Source of the DNA: a virus | DNA length: 41,184 nt | Virus genome (UHGV): UHGV-1355377 | Reading direction: 5' to 3' (one strand) | Program-made: the position numbers and the translations under genes | The notes under the pieces: model-generated | The model's input: the letters and a program-made list of their open reading frames with translations, nothing else | Told to the model about the DNA's origin: nothing | Database searches by the model: none | Shown here: positions 1 through 41,184 of the stretch, in pieces | How positions within the stretch are numbered: position 1 is the first letter of the stretch | How the letters are laid out: each line of letters begins with the position of its first letter

Positions 1-134
1 GTTGTAAAAAATTATATGGTATTAAATTATAATATTATTGATTTACTAGTGTTTTTACAAGGTTATAAATAGTCGTAAAATACGCTTGAAAGACTAAGCA
101 AGTGCCGCCATGTGTCTGAATTATAGTTGATGTC

Positions 135-158
135 AAAGGCTTTAAGCCTTTTTTTTAT
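135..158 (+). terminator. Rho-independent terminator-like hairpin (AAAGGC-TTTAA-GCCTTT + T-run) in left flank
   Basis: 6-bp GC-containing stem at 135-140/146-151, 5-nt loop, followed by TTTTTTTT on + strand. Lies outside the candidate attL, probably host flank. Confidence 0.5.
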
Positions 159-170
159 TTGTTTTGAATT

Positions 171-182
171 AAAAAAGGGGCA
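171..182. repeat. Candidate attL core: 12-bp direct repeat AAAAAAGGGGCA (identical copy at 41158-41169)
   Basis: Exact 12-mer found at both ends of the window, about 40.99 kb apart. The left copy lies immediately beside the 3' end of the integrase gene. GGGGCAA is further reiterated nearby at both ends. Confidence 0.45.
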
Positions 183-194
183 CGAAAGGGGCAA

Positions 195-1331
195 TTACTT
201 GCCATATTTATTTAGAGCTTCTACCAGATTTGTTTTAGCTTTTTTTGTAACATGAGTATAAATTTTTAAAGTTGTTTCCGTGTCAACGTGGCCTACACGT
301 TCCATTATTGCTTTTACTGGTACATTTAATTCTGCAAGTAGTGAAATATGAGAATGTCTAAAAATATGACTTGATATAGTTTTGTTTATTTTATTTTTAC
401 CTAGACTTTCATTAGCTTTCTTTAGAGAGGCATTAAATGAATTAACTTGAATTGGTTTGCCCGTTTTGCCAACAAATAGATAATTTGTTTGCTCTTTGAA
501 TTTTATTTCTCTTTCTAAAATTAACTCTTCGATTATTTTCACAGCTCTATTTGATAATTCTACTTTCCTGAATGATGCTAGAGTTTTAGGTAATTCTTTT
601 GTAGCGTTTTTATAACCGTTAGAATAATCCAGAGTTCCATTAACTAAAATAGCATGTTCATTTTTTACATAATCATTTATAGTAAGACTAATTGCTTCAC
701 CAGCTCTTAATCCAGTTAAATACATAAACTCTGCTAAACGACCATGATGGACACTTTGAAATGTAGAATAATAATAGTTTAATAATTGATAAACCTCTTT
801 CTCTTCGAGGTATTTACTTTCTATATTTTCAAAATTTTCTTTTGTTAGTGGGGGGTTAACAACTTTCACTCTATTGATAGGATTTTCATCAATCATTCCC
901 ATGTCTTGTGCATAAGTGAAGGACATGTTAAGCACACTTTTGAATTTTTTCTTATACTCCCACGAATGCGGTAAATCATTAATAAAGTCTTGGAAAAATT
1001 TTGTATCTGTGTTTCTTATGAGTACATCAACATTCATATTGGAAAATATATATTTTAAAATTTTTCCGTAAGCTTTAACTGATGTTTTCCTAATAGATAA
1101 TTGATGTTGTTGCCACCAGCTATTTAAGAGATTCTCTAATGATACTTTTTGTTGATCTTTTTTCTCCATTCGATTATTAATCTTATCCTGTAATTCCATC
1201 ATCGCTTGTTTTTTTGCTTGGTTAGACTTCGAATTAAGTGTAACTGAAACACGTCGATATTTTTCCGTGTACGGATCTTTATATCGCTCAAAGTATTTAA
1301 ATTTTCCATTAGGAAGTTCCTCGATCCACAA
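195..1331 (-). CDS. int: Phage integrase, tyrosine recombinase family
   Basis: Tyrosine recombinase box II motifs are present (HxxR...Y: FRHSHISLL... and ...IYTHV). Likely start is TTG at 1331, 8 nt after an AAAGGAG SD; the longer track ORF to 1499 has no RBS. Sits at the prophage edge, as usual for int. Confidence 0.85.
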   Translation of the reverse strand: MWIEELPNGKFKYFERYKDPYTEKYRRVSVTLNSKSNQAKKQAMMELQDKINNRMEKKDQQKVSLENLLNSWWQQHQLSIRKTSVKAYGKILKYIFSNMNVDVLIRNTDTKFFQDFINDLPHSWEYKKKFKSVLNMSFTYAQDMGMIDENPINRVKVVNPPLTKENFENIESKYLEEKEVYQLLNYYYSTFQSVHHGRLAEFMYLTGLRAGEAISLTINDYVKNEHAILVNGTLDYSNGYKNATKELPKTLASFRKVELSNRAVKIIEELILEREIKFKEQTNYLFVGKTGKPIQVNSFNASLKKANESLGKNKINKTISSHIFRHSHISLLAELNVPVKAIMERVGHVDTETTLKIYTHVTKKAKTNLVEALNKYGK

Positions 1332-1398
1332 TGTTAAAACTCCTTTCGAATGTATGTTCTCAAGTATTGAAAAAAGAAAAGCCCGAAGGCCATTCCTT

Positions 1399-1596
1399 TT
1401 ACTTAAACAAATCCCAAAAGCTAAAAGTTGTTTTATTATATACTTTATTATACATAGCTTTCTTGGGGTTCTTAATGAAACCAGTTCCTTTTTGCCCATA
1501 ACCAGGAATTACTGCTTTTTTAAGCTTACGTTTAGCTTTTCCAGTAGTACGAGCACTTATTGATTTTTTTATACTTGGTTTACGCATTCCTACTTT
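1399..1596 (-). CDS. Small basic protein, candidate excisionase/DNA-binding protein
   Basis: 65-aa K/R-rich ORF immediately upstream of int on the same strand, with AAAGGA SD 10 nt before ATG at 1596. Position is typical for xis. Call rests on position and composition only. Confidence 0.35.
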   Translation of the reverse strand, partial: KVGMRKPSIKKSISARTTGKAKRKLKKAVIPGYGQKGTGFIKNPKKAMYNKVYNKTTFSFWDLFK

Positions 1597-1614
1597 CATG
1601 TAAAACACGTCCTT

Positions 1615-2499
1615 TTATATATTATTTAAAGCATAAGTTATTTCTGAATCGGTAAAACCTTCATATGACAACTGGTCTTTTAATTTTTCTTTAGAGATAT
1701 CCATACTTTCCATATACTCTTTAGCCTTATTTACCGCTTGCTTATTCCAATTGGTAGATATATTTTCTACTGCAAAGTTTGCTGCTTCATCAGAAAATTT
1801 TTCATACTGAAGTTGTTTATATAAGCTAATTTTTGAAAAAGAGCTGTGGTTAATATACTCTTCAGCTTTTATCTTTGCATTTGTGTATTCCAGAGGAACT
1901 TTACTAGATTGCGAGGAAGAAGCAGTTGTTTCTTGCGCCTTTTTATCCTTACCAGCTAGTACATCTGCTAATAATTCGTCTAAATCATTACTATTTAAAT
2001 CATTGTTAAAAACAAAAGTGACAAATTTATTATCATCTATTGAATTTTCAGATTTACTAGTATATTTTTTTGAATTATCTGGAATACTATTTTCTAAAAC
2101 AAGAATTAAATCATCAAACTTTTTTTCTACTACGCTATTTGCAAGTCTCATAGTAGAAAAAATGGTTAGCGCAGAAGGCTGTTTTTCATCGGTTTTTGTG
2201 AACAAAGCAAAAGCAATCGGTGATAAACTTTCTTTAAATATTTCAACTTTTAGATTTTTTGATGTCAGATAGGAATCATACTTATTAGTAAGTTCATATT
2301 TACTTTCGGTCAATTCATTTAAATTAGATTCTATTACTTTTTTTGAATCTATTCCCAATTTATTTTCAGGTATTTTGGTAGTTTGTTTTTTTTCATGGGT
2401 TTCCGCTTCTTTTGTTTTATCATCGTTACCACTGGCACTACAACCTGATATAAAAATAATAGGTAGTAGTAGTGAAGTTAAAATAACCCTTTTTTTCAT
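1615..2499 (-). CDS. Prophage lipoprotein (Ltp-like superinfection-exclusion candidate)
   Basis: N-terminal signal peptide with lipobox LLLPIIFISGC, followed by a hydrophilic body. Located between int and the repressor module, the position of Ltp in TP-J34-like phages. Confidence 0.6.
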   Translation of the reverse strand: MKKRVILTSLLLPIIFISGCSASGNDDKTKEAETHEKKQTTKIPENKLGIDSKKVIESNLNELTESKYELTNKYDSYLTSKNLKVEIFKESLSPIAFALFTKTDEKQPSALTIFSTMRLANSVVEKKFDDLILVLENSIPDNSKKYTSKSENSIDDNKFVTFVFNNDLNSNDLDELLADVLAGKDKKAQETTASSSQSSKVPLEYTNAKIKAEEYINHSSFSKISLYKQLQYEKFSDEAANFAVENISTNWNKQAVNKAKEYMESMDISKEKLKDQLSYEGFTDSEITYALNNI

Positions 2500-2563
2500 T
2501 TTTAAAACTCCCCATTTCTGATATAATGTATTTATTGAATAATTCTCATAAATGAGGAAAGAG

Positions 2564-2590
2564 TTCCGTGTTGTAGCACGGGGCTTTTTT
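2564..2590 (+). terminator. Hairpin CCGTG-ttgtag-CACGG followed by T-run
   Basis: Inverted repeat plus GGGCTTTTTT read on + strand. Lies between two minus-strand genes, so its function is uncertain; it may terminate antisense or read-in transcription. Confidence 0.35.
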
Positions 2591-3063
2591 ATTGTAAATT
2601 TGTATTTAAAATCATGACTGACAAATCATTAAACTCAAAAATTCTTCCTTTATAAAAATGGGTATCACCAAATTTTTGACGATAATAGGCGAGTACATTT
2701 TTTAGCGTTTCAACGTCTACCCCTAAAAATTCAGCGCACGTGTAATGATTACTGAATCCTGATTCTGAACACTTAATTAAATCATCTAAAGTGACTAATT
2801 GTTCTAAAGCATATTGTCTAGCTTTTAATTCTTGTTTGCGGTTTTCTAAACAATCCTGGTTTAATATATCGCCAAACGAAGTATCATGGTGACCAAGTTC
2901 TTCAGCTAGCACATTTCTTTTTTCAACTAGACTCAACGATTTTTCAATATAAATTCTACCATCACGGTACAACCCATAGCATCCAGTATTTTGAAACAAA
3001 TCTGTTTCAATAACTGGTGCTTTTTTCTGTACCTCTGACACCAACAGTTCATATTCGTTCATA
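2589..3063 (-). CDS. ImmA/IrrE-family zinc metalloprotease (anti-repressor protease)
   Basis: HEXXH motif (AEELGHHD) in a protein of about 158 aa, encoded directly downstream of an XRE repressor; this is the ImmR/ImmA arrangement. Start at ATG 3063 with GGAG SD. Confidence 0.75.
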
Positions 3064-3078
3064 AAATACTCCTGAAAA

Positions 3079-3651
3079 TTATTCTTTATCATCTGATTCA
3101 TCATCAAAAAGATGTTTACATTCTTTTTGCTTCCTATCATAATCAGCATCCACTTTATCTAGAAATTGATTGATTTTAAGTTTCTCTTCATCAGTAAATA
3201 CTTTATCAGGGTCTGGTGAATGCGCAGCTAAAGTATCATATTTTTTCTTGTTAATGTTAACCACATTATTAGAAGCTTTGTTTTGTTTTTCTAAATGAGA
3301 CTTAGCTTCGTTATATATAAGCTGTTGGAGCTTGGGTTCTAACTGGTTGAATATAGGTACTATGTCGAAGTCATTTTTTTCACTAGATCTTTGTTCGTCA
3401 GTGATTCTTTTTTTAGAGACATCAAACCCCATTAGCCATGCTTCGTTAACATCTAAAGTTTTTGACAGAAGATAAATTCTATTTTGGTCAGGTGATTGCT
3501 TTCCAGTTACATATTGTGACAAAGTACTTTTACTCATTTTTATATTTAATTCTTTTTGATATGGTTCTGACAAACGCAGAATATCAACTTGTTTTAAATT
3601 GCGCTCACTCATAAGTTGCTTTAGACGAGCAGATGTTTTAACTCTATCCAT
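3079..3651 (-). CDS. Prophage repressor, XRE-family HTH (ImmR/CI-like)
   Basis: N-terminal HTH_3-like segment (LKQLMSERNLKQVDILRLS...TLSQYVTG). Divergent from the cro-like gene, with operator-bearing intergenic region between them. Confidence 0.8.
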   Translation of the reverse strand: MDRVKTSARLKQLMSERNLKQVDILRLSEPYQKELNIKMSKSTLSQYVTGKQSPDQNRIYLLSKTLDVNEAWLMGFDVSKKRITDEQRSSEKNDFDIVPIFNQLEPKLQQLIYNEAKSHLEKQNKASNNVVNINKKKYDTLAAHSPDPDKVFTDEEKLKINQFLDKVDADYDRKQKECKHLFDDESDDKE

Positions 3652-3680
3652 TGGTACACCTCCTTATAGATTTAAGTATA

Positions 3681-3791
3681 CAAGATATTGAATATATCTT
3701 CAACGAAAAAATTCATGAATCATGAACTTTTTCGTTGACATTAAGAAATGAACAATGTATTATATGGTTATAAAGTTCATGTTCATGAACT
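3681..3791. promoter_or_regulatory. Divergent PR/PL-like control region with repeated palindromic operators (GTTCATGAAC-type half-sites)
   Basis: AAGATAT-tgaat-ATATCTT palindrome at 3683-3701. ATTCATGAATCATGAAC at 3711-3727 and AGTTCATGTTCATGAACT at 3774-3791 are near-perfect palindromes. TTGACA (3735-3740), 17-bp spacer, TATTAT (3758-3763) points toward cro. Confidence 0.65.
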
Positions 3792-3809
3792 TGGAGGAGG
3801 TGTTTGTAA

Positions 3810-4043
3810 ATGTGCTATGATTACTCAAAATTAGCAGGAAGAATTGTTGAAAAGTTTGGAACTCAATATAATTTTGCTATCGCAATGGGATTGTCGGAGA
3901 GAACAATATCATTGAAAATGAACGGGAAAGTCTCTTGGAAAGACACTGAAATTACGAAAGCTTGCAAATTGCTAGACTTGGAAACAAATTTTATTCATTT
4001 ATATTTTTTTAAAGAGAAAGTTCACGCTTGTGAACAAAGGTAG
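3810..4043 (+). CDS. Cro-like small HTH regulator
   Basis: 77-aa ORF with HTH (FAIAMGLSERTISLKMNGK), divergent from the repressor. Confidence 0.7.
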   Translation: MCYDYSKLAGRIVEKFGTQYNFAIAMGLSERTISLKMNGKVSWKDTEITKACKLLDLETNFIHLYFFKEKVHACEQR

Positions 4044-4124
4044 TTTTGGAAGTATACAAATGAAAAAGGAAAAGTGTTCCATTAATGGAACGAAAGACAA
4101 CCAGAATAGAAGGGATGAAATCAT

Positions 4125-4844
4125 ATGAACGAACTAATTAAAGTTACAACAAATGAAAATGATGAACAGTTAGTTAACGGTAGAGAGTTATATGAATTTC
4201 TGGGAGTTAAAGATAATTATACTGATTGGTTTAAACGAATGATTAAATACGGGTTTGATGAAAACGTTGATTTTATCAGTTTCTCGGAAAAATCCGATAA
4301 ACCTTTTGGTGGTCGCCCACAAGTAAATCATTATGTGAAACTAGACATGGCTAAGGAAATTTCAATGCTACAACGTACCGAAAGAGGAAAGCAAGCTCGT
4401 AGATATTTTATTCAACTAGAAAAGTTTTGGAATAGCCCAGAAATGGTGACTAAACGAGCTCTTGAATTTCAACAGAAAAAAATAGAAGTATTACAACTAG
4501 AAAATGAATCATTAAAACCTAAAGCATTATTTGCAGATGCCGTTGATGCAAGTAAGACTTCCATTTTAATCGGTGACCTAGCTAAGCTAATCAAGCAAAA
4601 CGGCATCGACATTGGGCAGAATCGTTTATTCCAATGGCTGCGAGACAATGGGTATCTAATTGCTCGAAAAGGTGAAAGCTACAATATGCCAACCCAACGG
4701 TCACTTGATTTGGGAATTGCAGAAATCAAGGAACGAACCCATAACAATCCAGATGGAAGTATTCGAATTAGTCGAACGCCGAAAATTACTGGTAAAGGGC
4801 AAATATATTTTGTTAACAAGTTCTTACATGACAAGACAGCATAG
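4125..4844 (+). CDS. Phage antirepressor, Rha (pRha) N-terminal domain with C-terminal KilA-C-like region
   Basis: N-terminus VNGRELYEFLGVKDNYTDWFKRMIKYGFDENVDF matches the conserved pRha signature. RBS GGGATGAAATCATATG. Confidence 0.75.
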   Translation: MNELIKVTTNENDEQLVNGRELYEFLGVKDNYTDWFKRMIKYGFDENVDFISFSEKSDKPFGGRPQVNHYVKLDMAKEISMLQRTERGKQARRYFIQLEKFWNSPEMVTKRALEFQQKKIEVLQLENESLKPKALFADAVDASKTSILIGDLAKLIKQNGIDIGQNRLFQWLRDNGYLIARKGESYNMPTQRSLDLGIAEIKERTHNNPDGSIRISRTPKITGKGQIYFVNKFLHDKTA

Positions 4845-4859
4845 AAAGGAGATGTCTAC

Positions 4860-5108
4860 ATGCAAATCACACTAGCAAAGACTATCGATTTACAGCAAGC
4901 TTGGATGGCAAAAGATGAAGCAATTGTTTATTTTGGCTATCAGCATCACAAACCAACATTTCAAAAACTTCTGAGAGAGTTTAAGGAACATAAAGAATTT
5001 AAAGATGGCTATAGACTCGTTACATCATGCATGCCAATTATCCACATTCAGAAATTTGATGAATTTTTGGTTTGGCGGGAAAAAAACAAGTATAAGCGAA
5101 ATAAATAG
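4860..5108 (+). CDS. Hypothetical early protein
   Basis: 82-aa ORF with RBS AAAGGAG just upstream. No recognisable motif. Confidence 0.5.
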   Translation: MQITLAKTIDLQQAWMAKDEAIVYFGYQHHKPTFQKLLREFKEHKEFKDGYRLVTSCMPIIHIQKFDEFLVWREKNKYKRNK

Positions 5109-5129
5109 ACGTTATAGGAGGTAAGTAAT

Positions 5130-5303
5130 ATGAGAAAAATTTATAACTTAAGAAGAATTGCAGTATTGCTAATCGTTTTCGGATTGGGGTTGATAGTAGG
5201 CGGAAATTTTAATCCAATCATCCAAAATGTGTATATCGGCTTATTCATCATTTGGACACTGTTTTATGATCTGGCACTTGAAGATAGAGAGGTTAAGAAA
5301 TGA
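5130..5303 (+). CDS. Small membrane protein (57 aa, two predicted TM helices)
   Basis: Strong RBS TAGGAGGTAAG 8 nt upstream. Hand-translated MRKIYNLRRIAVLLIVFGLGLIVGG...FIIWTLFY. Below the track cutoff; stop overlaps the next tiny ORF (ATGA). Confidence 0.45.
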   Translation: MRKIYNLRRIAVLLIVFGLGLIVGGNFNPIIQNVYIGLFIIWTLFYDLALEDREVKK

Positions 5304-5622
5304 CTAGGAAAGACAAACTACAGCAAACCAAAAAACTTGCTGATTTATGGTACCAGCAACAAAAAAATCAGATATATATAGCGCAACAAAAAGAGAGAAG
5401 AGGGATTTAGATGTTTCAAGCGGTTGGTAAAGATAGTTTGAAAATTTACGTGGTTGAGGACACGAAAGCTCTGGTATTTCAAAAGCTGAAAGAAAAATAT
5501 CCAGACACTGCGATAAATAAGGCAGTATTTCCAGAAGCGTTATTTATCCAAGAAACAAAAAAGTGACTTCCGCCGGCAAGCAAAAAGTCACAAACAAAAT
5601 TAATTGATAGGAGAATTATAGC

Positions 5623-5859
5623 ATGAGAGTGGAAGTGGATTCAATGCAAAGAATTGTCTTAATTGATAATCATTCACCTTATGGATCACTGATTTTTGAA
5701 AAGGATGCTATTAATAATCATGTTGCTGTTTACCAAGATAGCGAAGATGAAGAAGTTAGAACAGTATTCGAGAGTTTAGATGAAAGTGCTTATTTTAATC
5801 AAGTTGAATTAATCGAAGGACTTCAAAAAGTTATTTCATTACTGAAAGAAGGGGAATAA
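5623..5859 (+). CDS. Hypothetical early protein
   Basis: 78-aa ORF with RBS GGAGAATTATAGCATG; directly abuts the ERF gene. Confidence 0.5.
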   Translation: MRVEVDSMQRIVLIDNHSPYGSLIFEKDAINNHVAVYQDSEDEEVRTVFESLDESAYFNQVELIEGLQKVISLLKEGE

Positions 5860-6537
5860 ATGAACGAGAACAGCGAAAATTTAAAAGAATTGTTTGATGG
5901 GATGTATAAGCTGAAAAGCAAATTAATTCAACCAAGATTTGACGCAGAAGTTGCCTATACAACGAAAAAAGGTCCAATGAATTTCCAATATGCAACTCTA
6001 AAAGCGATTGAAGAAGCAATTAGAAAAGCTGCACAAGAATCCGAAAGCGGAATTGATTTTCAACAAAATGTCGTCAATGAGAATAATGCGTTAAAAGTCA
6101 CAACAATTATTACTCATGTTAGCGGTCAATATATCATTCATGGACCTTTTGAATTTCCAAACAGTGGCACCAATCCGCAAGGGCTAGGAAGCTTAACAAC
6201 TTATGCAAGACGTTACTCTTTGTCTGCTGCTTTTGGAATTGCTGCAGATAAAGACGATGATGGCCAAACAGCAGCTGAAAAGAACAGCGATACTTCAAAA
6301 GTTGATTTGATTAGCGGTAAACAGTTAGCTACGTTAAACGATCATATCAGACAACTTTCTGAGTTATCGAATTCTGAACTTGACTATGTGCGGAATGAAC
6401 TAAGTAAAGAATTGGATGTTGATGTCAATGAAAACATGCCGTCTAGTATGTTCAATAAAGCTGTTGAAGTTCTGAAACAATGGATACAACAATTCCAGCC
6501 ACAACCAGAAGAAAACATTACATGGGGGCAAAGCTAA
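5860..6537 (+). CDS. ERF-family single-strand annealing protein (recombinase)
   Basis: Conserved ERF block: NFQYATLKAIEEA...GSLTTYARRYSLSAAFGI. Confidence 0.7.
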   Translation: MNENSENLKELFDGMYKLKSKLIQPRFDAEVAYTTKKGPMNFQYATLKAIEEAIRKAAQESESGIDFQQNVVNENNALKVTTIITHVSGQYIIHGPFEFPNSGTNPQGLGSLTTYARRYSLSAAFGIAADKDDDGQTAAEKNSDTSKVDLISGKQLATLNDHIRQLSELSNSELDYVRNELSKELDVDVNENMPSSMFNKAVEVLKQWIQQFQPQPEENITWGQS

Positions 6538-7460
6538 TGACAAACGAATTAACAACAGAATTGCAGTTTAATGTTGATTTTAAAGCTAGTAAAATCACTA
6601 TCCAAAATGAAGCACAGTTGTCTGAGATGGTTGAGAGCGCAGTTAAGCACTATTCAACAATGATTTTCACAGATGAAAACATTCCTGAAGCTAAAAAAGC
6701 AAGAGCAGACTTAAATAAAGTTGTAACGTTGCTAGATGATCAACGTAAAGAAGTTAAAAATCAATATGATAAGCCGTTAAAAGATTTTGAGGAAAAAATA
6801 AAAAAATATACTGAAAAAATAAGTGAAGTTAGTTCAGAAATTAACGAAAGCATCAAATCATACGAAGAAGCAGAGAAGCAGAAACGAAGCAAAAAGCTTC
6901 AAAAAGTGATTGCTGAAATGTCTGAAAACTACAATGTATCCATTGACGAAATTGAAATTCCTAGTTCGTGGACTAATAAAACAGCTTTCACAGTTAAAGG
7001 TGAACCAAATAAGAAAACTATTGAGGAAATAGCGGCATCGATGGTAGCAGTTGCATCTGAAAAAGAACGTATAAAAAACGATAAGCTCATTGTTGAAAAT
7101 TATGCTAAGGCAGTTGGCCTTGACTCGTTTTCTTGGGTCGCATTAATTGATAAAGGGTCTACTGCACCAGAGCTGATGAAAGAAATTGATTCCGCCGTTG
7201 CTTTAAAAAAAGAACAAGAAGAACGTGAAAGAGCAAAAAAAGAACACGACGAAGCCATTGCTGCTTTGAAAACTGAAACAATCAACAATAAAACAGTTGA
7301 CACTGCGACAGGCGAAATCATCACAGAAGAAGCGCCAAAAACCTGCAAAAAACAACAAGAGAAAACAGTTACGTTAAGACTAACAGCAGAACATCAAAAG
7401 TTAGTTGCTCTAAACAATTTTATTATTAATAACGGGATTCAAGTGGAAGTGATTGAATGA
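6537..7460 (+). CDS. Acidic coiled-coil phage protein (recombination-module accessory)
   Basis: Likely start at ATG 6537, overlapping the ERF stop (TAATGA). K/E-rich. Possibly Sipho_Gp157/DUF1351-like; not verifiable here. Confidence 0.5.
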   Translation: MTNELTTELQFNVDFKASKITIQNEAQLSEMVESAVKHYSTMIFTDENIPEAKKARADLNKVVTLLDDQRKEVKNQYDKPLKDFEEKIKKYTEKISEVSSEINESIKSYEEAEKQKRSKKLQKVIAEMSENYNVSIDEIEIPSSWTNKTAFTVKGEPNKKTIEEIAASMVAVASEKERIKNDKLIVENYAKAVGLDSFSWVALIDKGSTAPELMKEIDSAVALKKEQEERERAKKEHDEAIAALKTETINNKTVDTATGEIITEEAPKTCKKQQEKTVTLRLTAEHQKLVALNNFIINNGIQVEVIE

Positions 7461-8137
7461 ACCTAACCAATGTTTATTCTGCTGTTATTAAGAGTTTGAA
7501 AAACAACTCAATAACAGCAGTAATAAACGAAGCAATAAATATTGAACGATTAAAAACCATGTATTTTGATTATACAGGGCCAAGAGAAGTTGAAATAAGA
7601 TTTATTGATCCGAGAAAATTTAGTGTTGCCCAACGTCGATTTATCTTTGCAATGCTAGAGGACATATTCTCTTTCACAGGGCAAGAAACAGAAGTGTTAA
7701 AGGAAATGTTCTATCTCAGATTTGAAGCGTTACAGGGCTATGAAATTAGCCTCAGAAACGACTCAACAAACACAATGGACGATGCAACCATTTTAGCGAA
7801 CATTATTTTGAATTTCATTTTTGAAAATAATATTCCTTTCAAAAAAGGGTACGACATTTTACCAGCAAATCAAGAATATTACTTTTACAAATGTATCACT
7901 AACCGAGTTTGTTGCATTTGTGGCAAAACTGGTGCAGATATCGACCATTTCGATAAAGCGCTAGGTCGGCGCAAAAGAAAAAGCGTTGACCATACAGAAT
8001 ACACTTATGCTGGTTTATGTCGATGCCATCACACAGAAAAACACAACATTGGTATTACAGCATTTAAGAAAAAATATCATGTTAAAGGGATTAAATTAAA
8101 TCAAGAGACAATAAAGAAATTGAATATCAGCGGTTAA
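7457..8137 (+). CDS. Phage protein with HNH-like Cys/His zinc-finger motif
   Basis: C-terminal CICGKTGADIDHF...YAGLCRCHHTEKH cluster (CxxC...H...CxCHH). Start overlaps the previous stop (ATGA). Confidence 0.5.
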   Translation: MNLTNVYSAVIKSLKNNSITAVINEAINIERLKTMYFDYTGPREVEIRFIDPRKFSVAQRRFIFAMLEDIFSFTGQETEVLKEMFYLRFEALQGYEISLRNDSTNTMDDATILANIILNFIFENNIPFKKGYDILPANQEYYFYKCITNRVCCICGKTGADIDHFDKALGRRKRKSVDHTEYTYAGLCRCHHTEKHNIGITAFKKKYHVKGIKLNQETIKKLNISG

Positions 8138-8149
8138 AGAAAGAGTGGG

Positions 8150-8353
8150 TTAATCCCACTCCACCAATTCATCATCGCCTTTTAAAACGACTTTATTCTC
8201 ACCAAATTCAATAGTTTCAATTTCTGAATAAGTTGGCGCTTCTTCATCGGAAGTTGAATCTAATTTAGTTTTGATTCGCAATTTAACAGTTGCATTTTCA
8301 TCCATTTTTTCTAAATGTTTTATTAACTCTTTAACTAACATAATAAAGTGCAC
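8150..8353 (-). CDS. Small acidic hypothetical protein (lone minus-strand ORF in a plus-strand block)
   Basis: 67-aa ORF; ATG preceded on the minus strand by GAGGTG-like SD. Confidence 0.4.
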   Translation of the reverse strand: MHFIMLVKELIKHLEKMDENATVKLRIKTKLDSTSDEEAPTYSEIETIEFGENKVVLKGDDELVEWD

Positions 8354-8414
8354 CTCATTTAATTTTTACTTTAAATATACAGAATTCTAGACTAAAAGGA
8401 AAGGGGAACGTACG

Positions 8415-9347
8415 TTGTCAGATAAACAGAAAAAGCGTTATTACTGGCTTAAATTGAAAGAAAACTTTTTTGAAGAAGACACAATCGAATGGTTAGAAGA
8501 ACAACCCAACGGAAAAGAGTACTGCTTAATATATCTAAAATTATGTTTGAAATCTTTAAAAACTGATGGGGTGTTAGTAAGGAACGTTGGCAGCATGTTA
8601 ATCCCTTACGATGCCGAGACACTCGCTAGGGTCACAAATTCCACCGTCGACACTGTAAAAGTTGCGATGGATTTATTTAAGAAAATAGGACTAATACAGT
8701 TGCTCGATACTGGTGAAATATATATCAATCAACTTAATGAACTAGTTGGATCTGAGACAGAAGCAGCCAAACAAAAACGCTTGCAAAGGTCAAAGGTGGA
8801 CAATGTCCCTAAATTGTCCTCTGAATGTCCTGAAAATGTCGCCCAGAGTATAGAGTTAGAGTATAGAGATAAGAGTATAGAGAAAGATAATAAAGAAGAG
8901 CCAAAGAAATCTCCTTGTAAATATTCTGACGAACATTTACGTCTTGCTCAAAAATTACAAAATAATTTAATCAATGATTTTCCGAGTGAAATGAAAAGAG
9001 TGAACATTGAAAAGTGGGCTGACACGTTTAGGCTAATCGAAGAACGAGATCAACAAACTATTGCAGCAATTGACTATGTTCTTGATTGGTTACCGACAAA
9101 TTCATTCTGGTTTGGAAACATTAGAAGTGCTTCTAAGCTAAGAGCGCAGTTTGAAAAACTAAAATTTGAAATCAAGAATGAAAAAGAACGGGGCCAACAA
9201 CGAACGACTTACCAACGTCAAAATGTTAGGACTGAAAATTTACCAGGATGGGCAAAAGAATCAAATAACCAGCAAGAAGAAAAGTTATCGCCAGAAGAGC
9301 AAGCGGAACTTGATAGACAAATAAAAGAATTCATGGAGGGGAAATGA
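8415..9347 (+). CDS. DnaD-like replication initiation/replisome organiser protein
   Basis: N-terminal YYWLKLKENFFEEDTIEWLEEQPNGKEY...IYLKLCLKS is typical of phage replisome organiser N-domain proteins. TTG start with AAAGGGGAA SD. Confidence 0.6.
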   Translation: MSDKQKKRYYWLKLKENFFEEDTIEWLEEQPNGKEYCLIYLKLCLKSLKTDGVLVRNVGSMLIPYDAETLARVTNSTVDTVKVAMDLFKKIGLIQLLDTGEIYINQLNELVGSETEAAKQKRLQRSKVDNVPKLSSECPENVAQSIELEYRDKSIEKDNKEEPKKSPCKYSDEHLRLAQKLQNNLINDFPSEMKRVNIEKWADTFRLIEERDQQTIAAIDYVLDWLPTNSFWFGNIRSASKLRAQFEKLKFEIKNEKERGQQRTTYQRQNVRTENLPGWAKESNNQQEEKLSPEEQAELDRQIKEFMEGK

Positions 9348-9646
9348 TGAACGAATTAGTTAAATTAGTAGAAGAATGGGCGAAAGAAAAGCATTTAGAT
9401 AAAGCAGAGCCAGAAAAGCAAATGTTAAAAGTGATTGAGGAAGTCGGAGAAGTTGGCGCTGCATTGGCAAGAAATAATGAAAATGATCTAAGAGATGGTA
9501 TAGGTGATGTGGTTGTGACGTTAATTATTCTCGCTATGCAAAATAACATGGACTTATACGAATGCTTAAATCAAGCATACAGCGAAATTAAAAATCGGCA
9601 AGGGGAAATGGTAAACGGAGTATTCGTCAAAGAATCCGATTTGTAA
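9344..9646 (+). CDS. MazG-like nucleotide pyrophosphohydrolase
   Basis: EEVGEVGAALAR...DGIGDVVVTLIILA matches the MazG/NTP-PPase helix motifs. About 100 aa. Confidence 0.7.
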   Translation: MMNELVKLVEEWAKEKHLDKAEPEKQMLKVIEEVGEVGAALARNNENDLRDGIGDVVVTLIILAMQNNMDLYECLNQAYSEIKNRQGEMVNGVFVKESDL

Positions 9647-9667
9647 GGTTTGGGGTGGAAAGAGATA

Positions 9668-10192
9668 ATGACAAAGTACCCAACACAAGAATTAAAAAAC
9701 AAAAGAAAATTTCATGTGCAATTCATGAGTACAGAGGCAATGAAAAATATTTATGAGCTAGGATATCCCTTTGAATACTTCGAAGATAGTTGCCAATTTG
9801 CGATTGAAACGCCTGTAGGTGTCATTGATTACTTCGGGATAAATGGCACTTGGGTTGTCCGCAAAGGACAAGACCGAGGGAAAGGCATACGAAAATTGAA
9901 GCAGTACATTAAAAACAGAGTAGGTGATCACGTGGAAAAAGTAAAAGTAGTGAAATGTAGTGGATATCTGGATAAAGACGGTAACATCACTAATCAAATT
10001 AAGCAGGCGATGCATTTTACAGACGATGAATTAGCGAATCTTGCTGCAGAAGTGGCAGGTGGAAAGGTCGTAAACGTTGTAATTCCACCAGAAAAGCCAA
10101 AACAATTACTTGAAAAAGTGAAAGAAGAATCATTTCAAGAAAAACCTAAAAAGAAAACCAAGAGCAATCAATCTTGGATGAAGAAGAAATAA
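9668..10192 (+). CDS. Hypothetical phage protein
   Basis: ORF with GGTGGAAAGAG SD before ATG 9668. Basic C-terminus. Confidence 0.45.
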   Translation: MTKYPTQELKNKRKFHVQFMSTEAMKNIYELGYPFEYFEDSCQFAIETPVGVIDYFGINGTWVVRKGQDRGKGIRKLKQYIKNRVGDHVEKVKVVKCSGYLDKDGNITNQIKQAMHFTDDELANLAAEVAGGKVVNVVIPPEKPKQLLEKVKEESFQEKPKKKTKSNQSWMKKK

Positions 10193-10317
10193 TTTGTTGT
10201 TTTTTGTAACGTGATTTAACCGTAGCTAGATTTTAAAACTAGTTTAGGGTAATTAATCATAAATGATTTAAAACGCCTTAAATCGAAAAATAAAGCGGTA
10301 AATTGTGAGGTAAAAAA

Positions 10318-10545
10318 ATGAAATTAACTAGTGTGACATTTAAGCCGTCGGCTGAACGTTTTCCGCCAATTGTGGCAATAGATTTAGACCAATTAACACC
10401 AGAGGAATACGTGACACTTAGAAATTTGGGGTATGACACGCAACTTTCCAAAATTACAAAAAGGACCTTTGAAGAGTTGGAAGGCCATTTGGGAATTCGA
10501 GGAGACGTTGCAAAGAAAAATGGATTTTATGTATTAATCAAATAA
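10318..10545 (+). CDS. Small hypothetical protein, first gene of the MTase-recombinase cassette
   Basis: 75-aa ORF preceded by GTGAGGTAAAAAAATG. Confidence 0.45.
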   Translation: MKLTSVTFKPSAERFPPIVAIDLDQLTPEEYVTLRNLGYDTQLSKITKRTFEELEGHLGIRGDVAKKNGFYVLIK

Positions 10546-10549
10546 TCAG

Positions 10550-10595
10550 AAAGGAGTGGAGTTTGTGGCCACAGTAAAGAATTCTTTACTCCTTT
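10550..10595 (+). promoter_or_regulatory. Nested-palindrome element A (SD arm / GC palindrome / AT palindrome / anti-SD arm) between upstream stop and C5-MTase start
   Basis: AAAGGAGT (10550-57) pairs with ACTCCTTT (10588-95). Enclosed are TGTGGCCACA (10564-73) and AAAGAATTCTTT (10576-87). ATG follows 6 nt after. Confidence 0.6.
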
Positions 10596-10601
10596 GAAAT
10601 T

Positions 10602-11345
10602 ATGATAGTATGGGCACTATTTGATAGTGGGAACGGATGTTATAAGCGTTCTGCACAAAAGTTTGAAGATATAGAAATATACAGCATAGGTTTGGATATT
10701 GAAAATAAGAATGACCATTTTATTCATCTGAATTTAGCGGACTATTCTTATATGTTTAATGATAATAAATTATTCAAAGTTTTAGACAAATTACCAAAGC
10801 CAGATTTAATCATTGCAAGCCCACCATGTGAAAGCTGGTCAGTAGCTAGTGCAATGAAAAATGGTAATGCTTGTTGGAAAAGAGAAGATGTAACAGATAA
10901 TTTATTTGCACCACAGATATTACCAAGCCCGTTTACTATAAGAACCACAAAAGATTACGAAGATACTAATTATGTTTATGAACGACAATTTTTAAAAAGA
11001 GTGAATGGTGAGTTAACGGTTTTTAATACTATAAAAATTATAAAAAAGTACCAACCTAGATATTTCATTATTGAGAACCCGGCTAATGGTAAAATTTGGG
11101 AATATATTGAAGATGTCTTGAATTTTAAACTACCATTTAAAAATTTAACCAGGTATAACAATTATGATTATCCATTACAGAAGCCCACGAAATTTGCCAG
11201 TAATATTCATTTGGGATTGAAAAATAAAGTTATTAAACAAGAAATTGCCTGGAGCAATTTTTCCAAAAGCTATAATGAACGATCAAATATTCCAGAAAAA
11301 TTAGTGGATGACATATTTAAAAAAGTTTTAGAGAAAAATAAATAG
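10602..11345 (+). CDS. C5-cytosine DNA methyltransferase catalytic-domain protein, short (motifs I, IV, VI, VIII present; TRD and motifs IX-X absent)
   Basis: Motif I LFDSGNG. Motif IV PDLIIASPPCESWSVAS, matching the PDL..GGFPCQ.FS.AG pattern with catalytic Cys. Motif VI PRYFIIENP (ENV). DYPLQKPTK resembles motif VIII. Only 247 aa. Confidence 0.5.
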   Translation: MIVWALFDSGNGCYKRSAQKFEDIEIYSIGLDIENKNDHFIHLNLADYSYMFNDNKLFKVLDKLPKPDLIIASPPCESWSVASAMKNGNACWKREDVTDNLFAPQILPSPFTIRTTKDYEDTNYVYERQFLKRVNGELTVFNTIKIIKKYQPRYFIIENPANGKIWEYIEDVLNFKLPFKNLTRYNNYDYPLQKPTKFASNIHLGLKNKVIKQEIAWSNFSKSYNERSNIPEKLVDDIFKKVLEKNK

Positions 11346-11393
11346 AAAGGAGCGGAGATTTGCGGCCGCGATTAAAAAGCTTTTTGCTCCTTT
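11346..11393 (+). promoter_or_regulatory. Nested-palindrome element B, paralogue of element A, between C5-MTase stop and N6-MTase start
   Basis: AAAGGAGC (11346-53) pairs with GCTCCTTT (11386-93). Enclosed are GCGGCCGC (11362-69) and AAAAAGCTTTTT (11374-85). ATG follows 7 nt after. Every difference from element A is a compensatory double change. Confidence 0.6.
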
Positions 11394-11400
11394 AAAAACG

Positions 11401-12561
11401 ATGAAATTAACAACAGAAAAAATAAATGAACTGTTAGGTGTTGATGATGCCTACAAAGCGCCAGAAGCGCTCATGAATATATTACTAAATCGTGATAAAC
11501 GAGAAATCGTGTTTAACAGATTTTTAGAAATAGAAAAGGATTTAACTTTCGATTGGTTTCACGAATATTTTCAAGAAGAACATGCTGATCGAAAGCAAAA
11601 GAAACAAGACTTCACGCCAAACTCAGTTGGAAAAGTGTTGTCACTGATTTTAGACCATTCAGAGTCAACTTTAGATGTTGCTGCTGGCACTGGTGGATTA
11701 ACGATAAAAAAATGGTGGAACGATGGACAACCAACAAACAACGAGTATCTTTGCGAAGAGCTATCAGACAGAGCAGTGCCATTCTTACTATTCAATTTAA
11801 TGATTAGGGGCATGAAAGCTCAAGTGATTCACGGTGATAGCCTAAGCGGTGTGACGAAAAAAGTATATATAATTTCAGATTACGAATTAACAGAAATAAA
11901 CGAAGAATTAGCAATTGAAAAGGTAGATGCTGTAATTTCGAATCCGCCCTACTCAGCAAAATGGGATGCTAGTCCAACGTTGCTAGATGATCCAAGGTTT
12001 AGTCATTACGAAAAGTTAGCACCAAAAACAAAAGCAGATTTTGCATTCTTGCTACATGGTTTTTATCGTTTAAAAGATTCGGGGACAATGGCAGTTGTCT
12101 TGCCGCACGGTGTTCTTTTCCGTGGTGCCGCTGAAGGTGTTATTCGTAAAAAATTATTAGAAGATGGCAGTATTGATGCAGTTATTGGATTGCCTGCTAA
12201 CTTATTCTTTGGCACGTCAATACCAACGGTAATAATTGTTTTAAAGAAAAATAGACAAACACGTGATGTCATGTTTATTGATTCTAGCAAAGAATTTGAT
12301 AAAGGAAAAAATCAAAACTCTTTATCAGACGATCACATCAATAAAATTATTCACACATATAAAGAACGAAAAGACATCGAGAAATATGCTCATTTAGCTA
12401 GCTATGATGAAATAACAGAAAATGACTTTAACTTGAATATACCAAGATTTGTAGACACATTCGAAGAAGAAGAGCCAATCAATCCATTCGAGTTATTAGC
12501 AGATATAAGAAAAACGAATGAAGAGCTAGCTAAAGCAGAAAAAAACTTGTCTCAATGCTAG
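11401..12561 (+). CDS. N6-adenine DNA methyltransferase, HsdM-like (gamma-class) orphan
   Basis: Motif I VAAGTGGL, motif IV NPPYSAKWD, and HsdM-like MAVVLPHGVLFRG block. 386 aa; no hsdS or hsdR nearby. Confidence 0.75.
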   Translation: MKLTTEKINELLGVDDAYKAPEALMNILLNRDKREIVFNRFLEIEKDLTFDWFHEYFQEEHADRKQKKQDFTPNSVGKVLSLILDHSESTLDVAAGTGGLTIKKWWNDGQPTNNEYLCEELSDRAVPFLLFNLMIRGMKAQVIHGDSLSGVTKKVYIISDYELTEINEELAIEKVDAVISNPPYSAKWDASPTLLDDPRFSHYEKLAPKTKADFAFLLHGFYRLKDSGTMAVVLPHGVLFRGAAEGVIRKKLLEDGSIDAVIGLPANLFFGTSIPTVIIVLKKNRQTRDVMFIDSSKEFDKGKNQNSLSDDHINKIIHTYKERKDIEKYAHLASYDEITENDFNLNIPRFVDTFEEEEPINPFELLADIRKTNEELAKAEKNLSQC

Positions 12562-12627
12562 ATGAGTTAGTCGTTGATACTGATGAATCAAGAGCGTTAA
12601 TTCAAGCAACAAAAGAGGTGTTCGGAA

Positions 12628-13584
12628 ATGGCTAAAAATTCAAAACAAACAGAGAGAACCTTTGCCAGTTATTTTGCTGAATGGATTGCAACTTATAAAG
12701 AAGGGGCAATTGCAGAAATATCAGTCAATAAGTATTACTATGCGTTAGATTTTATTTTAAAAACAATACCGTCGTTAAAAATAAAGGATTTAGACAGACG
12801 TGCCTATCAGAATGTGTTGAACGAGTACGCAAAAACACACGAGCGACAAACAACAATGGATTTTCACCATCAAGTGAAATCATGCATCCAAGACATTTTC
12901 CATGATGGGTTGATAGAAAGAGATCCAACATATAAAGCAGTAATAAAAGGACGTCCTCCAGTTCGAAAGAAAAAGAAAAAATTTCTACAGAAAGAAGAAC
13001 TAAGAAAGCTTATAAGTTCATTGGACTTAAGTCCCGAAATTAGTATTGACTGGTTTATTTTAATTATAGCAAAAACGGGTCTGCGTTACGCAGAAGCATT
13101 AGCTTTAACGCCAGCGGATTTTGATTGGTCAGCTCGCACACTAAGAGTAAACAAGACATGGAACTACAAAAGCACCCAAGGCGGCTTTAAGAGTACGAAA
13201 ACAACGAGTTCAGAAAGAACAATTAGCATAGATTTTCAAATTGTTGGTCAGTTTCAACTAGTGATTAAAGATTTGCCAGCAAATGAACCGATTTTCGTTG
13301 AAAAATTTGAAGATGGTTCTTATAAAAGACAATTCAATTCAACTTACAACAATTTTCTAGTGAGCGAATGCAAGCACTTAGGGATAACACCTATCAGCCT
13401 GCACGGTTTACGTCACACGCATGCAAGTGTATTGCTTGCTGCTGGAGTATCGATTCATAGTATTTCCGCTCGTTTAGGTCATGCGAATATAGGTGTTACA
13501 CAAGAAACTTATGCACATGTTTTGGACGAGTTACAAAGAAAAGACGATGAAAAAATGATGGGCGCATTAATGCAGTTAGCTTAA
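12628..13584 (+). CDS. Second tyrosine recombinase (Xer/phage-integrase family), internal to the prophage
   Basis: C-terminal catalytic signature HGLRHTHASVLLAAG...ARLGHANIGVTQETYAHV (R, HxxR, Y). 318 aa. RBS AAAGAGGTG. Confidence 0.8.
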   Translation: MAKNSKQTERTFASYFAEWIATYKEGAIAEISVNKYYYALDFILKTIPSLKIKDLDRRAYQNVLNEYAKTHERQTTMDFHHQVKSCIQDIFHDGLIERDPTYKAVIKGRPPVRKKKKKFLQKEELRKLISSLDLSPEISIDWFILIIAKTGLRYAEALALTPADFDWSARTLRVNKTWNYKSTQGGFKSTKTTSSERTISIDFQIVGQFQLVIKDLPANEPIFVEKFEDGSYKRQFNSTYNNFLVSECKHLGITPISLHGLRHTHASVLLAAGVSIHSISARLGHANIGVTQETYAHVLDELQRKDDEKMMGALMQLA

Positions 13585-13601
13585 ACGAGGTGAATCAATA
13601 C

Positions 13602-14108
13602 ATGGCTAAAAAATGGACAGAAGATGACGACATTTATTTAGAATATTTTGTTTTTGAAGGCGACACTTTAGTAGAAGAAGCTGCTGATTTTTTAGGTAGA
13701 AGCTTTGGTGCTGTTTGTACGAGGCTAACAGAATTGAGAAAAAAAGACCCAGAAGTGCGGTATTTAAAGCGGCGTTGGTCTAAAAAAGAAGATGATTTTC
13801 TACGTAGAAACTACAGGTCCATATCAACAAATGATTTAGCATTAGCATTAAATAGAACTACTGAAGCAGTTAAATCTAGAAGAGCATTTCTCGGTTTGAC
13901 TTTGATACGACCAATAACGCCAAGAAAAGAAGAGATACTTGAATTGATTAAGAAAGGTTATTACAGACCACAAATAGCAAAAGCTCTCAATATAGATGAA
14001 AAATCACTTAGTAAATTTTTAAAGATAAACAATATATATTGTCCAGCTGTACCTTATGAAAAACGAACAAAAGAAGTAAAAAAATATATTTACAAACAAT
14101 ACAGATAA
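13602..14108 (+). CDS. Myb/SANT-like tandem-repeat protein with C-terminal HTH
   Basis: Two repeats: WTEDDDIYL...GRSFGAVCTRLTELRK and WSKKEDDFL...NRTTEAVKSRRAFLGL (W-x2-E-D-D-x-L...R). C-terminal ILELIKKGYYRPQIAKALNIDEKSLSKFLK is HTH-like. Start likely ATG 13602 after GAGGTGA. Confidence 0.5.
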   Translation: MAKKWTEDDDIYLEYFVFEGDTLVEEAADFLGRSFGAVCTRLTELRKKDPEVRYLKRRWSKKEDDFLRRNYRSISTNDLALALNRTTEAVKSRRAFLGLTLIRPITPRKEEILELIKKGYYRPQIAKALNIDEKSLSKFLKINNIYCPAVPYEKRTKEVKKYIYKQYR

Positions 14109-14112
14109 AAAC

Positions 14113-14347
14113 ATATCGCAATCACAGTTAGATGCTGAAAGACGCCTTCGAAAAAATAAATTATAGAAGGAGGTGAGGGGTTTCTTCTCTTACCACCGGG
14201 ACAGCAAGCAAATAACTCAGCTCAGCTTCTACTTTTATATCTTTGAACAGGCGGTTCCAAGATATAAAAACCTAGAGGGCAGCTAGCGAGCATGCCGGAT
14301 AGTGTGCCATGACCTAGTCTTTCAGCATCTAGCTGTGATTGCGATGT
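14113..14347 (+). repeat. 235-bp element: 29-bp inverted repeat (14115-14143 / 14317-14345; 31 bp with G-U) enclosing a 173-bp segment with a central 13-5-13 palindrome (14236-14266)
   Basis: ATCGCAATCACAGTTAGATGCTGAAAGAC versus the reverse complement of GTCTTTCAGCATCTAGCTGTGATTGCGAT. The single difference is a G-U pair only in the + strand RNA. Inside, TATATCTTTGAAC-aggcg-GTTCCAAGATATA has one mismatch. Sits between the Myb-like gene stop and the yopX start. Confidence 0.7.
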
Positions 14348-14377
14348 AAGTTTCTGTTTAGAAAGCGAGTGAAGAAA

Positions 14378-14791
14378 ATGATTCCAAAGTTTAGAGCATA
14401 TTCAGTAAAAGAAAACATAATGTATTATCCTGATGAAGATAAAAATGTAGAATGGACTATTGATGATGATACAGGATTTATAGCGCCTCTTATAAATCTA
14501 GAAAATGGCATGTGGGGAATGATTGATAAGTATGTTCTCATGCAATCAACAGGCTTGAAAGACAAGAACGGCGTTGAAATTTTTGAGGGTGATATAGTTA
14601 AGGTCACGGTGAATAATTATGGAACTGGTGAACGATTTGAACAAATCGATAAAGTTGTTTATGAAGACTGCAGATTTTGTTTTAATGACGGCTTTTATTA
14701 CTCAGAAACTATCAAATATTCTGGATATGAAAATAAAGAAGTCATCGGAAATGTCTACGAAAATCCAGAATTATTGGAGGGAACAGAATGA
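14378..14791 (+). CDS. YopX-family phage protein
   Basis: MIPKFRAYSVKEN...GLKDKNGVEIFEGDIV is typical of YopX N-terminal sequence. Likely start ATG 14378, in frame with the track ORF. Confidence 0.65.
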   Translation: MIPKFRAYSVKENIMYYPDEDKNVEWTIDDDTGFIAPLINLENGMWGMIDKYVLMQSTGLKDKNGVEIFEGDIVKVTVNNYGTGERFEQIDKVVYEDCRFCFNDGFYYSETIKYSGYENKEVIGNVYENPELLEGTE

Positions 14792-15147
14792 GCGAGCTAG
14801 AAAAGATGGGTAATATTCTTATGGAAACAGCTTTGAATTTTACACACCCAATATTTGAAGATACGTATCCAGAATGGGGAACGGTATGTAACATCGGGGA
14901 AGAGCTAGTCAGAATGGCAAAACCAGAATTCAGCGAAAATCAGCAGGTTGTGCTGGATTGGTTGAAAGAATCATGCAAATTAAACGGATTACGTGAAGTT
15001 ATCGAAATTATGGGATTTTTATCAACTACTGGTGGAAAAATGAAGTATAAGCAAGTAGCTTATGCATATGGTGATTTAAATGATGATGAATTAGCTCAAG
15101 TATTACAGTCATTTAGCCAGTGGGTTTGGGAACAGGAGGAAAAATAA
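14788..15147 (+). CDS. Hypothetical early protein
   Basis: 119-aa ORF; start overlaps the previous stop (ATGA). Confidence 0.5.
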   Translation: MSELEKMGNILMETALNFTHPIFEDTYPEWGTVCNIGEELVRMAKPEFSENQQVVLDWLKESCKLNGLREVIEIMGFLSTTGGKMKYKQVAYAYGDLNDDELAQVLQSFSQWVWEQEEK

Positions 15148-15426
15148 ATGAAATTTTATGAAATGAAAGAACCTTATTTTGCATTAATCGCTGCTGAAGA
15201 TGAAAAACAATGTTTAAAACTTTACAAGGATATTGTTTGCGACGTAGAGGACGAAAAAGAGTTTTTCGAGGAAATCAAAACAATTGATAAATACGAAGCG
15301 TTCAAAATGCTTGCTAAAAGTCATACAGAAGAGGGTGACAAGACTGGCGCAGAAGAAGCTTTCAATCAGTTAGAAAATCTTGAAGAAAAAGGCGAAGTAT
15401 TGCTGATTGACAGCGGTTTGCTTTAG
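15148..15426 (+). CDS. Hypothetical acidic early protein
   Basis: 92-aa ORF with GGAGGAAAAATAAATG RBS. Confidence 0.5.
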   Translation: MKFYEMKEPYFALIAAEDEKQCLKLYKDIVCDVEDEKEFFEEIKTIDKYEAFKMLAKSHTEEGDKTGAEEAFNQLENLEEKGEVLLIDSGLL

Positions 15427-15437
15427 GAGGTATCGGA

Positions 15438-15656
15438 ATGAGTATGAGTATTCAACCAGGAGACAAAGTAAAGTATATCGGTGAAGGAGTTCCACAATAC
15501 ACAGACAAATTTTTAGTAGTAAAAACAGTATTAGTGAATGGGTTGATTCTTGAATTTCCTGAGAAAGACAAAAGAAAAGTTGCTCTTGAAGGCGGCGGCA
15601 TTTGGAACATGAACTCATTAGTTTGCGGATTTAACGAAGTGGAGGAATCTTGTTGA
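15438..15656 (+). CDS. Hypothetical small protein
   Basis: 72-aa ORF with AGGAGGTATCGGAATG RBS. Confidence 0.5.
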   Translation: MSMSIQPGDKVKYIGEGVPQYTDKFLVVKTVLVNGLILEFPEKDKRKVALEGGGIWNMNSLVCGFNEVEESC

Positions 15657-15847
15657 ATAAACGCCAAAAAATAAGCAATTCAAAAAGTGGCTAATTAAAA
15701 ACGGATATAGCGAAGATGGGAATGTCAGGTGTGTAGAATGCGGTAAAAAAATTGATATGAATGATAAGTGGCAATTAACTTATCAAGCATGTGATTCTAC
15801 TTGTTATGGCAAAGCAATAAATGCATATCCATAGGAGGGAAACAGCG

Positions 15848-16366
15848 ATGAATAAACAAGAATTGATTGAAGAGTTAGAATGCATAGAAGTTTCTACAGA
15901 CAGCCTTGATTATTTGAGAGGTGCTGACTATGCCAACGAAAGAGCAATTAGCTTAGCAAAACAGCTAGACGAACCGAAAAAAGTCGTTGTTCCGAAGTTC
16001 GTGGCAGAATGGATTGAGTTATGCAAAGGATTAGAGTGCACTCTGTATTGCTCAGCAACAAGTAAGCTTAGAGATACGATGCATATAGAAAAAGCTAAAG
16101 AAGTATCAGACTGGCTTGATACTTTTGAAAATCATGAGTTGTTTGCTCACGCATGGCTTGACGGCTACGAAGTCGAGAAGGGACCTTTATATCACGTTTT
16201 ATTACCAGACAAAGGGGCGACTAACACAGGATATACTTTTTTAAATTTAGCGGGAGCAATTGATTTTACGACATGTAAGGAAAAGGTGGATATGTTAACA
16301 GAACAAGAAATCAAAGCAGTTGATGAGCGCTATTGGCCGTTTGCTGTGAAGGTGGATGGTGAATAA
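15848..16366 (+). CDS. Hypothetical phage protein
   Basis: RBS TAGGAGGGAAACAGCG before ATG 15848 (MNKQELIEEL...). Confidence 0.5.
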   Translation: MNKQELIEELECIEVSTDSLDYLRGADYANERAISLAKQLDEPKKVVVPKFVAEWIELCKGLECTLYCSATSKLRDTMHIEKAKEVSDWLDTFENHELFAHAWLDGYEVEKGPLYHVLLPDKGATNTGYTFLNLAGAIDFTTCKEKVDMLTEQEIKAVDERYWPFAVKVDGE

Positions 16367-16552
16367 ATGAAACGCAACTGGAAAAGAGTAATAAATAAAG
16401 TTAGTGGCATTGCAATAATGATTCTTGTAGCCAAAGCAACCGTGAGCTATTTCGTGTATGGCAATGACATAACAAGCAGTGACCTTGTTTATTTCCTTTC
16501 ATGCTCGTTTATTTTGGGATTAGGGCTATATTTAGGGGGTTCCAGCGTATGA
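16367..16552 (+). CDS. Small membrane protein
   Basis: 61-aa ORF with two hydrophobic segments; start abuts the previous stop. Confidence 0.4.
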   Translation: MKRNWKRVINKVSGIAIMILVAKATVSYFVYGNDITSSDLVYFLSCSFILGLGLYLGGSSV

Positions 16553-16749
16553 GTTATCCAGAAGTTTTTATCTTAGGAAGGCAAGTTGATGGAGTGTATG
16601 TTGAGTACTTACATGGAGCAGAGAAAGCCGATTTATTTTTCGATTATACGATAGCTCGTGATGAAAGAAATCATATGAATAAAACCAATACAAAAGATGG
16701 CGAATGGAGAATTTTAAAATACGGGAGGCCAATTACATTGGAGTATTAA
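16549..16749 (+). CDS. Small hypothetical protein
   Basis: Likely start ATG 16549 after GGGGG SD (MSYPEVFILG...). Track ORF starts earlier at 16501. Confidence 0.4.
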   Translation: MSYPEVFILGRQVDGVYVEYLHGAEKADLFFDYTIARDERNHMNKTNTKDGEWRILKYGRPITLEY

Positions 16750-16871
16750 CTTATTGCAACTTTTTTACAATAACTAGCCGATTTTTTGCAAACAAAAAGC
16801 CAGCCGACCAATGGCTGACTAATGTGGTAGTTAGCACTTTTCCCAAGTAAAGTGCTAATAGTGCCAACAAA

Positions 16872-16950
16872 TAAGGTTGACATTGTGTCTCTGGTGGAGA
16901 CAGGAACTATCGATAACTGTTTTCCGCCAGTTATCATAGAAAAGGAGAAA
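16872..16950 (+). promoter_or_regulatory. Operator-like palindromes upstream of arpU (TGTCTC-tggtg-GAGACA; GATAACTG-N8-CAGTTATC)
   Basis: TTGACA followed by two short perfect inverted repeats in the 340-bp intergenic region before the late-activator gene. Confidence 0.35.
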
Positions 16951-17138
16951 TTTATTTCAGAAATAAAATCCCCAAGAAAGTTAATATGATTATATCATGA
17001 GTAAATGTATTTGAAAATACTATCTCATAGTACGTATTGTAAAAAGTATATTTAGTAGAAAATAAAAAAAGCCAGATTGCTCCGGCTGTGAGAAATATTT
17101 TCGACATAGTTATTATACCACAAAAGGAGCGATTCCAC

Positions 17139-17555
17139 TTGATTCAATTGCTAAAAGAAGTAGATTTTCGACAAACAAAAGCGAATGCCAGAAATGTGTT
17201 GAAGAATTTTAGACGTTTAGAGCGAATAGCTGGTCGCTCTTTGATAGATTTAAAATCACCAATTATTACAGATATGCCTAAAAGCCAAAGTCATGGGAAC
17301 AAAGCAGAAGATGCGCTAGTACAATTAGCAGATGCAGAAGCAGAAAGAGACGCAATTTTATCTGGGCTTATGGCATTAAGCCTAACTAGCAGACAAATTT
17401 TGCACTATAGTTTCTGTGTGCAGGACCATTACTCTAATTACAAGATTGCTAGAGAAGTCGGCTATTCCGAAAGAAGTATTCAAAGAATGAAATCAGAAGC
17501 TTTGATTGAATTCGCAGAAGCTTACCGCAATGGAAAAATAATTGCATATAAATAA
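17139..17555 (+). CDS. arpU: ArpU-family phage late transcriptional regulator
   Basis: About 138 aa, sigma-region-4-like C-terminus (YKIAREVGYSERSIQRMKSEALIEFAEAY). Canonical position a few genes before terS. Start TTG 17139 after AAAGGAG. Confidence 0.65.
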   Translation: MIQLLKEVDFRQTKANARNVLKNFRRLERIAGRSLIDLKSPIITDMPKSQSHGNKAEDALVQLADAEAERDAILSGLMALSLTSRQILHYSFCVQDHYSNYKIAREVGYSERSIQRMKSEALIEFAEAYRNGKIIAYK

Positions 17556-17558
17556 TTT

Positions 17559-17587
17559 TTGGCGGTTTTTTGGCGTAAAGTTGGCGG
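17559..17587 (+). repeat. Three TTGGCG(G) direct repeats phased 11 bp apart, immediately after the arpU stop
   Basis: TTGGCGG at 17559, TTGGCG at 17570, TTGGCGG at 17581, each followed by T-runs. One helical turn spacing suggests a protein-binding array. Confidence 0.45.
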
Positions 17588-17596
17588 TTTTTATAC

Positions 17597-18158
17597 GAAT
17601 TTGAATGCTAATATAGTAATATCGAAAGTCAAAGAAATGGACACATTACACAACGCTTTCTGGTTTAGTCACCGTTTGATTTGACTTTCGATGGTCACTT
17701 GCAGACTTACGTTCTCAATAAAATGAAGTGAGGTGAATAACCTCCTCTTTTTTCTACAGGTTTGCAAGTGACACAAATAGTTGCTAGGGATGCAGTAGTA
17801 ACTACCTGATTCATACTAGTCGAGGTTAGGTATATTGCTCTATCCCAGCATATGACGATAAGAACATTAACCAGATCTCTGCGGCAGCTGCTTACGCACG
17901 AGAGCAATTCCTAAACTCATAGAGTAGCAGCTAGGTACGTTTAGGATAAACTTAATCAATTGTTTTTGCTGGTGTTTGATTGATCGGTCACTGTGGTGGA
18001 ATATAGACCAAACAAGGTGCAAATCCTTGTCAGTGACATAATCATTTTAGCCGTGAAAGTCTGCGAAAGCTACGTCCTGATGGGAAAACATTCTGACGAG
18101 AGTGTGCAAAGGTTAATTTGATTTATTAGCAATTGCTAGGAGGTAGCTCCTTCTGGTA
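17597..18158 (+). ncRNA. Candidate large structured noncoding RNA (ORF-free, multiple long-range inverted repeats) ending at the tRNA
   Basis: No credible ORF. 13-bp hairpin at 17631-43/17680-92. CACTTGCAA/TTGCAAGTG pairing at 17695 and 17760. Terminator-like hairpin GAGGT-gaata-ACCTC with T-run near 17738-17768. Flanked by a tRNA and a strong terminator at 18330-18358. Confidence 0.35.
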
Positions 18159-18232
18159 TGGCGTGTAGCTCAATTGGTGAGAGCGGTTGGTTTTCAATCA
18201 AGTACATGCAGGTTCGACTCCTGTCACGTCAA
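18159..18232 (+). tRNA. tRNA-like gene, anticodon UUC (Glu) by manual folding
   Basis: Acceptor TGGCGTG/CACGTCA with one G-U. D arm GCTC-AATTGGTGA-GAGC. Anticodon arm GTTGG-TTTTCAA-TCAAG with U33, A37 and one G-G mismatch at 27:43. Variable loop TACAT. T arm GCAGG-TTCGACT-CCTGT. No encoded CCA. Confidence 0.55.
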
Positions 18233-18329
18233 TAAGTAGCTTTTGCTGCTTAAATAAAAATATCGTCAATAATTCAAATGTAACTACCTTTACGATCGAA
18301 TGACGGTTAAGATTTTCCCTCCTATCTGA

Positions 18330-18362
18330 GACTGCACTTCTGAGTGCGGTCTTTTTATTATT
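18330..18362 (+). terminator. Rho-independent terminator (GACTGCACT-tctg-AGTGCGGTC + TTTTTATT)
   Basis: 9-bp stem with one G-U, followed by a T-run. Closes the ncRNA/tRNA transcription unit. Confidence 0.6.
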
Positions 18363-18412
18363 CGCATAATCAGTTATTCTGTATATATAAATTTGTAAAG
18401 GGGATAACGATT

Positions 18413-19273
18413 GTGGGAGAGAAAGCAAATGCAGTTAAAAATTTTTTATTTGAAAATGTTTTGTCAATAGTAGCTGATCAGGGAAAAGACTTTCTAAAAG
18501 AAAATGCTTTACCTTTATTAACAAATGAAATTGTGAAGCAAGGTGGTGATATATTGATTGATTACGGAGCTGGTTTGATACCGGGCATTGGGGGAGCTAT
18601 AACTGAGTTTAGGACGAATAAGAAAATAAGAAACTTAGAGATTATGGTTCAAGCAATCAGTAGAAGAAACGAAGAATTGAAGGAGAAATTTGAAAAACAA
18701 TCTTTAGAAAATAAGGAAGTTTTAGACGAAATATTTGAAATGGTCATGAAGAAAATTGAATCTACTAATCAAGCAGAAAAAATTGAATTTATGATTAATG
18801 GTTATTCAGAATTTTTGAATTTGGATAATCCATCTTTTGATGTGGCTTATTTATATTTTGATACGCTTGATAAACTGACTATTTTAGATATTTCAGTTCT
18901 TAAATTGTCCTATAAAACCAATACATTTGCTGATATCGATGGATACAATAACTATACAGAGTTATTAGAAGCATTCGATATCAATTACGACCAATATGTT
19001 GCAGTTAGAGAGAACTTATATCGGTTAGGCTTAATGCAAAATGAATATGATGATAAGCTTGCAAAAGACATAAAAAAAATGCAAATTGCTATTGAGGAAA
19101 TTAGAAATTCTACAGAGAGCATATTAAATTCTTTGTCTGGGAAAAGAAAAATAAAATTGAAAAGTCTAACTAGCAAAAGTAAGATAAGTCTTAAAGCGAA
19201 GGATAGATTGAAAATATCAAAATTTGGAAAAGATTTTATACGCTTTTTTATTATCAATAATCAAGAAAAATAG
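18413..19273 (+). CDS. Hypothetical cargo protein in the arpU-terS hotspot (coiled-coil, Gly-rich hydrophobic N-segment, basic tail)
   Basis: GTG start 18413 after AAAGGGG SD. DILIDYGAGLIPGIGGAITEF hydrophobic segment. C-terminal KRKIKLKSLTSKSKISLKAKDRLKISKFGK. No assignable family. Confidence 0.5.
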   Translation: MGEKANAVKNFLFENVLSIVADQGKDFLKENALPLLTNEIVKQGGDILIDYGAGLIPGIGGAITEFRTNKKIRNLEIMVQAISRRNEELKEKFEKQSLENKEVLDEIFEMVMKKIESTNQAEKIEFMINGYSEFLNLDNPSFDVAYLYFDTLDKLTILDISVLKLSYKTNTFADIDGYNNYTELLEAFDINYDQYVAVRENLYRLGLMQNEYDDKLAKDIKKMQIAIEEIRNSTESILNSLSGKRKIKLKSLTSKSKISLKAKDRLKISKFGKDFIRFFIINNQEK

Positions 19274-19338
19274 ATCACTTATTTAGTGGTCTTTTTTTCG
19301 TACATAAAAAAGCCACTAGACTATGGGTTCTAGTGGCT
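19273..19338 (+). terminator. Tandem hairpins after the hotspot gene (19273-19299 with T-run; 19311-19338 AGCCACTAGA/TCTAGTGGCT)
   Basis: First hairpin is followed by TTTTTTT. The second is a perfect 10-bp stem, A-rich upstream, with no T-run downstream. Confidence 0.5.
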
Positions 19339-19481
19339 AGGTAGCGTTAGTGTCAAAATTAAGATAGATTGTAGTTTCTGAACTTAAGTTTTTAAAAAAG
19401 GAGCGCTACCTTATAAAGAGTATAACAGGTATTTGTGTATCTGTCGCACATTTACATAAAATTAATTAGGAGGTGAATAAC

Positions 19482-19943
19482 ATGATAAGGAATCCAAAAC
19501 ATCAGGTTTTTGCTGATGAATGGCTGATTGATATGAATGGTACGAGAGCGTATAAAGTCGCATATCCAAACATAAAAAAAGACACCACAGCAAGAGTGAA
19601 TGCAAGTAGACTGCTAACAGATGCTAACGTGAAGCGATATATTGATGAACAGCTAGAAAAGATGCAGAACGAAAGAGTTGCAGATGCACAAGAAGTCCTA
19701 GAGTATCTCACTAGCACCATGCGTGGTGAAAAAATGAAAGGTGTTTATAATACCGAAACAACTAATGATGAAGGGGAAATATTTACGCATCAGAAAAGCT
19801 ATGAATATACTCCTAGCACGGAGGAGAGGACTAAAGCAGCGGAATTACTTGGTAAACGTCATGCGCTGTTCACTGACAAACAACAAATAGAAGTTACTGA
19901 AATGCCAGTATTTGTTGATGATATCGGTGATGATGATGGTTAA
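19482..19943 (+). CDS. terS: Terminase small subunit
   Basis: IRNPKHQVFADEWLIDMNGTRAYKVAYPN is a typical TerS (P27-like) N-terminus. AGGAGGTGA SD before ATG 19482. Immediately upstream of, and overlapping, terL. Confidence 0.75.
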   Translation: MIRNPKHQVFADEWLIDMNGTRAYKVAYPNIKKDTTARVNASRLLTDANVKRYIDEQLEKMQNERVADAQEVLEYLTSTMRGEKMKGVYNTETTNDEGEIFTHQKSYEYTPSTEERTKAAELLGKRHALFTDKQQIEVTEMPVFVDDIGDDDG

Positions 19944-21237
19944 GAAAAAACTATCAGAATTATTACCGAAAAAATTTCATTCGGTATGGAGAGCAACTCT
20001 TAACTCGGACATACTGAATATTGTTTGTAAGGGTGGACGCGGTTCTGGTAAATCATCAGATATTGCACATATTATTACTCAATTACTTATGAGGTATGCT
20101 GTCAATGCGGTTGGCATTCGATATGTTGATAATACATTAGAACAATCAATCTACGAGCAAATGAAGTGGGCGATTGAACAGCAAGGGGTAACGCATCTAT
20201 TTAAATTTAATAAATCACCGTTAAGAATCACATACATACCTCGTGGGAATTATATGATTTTCAGAGGTGCCCAAAATCCCGAAAGAATCAAGTCTTTAAA
20301 AGATAGTAGATTCCCGTTTGCGATTGGCTGGATTGAGGAGTTAGGCGAGTTTAAAACTGAAGATGAAGTAACGACCATTACCAATTCACTTTTACGTGGT
20401 GAATTAGGAGATGGTCTTTTTTATAAATTCTTTTTCAGCTACAACCCGCCAAAACGTCGACAATCTTGGGTGAACAAAAAATATGAATCTAGTTTCCAAC
20501 CTGAGAATACATTTGTTCATCACTCTACTTATAAAGATAATCCTTTTATTTCGAGAGAATTCTTGAGAGAAGTGGAGGCAGCAAGAGATAGAAATCCTTT
20601 GCGTGCTAGATGGGAATACGATGGTGAAGCAATCGGTTCTGGAGTAGTTCCATTCAGTAACCTAAAAGTGGAGAAAGGCTGTATAACTGATGAAATGGTT
20701 GCTAATTTTGATAATATCAGAAACGGTCTTGACTTCGGCTATGCTACTGATCCGTTAGCGTTCGTTCGATGGCATTATGATAAAAAGAAAAATGGTATCT
20801 ATGCTATTGATGAAATTTATGGTGTGAAAATTAGTAATAGGGAATTAGCTAAAAAACTACATGAAAAGGGCTATCAAAATGATGAAATTTTTTCTGATTC
20901 TGCTGAGCCCAAAAGTAATGCAGAGTTAGTAAATGAGCATGGTATCAATCATATAAAAGGTGTTAAAAAAGGCCCGGATTCGGTTGAATATGGTGAGCAA
21001 TGGCTAGATGACTTAGATTTTATTTGTATCGATCCATTGAGGACTCCAAATATAGCTAAGGAATTTGAAAACATTGATTATCAGACTGATAGAGATGGTA
21101 ATCCTAAACCGAGACTAGAAGATAAAGACAATCATACAATTGATGCCACACGTTACGGATTTAACGAAGACATGTGGGCGAAGAAAAAAACTAAAATTAG
21201 TAAAAATCAAAGAAACAAAATAAAAAGAATGTTTTAA
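19912..21237 (+). CDS. terL: Terminase large subunit
   Basis: Walker A-like CKGGRGSGKS, an ATPase domain then a nuclease domain with conserved acidic residues. About 440 aa. Start ambiguous between 19912 and 19936. Confidence 0.85.
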   Translation: MLMISVMMMVKKKLSELLPKKFHSVWRATLNSDILNIVCKGGRGSGKSSDIAHIITQLLMRYAVNAVGIRYVDNTLEQSIYEQMKWAIEQQGVTHLFKFNKSPLRITYIPRGNYMIFRGAQNPERIKSLKDSRFPFAIGWIEELGEFKTEDEVTTITNSLLRGELGDGLFYKFFFSYNPPKRRQSWVNKKYESSFQPENTFVHHSTYKDNPFISREFLREVEAARDRNPLRARWEYDGEAIGSGVVPFSNLKVEKGCITDEMVANFDNIRNGLDFGYATDPLAFVRWHYDKKKNGIYAIDEIYGVKISNRELAKKLHEKGYQNDEIFSDSAEPKSNAELVNEHGINHIKGVKKGPDSVEYGEQWLDDLDFICIDPLRTPNIAKEFENIDYQTDRDGNPKPRLEDKDNHTIDATRYGFNEDMWAKKKTKISKNQRNKIKRMF

Positions 21238-21254
21238 AAAAAGGAGTGTGAAGT

Positions 21255-22793
21255 ATGGAAAATGAAGAAATCCAAAAAGTTAATGAATTTGAACATGGAT
21301 CGGACATCAGCTATTCAAGTGATGTGAATGAAAATTTTGTTAGCTTTGGCGTAGAATCAAATATTCACTATAGATATAGTTCTGCAGAAGAATTGTTGGA
21401 TAATACTGATGTTTTAGCAAAAATGATTGTGCACCATAATGAACACCAGGTTCCACGTCTACAGGTTTTGGATGATTATTATAAAGCGAAGAATACAAAC
21501 ATCATCAAAAATCGTCGCCGTAAGGAAAAAGAAAAAGCAGACCATAGAGCTGCTCATAATTTTGGAAAAGTTCTTGCAACGTTTGATGTTGGATACAATA
21601 CAGGCAATCCATTAAAAGTCCAAATTAATAATAAAGCTAGTCAAGAGACCATTGATAATTTCAATCAAGATAATGACATTGACGGATTGAATGGAGAATT
21701 GTGGTTAGATATGGATAAATACGGCCGAGCTTATGAAATCATATATCGAGATGAAGATGACGTTGACTATGTTGATCTATGCAATGTTTTTGAAACGTTT
21801 GTTGTTTATGATACAACGGTCAAGCGTAGACCAATACTTGCTGTTCGTTATCCTAAAACTAAATTTACTATAGATGCAGACAAACAGTATATTCAACCGA
21901 TAATTTACACAAAAGACAAAATCATTACTTACGCTGAAACGACTCTTGCTACGATTAAACTAAGTGATCCAAAAGAGGATTCTCATGATTACAAAGAAGT
22001 TCAGATAACTGAGTTTTCTCCTAATCGTTTTAGAATGGGATTGTATGAAGATATTTTATCTCAAATCGATTTGTATGATGCTGGACAGTCTGACACTGCT
22101 AATTACATGACGGACTTAAACGATGCGCTATTAGTGATTAGCGGAGACATTGAAGCAGCGGGTCTATCAACCGAAGATGCTATTAAGCAAAAAGAAGCGA
22201 ACATTCTTTTACTTGAATCTGGCACAGATATCAATGGTAACAAGACCTCAGTGAATGCTAGCTACATCTATAAACAATACGATGTAAACGGCGTTGAAGC
22301 CTACAAAGAACGAGTGAGAAAAGGAATACATGAAATATCTATGATTCCAGATTTAACAGATACAAATTTTTCTGGTGTTCAATCAGGAGAAGCAATGAAG
22401 TATAAAATGTTTGGTTTCAATCAAATGACGGCAGTAAAGCAAAGACTATTTAAAAAAAGTCTTGTGCGGCGCTATCGTCTTTTATTTAATCTGAAATCAA
22501 GTGTTTCTGAGATTGATAACTCCGATTTAAAAGGATTGCGAATTATCTTTACTCCTAATCTTCCGAAAGCAATTCTAGAAGAATTAAAAACATTGATTGA
22601 CTCTGGAGCTGAGTTAAGCCAAGAAACAATTTTAGGTCTAGCTTCGTTTGTTGATGATGTTCAAGCTGAATTAGAACGTGTAAAAAATGAAAATAAACCA
22701 TTAGATATTACTGATGAAGAAGTAGCCAAAACGAAAGTGAATCAGGCAAAATTTTTAGCTAAACAATCGGAAAAGGAAACCGAGGAGGAATGA
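21255..22793 (+). CDS. Portal protein
   Basis: 512-aa protein directly after terL, in the conserved terL-portal-minor head order. Acidic C-terminus. Confidence 0.7.
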   Translation: MENEEIQKVNEFEHGSDISYSSDVNENFVSFGVESNIHYRYSSAEELLDNTDVLAKMIVHHNEHQVPRLQVLDDYYKAKNTNIIKNRRRKEKEKADHRAAHNFGKVLATFDVGYNTGNPLKVQINNKASQETIDNFNQDNDIDGLNGELWLDMDKYGRAYEIIYRDEDDVDYVDLCNVFETFVVYDTTVKRRPILAVRYPKTKFTIDADKQYIQPIIYTKDKIITYAETTLATIKLSDPKEDSHDYKEVQITEFSPNRFRMGLYEDILSQIDLYDAGQSDTANYMTDLNDALLVISGDIEAAGLSTEDAIKQKEANILLLESGTDINGNKTSVNASYIYKQYDVNGVEAYKERVRKGIHEISMIPDLTDTNFSGVQSGEAMKYKMFGFNQMTAVKQRLFKKSLVRRYRLLFNLKSSVSEIDNSDLKGLRIIFTPNLPKAILEELKTLIDSGAELSQETILGLASFVDDVQAELERVKNENKPLDITDEEVAKTKVNQAKFLAKQSEKETEEE

Positions 22794-22797
22794 TTGA

Positions 22798-23736
22798 ATG
22801 TCCTACTTGAAAAATCGTGAAGAATCTTGGATCAAAGAACAGATGAAGCTAGATCGCGATAGAGAAAAAGAAATTGTTCAACAGCTTCAAAATGCTATTG
22901 ATGCGATTCAAACCGAAATTGAAGCTAACTGGGATAGATTTTCCAATGGCCAAAAGATTACGATTAGCGAAGCAAGAAAAATGGCTAATAAGATGGACGT
23001 AAAACGCTTTGAGAGAAAAGCGAAGGAGTATGTAAAAAATAAAGACTTTAGTCCACAGGCCAATAAAGAATTGAAAATCTATAACTTAGTAATGCGAGTG
23101 TCTAGATTAGAGCTATTAAAGTCTCAAATTGGTTTAGAACTAATCACGTTGTTTGATGAGCTAGATAAGTGGGGATATTCTCAGTTATCTGAAGCAGCAA
23201 AAGATGAGTATTTAAGACAGGCGGGAATATTAGGCGAAACCGTTAAAGAAAATTATTCGTCTAAGGTTAGAAAAATTGTTAATGCATCATTCAAATCAAG
23301 TGAATTCCCTTCGTTTAGTGATAACATTTGGCAAAATTTTGTTGAAATGAAAGCTGATTTAGAAAAAATAATCACTCAGGCAATCACTCAAGGTAAAAAT
23401 CCAAGAGCAGTAGCAAAAGAGATGGTAAAATTTTTAAAGCCTAACCAATTAAATATAAGATACAAGCTAAATAGGCTAATGATGACTGAAATATCTGGTG
23501 TTCAAACAGATATTCAAAAGCAAAGTTACTTGGATGCAGATATCGAAGAATATGATTACATTGCAGAACCGTTTGCCTGTGAAATATGTAAAAAAGTAGC
23601 TAAGGGTAGTCCTTATAAAGTACTAAAGATGAAAAAAGGAATTAATGCTCCTTATATGCATCCTCATTGTAAGTGCTCTACTGTCCCTAAAGTTAGTGAG
23701 GATTATGAGAAGTCGCTGAAAGAAAGAGGTTTGTAA
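22798..23736 (+). CDS. Minor head / head morphogenesis protein (SPP1 gp7-like)
   Basis: Position after portal. C-terminal Cys-rich CEICKKV...HPHCKCS is typical of this family. Confidence 0.6.
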   Translation: MSYLKNREESWIKEQMKLDRDREKEIVQQLQNAIDAIQTEIEANWDRFSNGQKITISEARKMANKMDVKRFERKAKEYVKNKDFSPQANKELKIYNLVMRVSRLELLKSQIGLELITLFDELDKWGYSQLSEAAKDEYLRQAGILGETVKENYSSKVRKIVNASFKSSEFPSFSDNIWQNFVEMKADLEKIITQAITQGKNPRAVAKEMVKFLKPNQLNIRYKLNRLMMTEISGVQTDIQKQSYLDADIEEYDYIAEPFACEICKKVAKGSPYKVLKMKKGINAPYMHPHCKCSTVPKVSEDYEKSLKERGL

Positions 23737-24006
23737 ATGGATAATCTATATAAATGCAATCAATGTCATAAACACACTCCTTTAATTAGAAAATCTGAAA
23801 ATATCACGAAGGATGTCGAACACCATTATGCTGAATGTGCAAATTGTGGATATAAAGCGACAATTATGTATATGAATACCGAAATCAAGTTATTAATGTA
23901 TGAACAAAGAAAAACAAAATTTGGTACAAAAAAGAAAGGTAAATTGACAGAAAAGCTAAACAGATTAATTTCTGAATTAAGAAAAGAAGTCGAAGAATCA
24001 CTTTAA
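23737..24006 (+). CDS. Small zinc-ribbon protein
   Basis: CNQCHK...CANCGY pairs of CxxC. Confidence 0.45.
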   Translation: MDNLYKCNQCHKHTPLIRKSENITKDVEHHYAECANCGYKATIMYMNTEIKLLMYEQRKTKFGTKKKGKLTEKLNRLISELRKEVEESL

Positions 24007-24010
24007 AATT

Positions 24011-24364
24011 ATGACAGAAAGGTGTGATTCTATGAATGACGATCCTTATGATTATTTAGATGCTGATTATGAAGAATATTTAAGAAAAGAGGGTAAAATG
24101 ATGGATTCACAAGAATTTATTGATAAATGTAAAGAAATTGTTTCAAATTATGCAAACAAACACTTGGATAAATCAGATCAAAAAGAAATTACAAAAAAAG
24201 ATGTTTTTGTAGTTTGGAGTTGTAAAACATTGCAGAATAACAAAGCTCTATTAAGCACTACTTTACTTGATGGTATGTATTATGAATTAACATTAAACGG
24301 CGACAAGCAAGAGATTTATTTTGATGCATACAAAAAATGGGAAAATAAGGCAATTAAAGTCTAA
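24011..24364 (+). CDS. Hypothetical protein
   Basis: 117-aa ORF followed by terminator CTAAC-aaac-GTTAG + GCTTTTT at 24362-24385. Confidence 0.45.
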   Translation: MTERCDSMNDDPYDYLDADYEEYLRKEGKMMDSQEFIDKCKEIVSNYANKHLDKSDQKEITKKDVFVVWSCKTLQNNKALLSTTLLDGMYYELTLNGDKQEIYFDAYKKWENKAIKV

Positions 24365-24486
24365 CAAACGTTAGGCTTTTTATATTGCCTTCTTACTGCT
24401 TACAGGCACTAAAGAGAAAGCTGTTTCGATTGATAGGCGTAACTTATCAAATATATCGGGTAGCGGCGTAACCGTGGAGGATAATC

Positions 24487-25086
24487 ATGAAAACAAAAAA
24501 ACTATTATTGCCAATGCATTTACAATTCTTTGCTGATAATCCAGATACTGGCACTGGAGGTACGGACCAACCGGCCGGAGGTCAAGAGCAAACACCGCCA
24601 GAAGATAGCGGCAAAGATAAAGGTAATGAAAAAACGTTTTCTCGTGGTGAAGTAGCAAAAATGATCGCTGCTGAAGTATCAAAAACAAAAGAAGCTTGGG
24701 AAAAAGAGCAACAAGAAAAACAAGCAGAAGCAGAAAAACTGGCAAAAATGAATGCTCAGGAAAAAGCTGAACATGAAAAGAAACAGCTAGAAGCAAAAAT
24801 TGCGGAATTGGAACGTAGTCAAGCATTAGTTTCCATGTCAAAGGAAGCTTCTAAAATGCTTTCAGAGGCTAGTTTGCCGCATGACGATGATTTGCTAGGA
24901 TTGATTGTTTCAGATGATGCGGAAGCTACAAAAAAAGCTGTCGCTATTGTTACGAACTATGTATCAATGATTAAGAAAGAAAATGCTCGCCAAAAAACAC
25001 CAGGTGAGGGTGGACAATTTTCAACTGATAAAAAAGAAACCGAATCAGTTGCAGCTCTTGCAGCAAGTAAACGAATTGTAAAATAG
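24487..25086 (+). CDS. Head scaffolding protein
   Basis: Highly charged A/E/K-rich coiled coil, immediately before the major capsid gene. Confidence 0.65.
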   Translation: MKTKKLLLPMHLQFFADNPDTGTGGTDQPAGGQEQTPPEDSGKDKGNEKTFSRGEVAKMIAAEVSKTKEAWEKEQQEKQAEAEKLAKMNAQEKAEHEKKQLEAKIAELERSQALVSMSKEASKMLSEASLPHDDDLLGLIVSDDAEATKKAVAIVTNYVSMIKKENARQKTPGEGGQFSTDKKETESVAALAASKRIVK

Positions 25087-25098
25087 GAGGAAATATAA

Positions 25099-26031
25099 AT
25101 GAAGAAAAAACAATTAATGAAAATGGATATTCAAATGTTTGCTCAAACATGGAATCCAGACAACGTCACTGTATTAGAGAAAAAAGATGGAACAATTCCA
25201 GATAAGTACAACACTTTAATTTTAAAAGATGTGATGGAAAATTCTAAGTTAATGCAGTTGGCTAAATATGAAGAAATGGACGGCAAAGAAAAGAAATTCG
25301 AATACTTTGCAGAAGGTCCTGGGGCGTACTGGGTTGGTGAAGGCGAAAAGATTAAAACGTCTAAACCTAAATGGTTAAACGTAACGATGACTGCGAAAAA
25401 AATTGGTGTTATTATCCCAGTTTCTCGGGAATATTTAACTTATAAGATGTCTGATTTCTTTACTCAAATGCAACCAAAAATCGCAGAAGCATTTTATAAG
25501 AAAATTGATGCGGCTACTATCCTTGATAAAGAAAATCCATTCTCTCAATCTATTGAAAAATCTGTCATTGCAGCTAGTAATGTAATTGAGGGCGACTTGA
25601 CATATGACAACATTTTAGCATTAGAGGATTTGCTTGGAGAAGGTGAATACGATCCGAATGCTTTCATTTCTAATCGTAAGAATCGTACAGTGTTACGTGA
25701 AGCAAGTAAAAAAATTGGTGACACAACTCAATTTATTTATGATCGTGTCAGCAATACTATTGATGGACTACCTGTAGCAGATCTAAAATCTATGGATAAG
25801 GGAAACCTTTATACTGGTGATTTTGATTACTTGCGCTATGGTATCCCATTTAACATTAATTTCAAAATTTCAGAAGAAGCTCAATTATCTACTCTAACGA
25901 ATGAAGACGGTACGCCTGTCAACTTGTACGAACAAGAATTGGTTGCTTTACGAGCTACAATGGATATTGGTTTCATGGTCATCAAAGATGAAGCATTTGC
26001 TAAGATTCAACCAAAAGCTGCGGGGGAGTAA
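25099..26031 (+). CDS. Major capsid protein
   Basis: About 300 aa between scaffold and connectors. Strong stem-loop just after the stop. Confidence 0.7.
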   Translation: MKKKQLMKMDIQMFAQTWNPDNVTVLEKKDGTIPDKYNTLILKDVMENSKLMQLAKYEEMDGKEKKFEYFAEGPGAYWVGEGEKIKTSKPKWLNVTMTAKKIGVIIPVSREYLTYKMSDFFTQMQPKIAEAFYKKIDAATILDKENPFSQSIEKSVIAASNVIEGDLTYDNILALEDLLGEGEYDPNAFISNRKNRTVLREASKKIGDTTQFIYDRVSNTIDGLPVADLKSMDKGNLYTGDFDYLRYGIPFNINFKISEEAQLSTLTNEDGTPVNLYEQELVALRATMDIGFMVIKDEAFAKIQPKAAGE

Positions 26032-26093
26032 CTAGCCCTGTTGTCGGAAAAGTAACACCGACAACAAATGGGGCGACAATCGAACTAACTTAG
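26004..26093 (+). other. -1 frame ORF overlapping the capsid gene 3' end; encodes a conserved extension ...VTSPVVGKVTPTTNGATIELT*
   Basis: Open in the -1 frame from 26004 to TAG 26091-93. The peptide matches the one after the major tail gene at 12/21 identities, with synonymous third-position changes. 9-bp stem-loop at 26039-26066, 10 nt after the candidate shift site G_GGG_GAG (26022-28). Confidence 0.55.
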
Positions 26094-26104
26094 GTGGTGT
26101 TTAG

Positions 26105-26437
26105 ATGTCAGAGATAGCAAATGATGTAAAAAAATTATTAAATGGTAGTCTTGATGAAAAATTAGAAATCATTGAAAGACGTACAAAAGATCGGCTTCAA
26201 AATATATTGAATGTCACTGAGTTACCAAAAAGTTTTGATTCAGTTGTATATGAAGTCACTTTAAAACGATTTAATCGTATTGGCCAAGAAGGAATGCAAT
26301 CTTATTCTCAAGAAGGTTTATCTATGGCATTTCCAGACTCTGATTTTTCTGAATATCAAGATGAGATTGAAGAGTATAAGAATAAGGAAATAGAAGAACT
26401 TTATAAGCCTAAACGTGGGAGGTTTACATTTTCATGA
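26105..26437 (+). CDS. Head-tail connector protein
   Basis: 110-aa ORF, first of four small genes between capsid and major tail; canonical order. Confidence 0.5.
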   Translation: MSEIANDVKKLLNGSLDEKLEIIERRTKDRLQNILNVTELPKSFDSVVYEVTLKRFNRIGQEGMQSYSQEGLSMAFPDSDFSEYQDEIEEYKNKEIEELYKPKRGRFTFS

Positions 26438-26769
26438 GATATTTAGATGAAATTACCTTTGTAAAAAAATCTTCAGAATCGCATTATGATCCAAATTCAG
26501 GTGAATGGATTGAAGAAGAACCGTTTAGAAAAACTGCTGATGTCAATGTAACTGATATTGGTACAGATCGTTCTATTACTATTTTCGGAAGCATTAAAGA
26601 AGGGGCTAAGGTCATTAGGACACAGCCCCTTTTTGTTATTCCAGAATTTGATTACATTGAGTTTGAGGGGAAAACTTGGGAAGTTATTACAAGTAGAGTG
26701 CCTGCATTAAGAAATAGCTTGATTGTTCAGGAAGTGATTATTGATGGCAAGAAATCAAGTAAGGATTAA
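26434..26769 (+). CDS. Head closure / head-tail adaptor protein
   Basis: 111-aa ORF with overlapping stop-start; positional call. Confidence 0.5.
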   Translation: MRYLDEITFVKKSSESHYDPNSGEWIEEEPFRKTADVNVTDIGTDRSITIFGSIKEGAKVIRTQPLFVIPEFDYIEFEGKTWEVITSRVPALRNSLIVQEVIIDGKKSSKD

Positions 26770-27124
26770 TGGATTAGCTGGAATTTCTAAAAAACTAAAG
26801 AGAAATGCCCAACTTGATGATGTGAAAAAAGTTGTTAGAAATAACACAGCAGAATTAACCGCTAATATGCAAGCTGAAGCCGGAAAAGTGTTAACTGGAC
26901 ACTGGGAAGGTAAAAAGTTTGTTAAACCTACAGGGGCAACAAAAAGAAGTATCGTTATGAGGCTTTCGAACAATGGTTTTTCTGGGCATACAGGACCAGG
27001 AACAGAATACGCACCGTATTTAATAAACGGTACGAGATTTATGGTGAAACGTGATTTCTTTTTACCACCGCTGAAACAACAAAAAGTGAAATTTAGAACG
27101 GACTTGGAAAGGTTGATGAAATGA
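26741..27124 (+). CDS. Tail-component / neck protein
   Basis: 127-aa ORF; positional call. Confidence 0.45.
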
Positions 27125-27510
27125 TTAAAGCAAGAGATCAATCAATCTTCGATGAAGTGTATAAGAAGTGTCAATCACTGGGCTATGAAACCTACGATTA
27201 TAAACCTATGAATGATGTAGGTTATCCATTTGTCGAATTAGAAGATACTCAGACACTGCACCAAGCCAACAAAACTGATATTAAAGGTTCGGTTACATTG
27301 AATCTATCTGTATGGGGATTGGCAAAAAAACGTAAACAAATATCGGATATGGCTTCAGCAATTTTTGCTGAGGCTCTATCTATTTCTGAAACGGAAGGTT
27401 ATTATTGGTCGCTCAATATCCAATCAAGCGGTATTCGGTTAGTAGATGACATTTCGACTAACACACCATTGAAGCGGGCAATGATATCTTTAGAATTCAA
27501 AATACTGTAG
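27121..27510 (+). CDS. Tail completion protein
   Basis: 129-aa ORF immediately before the major tail protein. Confidence 0.45.
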
Positions 27511-27525
27511 AGAGAAGGAATATAA

Positions 27526-28056
27526 ATGGCTAATGAAGCAAAAGTAGCGGCTAAAGGTATTGATATTATTTTACTTTTCCGTTTGTTAAAAAAATCAAAA
27601 GAGGAAGCAGCATGGAAATTAGCTTTCCAGACAGAACATGAAAATACAAAAACAAAAGATAGTGACTCCGTGGCCACTAAAGATGGTCCGATTCGTATCC
27701 CAGGATCATTGGAAATTGATTTTTCAGCAACATCTATTTTATCAGTCGGTGATCCGTATGTTGATCAACTAGAAGAAGCTTTAGACAATGACGATATTAT
27801 TGAAATTTGGGAAATCAACAAAGCAGAAAAAGGTACAGGAGATAATGCTGACAAGTACAAGGCAACCTATTACCAAGGATATGTAACATCATTTGGTAAA
27901 TCGCCTAATGCTGAAGACACCGTAGAAGTTTCATTAGAATTTGGTATCAATGGTAAAGGCGCAAAAGGATTTGCAACATTAACTGCTGATCAAGAAGAAG
28001 TAGTTCAATATGTCTTCAAAGATACGACTATTGAAACAGCTGATCCGGGAAAGTAG
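27526..28056 (+). CDS. Major tail protein
   Basis: 176-aa protein before the Ig-like/chaperone/TMP block. Ends ...ccG_GGA_AAG_TAG. Confidence 0.7.
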   Translation: MANEAKVAAKGIDIILLFRLLKKSKEEAAWKLAFQTEHENTKTKDSDSVATKDGPIRIPGSLEIDFSATSILSVGDPYVDQLEEALDNDDIIEIWEINKAEKGTGDNADKYKATYYQGYVTSFGKSPNAEDTVEVSLEFGINGKGAKGFATLTADQEEVVQYVFKDTTIETADPGK

Positions 28057-28118
28057 ATAGCCCTTCTGTGGGAAGTGTAACTCCTACAGTCGATGGGGCT
28101 TCTATTGAATTAAGCTAA
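28044..28118 (+). other. -1 frame extension of the major tail protein; encodes ...VDSPSVGSVTPTVDGASIELS*
   Basis: Canonical -1 heptamer G_GGA_AAG (28047-53), identical to the G/GT chaperone site, directly before the zero-frame TAG. Bulged 9-bp hairpin at 28066-28089. Peptide is homologous to the capsid extension. Confidence 0.6.
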
Positions 28119-28133
28119 GAAAGGAAAATAAAT

Positions 28134-28586
28134 ATGGTGGATACTTTTAAAATTTATAAAGACCAAACCGAAGTTGTTTCCGGCACATCACCTTTAACTA
28201 TAACAGGAATGGAACCTAACACTTCAGTGCCGGCTGGTGAGTACCAAGTAACTCGTGTTGTAAATGGGAAAGAATCAGAGCGAGTAGATATTCCAGCTTT
28301 TAAAACATTGTCTATTGCTGTAACTGGCTTAGAGTTTTCTCCTAAAACGTCCACAGCAGATGCTGGTGCTGCAGGTAGCCGACAAATCACAGCAACTGTT
28401 TTACCTGAAAATGCAACCAACAAGAAGGTAAACTATGATATTTCACCTGTAACAGAAGGTCTTGCTGTCTCTGAAACAGGAAATATTACTTGGACAGAAG
28501 CGGTACCGGCTGGTGTTTATACCACAACAGGAACAACAGAGGATGGTAAAAAAACAGCTCAACACACCTTAACATTGAATAATTAA
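28134..28586 (+). CDS. Big_2 (bacterial Ig-like domain 2) protein
   Basis: ITATVLPENATNKKVNYDISP...GLAVSETGNITWTEA is a Big_2 signature. Same reading frame as the major tail -1 extension, separated by the single TAA at 28116-18. Own RBS GAAAGGAAAATAAATATG. Confidence 0.65.
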   Translation: MVDTFKIYKDQTEVVSGTSPLTITGMEPNTSVPAGEYQVTRVVNGKESERVDIPAFKTLSIAVTGLEFSPKTSTADAGAAGSRQITATVLPENATNKKVNYDISPVTEGLAVSETGNITWTEAVPAGVYTTTGTTEDGKKTAQHTLTLNN

Positions 28587-28647
28587 GCTTAAAATATAAA
28601 TTTAGAGGGCAGCTTAGTGGCTGTCCTTTTCTTATGGAGGAAAAGGC

Positions 28648-28998
28648 ATGCAAATCGAAATTAAAGGAAAAAAATATAACTGTATTTTTGGAGTCAAGTT
28701 TATTCGTGAATTGGATAAGCAGCATGGGGTAGTTCGCAATGATGTAAATCTTGGGATGGGACTAACAACATTATTACCGCAGCTAGTAAGTGGAAATATC
28801 GTTGTTTTATCTGATGTACTTTACACAGCTACCATTACGGAAAAAAGTAGACCTTCTAAGGATGAAGTAGATGAGTTTGTTGAAACTGTTGATGATATTG
28901 AGGCGTTATTTGATGAAACGTTGAAAAACTTAGAAGAAAGCAATGCGGGAAAGTTAACGGTCAGAAATTTCAAGAAAGCTCTGATGGAGAACAAGTAA
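28648..28998 (+). CDS. Tail assembly chaperone (gpG-like)
   Basis: 116-aa ORF before the tape measure gene. Contains G_GGA_AAG at 28947-28953. Confidence 0.65.
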   Translation: MQIEIKGKKYNCIFGVKFIRELDKQHGVVRNDVNLGMGLTTLLPQLVSGNIVVLSDVLYTATITEKSRPSKDEVDEFVETVDDIEALFDETLKNLEESNAGKLTVRNFKKALMENK

Positions 28999-29348
28999 GA
29001 GAGGAACTAACCTCAGCTGAAGCTTATGAAAATATTCTTATTAATTGTTTTCGTTACCTAGAAATTACTGATTTATCAGAAATTGAACGAATGACTTTGT
29101 ATGAATATGAAGTTAGGCTATTGGCGTTTCAGTTAAAAAGACTTGACCATGAAAGAGACCTCTATCTTCAATCTTGGCTAAATAACCAAATTAAGGCGAC
29201 TAAAGGTAAAAAATCTGAACCTTATTATAAGGAATTCAATAAGTTTTTCAATTATGAAGAACGAGAGAAGCTTATTTTGGGTAAATCATTAATTGATGAA
29301 AAAGTTGATATAGGAGCAATTGATTTATTAAGAAAAGCAAATAAGTAG
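28947..29348 (+). CDS. Tail assembly chaperone GT fusion: -1 frame open from 28917 through 29348 (includes the 29091 track ORF)
   Basis: Hand translation of the -1 frame is continuous across 28917-29348. Slippery heptamer G_GGA_AAG at 28947-53 in the zero frame of gpG. Matches the conserved G/GT arrangement upstream of the tape measure gene. Confidence 0.65.
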   Translation, partial: GKVNGQKFQESSDGEQVREELTSAEAYENILINCFRYLEITDLSEIERMTLYEYEVRLLAFQLKRLDHERDLYLQSWLNNQIKATKGKKSEPYYKEFNKFFNYEEREKLILGKSLIDEKVDIGAIDLLRKANK

Positions 29349-29363
29349 GAAAGGAGGAAAATA

Positions 29364-32300
29364 ATGGAATCATATTCAGTCGAAGCAATACTTACTGCCA
29401 CTGATAGAACGTTTAGTAGCACGATGAGTAGCGCTGAACGTTCTATGGCTGGTGTAAACAAGCAATCTGGTGAGCTAGGGGATGGATTGGATAAAAGCAC
29501 CACTAAAGGGAATCAATTAGGCAAGTCAATTCTTAGTATTGGAGCAGGTGTGGGTGCCGTAAAATTAGTATCTACGGCCGTAAATATGGTTAAGGATTCT
29601 GTTGAAGGAGCTATTAACCGTTTTGATACGTTGAATAAATATCCTGTAGTTATGAAGGCTCTAGGTTACTCAACAGAAGATGTAGATAGATCAATGACTA
29701 AGTTAAGTGATGGGATTGATGGGCTTCCTACATCGTTAGATGAAATCGTATCAAATACGCAACAGTTAGCAATTTCAACTGGTAGCTTGAGTAAAGGAAC
29801 TGACACAGCTATTGCATTAAATGATGCCTTTCTTGCTTCTGGAGCTTCAACTGCTGATGCGACTCGTGGTATGCAACAATATATTCAAATGCTCGGTAAG
29901 GGTGAAGTTGATATGCAGTCTTGGCGAACTTTACAAGAAACAATGCCAATAGCTATGGATAAAGTTGCTAAGTCTTTCAAAGAACAAGGTGTAAACTCAG
30001 TTAACCAATTATATGATGCCTTAAAAGAAGGAGATATTACATTTAATGAGTTCAATAATCGTTTGATTGAGTTGGACAAAGGCGTAGGTGGTTTTGCGGA
30101 TTTAGCCAAGAAAAACTCAAAAGGTATCAAAACATCATGGGCAAACATCAAAACAGCCACCGTTAAAGGTGTAACTACAGTTATTAAATCTTTTGATGAA
30201 TTATCCAAAGCGGTGACAGGGAAAAATATTGCCGAAAATTTGGACTCTTTAAAAAATGTAGTGAATATAACTTTTAAGGCAATTGATGCAGCGATTCAAT
30301 CAACTATCCCATTGATGAAACTATTCGGAAAAGCTATTACTTCGATAGGTACAGCTTTAACACCATTACTACCAACAATTGCCAGTTTTGCTGCCACCTT
30401 TACAGCGTTGAAAGTAATTCAGCAAGTGACAGGCTATATAAAACAATCTGAATTGGCAATCAAAGCTTATACAACCGCAATAAGTTTATACAATGGAATA
30501 TCAAAACTGGCTACGTTATCTACAACAGCACTCGGAAGAGCATGGATGTTAAACTTAGCAGCCGATAAAGCCAATTCTGCAGCAATAGCAATAAAAACTG
30601 GTCTTTTAGTGGCGCAAAATACAATCGTTGGTGTTTTGACGGGAACAATTAGTTTAGCTACAGTAGCTACAACTGTTTTTAGTACCGCTATGAAATTGTT
30701 GATGGGCCCTATTGGATGGGTAACAGCTGCAATAGGAGGACTAGTAGCTGTAGGGGTAAACTTGTGGAAATGGTTAAATAAGGAAACTGAATCAACTAAG
30801 GCAGTTAAAAAAGAACAAGAAAACCTTATGAAAACTACAGATGACTTGATTAAAAAGAATCAAGAACATACCCAATCACGAAAAGATGAAGCTATTGAAT
30901 TGGATAATACTAAAGAAAAATTCCAATCTATGATTTCTGAAATGGAAATGCTCTCTGCTAAAGAAAAATTAAGCAACAGCGAGAAAAAACGTATGGTGGA
31001 AATTGTTGAGGAATTGAACGGTAAAATGACAGGTTTAAACTTAGTTTATGACGATCAAAAAAATATTTTATCTGAAATGCCTGGAACAATTCAACAACAA
31101 GTTGATGCCTATAATGCTTTAGATGAAGCTTCTCAAGCTCAAGAAAACATTAATCAAATGTTAAAAGAACGAAATGATAATGAAGCGAAGCTGATGGAAA
31201 TTAATGCCGCTAGAGAAAAATGGAATCAGACATTAAAAGAATCTGGCGGGAATACAAAAGAAGCTCGTGAAAATATTGAAAAGTTGGGCGAGCAAGAGCA
31301 AGTGTTAAAGGGCGTTCAACAAGAATTGACGAATGAAATTATAAATACAGCTAATGCCCATGAACAATCAATGCAGCGTGCAAGCCAAGCTGTGGAAAAT
31401 GGTGTGTTAAATCAAACAGTTTCATACAATGCTTTAAGTGGTAAGACGAAAGAAACAATGGATGCAATGCGTTCAGAATATTCATCACTTGAAGAAAAAG
31501 TAGGGAGCGCCTTTGATGTTATCCAACAAAAACAAGCTATTTCAGTTGATCAAATGGCTGAAAATTTACAAAAAAATCAAGAAGCTGTTAGCCAATGGAG
31601 CACTAACATTGCTGCGTTAGCACAGCGAGGGGTAGATGAAGGGCTTTTAGAGCAACTACGGAAAATGGGTCCTGAAGGTGCTGCTCAAGCGGCAGAATTA
31701 GTTAATTCTTCAGACGAACAATTACAACGCTTGAATGATGTCTATCGTAATACCGGTGAAACTTCCATGAATGCAATGAAAGAAGGTTATCAATTAGGCA
31801 AAAATGGTTTGAACGAGGAAATTCAAGCCCTTATACCAACTCAAAAAGAAACTTTGATGACTCAAATTAAGAATACAGACTTTAACAGCGTGGGTCTAAG
31901 TGTAACTGATGATTTTAAAGCAGGTATTGAAAATGGTCGTAGATCTGTTGAGGAAATGACAAAAGGAATTGTTCCTAAAGTCGGGGAAGATATGAAAGGT
32001 GAAGTACAGAAGGCAGATTTTTCAGGTATTGGTAAATCTATCCCGCAAGGTTTAGAAAAAGGGGTAGAGGCTAACAAACAATTACCTGTAAAAACATCTA
32101 ATCAAATGATTGATGATGTTGTTTCTGGTGCCAGAAAAGGTTTAGATTCTCACTCTCCTTCTCGTGTATTTCACTCAATTGGTGAAGATGTTGATTCTGG
32201 ATTATCAAACGGTATCGAACAAAACGCAATGAATCCTGTAAGAGCTGTTGAGTCTATTGTTGATAAAATAATTTCTGCAATGGATAAATTGCCATCAGAA

Positions 32301-32771
32301 ATGAATTCTATCGGAGCAAATGCAATTGATGGATTGACTAATGGTATTAATGCTAATGCTAATAGCGCTTTAGCTGCAGCAAGAGGTGTGGCAGATCAAA
32401 TTGTAAGTACAATGAAAAGTGCTATGGATATTCATTCTCCCTCACGTGTAATGCGTGATGAAGTAGGTAAAATGATTCCAGCAGGAGTAGCGGTTGGTAT
32501 TGATAAATATTCAAACTTTGTAGAAAAATCTATGCAACGACTAAGTAAAAAGGTAGCCATGCCAGCGCTGGATAATTTAAATTCAAATCTGTCATTTAGT
32601 GGAGGATCACAAAGCTTAGCATTTGCTGGAGATGTATCTTCAAAATTCACTGTAGAGGTACCTGTTATTTTCGATAGTTCAGAGGTTGCAAGGGTTATTG
32701 CTAAACCAATGAGCAAAGAATTACAGAATCAACAAGATAAAAAGAATGTTTCTTTAGGAAGGAGGCGCTAA
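29364..32771 (+). CDS. Tail tape measure protein
   Basis: 1135 aa; N-terminal coiled coil, hydrophobic central helices. Position after G/GT. Confidence 0.85.
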   Translation: MESYSVEAILTATDRTFSSTMSSAERSMAGVNKQSGELGDGLDKSTTKGNQLGKSILSIGAGVGAVKLVSTAVNMVKDSVEGAINRFDTLNKYPVVMKALGYSTEDVDRSMTKLSDGIDGLPTSLDEIVSNTQQLAISTGSLSKGTDTAIALNDAFLASGASTADATRGMQQYIQMLGKGEVDMQSWRTLQETMPIAMDKVAKSFKEQGVNSVNQLYDALKEGDITFNEFNNRLIELDKGVGGFADLAKKNSKGIKTSWANIKTATVKGVTTVIKSFDELSKAVTGKNIAENLDSLKNVVNITFKAIDAAIQSTIPLMKLFGKAITSIGTALTPLLPTIASFAATFTALKVIQQVTGYIKQSELAIKAYTTAISLYNGISKLATLSTTALGRAWMLNLAADKANSAAIAIKTGLLVAQNTIVGVLTGTISLATVATTVFSTAMKLLMGPIGWVTAAIGGLVAVGVNLWKWLNKETESTKAVKKEQENLMKTTDDLIKKNQEHTQSRKDEAIELDNTKEKFQSMISEMEMLSAKEKLSNSEKKRMVEIVEELNGKMTGLNLVYDDQKNILSEMPGTIQQQVDAYNALDEASQAQENINQMLKERNDNEAKLMEINAAREKWNQTLKESGGNTKEARENIEKLGEQEQVLKGVQQELTNEIINTANAHEQSMQRASQAVENGVLNQTVSYNALSGKTKETMDAMRSEYSSLEEKVGSAFDVIQQKQAISVDQMAENLQKNQEAVSQWSTNIAALAQRGVDEGLLEQLRKMGPEGAAQAAELVNSSDEQLQRLNDVYRNTGETSMNAMKEGYQLGKNGLNEEIQALIPTQKETLMTQIKNTDFNSVGLSVTDDFKAGIENGRRSVEEMTKGIVPKVGEDMKGEVQKADFSGIGKSIPQGLEKGVEANKQLPVKTSNQMIDDVVSGARKGLDSHSPSRVFHSIGEDVDSGLSNGIEQNAMNPVRAVESIVDKIISAMDKLPSEMNSIGANAIDGLTNGINANANSALAAARGVADQIVSTMKSAMDIHSPSRVMRDEVGKMIPAGVAVGIDKYSNFVEKSMQRLSKKVAMPALDNLNSNLSFSGGSQSLAFAGDVSSKFTVEVPVIFDSSEVARVIAKPMSKELQNQQDKKNVSLGRRR

Positions 32772-33701
32772 ATGTTATACAACTTTATTGATGTAAATGA
32801 ACAACAAACAAAAGCCTCTTTGCCTTCGGAAGCCATGAATTTTAATGGTTCCTTTTTAGAAGATTTAGTTCCAGGTTATAGAACATTATCTGTTGTTGGA
32901 AGAGAGTTAGCTCCTACTGAGATACAAAGCTACCAGTTGGGAATTCGTGATGGAATGCGACATGTTTATGCTCGTATTCCGGAAAGAGAATTAACAGTTA
33001 AATTCAAAGTTGAGGCTAACTCTAACGAAGCGTTTAGGGATTCTTTTAACAGACTAAACGTTGCTTTGTTTACAGAAAAAGATGTACAGATTTGGTTTAA
33101 TGATGAACCAGAAATGCTTTGGTCGGGTAGTAAATCAGACATTGATGCAGTTCCTGAGGGATTGAATCGAGTCGTTGGTACATTTACAATTTTGTTGAAC
33201 AATCCATATAAATATACTCGAAGCGATGCTACTAGTGTTATGTGGGGTTCAACAGAAATAACGTTTCAGGCTAACTATCTTATGGGTAATACTGGATCAG
33301 GGGCTGTTGACTTACCTATTGTTATCGAAGGTGGGGCTTATTGGGGTTCTACCATGATTACTTTTCAAAACCGTTCCTATCTAATGGGAGATAATGGTCA
33401 AGAAGTGAAGCCAATTGAAATATATCCAACTGTCGAAGGGTTAAAAGTAAAACCGATTATTACTATAAAAGGTACTGGTAGAGGCGTGTGGATAAAAACT
33501 AGAAGCGATACTATTGATATTGGTGATTTTGATAAATCAGAAATAGTGATTGATACAGAACAGTTTAATATTACCAAAAATGGGAAGCCAATGATTCGTC
33601 CTATGAACGATTTTTATATTTATCCAAATGAGCCACTATACATCCAAGCGAAAGATAGTACTTTTAATCTAACTATTCGATATCCAAATCGTTTCTTATA
33701 G
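32772..33701 (+). CDS. Distal tail protein (Dit)
   Basis: 309-aa ORF immediately after the tape measure gene; positional call. Confidence 0.6.
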   Translation: MLYNFIDVNEQQTKASLPSEAMNFNGSFLEDLVPGYRTLSVVGRELAPTEIQSYQLGIRDGMRHVYARIPERELTVKFKVEANSNEAFRDSFNRLNVALFTEKDVQIWFNDEPEMLWSGSKSDIDAVPEGLNRVVGTFTILLNNPYKYTRSDATSVMWGSTEITFQANYLMGNTGSGAVDLPIVIEGGAYWGSTMITFQNRSYLMGDNGQEVKPIEIYPTVEGLKVKPIITIKGTGRGVWIKTRSDTIDIGDFDKSEIVIDTEQFNITKNGKPMIRPMNDFYIYPNEPLYIQAKDSTFNLTIRYPNRFL

Positions 33702-33717
33702 GAGGTGTTGCTAAAAT

Positions 33718-35736
33718 ATGTTGATGGCAATGGATTTAAAAAGAGAATATACGGCAGTTTTAGATAACGCTTATAATGTTGGATATGAAAAAATTGAAAA
33801 CCAAATAGGGAATCTAGAATTTTCAATGCCGTTGGATGATCCTAAAAATGAATTTTTGCAAGAAATGTTATGGGTTGAACTAACAGATAATGAAAATGAA
33901 TATATAGGGTTATACCGTGTTATGCCTTCAACGGTTCGCAAAGATGCTAGTAACAATTCAATCACATATACGGCAAATGAAGCCCTGTGTACTTTGCTAG
34001 ACACGGTTCTTTTTGGTTATCATGAACTAGTGAATCGAAAAACGATTGATGTTATTAACTATCTTTTGAATAAACAAAGGACAAAACACTGGGTTTTAAA
34101 AAAATGTGAATTCACTCGGTATTTTAGTTATGCATGGGAAAATGAAAATGGTCTCGCTGATGCCTTGTTTAGTATTCCTCAAGCATTTGATGAAGACTAT
34201 ATGTGGCAATGGAATACCAAAGTTTATCCATTCGAATTATCTTTAGTGAAGCCACCAAAAGAACCTATTGCTCGTATTCAAGAAGGATATAACATGCAAG
34301 GCTTTGAGATTGAAAGAGATCCTAACAATTTAGTTAATCGAGTTTATCCTTTAGGTGCTGGTGAAGGCGTCAATCAGATAAATATTAAATCGGTAAATAA
34401 AAATATTCCTTATGTAGAAGATGCAAAGTCTATAAAAGAACATGGTTTAGTTGAATATGTTTGGGTAGACCAACGATTCACAGTTCCACAAGCTTTAAAA
34501 GACAATGCAATCAACATGTTAAAAAAATGGGCACAGCCTAAAATTTCTTGGGATGTTACTGCGGCTGATTTATTGAAATTAACAGATGAACCTTTAAGCA
34601 TTGATAAGTTAAGACAAGGAACTGTAATTATGATTAACACAGATGATTTTGGAAGTATAAATTTGCGTATTAAAAAAGAGACAAAACAGGATGTATTCGG
34701 CGCACCACAAGATATTCAGCTAGAGCTTGGTAATTTATCTGACGATTTTACTACGACAATGTCTGATTTGAAACGTAAACAGGAAATAAATGAGACGTAT
34801 TCGCAAGGCGCAACGAATATTTTGAACTACAGTTATCAAGATAACTGCGAAAAGGCATACCCAGCAGAAATTGAATTCTTCTTAGATGATGATGTATTTC
34901 ATGTAAATACTGTGGAACTGACTTTTAAAACTAAGCGGTATCGTGGTTATACAAAAGCCGTAAAAGGCGGAGGAGCTACAGTAAAAAGTACTTCAGCTGG
35001 AGGAGCTTCAACACAAACTAGTTCAGCTGGTGGCGGAAGTGTTGTTTCAAGTTCAGCTGGAGGAGGTTATTCTAGTGGATCCACCACAGGTGGTGGTGGA
35101 GGTAGTATTCAATCTAGTTCTGTAAATGGTCAAAGCTCACAAACAAGTTCAGCAGGTGGAGATCATAATCACCTAGTTGCATCTAATAATGGTAGCACTG
35201 AATCAAGTGCATTTTATCGAGAAATGGATGCGGGGTCAGGTATGAGATTTAGACTGATGTCGACTGCATCAACAGATTGGTATACAAAGACGAGCTCAGG
35301 TAATCATACTCATAACGTGACTACACCGGCACATTCCCACACAGTGAATACACCTAACCATAGTCACAATTTTAATATTTCTATACCAAACCATACTCAC
35401 AGCATATCGGTTCCTAGCCATAGCCACCAAGTAAGAATACCGGCACATACACACCAAATTACTTTACCTGATCATAGCCATCCATTAGAATGGGGGATTT
35501 ATGAGGCGCCAAGTAGCGCAACTAGTGTTGATATAGTTGTAGATGGTACCACCATTCCAGTTCATGATACTAGCCAACAAAGACTAAACATTGTTAATTA
35601 CCTTAGGAAAACTAGTGGCGGTAAAATCTCTAGAGGTAATCATACAATCAAGATAATACCTAACAAACTTGCACGAATCGAAGCGCAAGTTATTTGTCGT
35701 GTTTTTATACAATCACAATTAGGAGGACAATTTTAA
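33718..35736 (+). CDS. Tail-associated lysin/baseplate hub (Tal) with C-terminal Gly/Ser linker and HxH repeat array
   Basis: 672 aa after Dit. GGGATVKSTSAGGAS... linker, then at least 6 repeats of P-x-H-[ST]-H-x(3-5). Confidence 0.6.
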   Translation: MLMAMDLKREYTAVLDNAYNVGYEKIENQIGNLEFSMPLDDPKNEFLQEMLWVELTDNENEYIGLYRVMPSTVRKDASNNSITYTANEALCTLLDTVLFGYHELVNRKTIDVINYLLNKQRTKHWVLKKCEFTRYFSYAWENENGLADALFSIPQAFDEDYMWQWNTKVYPFELSLVKPPKEPIARIQEGYNMQGFEIERDPNNLVNRVYPLGAGEGVNQINIKSVNKNIPYVEDAKSIKEHGLVEYVWVDQRFTVPQALKDNAINMLKKWAQPKISWDVTAADLLKLTDEPLSIDKLRQGTVIMINTDDFGSINLRIKKETKQDVFGAPQDIQLELGNLSDDFTTTMSDLKRKQEINETYSQGATNILNYSYQDNCEKAYPAEIEFFLDDDVFHVNTVELTFKTKRYRGYTKAVKGGGATVKSTSAGGASTQTSSAGGGSVVSSSAGGGYSSGSTTGGGGGSIQSSSVNGQSSQTSSAGGDHNHLVASNNGSTESSAFYREMDAGSGMRFRLMSTASTDWYTKTSSGNHTHNVTTPAHSHTVNTPNHSHNFNISIPNHTHSISVPSHSHQVRIPAHTHQITLPDHSHPLEWGIYEAPSSATSVDIVVDGTTIPVHDTSQQRLNIVNYLRKTSGGKISRGNHTIKIIPNKLARIEAQVICRVFIQSQLGGQF

Positions 35737-35910
35737 ATGAGATTAACAGTAAAACTAATTAGCAAACAAGAAGAATTTATAATTAATGATGAATCAGGTA
35801 AAACGTTAGATGATTATTTTGCAGAACTGATTGATAATAGTTCGCCATTCATCAAGATAGGAAATCGTATTTTACAAAAAGCCACGATTGAATACATTAA
35901 TGCAGAATAG
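35737..35910 (+). CDS. Small tail-region protein (57 aa)
   Basis: AGGAGGACAATTTTAAATG RBS; hand-translated MRLTVKLISKQEEFIINDESGKTL... Confidence 0.45.
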   Translation: MRLTVKLISKQEEFIINDESGKTLDDYFAELIDNSSPFIKIGNRILQKATIEYINAE

Positions 35911-35921
35911 GAGTGATGGAT

Positions 35922-37880
35922 ATGGCTATTGAACAAATCAAAGAAACAGATACGCTGAATCAAGGTCGAATTAAAATTAATGCGATCTTGGATCAATCAA
36001 ACGCTTCATCTGAAAAAGTAGATGCGTATCAAGAAGAATTAAAAAACGGTGTTGATGATGCAAAGAAAATAGCTGATACCGCTGGTAAAGAGGCAATCAA
36101 AGTTGCTGAAGAAGCAGGGGCTCAAGCAAATGCAACGGCGAATCAAGCGATGGATAATGCTAATACGGCAATTACGATTGCAGGAAATGCAGTTTCAACG
36201 GCAAATAATAATAAACAAGAATTCGATGCTCTAAGAAATGATTTTGACAAGTTGGTCGGTGAAGCAGGTGATAGTAACCCTGAAATCGTACAAGCTAGAA
36301 CAGACACTCAAGGAGTAACGCAACCGACATTAGCGACTCGATTACTGGTTGATTTTAACGATCGTATGACTAAATCGGAAGGTGTATCATTACTGTCAGG
36401 AACAACAAATGTAAAAATTCCTATGGATTTTTCTGGGAAAACGGCAGGTAATACAGCAACTAATGCGCATCAATATTTTACGGATGTAACTGCTAAATCG
36501 CTAAAAAAACCAAAAGATATATGGAATGAAGTTTCTCAAGCAGAATACAATAAATTAGTAAGCCGTGATGATTCTGGAGTAAGTAGTGGTTCAACACAAA
36601 CTGGAGTTATCCCACAACAGTTAGGTTCATTCAATGCTTTAGAAGCTGCAAAAAAATTAATTCCTCAAATTTTCGAAGGATTAAATCAAGAAGAAGCGGT
36701 ATCTTTATTAAAAGATAGCTTTGTAGCGTTCACTATTAGCGAACGTGCTAAAGCAACTTCGCCAAACAACAAAACAATTAAAGTTTCTACTTACATTGAG
36801 TCAACAGATTCATGGGCAACTCAAATACAAGAAAGCGCTGGAGAGTATAAAGATATATCAGCGCAAATAACAGACAAAAATTTCATTACTAGCGAAGGGG
36901 TTATATATCTAATTAATTATACAGATCCATCGAATGGAGTAACAACAGCTAATTTAGATATAGACTATTCAGCTATTCAATTAGAAATTAGTGTTAATGT
37001 TCAAGACGTTTTAGAAAAAAGTGGGTTTGTTAAATCAAAACAATTAAATGATCATGTAGACGATAAAGAAAATCCACATCAAGTGACAGCTGAGCAAGTG
37101 GGAGCATATAGCAAGACTGATTCTACTGATCTATTTATTAACAAAACTGAAGCAGAAAATGGATTGTTTGTTGCTAAAAAAACAGTTGTTAACTCGCAAG
37201 ATTGGGATAAAATTCTAGATGCAGGTATTTACACCGTTTTTGGAGCTTCTGGAGCAAACAGACCTTATTCGGGTGCAGCTTATGGTGCTTTAGTTGTTTA
37301 TGCTGATAATACATTTGTAAGTCAAACGTATATGTATAAAGGCGAAACATATACCCGTAGTCGTCAAGGTAGTCCAGCAACTTGGACATCATGGAATAAA
37401 ATGCTTGTGGAAAAAGAACAACCTTTTGAAGCTTGGTATTCACCTGGCACTAATCATGTTGGATTCAAAAATAAGGCAAGATACAACTTAGGACCAGAAT
37501 TTAGCAACGTAGGGCAACGACTTGGATTACCTATGAAAAGTAATCCCTTAGAATGGAATAGTGGTCGATGGCAAGCAAAAGTGCTTAGAGACTGCAAGTT
37601 AAATGTAAGTGGAACTGTTAAATATCAAGTTGGCGGTTCGAGAGGTGTTCTATATGCTTATACTCATATAGATAAGGGACTAGATGAAGGTGTAGGTGAC
37701 TTAGGTATTGGATCAGCAGTCGGAGCTGTTGGCGGTTTGAATTATCAAAATTTCGCAGCCTTTGACTTAAACGTCACACTAAAAAAAGGCGAGTATTTTG
37801 CGTTTCGTTTAGAATTAGCAGCAGATAAGCAACTTGATAATACGCAACTTTCTTCTATGCATATTACAGAATTAGTATAG
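35922..37880 (+). CDS. Tail fibre / receptor-binding protein
   Basis: About 650 aa; N-terminal A/E/K coiled coil, C-terminal Gly/aromatic-rich domain. Last structural gene before the holin. Confidence 0.6.
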   Translation: MAIEQIKETDTLNQGRIKINAILDQSNASSEKVDAYQEELKNGVDDAKKIADTAGKEAIKVAEEAGAQANATANQAMDNANTAITIAGNAVSTANNNKQEFDALRNDFDKLVGEAGDSNPEIVQARTDTQGVTQPTLATRLLVDFNDRMTKSEGVSLLSGTTNVKIPMDFSGKTAGNTATNAHQYFTDVTAKSLKKPKDIWNEVSQAEYNKLVSRDDSGVSSGSTQTGVIPQQLGSFNALEAAKKLIPQIFEGLNQEEAVSLLKDSFVAFTISERAKATSPNNKTIKVSTYIESTDSWATQIQESAGEYKDISAQITDKNFITSEGVIYLINYTDPSNGVTTANLDIDYSAIQLEISVNVQDVLEKSGFVKSKQLNDHVDDKENPHQVTAEQVGAYSKTDSTDLFINKTEAENGLFVAKKTVVNSQDWDKILDAGIYTVFGASGANRPYSGAAYGALVVYADNTFVSQTYMYKGETYTRSRQGSPATWTSWNKMLVEKEQPFEAWYSPGTNHVGFKNKARYNLGPEFSNVGQRLGLPMKSNPLEWNSGRWQAKVLRDCKLNVSGTVKYQVGGSRGVLYAYTHIDKGLDEGVGDLGIGSAVGAVGGLNYQNFAAFDLNVTLKKGEYFAFRLELAADKQLDNTQLSSMHITELV

Positions 37881-37902
37881 AGATTGAATTTTAAAATGAA
37901 GC

Positions 37903-37930
37903 CGTTTAGCAAAAAGCTAAGCGGTTTTTA
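37903..37930 (+). terminator. Terminator CCGTTTAGC-aaaa-AGCTAAGCGG + TTTTTATT
   Basis: 9-bp stem with one G-U, then a T-run, between the fibre and holin genes. Confidence 0.55.
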
Positions 37931-37949
37931 TTATTGGAAGGTGGAAAAT

Positions 37950-38354
37950 ATGGTGATTATTGATAATCAAGCGTTGATACTAGAATTCAAGAATATGATT
38001 TCTAACGGTTTTATTCAGGTGTTTGTCTGGATTGTGTTAGGGGATATCTTAACAGGGTTATGTAAAGGTATTTTCATTAAGGAAGGAAATAGCACAAAAG
38101 GATTGCTAGGATTAGTAAAACATTTACTAGTGGTCTGCTTAATAAGCGTTGCCTATCCATACTTGAAAATCATGGGTTTAGAATCGATCGCTACTGGATT
38201 TGTCTTATTTTATATAGCAGTGTATGGCATTTCCATTATTGAAAACTTAGGGCAGTTAGGCGTTCCCTTTCCTTCATGGGTTAAGGAACATTTAAGTAAA
38301 TTAAAAGATGAAAATGATAAAGGTGGTGAACCTAAAGATGGTGCAAGTGATTAA
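37950..38354 (+). CDS. Holin
   Basis: Two or three TM segments and a charged C-terminus. GGAAGGTGGAAAAT before ATG 37950. Overlaps the endolysin start. Confidence 0.65.
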   Translation: MVIIDNQALILEFKNMISNGFIQVFVWIVLGDILTGLCKGIFIKEGNSTKGLLGLVKHLLVVCLISVAYPYLKIMGLESIATGFVLFYIAVYGISIIENLGQLGVPFPSWVKEHLSKLKDENDKGGEPKDGASD

Positions 38355-39189
38355 TCAATCTGTTTGCAGTGGGATTGCTGGTAGGCGTCCTGGAGCATTC
38401 CCAAAAGGTGTTGTTATTCATAATGATGCTGGAAGTATTCATGCGACTGCGGCACAATATGTCAATGCCTTGGCTGTAATGTCTCCTACACAACTGGCGA
38501 ATGGCTTTGCTCATTATTATATTGATCGAAATACAATTGCACGTGTAGAAGATACATTCAATGCAGCATGGCACACAGCGAATCCAGATGGGAATTTGAA
38601 CTATGTTGGCTATGAAGTATGTCAATCAATGGGTGCTAGCGATGCCGATTTTTTAGCTAATGAACAAATGACATTTAAACAAGTTGCTGAAGATATGAAG
38701 TTTTGGGGCATGCAACCAAATCGAAGCACTGTTCGATTGCACAAAGAATTTGTTCCAACTGCATGTCCGCATAGATCATGGGAATTGCATGGTCGAGATG
38801 TTAATGCTGTGAAAGATTATTTTATCAGCCAAATCAAGAAGTATATGGGTAACAGTGGGAACTCTGATTTGGGTTCAAACAACAGTAATTCAAACAATAA
38901 CAACCAAAATAATAATAGTAAAGGTGGAGAAGTGACTATGTTTTGTACTTACGAAAGACCAATTAATAGTAAAACAGGAAAACTAGAAGATAATGGGGAT
39001 CATTGGGCAACATTCTTTTGTAATGGTGTGACTTGTAAACGGATGTATCATCCAGACGAAATTCATATTATCAAAGAAGTATATCGTAAGAATAATGGCA
39101 AGGAAATGCCTAGCTACGATAGAAAGATGTGGCCAAAAAATGCGCCATGGTATAAACGACTAGAATCAGTTTTTCCAGTAACTAAATAA
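38338..39189 (+). CDS. Endolysin, N-acetylmuramoyl-L-alanine amidase (Amidase_2/PGRP fold) with C-terminal binding domain
   Basis: GVVIHNDAGS...AAQYVNAL...HYYID...CPHRSWELHG resembles amidase_2 Zn-site blocks. N/S-rich linker then C-terminal domain. GGTGG SD before ATG 38338. Confidence 0.7.
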   Translation: MVQVINQSVCSGIAGRRPGAFPKGVVIHNDAGSIHATAAQYVNALAVMSPTQLANGFAHYYIDRNTIARVEDTFNAAWHTANPDGNLNYVGYEVCQSMGASDADFLANEQMTFKQVAEDMKFWGMQPNRSTVRLHKEFVPTACPHRSWELHGRDVNAVKDYFISQIKKYMGNSGNSDLGSNNSNSNNNNQNNNSKGGEVTMFCTYERPINSKTGKLEDNGDHWATFFCNGVTCKRMYHPDEIHIIKEVYRKNNGKEMPSYDRKMWPKNAPWYKRLESVFPVTK

Positions 39190-39198
39190 CAAATTGTA

Positions 39199-39231
39199 GC
39201 CTACTCTTTTTAAAAGAAGTAGGCTTTTTTC
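39199..39231 (+). terminator. Terminator AGCCTACTC-tttttaaaagaa-GTAGGCT + TTTTTT
   Basis: Stem-loop plus T-run after the lysin gene. Confidence 0.6.
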
Positions 39232-39271
39232 ATTTTTAGGAGTATACTTTTATAGAAAGAAGTGTGATTTT

Positions 39272-39463
39272 ATGATTGAAAATTCTTATGAAGAAAAATT
39301 AGAGCAGCTGAAAAAAGGAGAAATAGAGTCTTTGTATATCGAAAGAGAAGAGTTCGATTTGTTTAATGCAGCAAGAATCGTTAGAGACGATAAGAAATTT
39401 TTCCGAGGTGAAGCACATCTCGGTGGTAATGTAACCTATTTTTACGATACTACTGTTGTTTAA
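39272..39463 (+). CDS. Small hypothetical protein (possible partner of downstream GNAT-like gene)
   Basis: 63-aa ORF; tightly linked upstream of 39492..39974. Confidence 0.4.
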   Translation: MIENSYEEKLEQLKKGEIESLYIEREEFDLFNAARIVRDDKKFFRGEAHLGGNVTYFYDTTVV

Positions 39464-39491
39464 AATAAAACTATTTTAGAGGTGACTATAT

Positions 39492-39974
39492 ATGATTAGC
39501 GAAAAACTAGTTAAAAGCTTTGGGTTTCCAGAGTCATTAAAGGACCTGAATTTATCGTATTGCTTTGACGATGAATTAGGCGATGAATTAGTTATGGGAA
39601 GTGGATGTCATTGCAAACAGACAAGTGCAAAATTTTTCCTGTATAATCCTCAAAATCACGATACTGTGTTCACTATGGATTTTGGAATAAAACAAGGTTC
39701 TAATAGAAGAAATCCATTTGGCGGAAAAGTTATAGATGAATCCCACGTATATATTTTTCATATTAAAACCAATGCAAAATATAGAAAAACGGGTATTGCT
39801 TCGTATTATATCAGTAAAGTAGTAGAATTTACTGAATCTTGTGGTATGAATATTGTTGCTTTAGATGTTGCACCAAGCACAAGCGATACGAAGAATGTAA
39901 TAGGGGACAAGAATGAACTACAGGCATTCTATGAAAGATTCTCAAATGAAACTGTAAAAATTATTTGTGTTTAA
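39492..39974 (+). CDS. GNAT-like acetyltransferase-fold protein
   Basis: VYIFHIKTNAKYRKTGIASYYISKVVEFTESCGMNIVALDV fits GNAT motif A (R-x-x-G-x-A). Strong RBS AGAGGTGACTATATATG. Confidence 0.4.
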   Translation: MISEKLVKSFGFPESLKDLNLSYCFDDELGDELVMGSGCHCKQTSAKFFLYNPQNHDTVFTMDFGIKQGSNRRNPFGGKVIDESHVYIFHIKTNAKYRKTGIASYYISKVVEFTESCGMNIVALDVAPSTSDTKNVIGDKNELQAFYERFSNETVKIICV

Positions 39975-39979
39975 GATAA

Positions 39980-40010
39980 AACTATCGCCATATAAGCGAT
40001 AGTTTTTTAA
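39980..40010. terminator. Bidirectional-type terminator AAAACTATCGC-catataa-GCGATAGTTTTTT
   Basis: 11-bp perfect stem flanked by an A-run and a T-run. Confidence 0.65.
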
Positions 40011-40242
40011 TCTACACTGAGTTCTGATTGCTTATTAATTTCCATTTCTAAATTAATTGATTGCTTTAAAAGTTTAAACATTTTTTGTGCATCAGATGTT
40101 TTTTTAAACTTCCATTTTATGCATCCAGTACCGTTCTCAAATATGATAGTTTTGTCGATTATAATTACATACTGATCCATTTTATCCCTCCTACAAATAA
40201 AATACGCAAAAAAGAAATATTTTTATTTTTATTGCTCACTTC

Positions 40243-40271
40243 TTGCTAAAAAGAACAAATGTTCGTATAAT
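40243..40271 (+). promoter_or_regulatory. Consensus sigma-A promoter TTGCTA-17-TATAAT
   Basis: TTGCTA at 40243-48, 17-bp spacer, TATAAT at 40266-71. Drives the right-end moron gene. Confidence 0.6.
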
Positions 40272-40296
40272 GTTTTCGATAGGAGAGTGTGAAGAA

Positions 40297-40782
40297 ATGG
40301 TGAGACGAACTAAAAAAGAGTTTAAACCTTACAATGAGTATGTTGACAGGCCATTCGAATTAAAGTGGCCAACGGCGTTTCCGTTAGGCGAATTAACTGA
40401 AGCGATAAAGAGCACTGATGAATATCACGCTCGCAATATTGAGAGACTGCCGCAGCAATCACAGCGACAAATAGAATATTTTTTAGATCGCTCTATTAAG
40501 CAAAACAAAGTGCTAGAGGTTCAATTGAATTCGTTAGATGAATATGACCGCGTAAAACCACACGTTTGCGGTGTTTTTCGGGGAATGGCTGAGTTTGATG
40601 TTGTTCTTATTGGTGAACAAGAAATCGATTTTTACGACATAAGACATATTCAGATTCATAACTTCACGAAATGGAGTGAAGAGCATGTGACTGAAGAAAA
40701 TCCATTCGACGAAGAACAAGAACGCTGTGAAACAATAGATGAATTCGTAGATGAATATTTTGATGATGAATGGATAGAATAA
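40297..40782 (+). CDS. Acidic hypothetical moron protein with own promoter
   Basis: Start ATG 40297 after GGAGAGTGTGAAG. The track ORF start at 40243 overlaps the promoter. Very acidic C-terminus. Confidence 0.5.
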   Translation: MVRRTKKEFKPYNEYVDRPFELKWPTAFPLGELTEAIKSTDEYHARNIERLPQQSQRQIEYFLDRSIKQNKVLEVQLNSLDEYDRVKPHVCGVFRGMAEFDVVLIGEQEIDFYDIRHIQIHNFTKWSEEHVTEENPFDEEQERCETIDEFVDEYFDDEWIE

Positions 40783-40818
40783 TAAAACCCCAACTCTTAT
40801 CTTGAGTTGGGGTTTTAT
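40783..40818. terminator. Bidirectional terminator AAACCCCAACTC-ttatct-TGAGTTGGGGTTT between convergent genes
   Basis: 12-bp stem, A-run upstream and T-run downstream. Confidence 0.65.
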
Positions 40819-40819
40819 T

Positions 40820-41068
40820 TTATACAAGTACCAAAGATTTTCGGACAAGTATTTTATCAATTACTAATTGCTTTCGTTTGTTTTGATGGCCAAAAACGGC
40901 GAGCTCAGTTCCTTCAACAGTCATTAATAATAAATTTGCTAGCTCTTGCTTTGAGACAATACAATTGACAGTCTCATTATGCGTGACTAAAGAAAACCTA
41001 ACTAGCATTTTTGGGTACATGCTTAGCATTCTAATCTTTTCAACTACTCCTACATAATTAGTTTTCAT
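40820..41068 (-). CDS. Small protein under an SOS-box-containing promoter
   Basis: Start at ATG 41068 with GGAGG SD 8 nt upstream (MKTNYVGVVEK...). Minus-strand promoter TAGACA-18-TATAAT overlaps the Cheo box. Confidence 0.5.
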   Translation of the reverse strand: MKTNYVGVVEKIRMLSMYPKMLVRFSLVTHNETVNCIVSKQELANLLLMTVEGTELAVFGHQNKRKQLVIDKILVRKSLVLV

Positions 41069-41098
41069 TATATCGCCCTCCTGATAATACAATTATAC

Positions 41099-41112
41099 CG
41101 AATGTACGTTCG
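41099..41112. promoter_or_regulatory. LexA/DinR (Cheo) box-like CGAATGTACGTTCG
   Basis: Matches the Firmicute SOS box CGAAC-N4-GTTCG at 12 of 14 positions. Overlaps the promoter of the minus-strand 82-aa gene. Confidence 0.45.
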
Positions 41113-41157
41113 TGTTGTCTATCGTTTTACACAACTGTAATATTTTGGGAGGAAGGG

Positions 41158-41169
41158 GCAAAAAAGGGG
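41158..41169. repeat. Candidate attR core AAAAAAGGGGCA
   Basis: Exact copy of 171-182. Confidence 0.45.
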
Positions 41170-41184
41170 CAAAAGTTGTAAAAG

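What the first reader, a model, noticed from the sequence alone, without database searches (positions are those of the whole stretch)
10318..14378. Compact cassette inside the prophage early region: truncated C5-MTase + HsdM-like N6-MTase + second tyrosine recombinase + Myb-like HTH protein + a 235-bp IR-flanked site. Candidate recombinase-controlled DNA-modification switch or mobile cassette
Five co-directional, tightly packed genes (10318-14108) end in an element with a near-perfect 29-bp inverted repeat (14115-14143 / 14317-14345). The IR encloses 173 bp, centred on a lox/dif-like 13-5-13 palindrome, TATATCTTTGAAC-aggcg-GTTCCAAGATATA (14236-14266).

A second site-specific tyrosine recombinase is not needed for the lytic or lysogenic cycle: int sits at the left end. 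Its placement beside long inverted repeats that carry a recombinase-type core site is the classic signature of an invertible or excisable DNA switch (fim, hsdS shufflons, Bacteroides invertons). Here it is coupled to two orphan methyltransferases of different chemistry (m5C and m6A) and a Myb-like DNA-binding protein.

No hsdS or hsdR is present, so it is not a standard phase-variable Type I system. I do not recognise this arrangement as a described system.
Basis: partly seen in the sequence, partly recalled or inferred. Interest (0 to 1): 0.85.

Follow-up and report, generated by a model that had tools for sequence, protein, structure and literature searches.

The report
Phage methylase cassette with hairpin end
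The inverted repeat is real, but it is a lineage-specific hairpin at the end of a swappable three-gene phage cassette (methylase, recombinase, DNA-binding protein), and 21 public copies give no sign that it flips.

Summary
The sequence features are real. A 29-31 bp inverted repeat (14115-14143 / 14317-14345) encloses 173 bp, and five co-directional genes precede it.

The five genes are not one unit. The block that moves between Enterococcus faecalis prophages is 11337-14397. It holds an HsdM-type adenine methylase with no specificity subunit, a tyrosine recombinase with all catalytic residues, a Myb-like protein, and the hairpin.

The three proteins belong to a widespread phage module with no description in the literature I could search. 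The recombinase family is in 576 viral contigs. It sits in the methylase slot of Listeria, Enterococcus and Lactococcus phages. In most copies the methylase is only a SAM-binding half with no NPPY motif.

The hairpin is not part of that module:
- The nearest sister phage has the trio and the same flanks but no hairpin.
- No copy exists outside this one cassette allele.
- All 21 evaluable contigs carry the inner segment in the same orientation.
- No promoter-like site was found inside it.

The invertible-switch reading is therefore not supported. "Exchangeable cassette" is partly right. The hairpin's function is unresolved. My best guess is a long hairpin in the early transcript that serves as a processing or insulating site. 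The trio's function is unknown.

The parts
10318..10545 (+). 75-aa ORF of unknown function (phrog_5677). A neighbour, not part of the mobile block.
   Evidence: Present in phages with and without the cassette.
10548..10604 (+). Intergenic linker hairpin (AAAGGAGT...ACTCCTTT around GTGGCCAC) upstream of the C5-methylase-like gene. It is repeated at 11342-11397.
10602..11345 (+). Compact C5-cytosine-methylase-like protein, 247 aa. An independent module of the methylase slot.
   Evidence: PF00145 matches only the motif IV region. Full-length match to phrog_2882. Absent from L004, which carries the cassette. Present beside other slot contents.
11342..11397 (+). Second copy of the linker hairpin (AAAGGAGC...GCTCCTTT around GCGGCCGC). 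It forms the left junction of the cassette in several phages.
11337..14397 (+). The block that moves as one unit between E. faecalis prophages at about 96% identity ('version A' cassette).
11401..12561 (+). HsdM-type N6-adenine methylase. It has a phage-specific N-terminus, a complete catalytic domain (AGTGG, NPPY) and no HsdS partner. This allele is frameshifted at the C-terminus (386 aa against 411 aa).
12628..13584 (+). Xer-like tyrosine recombinase of 318 aa with no arm-binding domain. The catalytic residues R153, K191, H259, R262, H285 and Y295 are conserved.
13590..14108 (+). Myb/SANT-like DNA-binding protein with two Myb-like repeats and a C-terminal LuxR/resolvase-type HTH. The probable start is the ATG at 13602.
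14115..14143 (.). Left arm of the inverted repeat. It extends to 14113 in the alleles with a perfect 31-bp repeat.
14144..14316 (+). The 173-bp segment between the arms, 42% G+C against about 33% around it. It has no credible ORF and no promoter-like site, and folds only modestly on its own.
14233..14269 (.). Inner 16-5-16 palindrome with one mismatch, off-centre within the segment.
14317..14345 (.). Right arm of the inverted repeat. It is invariant in all copies.
14361..14397 (+). Conserved yopX ribosome-binding site and first codons (MIPKFR). This is the right junction, where homology to phages without the cassette resumes.

Best explanation
Positions 10.3-14.4 kb are the variable methylase slot of the early operon of an E. 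faecalis phiFL/phiEf11-type prophage. The slot holds two independent modules.

Module 1 is a compact C5-methylase-like gene between two roughly 60-bp linker hairpins.

Module 2 is a 3.06-kb swap-in cassette (11337-14397). It contains:
- an HsdM-type adenine methylase that has lost its HsdS partner
- a catalytically intact Xer-like tyrosine recombinase
- a Myb-like protein with several HTH units
- a 235-bp long-stem hairpin at the 3' edge

The three proteins belong to a widespread, uncharacterised phage trio: (half-)HsdM, recombinase and Myb-like protein. The trio alternates with ordinary methylase genes in the same slot, so by inference it has an accessory role such as counter-defence or DNA transactions.

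The inverted repeat is an add-on specific to this one allele. It is not the trio's general substrate. Most likely (inferred, not shown) it is transcribed within the early polycistronic RNA. There it would form a 29-31 bp double-stranded stem, long enough in principle for RNase III. That stem would serve as a processing, stabilising or insulating site between the cassette and yopX. It is probably not an invertible DNA switch.
For: Shown:
- Host and phage type.
- Block boundaries and co-movement of the block.
- The same slot holds PcfU in phiFL2A. It holds M + half-HsdS in EfsPF36 and about 25 other contigs.
- In Listeria phages the trio (B025 gp42-44) alternates with plain methylase genes between the same flanks.
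- The trio recurs in nearly all loci whose recombinase is at least 59% identical, across several genera and in several gene orders.
- The recombinase family is in 576 viral contigs, and its catalytic residues are invariant or nearly so.
- The half-methylases cover only profile positions 9-121 of the 311-position N6_Mtase profile.
- The repeat is absent from the sister phage L072 and from all distant trios.
- It has one orientation in all 21 evaluable contigs.
- No promoter-like site lies inside it.

For the transcript-hairpin reading:
- The element is co-directional and intergenic within an operon.
- The + strand folds to -108 kcal/mol (z = -10) against -94 kcal/mol for the - strand.
- The inner part folds better than shuffles only on the + strand (z = -2.1 against -0.1).
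- Five of eight stem substitutions among haplotypes remain G-U compatible on the + strand, against two on the - strand.
- An analogous but non-homologous 26-bp-stem intergenic element lies beside the Myb gene in L069.
Against: - No transcript data exist.
- No compensatory double substitutions were seen, because only three haplotypes are available.
- The element matches no Rfam family.
- A near-perfect 31-bp stem is just as well explained at the DNA level.
- Three stem substitutions break + strand pairs.
- Other cassettes in the same slot need no hairpin before yopX.
- The adjacency of an intact tyrosine recombinase to a long inverted repeat remains a real coincidence to explain.
- The trio's function is entirely inferred from its position.
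Confidence: 0.4

Rival explanations
1. Invertible DNA switch. The adjacent tyrosine recombinase inverts the 173-bp segment between the 29-31 bp arms and so changes expression of yopX and downstream genes, or of the cassette itself.
For: - The architecture fits an inverton: a non-random long inverted repeat around a short segment.
- It lies 530 bp from a recombinase gene whose catalytic residues are intact.
- The inner palindrome can be read as 12-7-12, compatible with a tyrosine-recombinase core site.
Against: - None of the 21 evaluable contigs is inverted.
- Short-read assemblies run through the element without breaks.
- No promoter-like site lies inside it.
- The recombinase family is conserved in hundreds of phages that lack any such repeat, including sister phage L072.
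- No similar palindrome lies near the recombinase in relatives.
- The arms differ by one-sided substitutions that have not been homogenised.
Confidence: 0.15
2. Cassette-end recombination site. The hairpin is a folded-DNA or duplex site, loosely like an integron attC, at which the recombinase excises, circularises or inserts the cassette. This would explain the shuffling in the methylase slot.
For: - The repeat sits within about 12-16 nt of the point where homology to cassette-free phages resumes.
- In L069 an analogous hairpin sits at the edge of a hairpin + Myb insertion that splits the methylase gene exactly before NPPF.
- The trio occurs in three rotations of one cyclic gene order: MT-Int-Myb, Int-Myb-MT and Myb-MT-Int. 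This is what a circular intermediate or a tandem duplication would give.
Against: - Only two lineages have any hairpin, and the two are not demonstrably homologous.
- The left boundaries are at a conserved linker or inside the methylase gene. That is typical of homologous module exchange.
- No direct repeats flank the block.
- L011 has the other cyclic order.
- No circular junction has been observed.
Confidence: 0.1
3. Non-functional relic. The palindromic structure arose once, for example by template switching or illegitimate recombination when this allele formed. It hitch-hikes with the cassette.
For: - It is confined to one closely related allele (96-100% identity) and is found nowhere else.
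- Its divergence (about 3.5-4%) equals that of the neighbouring DNA.
- Sister cassettes function without it.
Against: - A 31-bp perfect or near-perfect repeat has been kept in all three haplotypes with no indels.
- Long palindromes are usually unstable unless tolerated or selected.
- Its G+C content differs from the surroundings.
Confidence: 0.2
4. Miniature transposable element (MITE), or a small toxin/sRNA gene with 5'-3' fold-back.
For: - The element has terminal inverted repeats and a total length of 235 bp.
- In L154 a different inverted-repeat element downstream of an M+S pair is a promoter plus a small hydrophobic ORF with fold-back pairing.
Against: - No other copy exists in the window, in 185,579 species-representative genomes, in phage or plasmid records, in IMG/VR or in JGI metagenomes.
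- There is no target-site duplication.
- There is no promoter-like site and no hydrophobic ORF. The only ORF is 37 aa, starts at a GTG that overlaps its own Shine-Dalgarno sequence, and is not membrane-like.
Confidence: 0.03

Closest known systems
Phage orphan Type I-like methylases (HsdM + short HsdS), as in Enterococcus phage 1_EfsPF36 (CP124927) in the same slot
   Same: The adenine methylase has the same phage-specific N-terminus and an HsdM catalytic domain, and is 52% identical. It occupies the same position between the C5-methylase-like gene and yopX.
   Different: In this window the 146-aa HsdS gene is replaced by a recombinase, a Myb-like protein and a hairpin. The methylase has also lost its C-terminal helix. 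How it would find DNA targets is unknown.
Listeria phage B025 gp42-gp43-gp44 and B054 gp64-gp65 (annotated DNA methyltransferase / site-specific integrase / D5-like regulator)
   Same: The recombinase is 62-66% identical. The Myb-like partner is the same, the methylase N-terminal family is the same, and the location is the same early-region slot.
   Different: The Listeria versions carry only the SAM-binding half of the methylase, or none at all in B054. They have no inverted-repeat element. I found no publication on their function.
Phase-variable Type I R-M loci (hsdS shufflons with a tyrosine recombinase)
   Same: hsdM lies next to a tyrosine recombinase, and an inverted repeat is nearby.
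   Different: There is no hsdS, no hsdR and no coding sequence inside the repeat. All five recombinase homologues whose context I inspected were in prophage early regions, not host R-M loci.
Invertons (fimS, Bacteroides promoters, C. difficile RecV switches)
   Same: A short segment is flanked by inverted repeats of 20-30 bp. This comparison rests on my own knowledge of those systems.
   Different: Only one orientation is seen in 21 contigs. No promoter or terminator is detected in either orientation. The repeat is missing from homologous cassettes.
RNase III processing hairpins in phage early polycistronic mRNAs (T7, lambda, SP82; from my own knowledge)
   Same: The element is intergenic, co-directional with the operon, has a long double-stranded stem, and folds better on the + strand.
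   Different: It is much longer (235 nt), with a near-perfect 29-31 bp stem and a branched interior. No processing data exist.
Integron cassettes (ORF + attC hairpin, IntI tyrosine recombinase)
   Same: A structured imperfect palindrome lies at the 3' edge of an exchangeable unit next to a tyrosine recombinase.
   Different: There are no R/L box pattern, no attI and no array. The recombinase lies inside the cassette. Only the generic C-terminal region matches integron-integrase models, far below their cut-offs.

Membership tests
Invertible DNA switch (inverton) | Inverted repeats flanking a short segment | tested here: met
   Arms of 29-31 bp around 173 bp. Far longer than the chance expectation.
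Invertible DNA switch (inverton) | Both orientations occur in natural populations or assemblies | tested here: not met
   All 21 evaluable contigs from IMG/VR, JGI, ENA and Logan have one orientation relative to the Myb gene. Read-level data were not available.
Invertible DNA switch (inverton) | An orientation-dependent regulatory element (promoter or terminator) inside the segment | tested here: not met
   No promoter-like or terminator-like site at 14100-14360 on either strand. This was a consensus scan only.
Invertible DNA switch (inverton) | A cognate recombinase acts on the repeats | not testable with these tools
   An intact recombinase gene is adjacent, but homologues occur without any repeat.
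Phase-variable Type I R-M system | hsdS genes carrying the inverted repeats | tested here: not met
   tblastn with the EfsPF36 half-HsdS finds nothing in the window, even at E = 10. There is no credible ORF in the element.
Phase-variable Type I R-M system | hsdR restriction subunit | tested here: not met
   None among the ORFs at 8.4-16.5 kb.
HsdM-type N6-adenine methylase (PF02384) | SAM-binding motif I and catalytic motif IV (NPPY) in a full catalytic domain | tested here: met
   PF02384 scores 262 bits over profile positions 9-310 of 311. AGTGG and NPPY are present. The match to PDB 3lkd covers residues 65-377. It is below the TIGR00497 hsdM equivalog cut-off because the HsdM N-terminal domain is absent.
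HsdM-type N6-adenine methylase (PF02384) | A partner specificity (HsdS) subunit | tested here: not met
   Absent in this window. Present beside the orthologue in EfsPF36 and about 25 other contigs.
Tyrosine recombinase (PF00589) | Catalytic R-K-H-R-H/W-Y residues | tested here: met
   R153, K191, R262, H285 and Y295 are invariant and H259 is at least 90% conserved in 20 homologues of 59-68% identity. PF00589 scores 83.5 bits.
MITE / dispersed repeat | Multiple dispersed copies and a target-site duplication | tested here: not met
   Only one copy per phage, always in the same cassette. None in the species-representative genomes, phage records or plasmids.
Known structured RNA family (Rfam 15) | A match at the gathering score | tested here: not met
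   The only hit in the window is tRNA-Glu at 18159-18232. Only chance-level hits at E up to 10 in 13900-14600.
Structured RNA (any) | Compensatory base-pair changes across homologues | tested here: inconclusive
   There are only three haplotypes. All eight stem substitutions are one-sided. No distant homologue was found.
Integron cassette / attC | attC with R''-L''...L'-R' boxes and an IntI-type integrase with its specific insertion | tested here: not met
   No GTTRRRY/RYYYAAC ends are visible in the sequence. The integron-integrase models match only residues 237-301, at 26-40 bits against cut-offs of 265-435.

The most novel reading that the evidence does not exclude
The (half-)HsdM + Xer-like recombinase + Myb-like trio is a new phage system for counter-defence or for rearranging its own DNA. 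It would be built on a catalytically active recombinase and a SAM-binding methylase fragment that cannot methylate. In the E. faecalis full-methylase allele, and analogously in L069, the long hairpin would be its cis-acting site. It would be recognised as folded or duplex DNA to excise, circularise or insert cassettes in the phage methylase slot, giving an integron-like exchange mechanism inside phage genomes.
Probability: 0.1. Interest if true: 0.85.

Novelty: new variant of a known kind. Interest (0 to 1): 0.45.

Why it matters
As an inverton, the finding would have been a new recombinase-controlled epigenetic switch in a phage. The evidence does not support that.

What remains is still useful. 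The recombinase is strongly conserved (59-77% identity across genera, with intact catalytic residues) and occurs in 576 viral contigs. It is almost always paired with a Myb-like protein and a methylase, or with a methylase fragment that cannot methylate. It sits exactly where related phages keep ordinary anti-restriction methylases.

That pattern suggests an unrecognised accessory function, most plausibly counter-defence or DNA rearrangement, in temperate phages of Listeria, Enterococcus and Lactococcus. These hosts matter for food safety, hospital infection and phage therapy. The E. faecalis allele, with a full methylase and a unique hairpin, is a convenient experimental entry point.

Tried and rejected
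1. Known RNA family: no Rfam hit at gathering or permissive thresholds.

2. MITE or EFAR-like dispersed repeat: no other copies anywhere. The literature search for EFAR returned nothing on such a repeat family.

3. hsdS remnant inside the element: tblastn with the half-HsdS was negative.

4. Recombinase target shared with the host or other phages:
- The palindrome pattern scanned over 185,579 genomes gave two unrelated hits.
- Half-sites in the window are at the chance level.
- No comparable palindrome lies near the recombinase in 14 related loci.

5. Homology between the window hairpin and the L069 hairpin: I first thought the arms were similar with compensatory changes. A permutation test showed the similarity is not significant (p = 0.2-0.4), and nhmmer finds nothing.

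6. The inverted repeat in L097-L102 lies inside coding sequence. The Listeria repeats of 21-25 bp lie in the cI-cro control region, about 2-3.5 kb upstream of the recombinase. The L154 repeat is a promoter plus a small hydrophobic ORF. None is the same kind of element.

7. Small ORF in the element: the only candidate is 37 aa, starts at a GTG overlapping its own Shine-Dalgarno sequence, and is not membrane-like.

8. Literature: eight searches found no description of the trio or the element.

9. An exact-sequence look-up of the Myb-like protein from the GTG start was not on record, because the gene is called from the ATG at 13602.

Full report
**Context.** The window is an Enterococcus faecalis temperate phage of the phiFL/phiEf11 type. 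Region 9600-15200 matches 31 Enterococcus phage records at 80-99% identity, in pieces. The lysogeny integrase (434 aa, - strand) is at the left end. The stretch under study lies in the rightward early operon, after the replisome organiser and MazG genes and before yopX.

**Observation.**
- The five ORFs are co-directional, with gaps of 5-66 nt.
- The inverted repeat is exactly where reported (14115-14143 / 14317-14345, one mismatch, 173 bp between the arms).
- It is the longest inverted repeat in the window: 29 nt, against at most 18 nt in 100 randomised sequences.
- The inner palindrome is real but ordinary. It is 16-5-16 with one mismatch, lies 21 nt off-centre, and several similar ones occur elsewhere in the window.
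- The C5-methylase-like protein is not truncated relative to its own phage family (phrog_2882).

**What the unit is.**
- Scanning IMG/VR, JGI metagenomes and ENA/Logan assemblies for the repeat arm or for the recombinase recovered over 20 contigs.
- In these contigs window 11337-14397 aligns colinearly as one block at about 96-100% identity.
- The 75-aa ORF and the C5-methylase-like gene are not part of the block. L004 joins the block directly to the 75-aa ORF through one copy of a roughly 60-bp linker. In the window that linker is duplicated on both sides of the C5 gene, at 10548-10604 and 11342-11397.
- The right edge always carries the yopX ribosome-binding site and first codons, whatever follows. 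In some phages only an 8-codon yopX stub follows.
- Against phages that lack the block, homology resumes at 14357-14361, which is 12-16 nt outside the right arm.

**What else occupies the slot.**
- phiFL2A has PcfU there.
- Phage 1_EfsPF36 and about 25 other viral contigs have a 410-447-aa orthologue of the adenine methylase followed by an overlapping 145-171-aa half-HsdS. That pair is a complete orphan Type I-like methylase.
- The window methylase is 52% identical to the EfsPF36 one and has the full catalytic domain (AGTGG, NPPY). It has no HsdS anywhere in the window. Its C-terminus is frameshifted (386 aa against 411 aa), an allele shared by several independent contigs.

**The protein trio.**
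- The recombinase has about 8,000 database relatives below E = 1e-10. The best 120 are 59-99% identical.
- 576 viral contigs encode a relative.
- Its catalytic residues are invariant or nearly so in 20 diverse homologues.
- Every context I inspected is a prophage early region. These are Listeria (including phages B025 gp42-44 and B054 gp64-65), Enterococcus avium, Lactococcus lactis, and metagenomic phages.
- In loci whose recombinase is at least 59% identical, it nearly always sits beside a Myb-like protein of 164-228 aa. It also sits beside a protein homologous to the first roughly 160 residues of the window methylase.
- In most cases that protein is only 197-251 aa. It covers positions 9-121 of the 311-position N6_Mtase profile, which is the SAM-binding half, and it lacks NPPY.
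- Gene order varies: MT-Int-Myb, Int-Myb-MT, Myb-MT-Int and Myb-Int-MT. In L069 the order is Int-MTn-hairpin-Myb-MTc, where the methylase is split exactly before NPPF.
- In Listeria phages the trio alternates with ordinary methylase genes between the same flanks.
- The half-methylase also occurs without the recombinase within about 4 kb on either side (L179-L197).
- I found no publication on this module.

**The repeat is not part of the trio.**
- L072 is a sister phage with 98% identical flanks (9000-11637 and from 14361 onward). It carries a diverged trio (half-methylase 230 aa, recombinase 314 aa, Myb-like 190 aa), and its Myb gene overlaps the yopX start. It has no hairpin.
- None of the distant trios has a comparable repeat next to it.
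- nhmmer finds the element only in the version-A cassette.
- Arm and inner-segment patterns find the same contigs and nothing else in IMG/VR.
- There is no copy in 185,579 species-representative genomes, in INPHARED phages or in PLSDB plasmids.

**Is it a switch?**
- All 21 evaluable contigs have the inner segment in the same orientation relative to the Myb gene.
- Short-read contigs read straight through the element.
- No promoter-like or terminator-like site is detected inside it.
- No credible ORF is present.
- Only three haplotypes exist. Their eight stem substitutions are all one-sided, and the arm substitutions lie only in the left arm. That gives neither covariation nor arm homogenisation.
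- These results do not exclude rare inversion, or inversion only during lytic growth. They do remove the positive case.

**What it might be.**
- On the transcribed strand the element folds to -108 kcal/mol, against -94 kcal/mol for the opposite strand.
- The interior folds better than shuffled sequence only on the + strand (z = -2.1 against -0.1).
- Five of the eight substitutions are G-U-tolerated on the + strand, against two on the - strand.
- L069 has an unrelated 186-nt intergenic element with a 26-bp stem next to its Myb gene (-57 kcal/mol, z = -3.5). Its arms are not significantly similar to those in this window.
- I therefore favour, weakly, a long hairpin in the early transcript. This rests on established knowledge of RNase III sites in phage early mRNAs, not on a test here.
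- The rivals are a recombination site at the cassette edge, an inverton, and a neutral palindromic relic.

**Verdict.** It is not supported as an invertible modification switch, and the cassette was mis-delimited. The more interesting object is the widespread recombinase / Myb-like / (half-)methylase trio in the phage methylase slot, whose function is unknown.

Noticed in passing
window 10548-10604 and 11342-11397: Two copies, about 80% identical, of an intergenic linker that folds as a hairpin. AAAGGAGT/ACTCCTTT in one copy becomes AAAGGAGC/GCTCCTTT in the other, a compensatory change. Each encloses a G+C-rich 8-bp palindrome (GTGGCCAC, GCGGCCGC). The only Shine-Dalgarno-like sequence for the downstream methylase genes lies in the 5' arm, about 45 nt from the start codon. 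This suggests a split or regulated ribosome-binding site, or an operator.
   Followed up: partly
L023 5328-6008, L016 5292-5987 and 7519-8304, L020 5282-5989, L001 3828-5144, L081 2758-4008, L012 5238-5945: Methylases of four different families, and the half-methylases, next to the recombinase end in QMSLF(D), QLELF, QLKLF, QLSLL, QMSLL or QLDLF(G). This resembles the bacterial beta-clamp-binding motif QL[SD]LF (from my own knowledge) and suggests tethering to the replication clamp. The E. faecalis version-A alleles lack it. A literature search on clamp-binding motifs in phage methylases found nothing.
   Followed up: partly
window 12540-12561: The adenine methylase allele in this window ends ...EKNLSQC* (386 aa). 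Other copies continue ...EKKLVSMLDELV... to 411 aa. The frameshifted allele recurs in several independent metagenome contigs (L111, L112, L114, L115, L117), so it is not a sequencing error.
   Followed up: yes
L069 4948-6852: A split HsdM-type methylase. A 164-aa N-terminal half is followed by a 186-nt hairpin element and a Myb-like gene, and then by a 229-aa C-terminal half that starts MTSVLMNPPF. The Pfam profile is divided 9-120 / 128-310 between the two halves.
   Followed up: partly
L157 461-5641: A different arrangement in a metagenomic phage. Two half-methylase genes (186 and 185 aa) and one catalytic C-terminal half (221 aa) lie between two tyrosine recombinase genes (339 and 318 aa). 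This may be a system for exchanging methylase N-terminal halves.
   Followed up: no
L154 4770-5005: Downstream of an M + half-HsdS pair lies a consensus promoter (TTGACA-17-TATAAT). It is followed by a transcript with 23-nt 5'-3' fold-back arms that encodes a 34-aa hydrophobic peptide (MIIIKLILAILIILETFQD...). This resembles a type I toxin-antitoxin locus.
   Followed up: no
L006, L018, L029, L109, L110 (right edge of the cassette): In these phages the cassette is followed by only an 8-codon yopX stub (MIPKIEVW*), then a hairpin terminator and a convergent gene. The recombination junction therefore lies in the conserved yopX 5' end.
   Followed up: yes
window 18159-18232: A phage-borne tRNA-Glu (anticodon TTC), 58.8 bits against the Rfam tRNA model.
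   Followed up: no
L035-L060 (Listeria phages), e.g. L057 1933-2087: An inverted repeat of 21-25 bp with a loop of about 111 nt recurs in the region between the divergent repressor and cro-like genes of Listeria phages that carry the trio. It is probably operator architecture and is unrelated to the recombinase.
   Followed up: no

Follow-up and report, generated by a model that had tools for sequence, protein, structure and literature searches.

Two composite elements precede the methyltransferase genes

The window under study, a stretch of DNA of 41,184 nt, derives from an Enterococcus faecalis temperate phage. Within it, an ORF of 75 aa (10318-10545, on the + strand, as are the MTase genes and the elements) is followed by two methyltransferase (MTase) genes. 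The first encodes a 247-aa C5-cytosine-MTase-like protein (MTase 1, 10602-11345; Pfam PF00145), the N-terminus of which is conserved in distant orthologues. The second encodes an HsdM-like N6-adenine MTase (MTase 2, 11401-12561; Pfam PF02384), which scores below the cutoff of TIGR00497 and has a C-terminus that is frameshifted relative to its orthologues. A composite element of about 47 nt lies between each of these genes and the preceding stop codon; these are the sole two copies in the 41 kb, and both precede MTases.

Element A extends from arm to arm over 10550-10595, with the TAA stop of the upstream ORF (10543-10545) lying 4 nt to its 5' side, and has the order AAAGGAGT-GGAG-TTT-GTGGCCAC-AGT-AAAGAATTCTTT-ACTCCTTT. 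The 5' arm, AAAGGAGT (10550-10557), is a perfect Shine-Dalgarno sequence (SD #1), the sole SD for MTase 1, and is followed by a second GGAG (10558-10561), invariant across the family described below and proposed as an alternative partner for the CUCC of the 3' arm. There follow a perfect GC-rich palindrome, P2 (TGTGGCCACA, 10564-10573), and the AT palindrome P3 (AGTAAAGAATTCTTTACT, 10573-10590, with its core AAAGAATTCTTT at 10576-10587), which at 18 bp is the longest perfect palindrome of the window. P3 overlaps the 3' arm, ACTCCTTT (10588-10595), a complement of the SD arm and a mimic of the 16S anti-SD. The complete element B (11346-11393) directly abuts the TAG stop of MTase 1, which ends at 11345, and has the order AAAGGAGC-GGAG-ATTT-GCGGCCGC-GATT-AAAAAGCTTTTT-GCTCCTTT: a 5' arm AAAGGAGC (again SD #1, 11346-11353), the second GGAG (11354-11357), P2 GCGGCCGC (11362-11369, the single copy of that sequence in the window), P3 AAAAAGCTTTTT (11374-11385) and a 3' arm GCTCCTTT (11386-11393). 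The ATG codons of MTase 1 and MTase 2, at 10602 and 11401, are found 6 and 7 nt past the ends of the respective 3' arms.

The coordinates and sequences of both elements given in an earlier note on this DNA were reproduced, and in both the perfect 8 nt SD is complementary to an anti-SD arm ending 6-7 nt before the ATG, as had been described. The further claim that every difference between the elements preserves pairing or palindromy is true of A and B as a pair, but does not extend to the wider family, in which the eighth arm pair may be U:A, U:G, C:G, C:U or C:A. The invariant second GGAG, present in both elements, had not been singled out.

Chance can be excluded as the origin of these arm pairs, as two instances of AAGGAG-N20-45-CTCCTT are found in the window against an expectation of 0.04, and none of 100 shuffled sequences reached two. 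A covariance model built from the family matches element A (10550-10596) with 66.7 bits and element B with 66.9 bits on the + strand, against approximately 15 bits on the - strand, while the next match in the window scores about 10 bits; the element is therefore strictly strand-specific (67 versus 15 bits). Neither MTase gene has an SD adjoining its ATG: in the 20 nt before these start codons, SD pairing amounts to -0.9 and 0.0 kcal/mol, compared with -7 to -15 kcal/mol for most genes of the window. The AAAGGAG of the 5' arm, approximately 45 nt upstream of the AUG, is the only SD that either MTase has. No promoter-like site could be found at elements A and B, nor is there a rho-independent terminator at either of them, the enclosed region being 30 nt long and the tail UUUGAAA or UUUAAAA.

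Distribution of the element family

The search of related phages for elements upstream of MTase genes, proposed in the earlier note together with a covariance model, recovered a family of about 190 phage or prophage loci from Enterococcus, Eremococcus and Clostridia, comprising approximately 48 distinct sequences. The order of components is constant: a stop codon, AAAGGAG-Y-GGAG, a pair of perfect palindromes whose sequence varies, R-CTCCTTT, and an ATG some 6-9 nt further on. In 143 of 156 instances (92%), 0-4 nt separate the arm from the stop codon before it, and in 133 of 170 the ATG follows CTCCT at a distance of 8-9 nt. Conservation reaches 90% or more at about 25 of 48 positions, and the second GGAG is invariant. 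Even when the search was anchored on the inner palindromes only, the exact SD and complementary arms were retained in 145 of 147 instances. Where the 5' arm deviates, it does so by A-to-G changes, with G.U pairing preserved, and the eighth arm pair is the only one to vary, being mismatched in around 11% of instances. Divergent lineages (Clostridia-type phages of 40-46% GC, Eremococcus and other Enterococcus) share the same architecture with wholly different, yet perfect, palindromes, and decay of the element is confined to copies whose ATG has been lost.

Every member of the family precedes a DNA-modification gene. These genes belong to at least ten unrelated families, are joined to the element precisely at the ATG, and have no SD next to the start codon; some are not SAM enzymes, including a PAPS-reductase-like protein and Cys-rich proteins. 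Identical elements are found before different MTase families and non-MTase genes, and behind different upstream genes. An interpretation as dispersed repeats of the REP or MITE type was rejected, given that the 41 kb of the window contain two copies only, each in front of an MTase, and that the family is always found before DNA-modification genes. The NotI, EcoRI, HindIII and MscI sites raised the question of a cloning or engineering artefact, which was rejected because around 190 independent natural contigs carry the family.

The element is not universal among relatives of these MTases. Its absence, or lack of structure, upstream of orthologues had been named in the earlier note as a finding that would refute the proposal; the outcome is split, the element being present and structured before the close orthologues, but absent before the distant orthologues of Streptococcus and Leuconostoc phages, which have the same N-termini and an ordinary SD in its place. 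Scanning 363 kb of these loci with the covariance model gave no match. IME197 has the same upstream gene, without the MTase and without the element. A plain SD is evidently sufficient for the same MTases in other phages.

No family in Rfam 15, SAM riboswitch classes included, matched the element at E values up to 10, the best scores being 13-20 bits against gathering thresholds of 34-90, and the known Rfam families were therefore rejected as its identity. A published description was not found either, in a literature collection with few subscription-journal papers and without the original phiFL genome paper. Both searches agree with the earlier statement that no motif of this composition has been described, and the family appears to be undescribed so far.

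Predicted RNA structure

The predicted RNA fold pairs the arms of both A and B, with a modest stability relative to shuffled sequences (z = -2.6 and -1.3, respectively). Of 63 distinct variants across the family, 62 have the first GGAG paired with CUCC in the minimum-energy fold of the free RNA, with a mean of -15.5 kcal/mol. Pairing reaches 93% across the family, compared with 83% in shuffles (0/500) and 51-60% in slid registers, and 94.7% of cells in helix 1 are paired; since variation is confined to a single arm pair, itself mismatched in about 11% of instances, P1 has little true support from covariation. When the SD was blocked in silico, 43 of the 63 variants (68%) were predicted to refold with the second GGAG paired to CUCC around a three-way junction, leaving the SD approximately 10 nt from the AUG, although the complementarity of GGAG and CUCC is built in, so that this prediction carries no independent weight. 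The predicted helix of this second state is short, at 4-5 bp.

Most alleles also have a TTG or GTG codon 6-7 nt past the SD, a start that is absent from the divergent branch. A set of 101 variants shows leader ORFs whose stop overlaps the ATG (35 variants), ORFs of four codons (21), and ORFs that run on in frame (eight) or out of frame (ten). A conserved leader mini-ORF was rejected, as frame, length and end all vary, and is retained only as a possible sub-route.

Sequence of the palindromes

The palindromes are perfect in approximately 98% of instances, imperfect variants making up the other 2% or so. Two palindromes of at least 8 bp are found in 38 of 44 distinct elements, compared with 0.2% of shuffles. 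Their centres comprise eight distinct self-complementary tetranucleotides and no non-palindromic one, with changes on both sides at the central pairs 20-21 and 36-37. Since the centres are self-complementary despite being unable to pair within a hairpin, this pattern implies a putative additional reader of the palindromes at the DNA level, beyond the split ribosome binding site (RBS) proposed below.

The sites GGCC, GAATTC, AAGCTT and TGGCCA show no depletion elsewhere in the window, and unique or avoided restriction sites were accordingly rejected as an explanation. The palindromes were likewise rejected as targets of the downstream MTase, identical elements being found before different MTases. 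When two C5 MTases were compared with M.HaeIII and M.HhaI, the matches were limited to the catalytic cores, which is uninformative as to specificity.

Cassettes and mosaic junctions

Homology between phages ends 0-3 nt to the 5' side of the element's arm and within 15 nt to the 3' side. The flanks fall into 21 upstream and 26 downstream sequence clusters, which occur in 52 combinations. In this window and in VEsP-1 the elements form tandem arrays of two, as they do in 25 of 161 loci, such that promoterless tandem cassettes are each bounded by an element. Hybrid elements are found in phiFL2A and L085, with crossovers both between the palindromes and inside one of them (GTGGCCGC in L085). That the element characterises mobile MTase cassettes throughout the family, and forms a mosaic junction, had been missed in the earlier note.

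In this window, the array is followed by a gene for a tyrosine recombinase. This protein scores 39.6 bits against TIGR02249, compared with a cutoff of 265 bits, and its nearest relatives in the PDB are prophage and Tn integrases; it is a generic phage integrase, found in about 21 loci and in each case behind the same type of MTase, and missing from phiFL2A, EFC-1 and many other element-bearing phages. Neither this neighbouring tyrosine recombinase nor the HTH protein can be regarded as an obligate partner, each being found in a minority of loci only. A system of integron attC sites with their integrase was also rejected, as there is no IntI and the RYYYAAC...GTTRRRY cores are absent, the arms being AAAGGAGY and RCTCCTTT.

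Proposed function

Among the three functions suggested in the earlier note, a translational operator or coupling device is the best supported. It is favoured by the exact SD and its complementary arm, the lack of any other SD, the stop codon 0-4 nt away in 92% of instances, the strand-specificity, and the presence of the element in place of the ordinary SD of distant orthologues. The reading that we prefer, in which confidence and doubt are about evenly balanced, is that the element would be a masked or split RBS, carried by the cassette, that couples translation of the MTase to that of the upstream gene, and would also serve as a homology patch for the swapping of cassettes. On this view, a mobile DNA-modification cassette without a promoter of its own would have the element as its 5' leader, and the element would work mainly on the mRNA.

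In free mRNA, the OFF state would consist of the AAAGGAG SD paired with the CUCCUUU of the 3' arm. On reaching the stop codon of the upstream gene, 0-4 nt from the arm, a ribosome would have to melt this helix, and a 30S subunit could then bind the freed SD. The 3' arm may shift register onto the invariant second GGAG, looping out the insert of approximately 30 nt, inside which the two palindromes would form mini-hairpins; in the resulting ON state, the SD would be brought to about 10 nt from the AUG. In many alleles, ribosomes might alternatively start at the TTG or GTG 6-7 nt past the SD and then re-initiate at the AUG. Melting of the SD by upstream ribosomes would tie translation of the MTase to whichever gene lies upstream of the landing site. 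Exchange of cassettes would probably proceed through homologous recombination at the element, because this is the only sequence common to unrelated cassettes and backbones. The split-RBS model leaves the restriction to DNA-modification genes unexplained.

Phage-borne orphan methyltransferases are a main means by which phages escape restriction, and both their expression and their fast exchange are poorly understood. The element provides a compact, directly searchable signature of MTase cassettes and pinpoints where mosaic recombination occurs. It also suggests a portable means of fitting a promoterless gene into any operon via upstream translation, while the variable yet always perfect palindromes within an RBS hint at an undescribed DNA-level reader or recombination mechanism.

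The perfection of the palindromes through their eight self-complementary centres, their pairwise occurrence in 38 of 44 elements against 0.2% of shuffles, the both-sided central changes and the rarity of imperfect variants might instead reflect a DNA-level operator, at which dimeric proteins, be they a phage or host regulator or a methylation-sensitive reader, would control transcription through the leader or the timing of MTase expression, with the arms of secondary importance. The operator for a dimeric regulator envisaged in the earlier note is suggested by these centres, but no candidate protein co-occurs consistently. In the window, no C-protein or HTH gene adjoins the elements, nor was a match of operator to a cognate C-protein or MTase found; across the family, palindrome sequences differ entirely between alleles with no co-varying regulator, and identical elements are found at different upstream genes and different MTases. 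An operator would also not require the strict orientation and fixed geometry from stop to ATG, and there is no promoter- or terminator-like signal at the element, nor any depletion of its sites in the window; we therefore regard this explanation as unlikely. The more specific proposal of MTase target sites used for autoregulation is disfavoured, in that one and the same element can stand before different MTase families and before non-MTase genes, and the sites are not otherwise special in the genome. A ligand-sensing riboswitch, in which SAM or SAH would stabilise or open the SD/anti-SD helix of a three-way-junction RNA and so tune SAM-dependent MTases by a logic like that of the SAM-III (S-MK box) riboswitch, accords with the predicted junction of about 47 nt, the roughly 25 of 48 well-conserved positions and the use of SAM by most downstream gene products. 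However, it seems highly improbable: no Rfam family, SAM classes included, matches at E values up to 10, the helices are tiny and freely varying, perfect palindromy is left unexplained, and the PAPS-reductase-like and Cys-rich proteins are not SAM enzymes.

The mobility of the cassettes raises the question of whether the element is a dedicated recombination site, with insertion or exchange dependent on recognition of its DNA structure or sequence by a recombinase or nuclease, as at attC, or on cutting at the restriction-type palindromes, which would trigger replacement of the cassette. It travels with the cassettes, marks every cassette boundary, forms tandem arrays and has recruited at least ten unrelated gene families exactly at the ATG; the 52 flank combinations, breakpoints at its edges and hybrid alleles of phiFL2A and L085 are as expected of such a site, the inverted conserved outer cores around a variable palindromic centre resemble attC, and behind the array of this window lies a tyrosine recombinase gene. 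This integrase is, however, generic (39.6 versus 265 bits), found in only about 21 loci and missing from phiFL2A and EFC-1, and the attC GTTRRRY cores are absent; a general capture site would not be confined to DNA-modification cargo, and ordinary homologous recombination at any conserved 47 bp patch would generate the same mosaic. This explanation is considered quite unlikely, and a somewhat smaller chance still is given to a related speculation: an integron-like anti-restriction cassette system of Firmicutes temperate phages, in which every cassette would be headed by the element, the restriction-site-like palindromes would be cleavage or recombination sites for rapid MTase swapping among co-resident phages and prophages, and the arms and second GGAG would be adaptations that let ribosomes cross the DNA site and translate the cassette at any landing place. 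The element could also be a relic with no dedicated function, for instance a small palindromic insertion in an ancestral RBS that was kept for its SD and spread with one lineage, in keeping with its confinement to particular phage gene pools, the functioning of the same MTase families with a normal SD elsewhere, and the limited diversity of about 48 sequences in some 190 instances. Set against this, distant lineages retain the architecture with different perfect palindromes, imperfect palindromes and arm mismatches are rare, and decayed copies occur only with loss of the ATG, making a relic very doubtful.

Comparison with known systems

The closest parallels to a masked or split RBS are found in other phages. 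In the split RBS of T4 genes 38 and 25, the SD is 22-27 nt from the AUG and is bridged by a proposed RNA structure (PMC3014915). The element has in common with these a distal SD (at approximately 45 nt here), a proposed structural bridging and a location at a phage intercistronic junction. By contrast, the T4 SD is not sequestered, whereas that of the element would be paired with an anti-SD that has to change register to a second GGAG; furthermore, the insert of the element consists of two perfect DNA palindromes, and the element is portable among many unrelated genes. Hairpins that sequester an SD or couple translation are found at the MS2 coat-replicase junction and in the leaders of T4 gene e, I-TevI and mobE (PMC3014915, PMC5934652). 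In these, the RBS is masked intramolecularly and becomes accessible when the upstream cistron is translated or an alternative transcript is made; a similar masking is predicted for the element, and a similar opening is proposed. However, the SD masked in those cases adjoins the start codon, while that of the element is distal and it is the anti-SD that adjoins the AUG; the element is, in addition, a conserved module common to more than ten gene families.

Integron attC sites offer a likeness of a different kind, in their promoterless tandem cassettes of one orientation, their inverted outer cores around a variable palindromic centre and their extensive exchange. The element differs in lacking IntI and GTTRRRY, in lying at the 5' end, inside the RBS, in its exclusive cargo of DNA-modification genes, in its much smaller length and in the perfection of its palindromes. 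The SAM-III (S-MK box) riboswitch of metK in the Lactobacillales is a junction RNA of about 50 nt, found in Enterococcus, in which an SD/anti-SD helix controls a SAM-related gene; the element has no sequence or Rfam similarity to it, the order of SD and anti-SD is reversed, and its helices are variable. Finally, under the modular theory, mosaic temperate phages have conserved linkers or boundary islands at the junctions between modules, where homology breaks. The element is similarly a short conserved island situated exactly at homology breakpoints, but it is distinguished from such linkers by an elaborate, selected internal architecture and by being tied to one class of genes.

The two elements in the window

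Both elements of the earlier note are confirmed base for base in the window sequence. Element A (10550-10595) reads AAAGGAGT GGAG TTT GTGGCCAC AGT AAAGAATTCTTT ACTCCTTT and element B (11346-11393) reads AAAGGAGC GGAG ATTT GCGGCCGC GATT AAAAAGCTTTTT GCTCCTTT. Each sits between the stop codon of the preceding ORF (TAA at 10543-45 for A, TAG at 11343-45 for B) and the ATG of a methyltransferase (MTase) gene, identified using Pfam as encoding a 247-aa C5-MTase-like protein (MTase 1, ATG at 10602) and an HsdM-like N6-adenine MTase (MTase 2, ATG at 11401). With 0.04 occurrences of AAGGAG-N20-45-CTCCTT expected in the window, the two that exist put the original observation far above chance. The AT palindrome of element A is present as described, but extends over 18 bp (10573-10590) and is the longest perfect palindrome in the window. 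The arms of A and B pair in predicted RNA folds, the stability of which relative to shuffled sequences is modest (z = -2.6 for A and -1.3 for B).

A family associated with DNA-modification genes

The search of related phages suggested in the earlier note found the element before MTase genes in further phage loci, and a covariance model was built from 31 distinct variants; applied to the window, it returns exactly two matches, both on the + strand at about 67 bits, whereas the - strand scores about 15 bits. Pattern scans of IMG/VR recovered about 190 loci with the element. The layout is constant: upstream stop, RARGGAG-Y-GGAG-(N)TTT, a GC-rich perfect palindrome (P2; alleles TGGTCGACCA, TGTGGCCACA, TGCGGCCGCA, TGTCGGCCGACA, TGCTGGCCAGCA and others), 2-4 nt, an AT-flanked perfect palindrome (P3; alleles AAAGAATTCTTT, AAAAAGCTTTTT and others), R-CTCCTTT, 5-9 nt and the ATG. 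A search anchored on the inner palindromes only gave 147 instances, of which 145 retain a 5' arm resembling an SD, a second GGAG and a 3' arm with CTCC. A divergent branch, carried by phages that are relatives of Roseburia phage Jekyll and have a GC content of 40-46%, retains AAAGGAGCGGAG...RCTCCTT around palindromes quite unlike the others (CTTCCCGGGAAG and GATGCGCATC); the covariance model found no element in Jekyll itself. Scanning a genome collection added members in other Enterococcus species, Eremococcus coleocola, an Oscillospiraceae MAG and Clostridium sp., with new, still perfect palindromes (TGCGCGCGCA, CAAAGCTTTG, TCCCGGGA, AAAGCGCTTT, TGGTGGCCACCA, GTAAAGACGTCTTTAC). Two loci, L037 (minus strand, element start about 11626) and L081 (about 11317), carry decayed copies with a broken GC palindrome (GCGTCCGC) and no ATG downstream, which look like remnants after MTase loss.

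The proteins encoded 3' of the element belong to at least ten unrelated families. These include HsdM-like N6_Mtase, a 154-aa MTase, Dcm-type C5 MTases (349-527 aa), a 254-aa N6_N4_Mtase, the 247-aa C5-like protein, a 252-aa N6_Mtase-like protein, a DPPY-type N4/N6 MTase, D12-class Dam and, from an N-terminal motif only rather than a profile search, a phage Dam-like MTase. In the divergent branch the element is followed either by a PAPS-reductase-like protein or by Cys-rich proteins heading a module with Dam and a radical-SAM-like protein, the latter label deriving from a Cys motif only. Among the family members, none was found upstream of genes outside DNA-modification modules. The element-headed modules of two loci, L087 (2600-4684) and L215 (about 6314), open with Cys-rich (CxxC) proteins (77 aa and 222 aa) that are small or repetitive and that in L087 precede a 302-aa radical-SAM-like protein and then a Dam methylase; these modules may represent an uncharacterised DNA-modification pathway.

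Movement with the cassette

The window represents an Enterococcus faecalis temperate phage, encoding a left-end integrase and an Ltp-type lipoprotein, with VEsP-1, IME197, phiEf11 and the phiFL phages as relatives. Its homology with several relatives ends exactly at element A, and the match with EFC-1 is limited to the element's 66 bp. The same element precedes differing MTases in these relatives: a small 150-aa MTase in EFC-1 and phiFL2A, a Dcm-type C5 MTase in OR846617 and an HsdM-like MTase in OR846605. IME197 shares the upstream gene, but has neither MTase nor element, and its next gene has a normal SD; hence the element moves together with its cassette rather than belonging to the backbone slot. 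Two-cassette arrays are found in the window, in VEsP-1 and in 25 of 161 loci.

Clustering the 300 nt on each side of the 170 instances with sufficient flanking sequence gave 21 upstream and 26 downstream clusters in 52 combinations. In comparisons of differently flanked copies, about 80% of pairs lose similarity 0-3 nt before the arm on the 5' side; on the 3' side it is lost no more than about 15 nt past CTCCT, near the ATG. Hybrid alleles reveal crossovers within the element: that of phiFL2A joins the left half of A to the right half of B, and that of locus L085 (GTGGCCGC) joins half of GTGGCCAC to half of GCGGCCGC.

When relatives of both window MTases were collected by protein similarity, all close orthologues (at least 95% identity, in Enterococcus phages) except one were preceded by the element. 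By contrast, all distant orthologues (44-74% identity), from Streptococcus mitis-group and Leuconostoc phages, lack it, and the covariance model had no match in 363 kb of these loci. The expected association with MTase orthologues therefore holds at close range only, and the element is not intrinsic to the MTase families. The distant orthologues have an ordinary SD 7-10 nt before the ATG, from which the same N-terminus as in the window MTases is encoded. On these sequence comparisons, the element substitutes for a normal RBS in particular phage gene pools. The Streptococcus-type orthologues of MTase 1 (L285-L294) align to it only from residue 23 and carry a G8-9 homopolymer (TTCGGGGGGGGGC) about 60-75 nt into the gene, near its 5' end, which could be a phase-variable tract.

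Translation and palindrome symmetry

The interpretation in the earlier note is partly borne out: of its options, a translational device is best supported, while autoregulation through MTase target sites is disfavoured. The 20 nt before the two MTase ATGs contain no SD, scoring -0.9 and 0.0 kcal/mol against the 16S tail, where most credible window genes score -7 to -15; the sole SD for each of these MTases is the 5' arm, some 45 nt ahead of the ATG. In 143 of 156 cases 0-4 nt separate this arm from the stop of the upstream ORF, such that a terminating ribosome must unwind the arm helix. Variation in the 5' arm (GAAGGAG, AAGGGAG) consists of A-to-G changes, which preserve pairing as G.U. For A and B every substitution is compensatory, as claimed in the earlier note, but this fails across the family, as the eighth arm pair, the compensatory one of the note, is U:A (about 100), U:G (about 40), C:G (about 23), C:U (15) or C:A (5). 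Constrained folding of 63 distinct variants predicts GGAG #1:CUCC pairing in 62 when the RNA is free (mean -15.5 kcal/mol). If the SD is made unavailable, as a ribosome would make it, re-pairing of the 3' arm with the invariant second GGAG is predicted in 43 (mean -6.9 kcal/mol), closing a three-way junction in which the palindromes become mini-hairpins. This register shift would leave the SD 1 nt before the looped-out insert and the AUG about 9 nt after it; CTCCT and ATG are 8-9 nt apart in 133 of 170 instances. A conserved leader peptide, also considered, was rejected for the family in general. We give coupling through a masked and split RBS an even chance of being correct.

The symmetry of the palindromes is of a DNA type and falls outside this RNA model. 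Among distinct alleles, both palindromes use several Watson-Crick pair types at every ring, including the central pair, which is self-complementary although its bases could not pair in a hairpin; the centres comprise eight different self-complementary tetranucleotides and no non-palindromic one. Of 44 distinct elements, 38 have two palindromes of at least 8 bp, compared with 0.2% of shuffles matched in composition, and 93.1% of cells are paired, against 83.2% in shuffles (0/500) and 51-60% in slid registers. Changes on both sides affect 3/5 P2 pairs and 4/6 P3 pairs, but only 1/8 arm pairs. Short palindromes of this kind, perfect and uninterrupted but variable in sequence, are the hallmark of double-stranded DNA sites read by symmetric dimers, such as restriction-modification enzymes and some regulators. 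Alternatively, a palindrome-perfecting mutational process, e.g. template switching, could be the origin of the symmetry. No candidate for a symmetric reader emerged: identical elements stand before different MTases, palindrome sites are not depleted elsewhere in the window genome, no neighbouring protein was found to co-occur consistently among element loci, and comparison with solved structures gave no MTase specificities. The adjacent tyrosine recombinase is a generic phage integrase at about 21 loci only, always directly after one MTase type. We see a small but real chance that these DNA-level features belong to a dedicated system of cassette exchange, which if true would be categorically new.

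Three other palindromes in the window, ATTCATGAAT (3711-3720), GTTCATGAAC (3781-3790) and the 16-bp GTTCCATTAATGGAAC (4076-4091), lie in or next to the region where leftward (3079-3651) and rightward (3810-, 4125-) early genes diverge. They have no sequence relation to P2 and P3 and probably serve as operators for repressor/Cro.

The end of MTase 2 and the genes downstream

MTase 2 is frameshifted near an A7 run (12539-12545), with 12539-12561 as the end of the gene. Its terminus is ...AEKNLSQC*, compared with ...AEKELVSMLDELVVDTDES..GNG* in the 98%-identical orthologue L312, and the longer C-terminus persists in another frame (12562-12633), up to a TAA overlapping the ATG of the next gene. 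Possible causes are an error in sequencing, gene decay or a homopolymer switch. Directly behind, inside the early operon, are a second tyrosine recombinase of generic phage-integrase type (318 aa, 12628-13584), the phage's other integrase being a 434-aa protein at 195-1499 (-), and a 172-aa protein with a weak GerE/HTH match (13590-14108). About 21 other loci encode an orthologue of the 318-aa recombinase (at least 62% identity), always 650-1240 nt after an element and directly following a full or truncated (217-aa) HsdM-like MTase. In the Clostridia-type L087, an HTH protein and an integrase are likewise downstream of the modification module.

Comparison with known systems

The element matched no Rfam family, and no description of it was found in the literature searched, the incomplete coverage of which means that this is no proof of absence. 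Identity as a promoter or terminator was rejected, as were an integron attC site, a C-protein operator and a REP or MITE repeat, the defining features of which are lacking. Beyond the earlier note, the analysis adds the family, its exclusive tie to mobile DNA-modification cassettes, its behaviour as a mosaic junction, an invariant second GGAG, and palindromes whose symmetry is of a DNA type. In its working the element most resembles a coupling hairpin that sequesters the SD, joined to a split RBS of the T4 type. The predicted register shift follows the logic of the split RBSs known from T4 genes 38 and 25 (PMC3014915), with masking as an additional step. Unlike either kind of system, the element is portable and conserved as a module, is restricted to DNA-modification cassettes and is built round two perfect DNA palindromes.

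Follow-up and report, generated by a model that had tools for sequence, protein, structure and literature searches.

R64-type shufflons carry the tyrosine recombinase Rci, and their sfx repeats flank alternative C-terminal segments of pilV. Intergenic RNase III hairpins are familiar from phage mRNAs, among them the early sites of T7 and lambda sib, through which int is retroregulated; these T7 and lambda sites are simple hairpins of 40-60 nt with internal loops. The phase-variable type I R-M invertons have the order hsdM-hsdS-invertase-inverted hsdS', as in PsrA/CreX of S. pneumoniae and EfiA of E. faecalis, and this epigenetic inverton layout is known from E. faecalis and other bacteria (PMC7672463).

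The element described here occupies positions 14113-14347 on the plus strand of the window, by which we mean the whole stretch of 41,184 nt that was analysed (UHGV virus genome UHGV-1355377). Like the epigenetic invertons, its locus places an HsdM-type methylase beside a related tyrosine recombinase, with what appears to be an inverted partial gene copy bracketed by repeats downstream. Unlike them, it has no hsdS, the fragment resembles a decayed methylase 3' end, and the repeats bracket the fragment only, whereas inverton repeats lie in the active and the silent gene copies; the repeats of the element also tolerate G-U pairs, and in none of 17 assemblies is the segment inverted. With the R64 shufflon it shares an apparent antisense C-terminal gene end between inverted repeats, close to a tyrosine recombinase, but the element is a single segment that does not follow the constant part of a gene, so its inversion cannot yield a new protein. 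As at the RNase III sites of T7 and lambda, a long dsRNA helix is predicted in a phage operon downstream of a recombinase gene; in contrast to them, this helix encloses a branched interior of 150-175 nt, and its cleavage is a prediction. ERIC, Correia and RUP sequences are likewise transcribed intergenic inserts of ~100-250 nt, closed by inverted repeats and able to form a long RNA hairpin, from which the element differs in being single-copy and specific to one module, with a fixed orientation and no target duplication.

Genomic setting of the element

The window phage is a temperate siphophage of the Enterococcus type, and its nearest database relatives are phages of E. faecalis. Its integrase gene (195-1499) lies on the minus strand and every later gene on the plus strand, in the order Erf, replisome organiser, two DNA methyltransferases, second tyrosine recombinase, HTH protein, yopX, DUF1642, tRNA-Glu and structural genes. 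The features of the element and its surroundings are as follows:

11401-12561, plus strand: HsdM-like N6-adenine methyltransferase, without HsdS and without an HsdM_N domain
12628-13584, plus strand: second tyrosine recombinase of the phage, kin of the recombinase of a Listeria hsdM-hsdS-int locus
13590-14108, plus strand: HTH protein of 172 aa with Myb/SANT-like repeats, the conserved partner of the recombinase
14113-14143, plus strand: 5' strand of the closing helix (P1), identical with the left inverted-repeat arm (sequence, repeat finder and homologous arms)
14144-14316, plus strand: interior of 173 nt, branched in the predicted fold and little conserved between lineages
14166-14180, plus strand: SD-like box GAAGGAGGTGAGGGG, family consensus AGGA-N(1-2)-GTGA(A/G)
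14172-14194, plus strand: predicted 9-bp hairpin sequestering part of the SD-like box (fold)
14233-14269, plus strand: inner A/T-rich palindrome with 16-nt arms, E. faecalis lineage only (repeat finder)
14285-14289, plus strand: AGCGA box in the 3' part of the interior, common to all four lineages (alignments; weak evidence)
14317-14347, plus strand: 3' strand of P1, identical with the right inverted-repeat arm (repeat finder and homologues)
14348-14377, plus strand: spacer and ribosome-binding region of yopX
14378-14791, plus strand: yopX, the downstream gene, as context outside the module

The HTH gene ends with its stop codon at 14106-14108, 4 nt 5' of the helix, and in E. faecalis phages that have neither the element nor the module, homology to the window begins at 14357, 10 nt past the helix. 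The methylase gene of the window is shortened relative to that of locus L028 by a 1-nt deletion; inversion was considered as the cause of the shortening and rejected. Matches to the defence-system models of PADLOC were limited to generic methylase hits.

A scan for promoters and terminators found no site resembling either inside the element. As all neighbouring genes moreover lie on the plus strand, co-transcription is to be expected, and we infer from this arrangement that the element is transcribed within the plus-strand operon.

Distribution across phage lineages

Homologues of the element were recovered from four lineages and 17 assemblies, representing 8 distinct sequences, and every homologous locus holds a single copy, oriented like the genes on either side of it. 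Near-identical copies (96-99%) come from eight IMG/VR contigs of E. faecalis prophages, from L028 (NCBI E. faecalis assembly GCA_013309485.1) and from two metagenome contigs, where position and orientation are identical to those in the window. The divergent lineages were found by searching through the neighbouring HTH protein and comprise L029/L030 (211 nt), L064 (198 nt) and L149/L150 (212-213 nt); across the divergence that carries the element, the HTH proteins are 57-62% identical. A search for long helices at about 115 loci with an HTH protein of this family detected the element in these reported lineages only. Modules without it are found in L018-L024, L031, L065, L151 and Listeria phage B025, and since most such modules do without the element, it must be dispensable.

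The module itself consists of the HsdM-like methyltransferase, the tyrosine recombinase and the Myb-like HTH protein, and the element always lies inside it, between ORFs. The methylases of all lineages are orthologous (54-59% identity), and all three rotations of one cyclic gene order were seen: methylase-int-HTH-element in the window and L028, int-HTH-element-methylase in L029 and L064, and HTH-methylase-int in L065 and L151. The order in L149 and L150 is int-HTH-methylaseN-element-methylaseC. In the lineages compared, the base of the helix follows the upstream stop codon by 4-15 nt; the next RBS is 2-4 nt from the helix in the three divergent lineages and about 10-20 nt from it in the window lineage. 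A comparison of L149 with L018 shows methylase halves that are 82-84% identical and separated by a clean indel of the element, together with a 13-nt A-rich leader, immediately 5' of the next RBS. Duplicated flanks around both arms (the A-rich leader and a copy of the RBS) reached significance in L149 only (p = 0.006), and for this reason they were not relied on.

Wider searches added no further loci. An nhmmer profile of the family, run over 809 kb of related DNA, returned one copy per positive locus and no extras. A pattern combining both arms had 0 matches in 185,579 species-representative genomes, and a degenerate pattern of the right arm had 5 chance matches there, none of them accompanied by a left arm. 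The pattern scan of IMG/VR gave the 8 E. faecalis contigs only, and patterns built from the 3' domain gave 0 matches. By blastn, the element of the window matched nothing in the phage and plasmid collections, and that of L029 nothing in the phage collection; for the L149 element, the sole match in the phage collection was Listeria hsdM. With one copy per locus and empty scans of genomes, plasmids and phages, the element is rare, single-copy and module-specific, and it is no dispersed repeat. Judging from these comparisons, it belongs to a small family of hairpin-closed and apparently non-coding elements, hitherto undescribed.

Closing helix and covariation

P1 joins 14113-14143 to 14317-14347 through 31 pairs, of which 29 are Watson-Crick and two are G-U (U14128-G14332 and U14114-G14346). 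Both a direct reading of the sequence and a repeat finder gave this result, which bears out the 31-bp closing helix with U-G wobbles described in an earlier, sequence-only reading of this DNA. The match between the arms extends weakly outward to 14100/14360 (44 nt, 82%). Within the window, a 26-mer of the arm has two sites only at <=3 mismatches, where 100 shuffles led us to expect 0. Folded as plus-strand RNA, the element reaches -108.2 kcal/mol (z = -10.2), compared with -94 kcal/mol (z = -8.0) for the minus-strand RNA and z = -8.2 for single-stranded DNA; the minimum-energy and centroid folds of the RNA are both multibranched. The helix is thus real and far beyond chance.

Across all lineages the closing helix measures 26-31 bp (26-28 bp in L029/L030, L064 and L149/L150). 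In an alignment of seven sequences from the four lineages, 18 of the 26 P1 pairs are altered on both sides and still paired, with a covariation term of -8.96 kcal/mol; invariant in these sequences are the ends, ATC...GAT, and an inner CUG/CAG. The compensatory changes for which the sequence-only reading had proposed to search among related phages are therefore present. For six sequences, the fraction of paired cells is 97.1% on the plus strand, 93.0% on the minus strand and 30-41% in slid controls, and the observed covariation score was reached by 0 of 500 shuffles.

The departures from Watson-Crick pairing are unevenly divided between the strands. Seven columns depart by wobble only on the plus strand and one on the minus strand, and the inner-palindrome variants C14241T and C14248T of the E. 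faecalis lineage both give U-G on the plus strand. By our calculation, wobble events stand at ~9:1 for the plus over the minus strand (binomial p about 0.01, events taken as independent), which with four lineages known is modest evidence, and a strand-biased C-to-T mutation spectrum could inflate the ratio. The stem positions that are not Watson-Crick number five G-U and zero A-C in L029, and three G-U and zero A-C in L064; between these two loci the stem changes from G-C to A-U, from G-U to A-U, from U-G to C-G and from C-G to U-G. Changes of this kind, passing through G-U, are the classic route of RNA helix evolution.

The G-U asymmetry within the window had earlier been read as a sign of selection on a plus-strand RNA. 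That idea gains support from the covariation of the homologues; the argument drawn from the window itself proved insufficient. The commonest close variant carries A-C at 14127/14333, equivalent to G-U on the minus strand, in 19 of 32 fetched copies (a number that includes repeat fetches of the same contigs and corresponds, over four lineages, to 17 assemblies), so the single G-U of the window is not diagnostic. Two other variants in close relatives have a perfect stem. The case for selection on a plus-strand RNA helix is thus carried by the distant homologues, which support it. G-T is the least destabilising mismatch in DNA, and as it is tolerated there too, a hairpin of plus-strand single-stranded DNA is also compatible with these data.

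Interior of the element

Interiors range from 146 to 173 nt across lineages and align poorly between them. The only features that recur are the AGGA-N(1-2)-GTGA box, the small hairpin in which this box takes part, and the 3' block with AGCGA, which is very similar in L029, L064 and L149. Hairpins equivalent to that at 14172-14194 can be drawn for L029 (GGAGGU/ACCUCC) and L064 (AGAGG/CCUCU), and in L064 the perfect SD has degraded to AGAGAGGATGTGA. Neither RNAalifold nor the minimum-energy folds of the individual lineages revealed a common interior fold beyond P1 and the small SD-box hairpin.

No conserved start codon is found 3' of the SD-like box across the family. The ORF lister reports a 37-aa ORF with a GTG start at 14173-14286; since this GTG falls inside the box and the other lineages do not preserve the ORF, the SD-like box without an ORF noted in the sequence-only reading holds in practice. 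The internal palindrome of that reading is also real according to the repeat finder, with arms at 14233-14248 and 14254-14269, a 5-nt spacer and one U-C mismatch, and it has no counterpart in the homologous elements of L029, L064 and L149.

Comparison with known classes

At the gathering threshold, Rfam 15 reported only the tRNA in the whole window. At E<=10, the region 13900-14600 produced noise, with mir-362 as the best hit (18.4 bits, where the gathering score is 80), and at E<=1 the loci L029, L064 and L149 gave nothing in the element. The Rfam scan suggested together with the sequence-only reading hence assigned the element to no family. The idea of a 6S-like RNA finds no support. The element is roughly 200 nt long with paired 5' and 3' ends, as 6S RNA is, but it has no Rfam 6S match at E<=10, and its multibranched fold lacks the large central bubble with which the rod-like 6S RNA mimics an open promoter. 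Nor is it an independent gene, since it forms part of an mRNA and neither a promoter nor a terminator was found in it.

Further candidates were rejected. An intrinsic terminator is not detected in the element by the terminator scan, and in L029, L064 and L149 the helix is not followed by a U-run. For a type I toxin mRNA or a small-protein gene, the only candidate frame is the 37-aa GTG ORF, which is unconserved in the other lineages. Integron attC sites have R''/R' boxes (RYYYAAC / GTTRRRY), extrahelical bases and a length of 57-141 nt; the element has the ends ATC...GAT, a continuous helix and lengths of 198-235 nt across lineages.

Origin of the element

Read antisense, the interior of L149/L150 encodes 'FSLVAVVANLMDRSSKKQSRVRILSMLDELAVTDTSKELIEATKAVL', which matches the C-terminal end of methylases of the HsdM type (E = 8e-9 with Listeria HsdM and E = 2.7e-7 with the L028 methylase). 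At the DNA level, the antisense strand of L150 is 81% identical to Listeria hsdM over 59 nt (blastn between fetched sequences), and the L149 element has a weak blastn match to a Listeria record in the public collection (79.7% over 55 nt, E = 6e-3). A profile of the methylase C-terminus, applied to the antisense frames, scored 24.2 bits in L150 (E = 6e-6), 18.9 bits in L149 and 7.8 bits in L029, the last being above the best of 3600 shuffled frames (5.1 bits). The relic contains frameshifts and stops. In the window lineage it is undetectable by the profile (1.1 bits, scored on the L032 variant), and for the window the origin is therefore deduced through homology within the family.

The Listeria locus has the order hsdM-hsdS-int, with 80-nt inverted repeats flanking int, and its recombinase is 50% identical to that of the window at 12628-13584 (E = 3e-112). 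Taken together, the relic and this kinship make the phage module resemble a derivative of an inverton locus, and the element looks like a remnant of the inverted silent cassette of an inverton. Compared with the Listeria hsdS repeats and with the EfiA inverted repeats from the literature, the arms showed no similarity that stayed significant after multiple testing. In none of the lineages is the element complementary to the resident methylase gene, and antisense targets within the window were no more frequent than expected by chance.

Possible roles of the element

We tentatively favour, with less than full conviction, the view that the element is the fossil of an inverton cassette, retained today as an RNA hairpin that is co-transcribed with its neighbours and probably cleaved by RNase III. 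It would have originated as a silent cassette of a shufflon or an epigenetic inverton, its interior being the inverted and decaying 3' end of a methyltransferase gene between inverted repeats, and it would be transcribed in the sense (plus) strand of the early mRNA of temperate Enterococcus-type phages. Selection on plus-strand RNA pairing, supported by the comparison of lineages, would hold the helix of 26-31 bp, which would evolve through G-U intermediates and double compensatory changes, and the interior would drift freely. The helix may loop the insert out of the polycistronic mRNA, and host RNase III would be expected to cleave this near-perfect dsRNA of >20 bp. Such cleavage could detach the int-HTH segment of the transcript from the methylase or yopX segment that follows it, tune the relative stability of the flanking messages and free an RNA of roughly 170-200 nt. 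By analogy with phage RNase III sites and with lambda sib, we posit that the element acts in cis, as a site of processing or insulation. The processing site at the edge of the cassette operon that the sequence-only reading had proposed is plausible in this light. All lineages have a near-perfect predicted dsRNA of at least ~20 bp, the structural hallmark of an RNase III substrate. Against this view, a plain processing site needs no interior of 150-175 nt, and a recombinase gene beside inverted repeats is the exact geometry of an inverton.

The chief rival is an active DNA inverton or mini-shufflon, in which the arms would be recombinase sites between which the 173-bp interior flips, and the RNA hairpin would be a by-product. 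We consider this unlikely, although it keeps its weight because the geometry and the ancestry of the recombinase fit. Inverted repeats surround a segment that has a site-specific recombinase gene about 530 bp upstream, with the HTH gene alone in between. The recombinase is related at 50% identity to one in a Listeria locus of inverton layout (layout: PMC7672463), the L149/L150 interior is an apparent inverted gene-end fragment of the sort that marks silent shufflon cassettes, and several lineages have perfect arms. The recombination arms that the sequence-only reading had entertained are in this respect strengthened by the relatives of the neighbouring recombinase; the expected inverted interior was, however, found in 0 of the 17 assemblies from four lineages, a count taken from assemblies, in which rare inversion would go unseen.

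Several lines of evidence lead us to prefer the RNA reading over DNA inversion. Site-specific inversion alone maintains no complementarity along whole arms at positions that vary freely, and the recognition of two separate sites requires none, yet it is at such positions that pairing is kept. L029 and L064 retain 4-5 non-Watson-Crick positions per 26, nearly all of them G-T on one strand, and this G-U-only tolerance of the stem, like the constant orientation in 17 assemblies, favours an RNA. Inversion would also lack any coding or promoter consequence: the promoter scan predicts none within the element, which in no case comes after a methylase body and is preceded by stop codons, and a flipped interior would be out of frame with the methylase body or not adjoin it, with stop codons in the arms. 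The arms, finally, have no significant similarity to the EfiA or Listeria repeats.

A rather improbable alternative is that the element has no function and is the scar of an inverted duplication, whose arms are kept complementary by quasi-palindrome correction in the absence of selection. Quasi-palindrome correction proceeds by template switching or gene conversion. It would predict perfect arms or random mismatches, and not the persistent G-U-only departures of L029, L064 and, in part, the window. The dispensability of the element, present or absent between close relatives, would suit such a scar, as would the decay of the interior, with its frameshifted and interrupted relic, and the want of a conserved interior fold. 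Compact phage genomes seldom retain 200-235 nt of junk through such divergence, though, and both the orientation and the placement relative to stop codon and RBS are constant.

We regard as quite improbable a trans-acting RNA, excised or stable and closed by the hairpin, whose loop would pair in antisense with a type I hsdM at its 3' end and repress the host R-M system as RNA-based anti-restriction, or which would partner the HsdS-less methylase module. The element is not complementary to the resident methylase gene of any lineage, the relic is undetectable in the window lineage, and the element of the window is unmatched in the phage and plasmid collections. These points stand against the 80-81% antisense identity of the L149/L150 interior to the 3' end of Listeria hsdM, near the start of hsdS, and against the association of the element with HsdM-type methylase modules only. 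With arms that differ from those of other lineages at most positions, the relic is also better preserved than one would expect of neutral sequence of that age.

That a MITE was inserted into the operon is barely credible. Clean presence or absence would fit, as would the three different insertion contexts within the module, the terminal inverted repeats (26-31 bp) and the overall length of about 200-235 bp. Each locus has a single copy, however, and the 809 kb of related DNA contain no other; both arms are absent from 185,579 species-representative genomes and none is seen in the plasmid and phage collections; no target-site duplication recurs consistently, orientation is constant, and the element co-diverges with its neighbouring genes.

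If the preferred reading of a selected RNA hairpin is true, the temperate phages of enterococci and their relatives would possess a new and conserved motif of structured RNA, whose closing helix covaries with unusual clarity, albeit in a narrow and dispensable family. It would also mean that a cassette of a type I R-M epigenetic inverton has been recycled into an element acting at the RNA level. Should the arms instead be active recombination sites, the locus would constitute an inverton carried by a phage, with a new layout. As far as limited literature checks go, the biology of an HsdM-like methylase without HsdS, always linked with an inverton-type recombinase and a Myb-like HTH protein, appears undescribed.

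L029 and L064 additionally allow a comparison of conservation along the element. Identity between them is 92-96% in the 3' interior and right arm, 61% in the 5' interior and 69-78% at third codon positions of the neighbouring genes. This pattern suggests that constraint, or else recombination history, is uneven along the element.

Linkage and gene order in the methylase-recombinase module

The genes for the methylase, the tyrosine recombinase and the HTH protein are constantly linked in the window (11401-14108), in the element-bearing loci L029 and L149 and in the element-less loci L018, L065 and L151. They keep a single cyclic order, of which all three possible rotations were found in different phages. 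The combination of rotation and constant linkage points to an intermediate in circular or tandem form, or else to a strong functional tie between the genes. In other relatives, the HsdM-like partner of the recombinase and HTH genes is replaced by C5, Dam-type or N4/N6 methylases. The genes concerned, and two further features of the window, are as follows:

10602-11345, further DNA methyltransferase (phrog_2882), immediately upstream of the HsdM-like one
11401-12561 (+), HsdM-like methyltransferase
12628-13584 (+), tyrosine recombinase
13590-14108 (+), HTH protein ('D5-like regulator', 172 aa)
18159-18232, tRNA-Glu with anticodon TTC, 3' to the ArpU-like activator region

Since the phrog_2882 gene directly precedes the HsdM-like gene, the phage carries two tandem methylases. 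A 1-nt deletion, which gives rise to an A-run, cuts the HsdM-like gene short (window 12535-12561 compared with 1945-2035 of the E. faecalis locus L028); the L028 reading frame is about 25 codons longer (…VSMLDELVVDTDESRALIQATKEVLENG) and runs into the recombinase start. The window copy could be a pseudogene or an on/off site prone to slippage. In some lineages the methyltransferase consists of two ORFs, the break falling after motif I (AAGTGG) and before the NPPF motif.

Methyltransferases split into two ORFs
L018, 4009-5246, ORFs overlapping
L149, 3012-4438, element between the ORFs
L150, 2997-4460, element between the ORFs

The HTH protein is built of repeated, Myb/SANT-like W-x-EDD-x-(Y/F)L…NR(S/T)xxAVxxR units, which are followed by a C-terminal HTH. 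We speculate that it may be the source of DNA recognition for the methylase, which lacks an HsdS.

The recombinase of the module, the second tyrosine recombinase of the phage, shares 50% identity (E = 3e-112) with the one encoded at 293-1261 of L153, a Listeria hsdM-hsdS-int locus. There, 80-nt inverted repeats bracket int, as in a phase-variable type I 'epigenetic inverton'. A terminator-like hairpin (ATCCCCATCTA…AGATGGGGAT, L153 259-291) lies 3' of the inverted hsdS' fragment of this locus and is similar to the outermost 10 bp of the arms in the L149 element (3514-3524 / 3715-3725, ATCCCATCTA / TAGATGGGAT), a likeness that could be due to chance.

The element and its downstream junction

In the closing helix of the element, the U-G wobble at 14128/14332 is shared by L029 and L064 at the equivalent position, and is thus present in three lineages; the column holds C-G in the remaining E. 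faecalis variants and A-U in L149. Position 14357 is a mosaic junction: in VEsP-1, 1_EfsPF36 and Efs 1-1-1, three further phages of E. faecalis, the conserved yopX RBS (TTAAGAAAGCGAGTGAAGAAGATG) is directly joined to unrelated upstream genes.

Follow-up and report, generated by a model that had tools for sequence, protein, structure and literature searches.

The window, by which is meant the whole 41,184-nt stretch of DNA analysed, is judged from its sequence to be a temperate phage of Enterococcus faecalis; Efs 1-1-1 shares 99.8% identity with it, and phiFL2A and IME197 are also near. Over the region considered here (17556-18412) identity to the counterparts in phiFL2A, IME197 and Efs 1-1-1 is 94-99.8%, and the product of the arpU gene that precedes it is 99-100% identical to the ArpU of phiFL2A (gp33). 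The ORFs around the gap encode ArpU, phrog_11520, terS and terL. The 25-mer GCGGCAGCTGCTTACGCACGAGAGC is a marker sequence of the E. faecalis prophages that carry the region. From the arpU stop codon (17555) to a GTG at 18413 there are 857 nt with no credible ORF, as had been claimed in a preliminary description of this DNA. That description set the gap between arpU and the terminase genes, which is correct on the arpU side, but a 286-aa ORF intervenes before terS. It also noted GC-rich blocks; the GC content does rise, to 0.40-0.42 against 0.25-0.39 in the flanks, but the difference is modest.

The features of the region are collected in Table 1. They comprise binding boxes for ArpU, a putative promoter, two leader hairpins, a non-coding module (B1), a minimal tRNA-Leu-like element (TLE), a second non-coding module (B2), a tRNA and a 3' tail that ends in a terminator. 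The tRNA had been recognised previously; it was called by ARAGORN (anticodon TTC) and belongs to RF00005, with 58.8 bits against a threshold of 29 bits. The Rfam alignment shows a G-G mismatch at the top pair of its anticodon stem, and other loci carry the same tRNA body with a UUU anticodon.

Table 1. Features between arpU and terS, in positions of the window
Feature	Position	Strand	Basis or remark
arpU-type late transcriptional activator gene (context)	17088-17555	+	phrog_248 transcriptional activator, E 4.9e-46
ArpU binding boxes, three 7-nt direct repeats, 11-nt spacing	17559-17587	+	read from sequence
Box 1, TTGGCGG	17559-17565		
Box 2, TTGGCGT	17570-17576		
Box 3, TTGGCGG	17581-17587		
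Putative ArpU-dependent late promoter	17590-17617	+	promoter scan, 9/12 matches
Leader hairpin 1 (14-bp basal stem and upper stem)	17620-17693	+	MFE -24.1 kcal/mol, z -3.6
Leader hairpin 2, outer stem ~17 bp (17693-17709 / 17757-17773)	17693-17775	+	z -5.1
B1, 210-nt non-coding module	17775-17984	+	about 55 E. faecalis-phage loci
B1a hairpin, three allelic forms	17775-17860	+	z -2.9
B1b, nearly invariant	17861-17984	+	z -0.5
Minimal TLE, 52 nt	17987-18038	+	predicted fold
TLE acceptor, GTCACTG paired with CAGTGAC	17987-17993 / 18031-18037		
TLE 6-bp T stem, ACAAGG paired with CCTTGT	18012-18017 / 18025-18030		T loop TGCAAAT
TLE discriminator A	18038		
B2, 120-nt non-coding module, 3'-end hairpin ~18135-18157	18039-18158	+	z -2.25
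tRNA, anticodon UUC (Glu by anticodon only)	18159-18232	+	ARAGORN; Rfam RF00005
3' tail	18233-18358	+	z -5.2
Post-tRNA hairpin	18233-18252	+	
Intrinsic terminator	stem 18328-18353, T tract to 18358	+	scan: 11 pairs, 5 G-C
286-aa ORF (phrog_11520)	18413-19273		between terminator and terS
terS	19473-19943		downstream of 286-aa ORF

Late promoter, leader hairpins and terminators

The boxes are the repeats of an Ltr/ArpU-dependent late promoter, the requirement for which has been demonstrated in phiFL2A and not in the window phage. According to the available part of the published work on phiFL2A, identical repeats bind ArpU and are needed for ArpU-dependent transcription of terS, the ArpU-driven terS transcript includes the intergenic region, and a terminator within that region was inferred by experiment (PMC3753634). 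The sequence of the repeats shifts in relatives with the activator allele (TTAGGG, TGTAGGG and TGCACTA). The promoter, which is provisionally placed directly 3' of the third box, would have a weak -35 (TTTATA), a 16-nt spacer and a -10 (TATAGT) at 17612-17617, with transcription probably starting near 17624.

The plus strand of 17556-18158 folds with an MFE of -182.9 kcal/mol (z -4.7), the minus strand reaching only z -2.1. The region had been called highly structured, and excess folding on the plus strand bears this out, but it is confined to discrete pieces, namely hairpin 1, hairpin 2, B1a, the TLE, B2 and the 3' tail; the whole-region z-score is what it is because these discrete hairpins account for it. 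Leader hairpin 1, as well folded by none of 200 shuffles, is common to all relatives with the ArpU leader. A 13-bp hairpin had been reported at this point and it is real, but its arms are 17620-17633 and 17680-17693, they pair over 14 bp and the left one does not lie at 17631-17643. A long-range complement also proved genuine with adjusted limits: it pairs CACTTGCAG (17696-17704) with TTGCAAGTG (17762-17770), including one G-U pair, and is part of the ~17-bp outer stem of hairpin 2. Within this hairpin lies the internal terminator-like hairpin noticed earlier (17730-17744), followed by a T tract (17745-17753). RNAalifold on 11 variants of hairpin 2 gave 21 pairs, three of them with compensatory double changes. 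A scan for terminators found 8 terminator-like sites where 1.1 were expected, and the strong terminator described after the tRNA was recovered, with its stem at 18328-18353.

Modules B1 and B2 and the case for an ornate RNA

The preliminary description proposed a large ornate RNA like GOLLD, ROOL or HEARO, naming the absence of an Rfam hit, together with that of an abundant transcript, as what would refute it. Several of its premises stand. The region is non-coding, lies on the plus strand in a late leader and adjoins a tRNA, which is the phage or prophage context near a tRNA that is associated with ROOL and GOLLD, both of which sit near phage tRNA islands (PMC12286853, PMC5737381). The slot itself can hold an ornate RNA: in one relative (L063) a ROOL lies between a similar ArpU leader and a TLE, 14 nt upstream of the latter, and in another (L140) the distance is 168 nt, in a tRNA island with TLEs. 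The proposed classes themselves were not found. Rfam 15 gave no match other than the tRNA in the window at gathering thresholds, and a search of 17400-18500 with permissive filters at E<=10 returned no GOLLD, ROOL or HEARO. The region thus matched the covariance models of neither ROOL (RF03087, gathering score 99.1 bits) nor GOLLD (RF01998), and the same pipeline, as a positive control, recovered ROOL with 260.7 bits (E 1.5e-58) in L063 and 262.9 bits in L140. HEARO, the IscB omega RNA, had no Rfam match and there was no adjacent HNH/IscB among the neighbouring ORFs. Group I and II introns, which had also been suggested as a check, gave no Rfam match at threshold; the group-II-D1D4-5 model reached 12.6 bits against a threshold of 34.5 bits (E 6.8), where it lay across the terminator on the minus strand. 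When the ROOL of L063 was compared with the region by BLAST, 16-mers were found at chance level only. A 16-nt likeness to a ROOL P1 strand (AAACTTAATCAATTG) was rejected at E 0.2.

It might still be argued that the ~600 nt form one new ornate RNA, functionally akin to ROOL or GOLLD but missed by Rfam because of its divergence or novelty, and the z-score of the whole plus strand, the strong conservation among E. faecalis phages, the ROOL of L063 in the same slot and the published association with tRNA islands would fit. This is nevertheless improbable, since the discrete hairpins explain the z-score and the parts do not travel together. Among about 55 relatives B1, the TLE, B2 and the tRNA reshuffle independently, giving B1 without B2, B2 without B1 (L073, L078, L090 and L097) and B1 joined directly to the tRNA. 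Other sequence takes the place of B2 in phiFL3A/B, and in phiFL1A, phiEf11 and SEsuP-1 there are the leader hairpins alone with a tRNA-Asn directly after. The B1-TLE-B2-tRNA cassette also occurs behind a RinA-like activator (phrog_36). The hairpin of B2 lies directly 5' of the tRNA, and its conservation extends to the E. hirae phage EH-TP1. B1 does not behave as an ornate RNA either. RNAalifold on 21 variants predicted 48 pairs in B1 with no compensatory change; the stretch conserved best, 127 nt at 17861-17987, shows no folding beyond that of shuffled sequence (z -0.5), and B1 has no Rfam match even at E<=10. ROOL, at about 580 nt, has multistem junctions and pseudoknots that are backed by covariation, and the 210-nt B1 shows no such structure.

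A hidden ORF in homologues, which would make the region a degraded gene, was the other outcome foreseen as fatal to an RNA, and it did not materialise: tblastn of 45 slot ORFs of relatives on 17556-18412 gave nothing in B1 or B2. Relatives do have ORFs of 100-212 aa between leader and TLE, one of them encoding a DUF7448 protein, and an ORF is annotated in the equivalent gap of EH-TP1, but a degraded protein-coding gene is barely credible here given also that B1 has 3-8 stops in each of its six frames and that 1-nt and 3-nt indels among the variants ignore reading frame.

The conservation of B1b calls for a different kind of alternative. B1b is 96-100% identical in loci whose neighbouring modules fall to 72-86%. 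A sequence that does not vary, shows no surplus of RNA folding and precedes the terminase genes could be a site acting as DNA (in packaging, replication or recombination; cos and pac were considered) and not as RNA. We regard this as very unlikely. Close relatives are without B1, and the packaging modules downstream vary among carriers of B1, phiFL2A having terS directly, phiFL3A a methyltransferase block and the window orf286 with a Terminase_2 terS. The record of IME197 stops about 1.2 kb past the region, which would put its genome end in or near terS and not in B1. Nhmmer found no distant homologues of B1 (as a profile) or B2, and a scan of IMG/VR with a second B1b 18-mer returned close variants alone. 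Complementarity of B1 to the rest of the prophage reached at most 12 nt, equal to shuffles.

The tRNA-Leu-like elements

The window TLE combines a 7-bp acceptor with a 6-bp T stem and a loop of the form T-[G/T]-C-R-A-W-T, the combination that defines its family. It was called by neither ARAGORN nor Rfam and falls outside RF00005, its anticodon arm being absent; a variable arm is also wanting and the D arm is residual. The Leu-type D arm of the family, GCGG-AAWRGGTAGA-CGC followed by a central insert, is replaced by GTGG-AATATAGA-CC, in which the GG (G18G19 of the D loop) is lost and there is no insert. Full forms occupy the same position in VEsP-1, L016 and L033, and EFP01 too has a full-length TLE. 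The window TLE is a truncated variant, the minimal form of the family, which about 38 loci share in 5 sequence variants.

The scaffold of the window TLE recurs in relatives, there with a complete D arm and with 25-200 nt inserted, and the elements constitute a large, widespread and apparently unannotated phage family of tRNA-shaped RNAs. In the scaffold an acceptor stem of 7 bp, which covaries, is combined with a D arm of the Leu type, a T stem of 6 bp and a central insert that is hypervariable. The unique versions number 55-63 and range from 52 to 249 nt, and of 55 relatives only 2 were called as tRNAs. More than 119 loci in IMG/VR match the Enterococcus 3'-half pattern, and a search with a D-arm pattern recovered this architecture from viral contigs of very diverse kinds. 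At 136 of 161 sites a T arm was followed by the 3' strand of a matching acceptor, compared with 6.4 sites when acceptor strands were swapped. The tRNA-like fold of the family is supported by covariation: in the scaffold alignment 12 of the 16 pairs covary and paired cells make up 98.3%, where shuffles give 74%, counts to which the caveat applies that the elements were chosen for pairing, a bias addressed by the swapped-strand control, and that the statistics ignore phylogeny. Across diverse phages TLEs are concentrated between the genes for late activators and terminase, or else lie in tRNA islands; the neighbour met most often is a phrog_248 activator on the upstream side and a terminase on the downstream side, and in 81 loci an ArpU gene precedes the TLE on its own strand at a distance of 150-1729 nt. 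The GenBank phage records examined have no feature annotated over the TLEs, no model in Rfam 15 matches them and no prior description of the family was found in the searchable literature.

The inserts contained no introns, riboswitches or ribozymes in Rfam searches of 11 phage relatives, 15 large-gap loci and 7 long-insert loci, and had no antisense or second-site matches among all the loci fetched. Some of their motifs we take to be reminiscent of cyanobacterial tRNA-Leu introns; group I introns of tRNA-Leu were rejected on the lack of an Rfam intron match and on length, most inserts being far too short. Identification as tmRNA was discarded as ARAGORN found none, and as YrlA because no Rfam family matched over the TLE in the window or in relatives and the topology differs. 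The likeliest function would be that of a processing signal for RNase P and RNase Z or of a stable RNA scaffold.

The window TLE may be a decaying relic and not a working processing signal, and the point can be widened to a decaying tRNA island whose B1, truncated TLE and B2 have no function, being spacers and relics left when tRNA-like repeats recombined and carried along in a slot prone to recombination. The loss of the central domain and of the D-loop GG would be expected of such an island, as would deletion variants that join the TLE 5' strand to the tRNA at a TGGCG microhomology, unrelated cargo in the slots of relatives (small ORFs, ROOL or nothing), functional phages entirely without the modules and the confinement of B1 and B2 homologues to E. 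faecalis phages. Decay is harder to reconcile with the near-invariance of B1b beside diverged modules in the same loci, or with a minimal TLE that retains 7/7 acceptor pairs and 6/6 T-stem pairs, with a compensated exchange of G-C for A-T in the basal T-stem pair of the window variant, and that persists in so many loci; on this evidence it is a rather unlikely explanation. Only tentatively, as a possibility less likely than not, can it be put forward that the window TLE is the minimal form of a new class of tRNA-shaped phage RNA with a dual role, for which B1 is the equivalent of a ROOL cargo. In such a class the acceptor and T stems would stack over 7+6 bp, the D arm would be of the tRNA-Leu type, the T loop would read UGCAAAU and a hypervariable domain of 20-250 nt would replace the anticodon and variable arms; its RNAs would be encoded at the starts of late operons and in tRNA islands, with RNase P and RNase Z producing them. 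One role would be that of punctuation that frees neighbouring orphan RNAs (ROOL, drum, rli28 and B1), the other that of a natural 'tRNA scaffold' on which a variable, functional RNA domain is stabilised and displayed.

A leader model and its counterparts in known systems

The account to which we incline, by a modest measure, is that 17556-18412 comprises the promoter and the long untranslated leader of an ArpU-activated late operon in a Phifelvirus-like E. faecalis prophage, and it is proposed as part of this that the leader is laid out as a miniature tRNA island. ArpU bound to the three TTGGCGG boxes would fire the promoter with its -10 at 17612-17617, and the transcript would open with two stable hairpins, the second enclosing an intrinsic terminator. 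Independent RNA modules would follow, namely B1, the TLE, B2, the UUC tRNA and the strong terminator. Host RNase P and RNase Z would then recognise the TLE and the tRNA and cut the leader into small RNAs; the 3' end of B1 (of ROOL in a relative) would be fixed in this way and the non-coding part freed from the late mRNA. Processing at the TLE is suggested by its tRNA-like fold and by its position 2-14 nt after B1 or ROOL; read-through of the terminators is presumed, as is any function of B1 or B2. Two observations run against the leader model, that the modules are dispensable in phiFL1A, phiEf11 and SEsuP-1 and that two terminators stand between the promoter and terS. Punctuation also leaves the extreme conservation of B1b, without structure, unaccounted for.

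The GOLLD/ROOL lead for the window is removed, and in its place stands the anatomy of a late promoter already known from experiment and of its unusually long leader. The ROOL of L063 lies 5' of its TLE in a leader that ArpU should switch on, and phages of the phiFL2A type, for which an arpU deletion mutant is published, offer a defined genetic system for studying the production and processing of ROOL-type RNAs. Should they be processed and stable, TLEs would add a class to the small RNAs known from phages.

One known counterpart is the Ltr/ArpU system (Quiles-Puchalt et al. 2013, PMC3753634), in which, as in the window, three 7-nt repeats are immediately distal to arpU and a terminator lies inside the intergenic region. 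In the part of that work available the intergenic region is taken as promoter and spacer, and B1, the TLE, B2 and the tRNA are not described. ROOL and GOLLD resemble the region in being non-coding RNAs of phages or prophages adjoining tRNAs, but B1 has 210 nt against about 580 for ROOL or >800 for GOLLD, and the region, unlike them, is a chain of separable modules with neither a conserved multi-junction or pseudoknotted structure nor covariation of that kind.

Among small RNAs, species 1 and 2 of T4 (rnaC and rnaD) are, like the TLEs, non-decoding members of a phage tRNA cluster, and they are co-transcribed and co-processed with tRNAs. The T arm of rnaC is canonical, and a reading of both sequences found no likeness to the TLE scaffold; neither RNA has a D arm of the Leu type, a T loop reading TGCAAAT or a T stem of 6 bp. 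The mechanism proposed for the TLE would be the same as that of MALAT1-mascRNA, MEN-beta and the tRNA punctuation of mitochondria; in the MALAT1-mascRNA type a tRNA-shaped element cut by RNase P and RNase Z sets the 3' end of the upstream RNA. Those systems are eukaryotic, whereas for the TLE the mechanism is suggested by fold and position. Finally, tmRNA and the Y RNA YrlA share with the TLEs an acceptor/T-arm mimic and a large insert that replaces the anticodon arm. tmRNA is without a D stem and the ends of YrlA lie in the Ro-binding stem and not in an acceptor; the 7+6 bp acceptor/T stack together with the Leu-type D arm are features of the TLEs.

Late promoter and class of the leader RNA

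The region between the arpU stop codon and the GTG at 18413 is a partly characterised late promoter followed by a modular non-coding leader (table below). Directly 3' of the arpU stop lie the repeats TTGGCGG, TTGGCGT and TTGGCGG at 11-nt spacing, with a -10 (TATAGT) downstream of them and a poor -35. The arpU gene is 99-100% identical to that of phiFL2A, for which published experiments demonstrated binding of ArpU to the same three 7-nt repeats, a requirement for these repeats in ArpU-dependent terS transcription and a terminator in the intergenic region (Quiles-Puchalt et al. 2013, PMC3753634). From the boxes, the -10 and the phiFL2A data we infer a transcription start near 17624, and the sequence 3' of approximately this point is thus taken to be late-transcript leader. 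Among relatives the repeats vary with the activator allele and their spacing is conserved: TTGGCGG accompanies the window ArpU, TTAGGG a 37%-identical ArpU (L009/L023; L-numbers are IMG/VR contig loci), TGTAGGG occurs in L063 (420-456) and TGCACTA accompanies a RinA-like phrog_36 activator (L026). As a speculation, ArpU may carry late transcription past the two leader terminators by Q-like, promoter-specific antitermination, which would fit the published finding that an upstream promoter gives no read-through (PMC3753634). Terminator-like hairpins are also found on the minus strand just upstream of arpU, so that terminators flank the early/late boundary on both strands.

Features of the late leader and its surroundings, with fold z-scores of leader pieces
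Feature	Coordinates	z	Remark
Minus-strand terminator-like hairpins	16798-16820; 17070-17087		
ArpU-type late activator	17088-17555		phrog_248, E 4.9e-46
ArpU repeats	17559-17587		
-10 element	17612-17617		
Hairpin 1	17620-17693	-3.6	
Hairpin 2	17693-17775	-5.1	outer stem 17693-17699 / 17766-17772
Internal terminator-like hairpin	17730-17744		T tract follows
B1a	17775-17860	-2.9	
B1b	17861-17984	-0.5	folded as 17861-17987
tRNA-Leu-like element (TLE)	17987-18038	-2.0	acceptor stem 17987-17993 / 18031-18037
B2	18039-18158	-2.25	
Leader tRNA	18159-18232		ARAGORN anticodon TTC; Rfam 58.8 bits
3' tail		-5.2	
3' terminator-like hairpin	18328-18353		T tract follows
286-aa ORF, function unknown	18413-19273		phrog_11520; no Pfam domain; between leader terminator and terS
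terS	19473-19943		Terminase_2
terL	19912-21237		

The stretch 17556-18362 is 99.8% identical in Enterococcus phage Efs 1-1-1, 98% in vB_EfaS_IME197 and 94% in phiFL2A, with partial matches in phiFL1A-C, phiFL3A/B, phiEf11, VEsP-1, SEsuP-1 and the E. hirae phage EH-TP1. The last of these also carries a copy of the 286-aa ORF (87% DNA identity).

What the preliminary description had observed here proved largely real. There is no credible ORF between arpU and the 18413 GTG, the tRNA is upheld by both ARAGORN and Rfam, and the internal and 3' terminator-like hairpins are present, such sites numbering 8 per 2.9 kb scanned against 1.1 expected. The long hairpin exists, its left arm lying at 17620-17633 and not at 17631-17643, and the long-range complement does pair, as the outer part of a ~17-bp stem around the internal terminator. 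The fold of 17556-18158 gave a z of -4.7 on the plus strand and only -2.1 on the minus strand. The suggestion of a GOLLD/ROOL/HEARO-like ornate RNA did not survive, every membership test being negative with the exception of genomic context. Rfam 15 at the gathering threshold returned the tRNA alone from the whole window; at E<=10 with permissive filters, 17400-18500 yielded three additional chance-level matches, namely a snoRNA, MicF where the terminator lies and a minus-strand group II fragment of 12.6 bits, and no match to GOLLD, ROOL or HEARO. The same method recovered full-length ROOL in L063 (260.7 bits) and L140 (262.9 bits), and BLAST of the L063 ROOL against the window region found nothing above chance.

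A mosaic of modules

An alignment of 12 phage records with some 55 loci of IMG/VR, the latter retrieved via two oligomers of the 210-nt non-coding module B1, revealed that the leader is a mosaic of modules and not a single RNA. Hairpins 1 and 2 occur in every ArpU relative aligned and are followed directly by a tRNA-Asn in phiFL1A, phiEf11 and SEsuP-1. B1 (17775-17984) is confined to a subset of relatives; it is found without the 120-nt module B2 in phiFL3A/B, L027 and L033, is joined straight to a tRNA in L023, L041, L161, L162 and L166, and is missing where B2 occurs in L073, L078, L090 and L097. In relatives (L073, L064, L108, L131 and others) small accessory ORFs of 100-212 aa occupy the place of B1 between hairpin 2 and the TLE, one encoding a DUF7448 protein and the remainder without a Pfam domain; the late operon thus opens with a slot that behaves as a hot-spot for cargo.

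Folding the pieces one by one located the source of the whole-region z (table). The shape of hairpin 2 is kept through compensatory changes (U-A to C-G, G-C to A-U and A-U to G-C). The first 6 bp of its outer stem (GGTCACT...AGTGACA) are those of the TLE acceptor stem, so B1 could be closed into a loop if 17766-71 paired instead with 17987-92. Deletion variants retain the 5' strand GTCACTGTGG, joined to the tRNA.

B1a is found as three alleles that share 72-86% identity. B1b, with 96-100% identity wherever it occurs, exceeds the arpU coding sequence in conservation, and its fold is no better than that of shuffled sequences. From 21 unique B1 sequences RNAalifold gave 48 pairs with 0 compensatory changes, nhmmer found no distant B1 homologues, and complementarity of B1 to the remaining prophage was nowhere above chance. 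A decayed gene was rejected as the origin of B1, there being 3-8 stops in each frame and the slot ORFs of relatives having no tblastn similarity to B1.

The leader tRNA has a near-identical body with anticodon UUC in the window and UUU in other loci, nt 31 and 36 differing; in one variant the loop has 8 nt. The acceptor stem TGGCGTG/CACGCCA is common to a second type, which is called Arg-ACG, Arg-TCG or Gln-TTG by ARAGORN; its anticodon stem is unpaired and it scores only 37-43 bits in Rfam. These variants (L016, L021, L022, L034, L073, L090; L001, L002, L006, L041) may be non-decoding or specialised tRNAs.

A family of tRNA-Leu-like elements

New here are B1b invariance and a family of tRNA-Leu-like elements, which merits follow-up; the window region itself is moderately interesting. 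The window TLE reads GTCACTG-TG-GTGGAATATAGACC-AAACAAGG-TGCAAAT-CCTTGT-CAGTGAC-A and is predicted to fold into a 7-bp acceptor stem, a residual D arm and a 6-bp T stem, without anticodon and variable arms; its T loop is canonical apart from G at position 55, and a change at the base of the T stem is compensated. It is a minimal relic, or truncated version, of the family. The TLEs of VEsP-1, L016, L033 and EH-TP1 have a full tRNA-Leu-type D arm (TGGCGGAAWRGGTAGACGC) and an 80-200-nt insert 5' of the T arm. With the TLE 3' half as query, over 119 loci and 55-63 unique versions of 52-249 nt were recovered from IMG/VR; ARAGORN called a tRNA in 2 of 55, and no Rfam family was found in the inserts. 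Exact copies of this 3' half are found in 10 Enterococcus species (GTDB species representatives), an ArpU gene lies 150-1729 nt upstream on the same strand at 81 loci, and the element is also present, unannotated, in the tRNA islands of the 150-kb E. faecium phages EFP01 and EfV12-phi1.

The D-arm sequence alone matched at least 120 IMG/VR loci from very diverse samples. Among the matches listed, 91 of 113 new sites were not callable as tRNAs and shared the layout with differing acceptor stems. At 136 of the 161 unique sites among these matches, a 7-nt complement of the 7 nt preceding the D arm stands directly 3' of a T arm, against a mean of 6.4 and maximum of 10 when acceptor strands were swapped between elements. 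A scaffold-only alignment, with inserts removed in silico, had 98.3% of cells paired (74% in shuffles, 28-52% in slid controls) and double changes in 12 of 16 pairs; since its elements were pre-selected for pairing, the control with swapped strands is the fairer measure. The matches listed include at least 61 distinct acceptor stems, and 62 of 116 unique elements among them combine a TGCAAAT loop and a 6-bp T stem, giving a 13-bp acceptor/T stack. Seven loci (L167, L210, L218, L242, L256, L261, L275) have a second insertion within the T loop, ACTATACGAGT...CTCGG between GGTG and CAAATCC, and the central insert contains a canonical T-arm hairpin, GGTTCGAWTCC, in L191, L194, L197, L208, L219, L241 and L271.

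The commonest neighbours among 67 diverse TLE loci were a phrog_248 activator upstream (11 loci) and terminase downstream (9 loci). ROOL lies upstream of a TLE by 14 nt in L063 and 168 nt in L140. It is joined as an orphan RNA neighbouring the family by a drum RNA ~100 nt downstream of a TLE (L195 3449-3554, 71.5 bits) and an rli28-family sRNA ~230 nt from one (L157 2089-2271, E. gallinarum, 98.9 bits).

Possible processing of the leader

The acceptor/T-arm minihelix is a feature recognised by RNase P and RNase Z in tRNA processing. In the scheme considered most likely here ArpU would switch on the promoter, and the transcript would open with two stabilising hairpins followed by a short tRNA island, in which the two minihelix-bearing elements, TLE and genuine tRNA, would be candidate targets of these enzymes. 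Cuts at both would define the 3' end of a freed B1 (in L063, of ROOL), release B2 and leave the late mRNA without its non-coding portion. The window TLE may be in pure decay; because the truncated element keeps the recognition part and its T-stem change is compensated, a residual processing role is favoured, not by a wide margin. Such processing would resemble that of MALAT1-mascRNA and also the T4 tRNA cluster, which includes the species 1 and 2 RNAs.

Follow-up and report, generated by a model that had tools for sequence, protein, structure and literature searches.

The major capsid protein (MCP) and major tail protein (MTP) genes of an Enterococcus phage each end in a putative frameshift site at which a homologous peptide of ~21 residues is inferred to be added, and this peptide resembles the first two strands of a fibronectin type III (FN3) domain, which are missing from an Ig-like protein encoded by a neighbouring gene. 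It therefore most likely anchors that protein to both head and tail. The window analyzed here is the whole 41,184-nucleotide genome UHGV-1355377, an E. faecalis temperate siphophage that is 98% identical to IME197 and EFC-1. An earlier note, made from the sequence alone, had reported a conserved peptide in the -1 frame past the stop codon of both genes. This observation was confirmed and lies well beyond chance, and its interpretation, that both peptides are translated, are reached by -1 frameshifting at the very end of the gene and act as a shared docking or decoration handle, is supported by comparative data.

The MCP gene (25099-26031, + strand) encodes a 310-aa HK97-fold protein (Pfam Phage_capsid, E 1.9e-31; PHROG 10, major head protein) and terminates at TAA (26029-31). 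Its -1 frame is open from 26004 and reads ...GG-VTSPVVGKVTPTTNGATIELT, with 21 tag codons from 26028 to 26090 followed by a TAG stop at 26091-93. The MTP gene (27526-28056, +) encodes 176 aa (Pfam Phage_tail_2, E 7.4e-18; PHROG 238) and terminates at TAG (28054-56). Its -1 frame is open only from 28044 and reads SGK-VDSPSVGSVTPTVDGASIELS, with 21 tag codons from 28053 to 28115 and a TAA stop at 28116-18. The -1 frame thus opens 8 codons (MCP) or 3 codons (MTP) before the tag, without a start of its own. The two peptides share 14/21 identities, rather than the 12/21 given in the earlier note. Their ungapped BLOSUM62 score is 69, against a next-best score of 30 among the 82,238 six-frame 21-mers of the window (mean -28.6, sd 13.3), and no third copy exists in the window.

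To examine the claim that the two DNA segments differ mostly at third codon positions, we calculated pN/pS in each frame. For this pair alone the support is weak (0.47 in the tag frame against 0.62 and 0.78 in the other frames). Across 39 distinct tags from relatives, however, the claim holds: entropy at codon positions 1/2/3 was 0.83/0.74/1.40, and pN/pS was 0.52 in the tag frame against 1.07 and 1.35, indicating purifying selection on the tag frame.

The putative -1 shift site of the MCP is G_GGG_GAG (26022-26028, +), as the earlier note had proposed, immediately followed by the TAA stop. GGGGGAGTAA occurs once in the window against 0.02 expected. This site is not a canonical X_XXY_YYZ heptamer, and we infer that the A-site tRNA-Glu would re-pair with GGA through a G.U pair. 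The earlier note had overlooked that the MTP ends in the canonical heptamer G_GGA_AAG (28047-28053, +), in phase and abutting the stop, which, given where the -1 frame opens, is the only place a shift can occur. The same heptamer, in phase, serves the tail-chaperone G/GT shift of this phage at 28947-28953. The frequency of GGGAAAG in the window is at chance level (5 against 4.1), so the heptamer is meaningful only through its phase and position.

We next analyzed related phages, the L-numbers below denoting their loci, for conservation of the -1 frame and of the stems, as the earlier note had suggested. The same tag follows two unrelated MCP types and several MTP types, always in a shifted frame that starts at a shift site abutting the stop, and it is 20–23 codons long. 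The MCP tag is invariant in all type-A MCP relatives. Among 42 distinct tag contexts, G_GGG_GAG precedes 24 and G_GGA_AAG precedes 9; the other -1 contexts carry A_AAA_AAA, G_GGA_AAC, G_GGA_AAA, G_GGG_GAA and A_AAA directly followed by TAA. The 23-codon tags of L114-133 and L137 follow C_CCA_AAA. L150, L151 and L166 reach homologous tags by +1 shifts at CCC_TAA/TAG, after both MCP and MTP. In-frame MTP-tag fusions arose twice, in phiEf11-type phages (197-aa MTP) and, through an independent 1-nt insertion, in L022. P0010 also has an in-frame tag. In L154, L171 and L170, G_GGG_GAG precedes a start-less Big_2 domain of ~90 aa in the -1 frame, and L168 has a variant with one extra codon before the stop. 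These data indicate that both peptides are almost certainly translated, although the evidence for the trans-frame proteins themselves is indirect. phiEf11 virions show two MCP bands about 3 kDa apart on gels, but mass spectrometry of phiEf11 did not detect the extension peptides (PMC5221750). From the sequence of this phage, the tryptic peptides expected of the long forms are AAGEVTSPVVGK and VTPTTNGATIELT for the MCP and VDSPSVGSVTPTVDGASIELS following ...ADPGK for the MTP.

The earlier note had also described a stable 9-bp stem-loop 10–12 nt downstream of each site. Locally, stable hairpins are predicted after both sites. The predicted MCP hairpin (26035-26074, +) includes the 9-bp stem 26039-47/26058-66 (dG -19.5 kcal/mol, z -4.9, with 0 of 200 shuffles as stable), and the predicted MTP hairpin spans 28054-28104 (+; core 28059-28099; dG -22.3 kcal/mol, z -3.8). 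Their cores begin 5–6 nt after the shift sites, not 10–12 nt, and thus within the 5–9 nt spacing of a stimulatory structure. Across 32 relatives, covariation was not significant: RNAalifold kept only a 3-bp CCC/GGG stem, and the stem of the earlier note was 70% paired against 68% in shuffled controls (45 of 500 shuffles). Conservation of the stem-loop is therefore not demonstrated; the hairpin is a possible frameshift stimulator, and the adjacent stop codon may itself be the stimulator.

To identify a partner for the tag, we examined the next gene (28134-28586, +), which encodes a 150-aa (16-kDa) protein, has its own RBS and starts 15 nt after the tag stop (PHROG 341). It comprises an N-terminal FN3 domain lacking strands A-B (about residues 1–60) and a Big_2-like Ig domain (about residues 62–144). 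A Pfam search of this protein matched positions 34–80 of 86 of the RGI_lyase beta-sandwich profile and, weakly, Big_2, whereas residues 2–54 of its homologue P0041 match fn3 profile positions 30–83 of 84 above the gathering score. All homologues of the 150-aa protein start at FN3 strand C, and about 63 of 110 representative clusters have this domain at residues 1–5. AlphaFold2 (AF2) gave pLDDT >90 for both domains, and the model leaves strand E unpaired. The top Foldseek hit is domain 2 of BppA of Lactococcus phage Tuc2009 (probability 1.00, rmsd 2.4 Å over 61 columns).

The tag corresponds to the two strands that this domain lacks, spanning about fn3 profile positions 2–29. The MCP tag aligns with the textbook FN3 A-B tags of L150 and L151, and these tags, joined to their ORFs, align to Pfam fn3 (PF00041) positions 2–68 and 2–73, respectively, across the junction, at the gathering threshold for L150 (25.0 bits) and above it for L151 (35.4 bits). 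The window's own tag joined to its ORF, however, gained no fn3 match and gave only the weak RGI_lyase beta-sandwich hit. A fused tag-plus-domain profile hit FN3con across the junction, and BppA domain 2 is the top sequence-profile hit for the window's ORF. Moreover, the tail of BppU, KPPTNLIVSDVTSTSAKISWENGG, joined to BppA domain 2 aligned collinearly with the tag-plus-domain profile (hhalign probability 93%, E 2.9e-7). A tag-only profile found nothing in the PDB and was not significantly similar to the BppU tail, the tag alone being too short to reach significance. AF2 did not dock the tag in two single-chain fusions, one direct and one through the natural ERKIN linker: tag pLDDT was about 51 and about 40, with no strands. 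As these alignments held almost no tag sequences, this is weak negative evidence.

Tags and the truncated-FN3 ORF co-occur in 116 sequences and are both absent in 56; tags occur without the ORF in 3 sequences, two of which are truncated loci, and the ORF never occurs without a tag. These counts are phylogenetically non-independent. Locus L171 has a tag but no truncated-FN3 gene within 11 kb, and tag-less MTP relatives lack the gene. One tag always ends 11–16 nt before the ORF start, whether the ORF follows the MTP or the MCP. Although the tag and the ORF share a frame in the window, continuous extension or readthrough into the ORF was rejected, as the relative frame differs in other loci and the ORF has its own RBS 11–16 nt after the tag stop. 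Concerted evolution of the two tags within a genome was visible only at clade level: both tags end LTW in L151, TAE in L166, IEME in L118-type loci (IEME/IDMK in L115) and IEL in the window. Within the Bacillaceae group, tags cluster by gene rather than by genome, and we do not use this as evidence.

Taken together, we propose a three-part virion-decoration system, to which we assign a probability of roughly 0.66. In this model, a fraction of ribosomes finishing the MCP gene shift -1 at G_GGG_GAG before TAA, and a fraction finishing the MTP gene shift -1 at G_GGA_AAG before TAG, so that the stop is bypassed and a 21-residue C-terminal tag is added. The tag would be strands A and B of an FN3 domain whose remaining strands, C to G, form the N-terminal domain of the separately translated 150-aa protein, with its Big_2-like Ig domain as cargo. 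The tag hairpin would complete the incomplete beta-sandwich in trans, anchoring one Ig-like protein non-covalently on both capsid and tail tube at an occupancy set by frameshift efficiency. Tag strand B is predicted to pair with strand E (SPLTITG) and strand A with strand G. Our analysis establishes the tags, the shift sites and their conservation, the coding selection on the tag frame, the natural in-frame variants, the truncated FN3 domain in the partner and the co-occurrence of tags and partner. The physical tag-domain complex, in contrast, is inferred by homology to the solved Tuc2009 BppU-BppA interface, and ribosomal rather than transcriptional slippage and a decoration or adhesion role for the Big_2 cargo are likewise inferences.

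The closest solved relative is the BppU-BppA anchoring of Tuc2009 (crystal structure 5E7T; Legrand et al. 2016, PMC4742702), in which a ~25-residue C-terminal beta-hairpin with an FN3 A-B sequence (KPPTNLIVSDVTSTSAKISW) on one structural protein completes the incomplete beta-sandwich (FN3 strands C-G, ending ...AFKT) of an accessory protein whose gene starts right after the hairpin. In Tuc2009 the hairpin is in frame and sits on a baseplate protein, and the truncated domain is at the C-terminus of BppA with a carbohydrate-binding module as cargo, whereas here the hairpin is inferred to be added by frameshifting to both MCP and MTP, and the truncated domain is N-terminal with a Big_2 cargo. The Tuc2009 paper states that the BppU hairpin completes a BppA beta-sheet but never uses the terms FN3 or fibronectin. 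Frameshift-added C-terminal Ig-like/FN3 domains on major capsid and tail proteins (Fraser et al. 2006; Lactobacillus A2 gp5B/gp10B; Listeria PSA, A118 and A500 Cps-L/Tsh-L; SPP1 gp17.1*; reviewed in PMC5009743) share with this phage recoding at the extreme 3' end of both genes. In those systems, as among the relatives of this phage, the shift can be -1, +1 or absent, interchangeably, and the shift sites include C_CCA_AAA and CCC_stop; the cargo belongs to the Ig/FN3 superfamily and is displayed outward. Their extension, however, is a complete domain of about 85–100 aa, as it also is, with a whole Big_2 domain, in the close relatives L154 and L171 and in L168 and L170, whereas here it is only two strands, with the rest of the domain and the cargo supplied by a separate gene product.

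The view of the earlier note that such a tag had not been characterised is only partly right, as a 21-aa -1 extension of the phiEf11 major head protein was proposed in 2016 (Stevens et al. 2016, PMC5221750). It belongs to the same tag family in a mosaic relative (about 92% DNA identity from window position 26052 on), but involves a different, unrelated MCP and a different shift site, A_AAA_AAA plus stop, followed by a stem-loop. The authors called it speculative, did not notice that the MTP (ORF15) ends in the same peptide in frame, and did not link it to ORF16 or to FN3. Literature searches for a described split-FN3 or strand-complementation decoration system on phage heads or tails found nothing, within a literature that did not extend to the Listeria phage paper PMC2786548. 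By analogy only, in donor-strand complementation in chaperone-usher pili and in engineered split-domain tags (SpyTag/SpyCatcher), an incomplete Ig-like sandwich is completed by one or more strands from another polypeptide, giving a specific and stable attachment; here there is no chaperone or usher, no isopeptide chemistry is evident, two strands rather than one would be donated, and the context is a virion.

Among the alternatives, an unlikely but best-surviving one is that the tags are made by frameshifting but work without the 150-aa protein, either strengthening subunit contacts by beta-augmentation between neighbouring MCP or MTP copies or acting as an assembly signal, as the essential long forms of Lactobacillus phage A2 do, in which frameshifted forms of both head and tail proteins are reported (as cited in PMC5009743). 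The failure of AF2 to dock the tag and the absence of a nearby partner gene in L171 are consistent with this view, but it is opposed by the lack of any truncated-FN3 gene without a tag, by the absence of the gene from tag-less MTP relatives, by the match of the tag to exactly the missing strands, and by the homologous BppU hairpin binding BppA in a crystal structure. It is also unlikely that the same products arise by transcriptional slippage of RNA polymerase on homopolymer runs (A7, G5). Although phiEf11-type MCPs end in a run of seven A and natural in-frame variants differ by one inserted base at the site, many sites are classic tandem-slippage heptamers with no long homopolymer (G_GGA_AAG, G_GGA_AAC, C_CCA_AAA), other clades use CCC_stop +1 sites, which are ribosomal, and the same G_GGA_AAG serves the conserved G/GT shift.

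Still less likely, the tags could be functionless, little-translated or untranslated remnants of a once continuous frameshift extension (FN3 plus Big_2) broken by a stop and restart. In the window the tag and the ORF are in the same frame, separated only by TAA and 5 codons, and L154 and L171 carry continuous -1 Big_2 extensions at the same shift site. However, the split after strand B is conserved across Enterococcus, Vagococcus and several Bacillaceae genera with different recoding types, the relative frame of tag and ORF is not conserved, a second tag sits on the other structural gene far from the ORF, the tag frame is under purifying selection, and in-frame fusions are maintained in several independent contigs. 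Finally, conservation of the 60-nt segments mainly as RNA, controlling translation of the downstream gene through coupling or RBS masking or acting as terminator or processing signals, is least likely, because despite the predicted hairpins and the RBS of the next gene lying right after each tag, variation is concentrated at third codon positions of the tag frame, pairing is no better than in shuffled controls, and +1-type and in-frame versions keep the peptide but not the RNA context.

A broader reading, which we consider only somewhat more likely than not, is that of a natural, non-covalent tag/catcher system built from a split FN3 domain, in which recoding sites dose a two-strand tag onto a fraction of subunits and a family of proteins headed by the complementary truncated FN3 domain, carrying varied cargo, plugs onto these tags. 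One accessory gene would thereby decorate both head and tail, and cargo could be swapped by recombination without touching the structural genes. P0010, whose decoration protein itself ends in a tag, would even allow chains to form. A 21-aa tag with a ~60-aa catcher domain that works on both capsid and tail would be a ready-made handle for phage display or engineering of Enterococcus therapeutic phages.

The model would explain a widespread but unannotated feature of Firmicutes siphophage genomes, namely 60-nt "spacers" after MCP and MTP genes and "second major tail protein" genes, and the trans-frame products should be annotated by gene callers. It adds G_GGG_GAG plus stop, a putative site here, to the list of recurrent bacterial -1 shift sites, and it links two phenomena that have been treated separately, frameshift-added Ig domains and the BppU-BppA hairpin anchor. 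It would also show how a phage can set decoration stoichiometry by recoding while keeping the cargo on a separate, exchangeable gene.

The window is an Enterococcus faecalis temperate siphophage that is 98% identical over 25000-28700 to phages vB_EfaS_IME197 and EFC-1 and 92% identical to phiEf11 from 26052 onward. The region encodes a scaffold protein (24487-25086), an HK97-fold major capsid protein (MCP; 25099-26031), four connector genes, a tail tube protein (MTP; 27526-28056), a 150-aa ORF (28134-28586), a tail assembly chaperone (TAC; 28648-28998), and a tape measure protein. No frameshift is annotated here in public records, which call the 150-aa ORF a second "major tail protein". Nucleotide homology with phiEf11 begins at about 26052, inside the MCP tag described below, and upstream of this point the two phages have unrelated MCP genes. 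The tag and connector region seems to be a mosaic junction where different head modules are joined to the same neck and tail module.

We first analyzed the -1 frames that follow the two structural genes. The -1 frame after the MCP reads VTSPVVGKVTPTTNGATIELT followed by a stop codon (26028-26093), and the -1 frame after the MTP reads VDSPSVGSVTPTVDGASIELS followed by a stop codon (28053-28118). The two peptides share 14/21 identities, with a BLOSUM62 score of 69 against a next-best score of 30 among 82,238 six-frame 21-mers of the window, and only these two copies were found. Thus, the observation of paired peptides in the earlier note held. The -1 frame is open for only 8 codons (MCP) and 3 codons (MTP) before the tag, so any shift must occur in the last few codons. 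These codons are GCG GGG GAG TAA for the MCP, giving G_GGG_GAG as proposed in the earlier note, and CCG GGA AAG TAG for the MTP, giving the canonical heptamer G_GGA_AAG, which that note missed. The same in-phase heptamer sits at 28947-28953, 15 codons before the stop of the TAC gene (Phage_TAC_12), where the -1 frame is open to 29348; this is the canonical, conserved G/GT -1 frameshift of tail assembly chaperones, and the 85-aa ORF at 29091-29348 is the tail of this -1 frame. The window therefore holds three putative -1 sites within 3 kb. Both tags contain stable predicted hairpins that start 5-6 nt after the shift site (z -4.9 and -3.8); however, conservation of the hairpins was not supported by covariation, and the abutting stop codon may be the main stimulator.

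To determine whether the tags are translated, we collected relatives of the MTP, relatives of the 150-aa ORF, and prophages in genomes, and scanned them for tag-like peptides. Every phage with a close MTP relative has both tags. A second, unrelated MCP type (phiEf11) ends TCA AAA AAA TAG, and its -1 frame reads IEAPKVESV(I/T)PTTDGASIVLS followed by a stop codon; at this A7 site the slippage could be either ribosomal or transcriptional. In phiEf11 and four independent contigs, one extra base puts the MTP tag in frame, giving a 197-aa MTP, and in another collected locus, L022, a different 1-nt insertion does the same. The phiEf11 MTP carrying the in-frame tag (ORF15; 4475-5068 of the phiEf11 locus L001) migrated at 28-30 kDa against a predicted 21.5 kDa, which the authors could not explain (PMC5221750). 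More distant Enterococcus phages use C_CCA_AAA, whereas prophages of Oceanobacillus, Siminovitchia, Cytobacillus, Virgibacillus, Alkalicoccobacillus, and Bacillus mostly use G_GGG_GAG TAA after both MCP and MTP, and some use G_GGA_AAC, G_GGA_AAA, or G_GGG_GAA. In an Alkalicoccobacillus porphyridii prophage (L164, about 5900-5990), G_GGG_GAG lies four codons before the MCP stop (GTG GGG GAG GAT CAA GCT AGC stop) and the -1 frame still runs into a diverged tag (SSLVIQSMETTTDGAVIEFN), so the shift site need not abut the stop. Three loci (L150, L151, and L166) reach homologous tags by the classic +1 site CCC_TAA/TAG, and in L151 and L166 this holds after both genes. A contig labelled as a Veillonella sp. 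metagenome-assembled genome (L160, JAWETS010000015.1) encodes a 150-aa protein 95% identical to that of the window, together with identical MCP and MTP tags; this is probably a binning artefact.

Furthermore, codon-position variation was evaluated across 39 distinct 60-nt tags. Entropy at codon positions 1/2/3 was 0.83/0.74/1.40, and pN/pS was 0.52 in the tag frame against 1.07 and 1.35 in the other frames. In three related loci, L154 (5971-6279), L171 (5130-5426), and L170 (5896-6288), the same G_GGG_GAG site at the end of the MCP or MTP is followed, in the -1 frame, by a complete ~90-aa Big_2 domain with no start codon; L168 (5962-6270) has a variant with one extra codon before the stop. This domain is homologous to the C-terminal domain of the 150-aa protein of the window, so that the Ig cargo is fused directly rather than delivered in trans. 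These are classical frameshift extensions, and they independently validate the non-canonical site. The cassette appears to carry a third kind of cargo as well: in L168, an Enterococcus phoeniculicola prophage, the MCP ends GGT TCG GGG GAG TAA and its -1 frame encodes a HeH/SAP-like peptide ending in LTVPELKALLDERAIKYAGNAKKQELIDLLEG (3794-3949), and Tuc2009 has a HeH/LEM-domain gene (orf40; 8184-8384 of the Tuc2009 locus L173) right after its head protein gene. Published SDS-PAGE and mass spectrometry of phiEf11 virions showed two MCP bands about 3 kDa apart, which the authors tentatively attributed to a -1 shift adding 21 aa, although the extension peptides were not detected (PMC5221750). Taken together, these data lead us to regard translation of both tags as very likely, in support of the interpretation of the earlier note that both peptides are translated.

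To establish what the tag is, we next examined the 150-aa ORF. All of its homologues are stand-alone proteins that begin M-x(1-3)-[FY]-x-[IV]-Y. In one homologue, P0041, residues 2-54 match Pfam fn3 profile positions 30-83 of 84 above the gathering score; therefore, the domain starts at strand C and lacks strands A and B. In L150 and L151, the +1 tags read PKQPVNLEASTTTDTVTLTWD and PKKPVNLKASDTTETSITLTWD, which are textbook FN3 A-B strands with the conserved Trp. Joined to their downstream ORFs, these tags align to fn3 positions 2-73 and 2-68 across the junction, with higher scores than the ORF alone, and the window-type tags align with them column for column. The window's own tag is too divergent for Pfam fn3, and comparisons using the tag only lack power. 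A profile of the fused tag-plus-domain alignment hit only FN3 domains in the PDB, and the best hit (FN3con) spans the junction. About 63 of 110 representative clusters found with the 64-aa N-domain have it at residues 1-5 of short proteins, and a few have it at the C-terminus. In PHROGs, the same N-domain heads several families with different cargo. Another homologue, P0010 (258 aa, from a 1148-nt contig), has two Big_2 domains and itself ends in an in-frame tag (EPEPEELDPPVVESITSTTDGASINLE), which would allow head-to-tail chaining of decoration proteins.

The relationship between the tag and the ORF was then examined among the 175 sequences collected (with redundancy). Tags and a truncated-FN3 ORF co-occur in 116 sequences, and both are absent in 56. 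Tags occur without the ORF in 3 sequences, two of which are loci cut at the relevant edge, and the ORF never occurs without a tag; these counts are not phylogenetically independent. The third sequence, L171 (an Enterococcus sp. AZ128 prophage), is a genuine exception: its MTP ends G_GGA_AAG TAG with a -1 tag ESPIVEDVTPTIDGAKLALK (7385-7447), but no truncated-FN3 gene lies within the 11.4-kb locus, and its MCP carries a directly fused Big_2 extension. MTP relatives at 63-84% identity lack the heptamer, the tag, and the ORF together. One tag always ends 11-16 nt before the ORF start; in the Enterococcus group the ORF follows the MTP tag, whereas in the Bacillaceae group it follows the MCP tag. 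The frame of the ORF relative to the tag varies, which rules out readthrough fusion.

We then searched for a structural precedent. AlphaFold2 (AF2) models gave the two domains of the ORF pLDDT values above 90, but strand E (SPLTITG) has no partner. Two AF2 fusion models left the tag disordered, although the alignments used carried almost no tag information. The top PDB hit in a Foldseek search was 5e7t_B, Tuc2009 BppA residues ~225-282 (probability 1.00, rmsd 2.4 Å), and this chain was also a profile hit. The paper describing 5E7T states that BppU carries a 25-residue C-terminal extension forming a β-hairpin, which "completes one of" the β-sheets of the C-terminal β-sandwich of BppA and so links BppA to BppU (PMC4742702). 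In the Tuc2009 genome, BppU ends in VKPPTNLIVSDVTSTSAKISWENGG, and BppA starts 1 nt later and ends in YRVYLDGTPVGGSKLLSFDLENLKAGTSYNVQVSQINGNVESDKSESVAFKTTLPK, which is the same A-B / C-G split, down to the AFKT ending. An hhalign comparison of our fused alignment against the BppU tail joined to BppA domain 2 gave a probability of 93% and an E value of 2.9e-7 over 73 collinear columns that include the tag.

Several elements of this arrangement are already known. Paired recoding at the 3' ends of MCP and MTP genes to add Ig-like domains is established for A2, PSA, A118, A500, SPP1, and T3, and a review notes indifference to -1, +1, or in-frame solutions (PMC5009743). The 21-aa extension of the phiEf11 MCP was proposed in 2016, and the interface in which a hairpin completes a sandwich is solved for the Tuc2009 baseplate. 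In the literature we could search, four things appear undescribed: that the extension is only the first two strands of a split FN3 domain, that the same tag is placed on both capsid and tail, that the remaining strands plus the Ig cargo come from a separate adjacent gene, and that this three-part arrangement, with G_GGG_GAG plus stop as the commonest shift site, is widespread in phages of Bacilli.

Whereas the tags, their shift sites, the selection on the tag frame, the truncated FN3 domain, and the co-occurrence of tag and ORF were observed directly in the sequences, the production of the tagged proteins and the binding of the tag to the truncated domain are inferred, the latter from the homology to BppU and BppA. 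The reading in the earlier note of a shared handle on capsid and tail is supported to this extent. We therefore infer that the MCP and MTP tags dock the 150-aa protein by completing its FN3 sandwich in trans.
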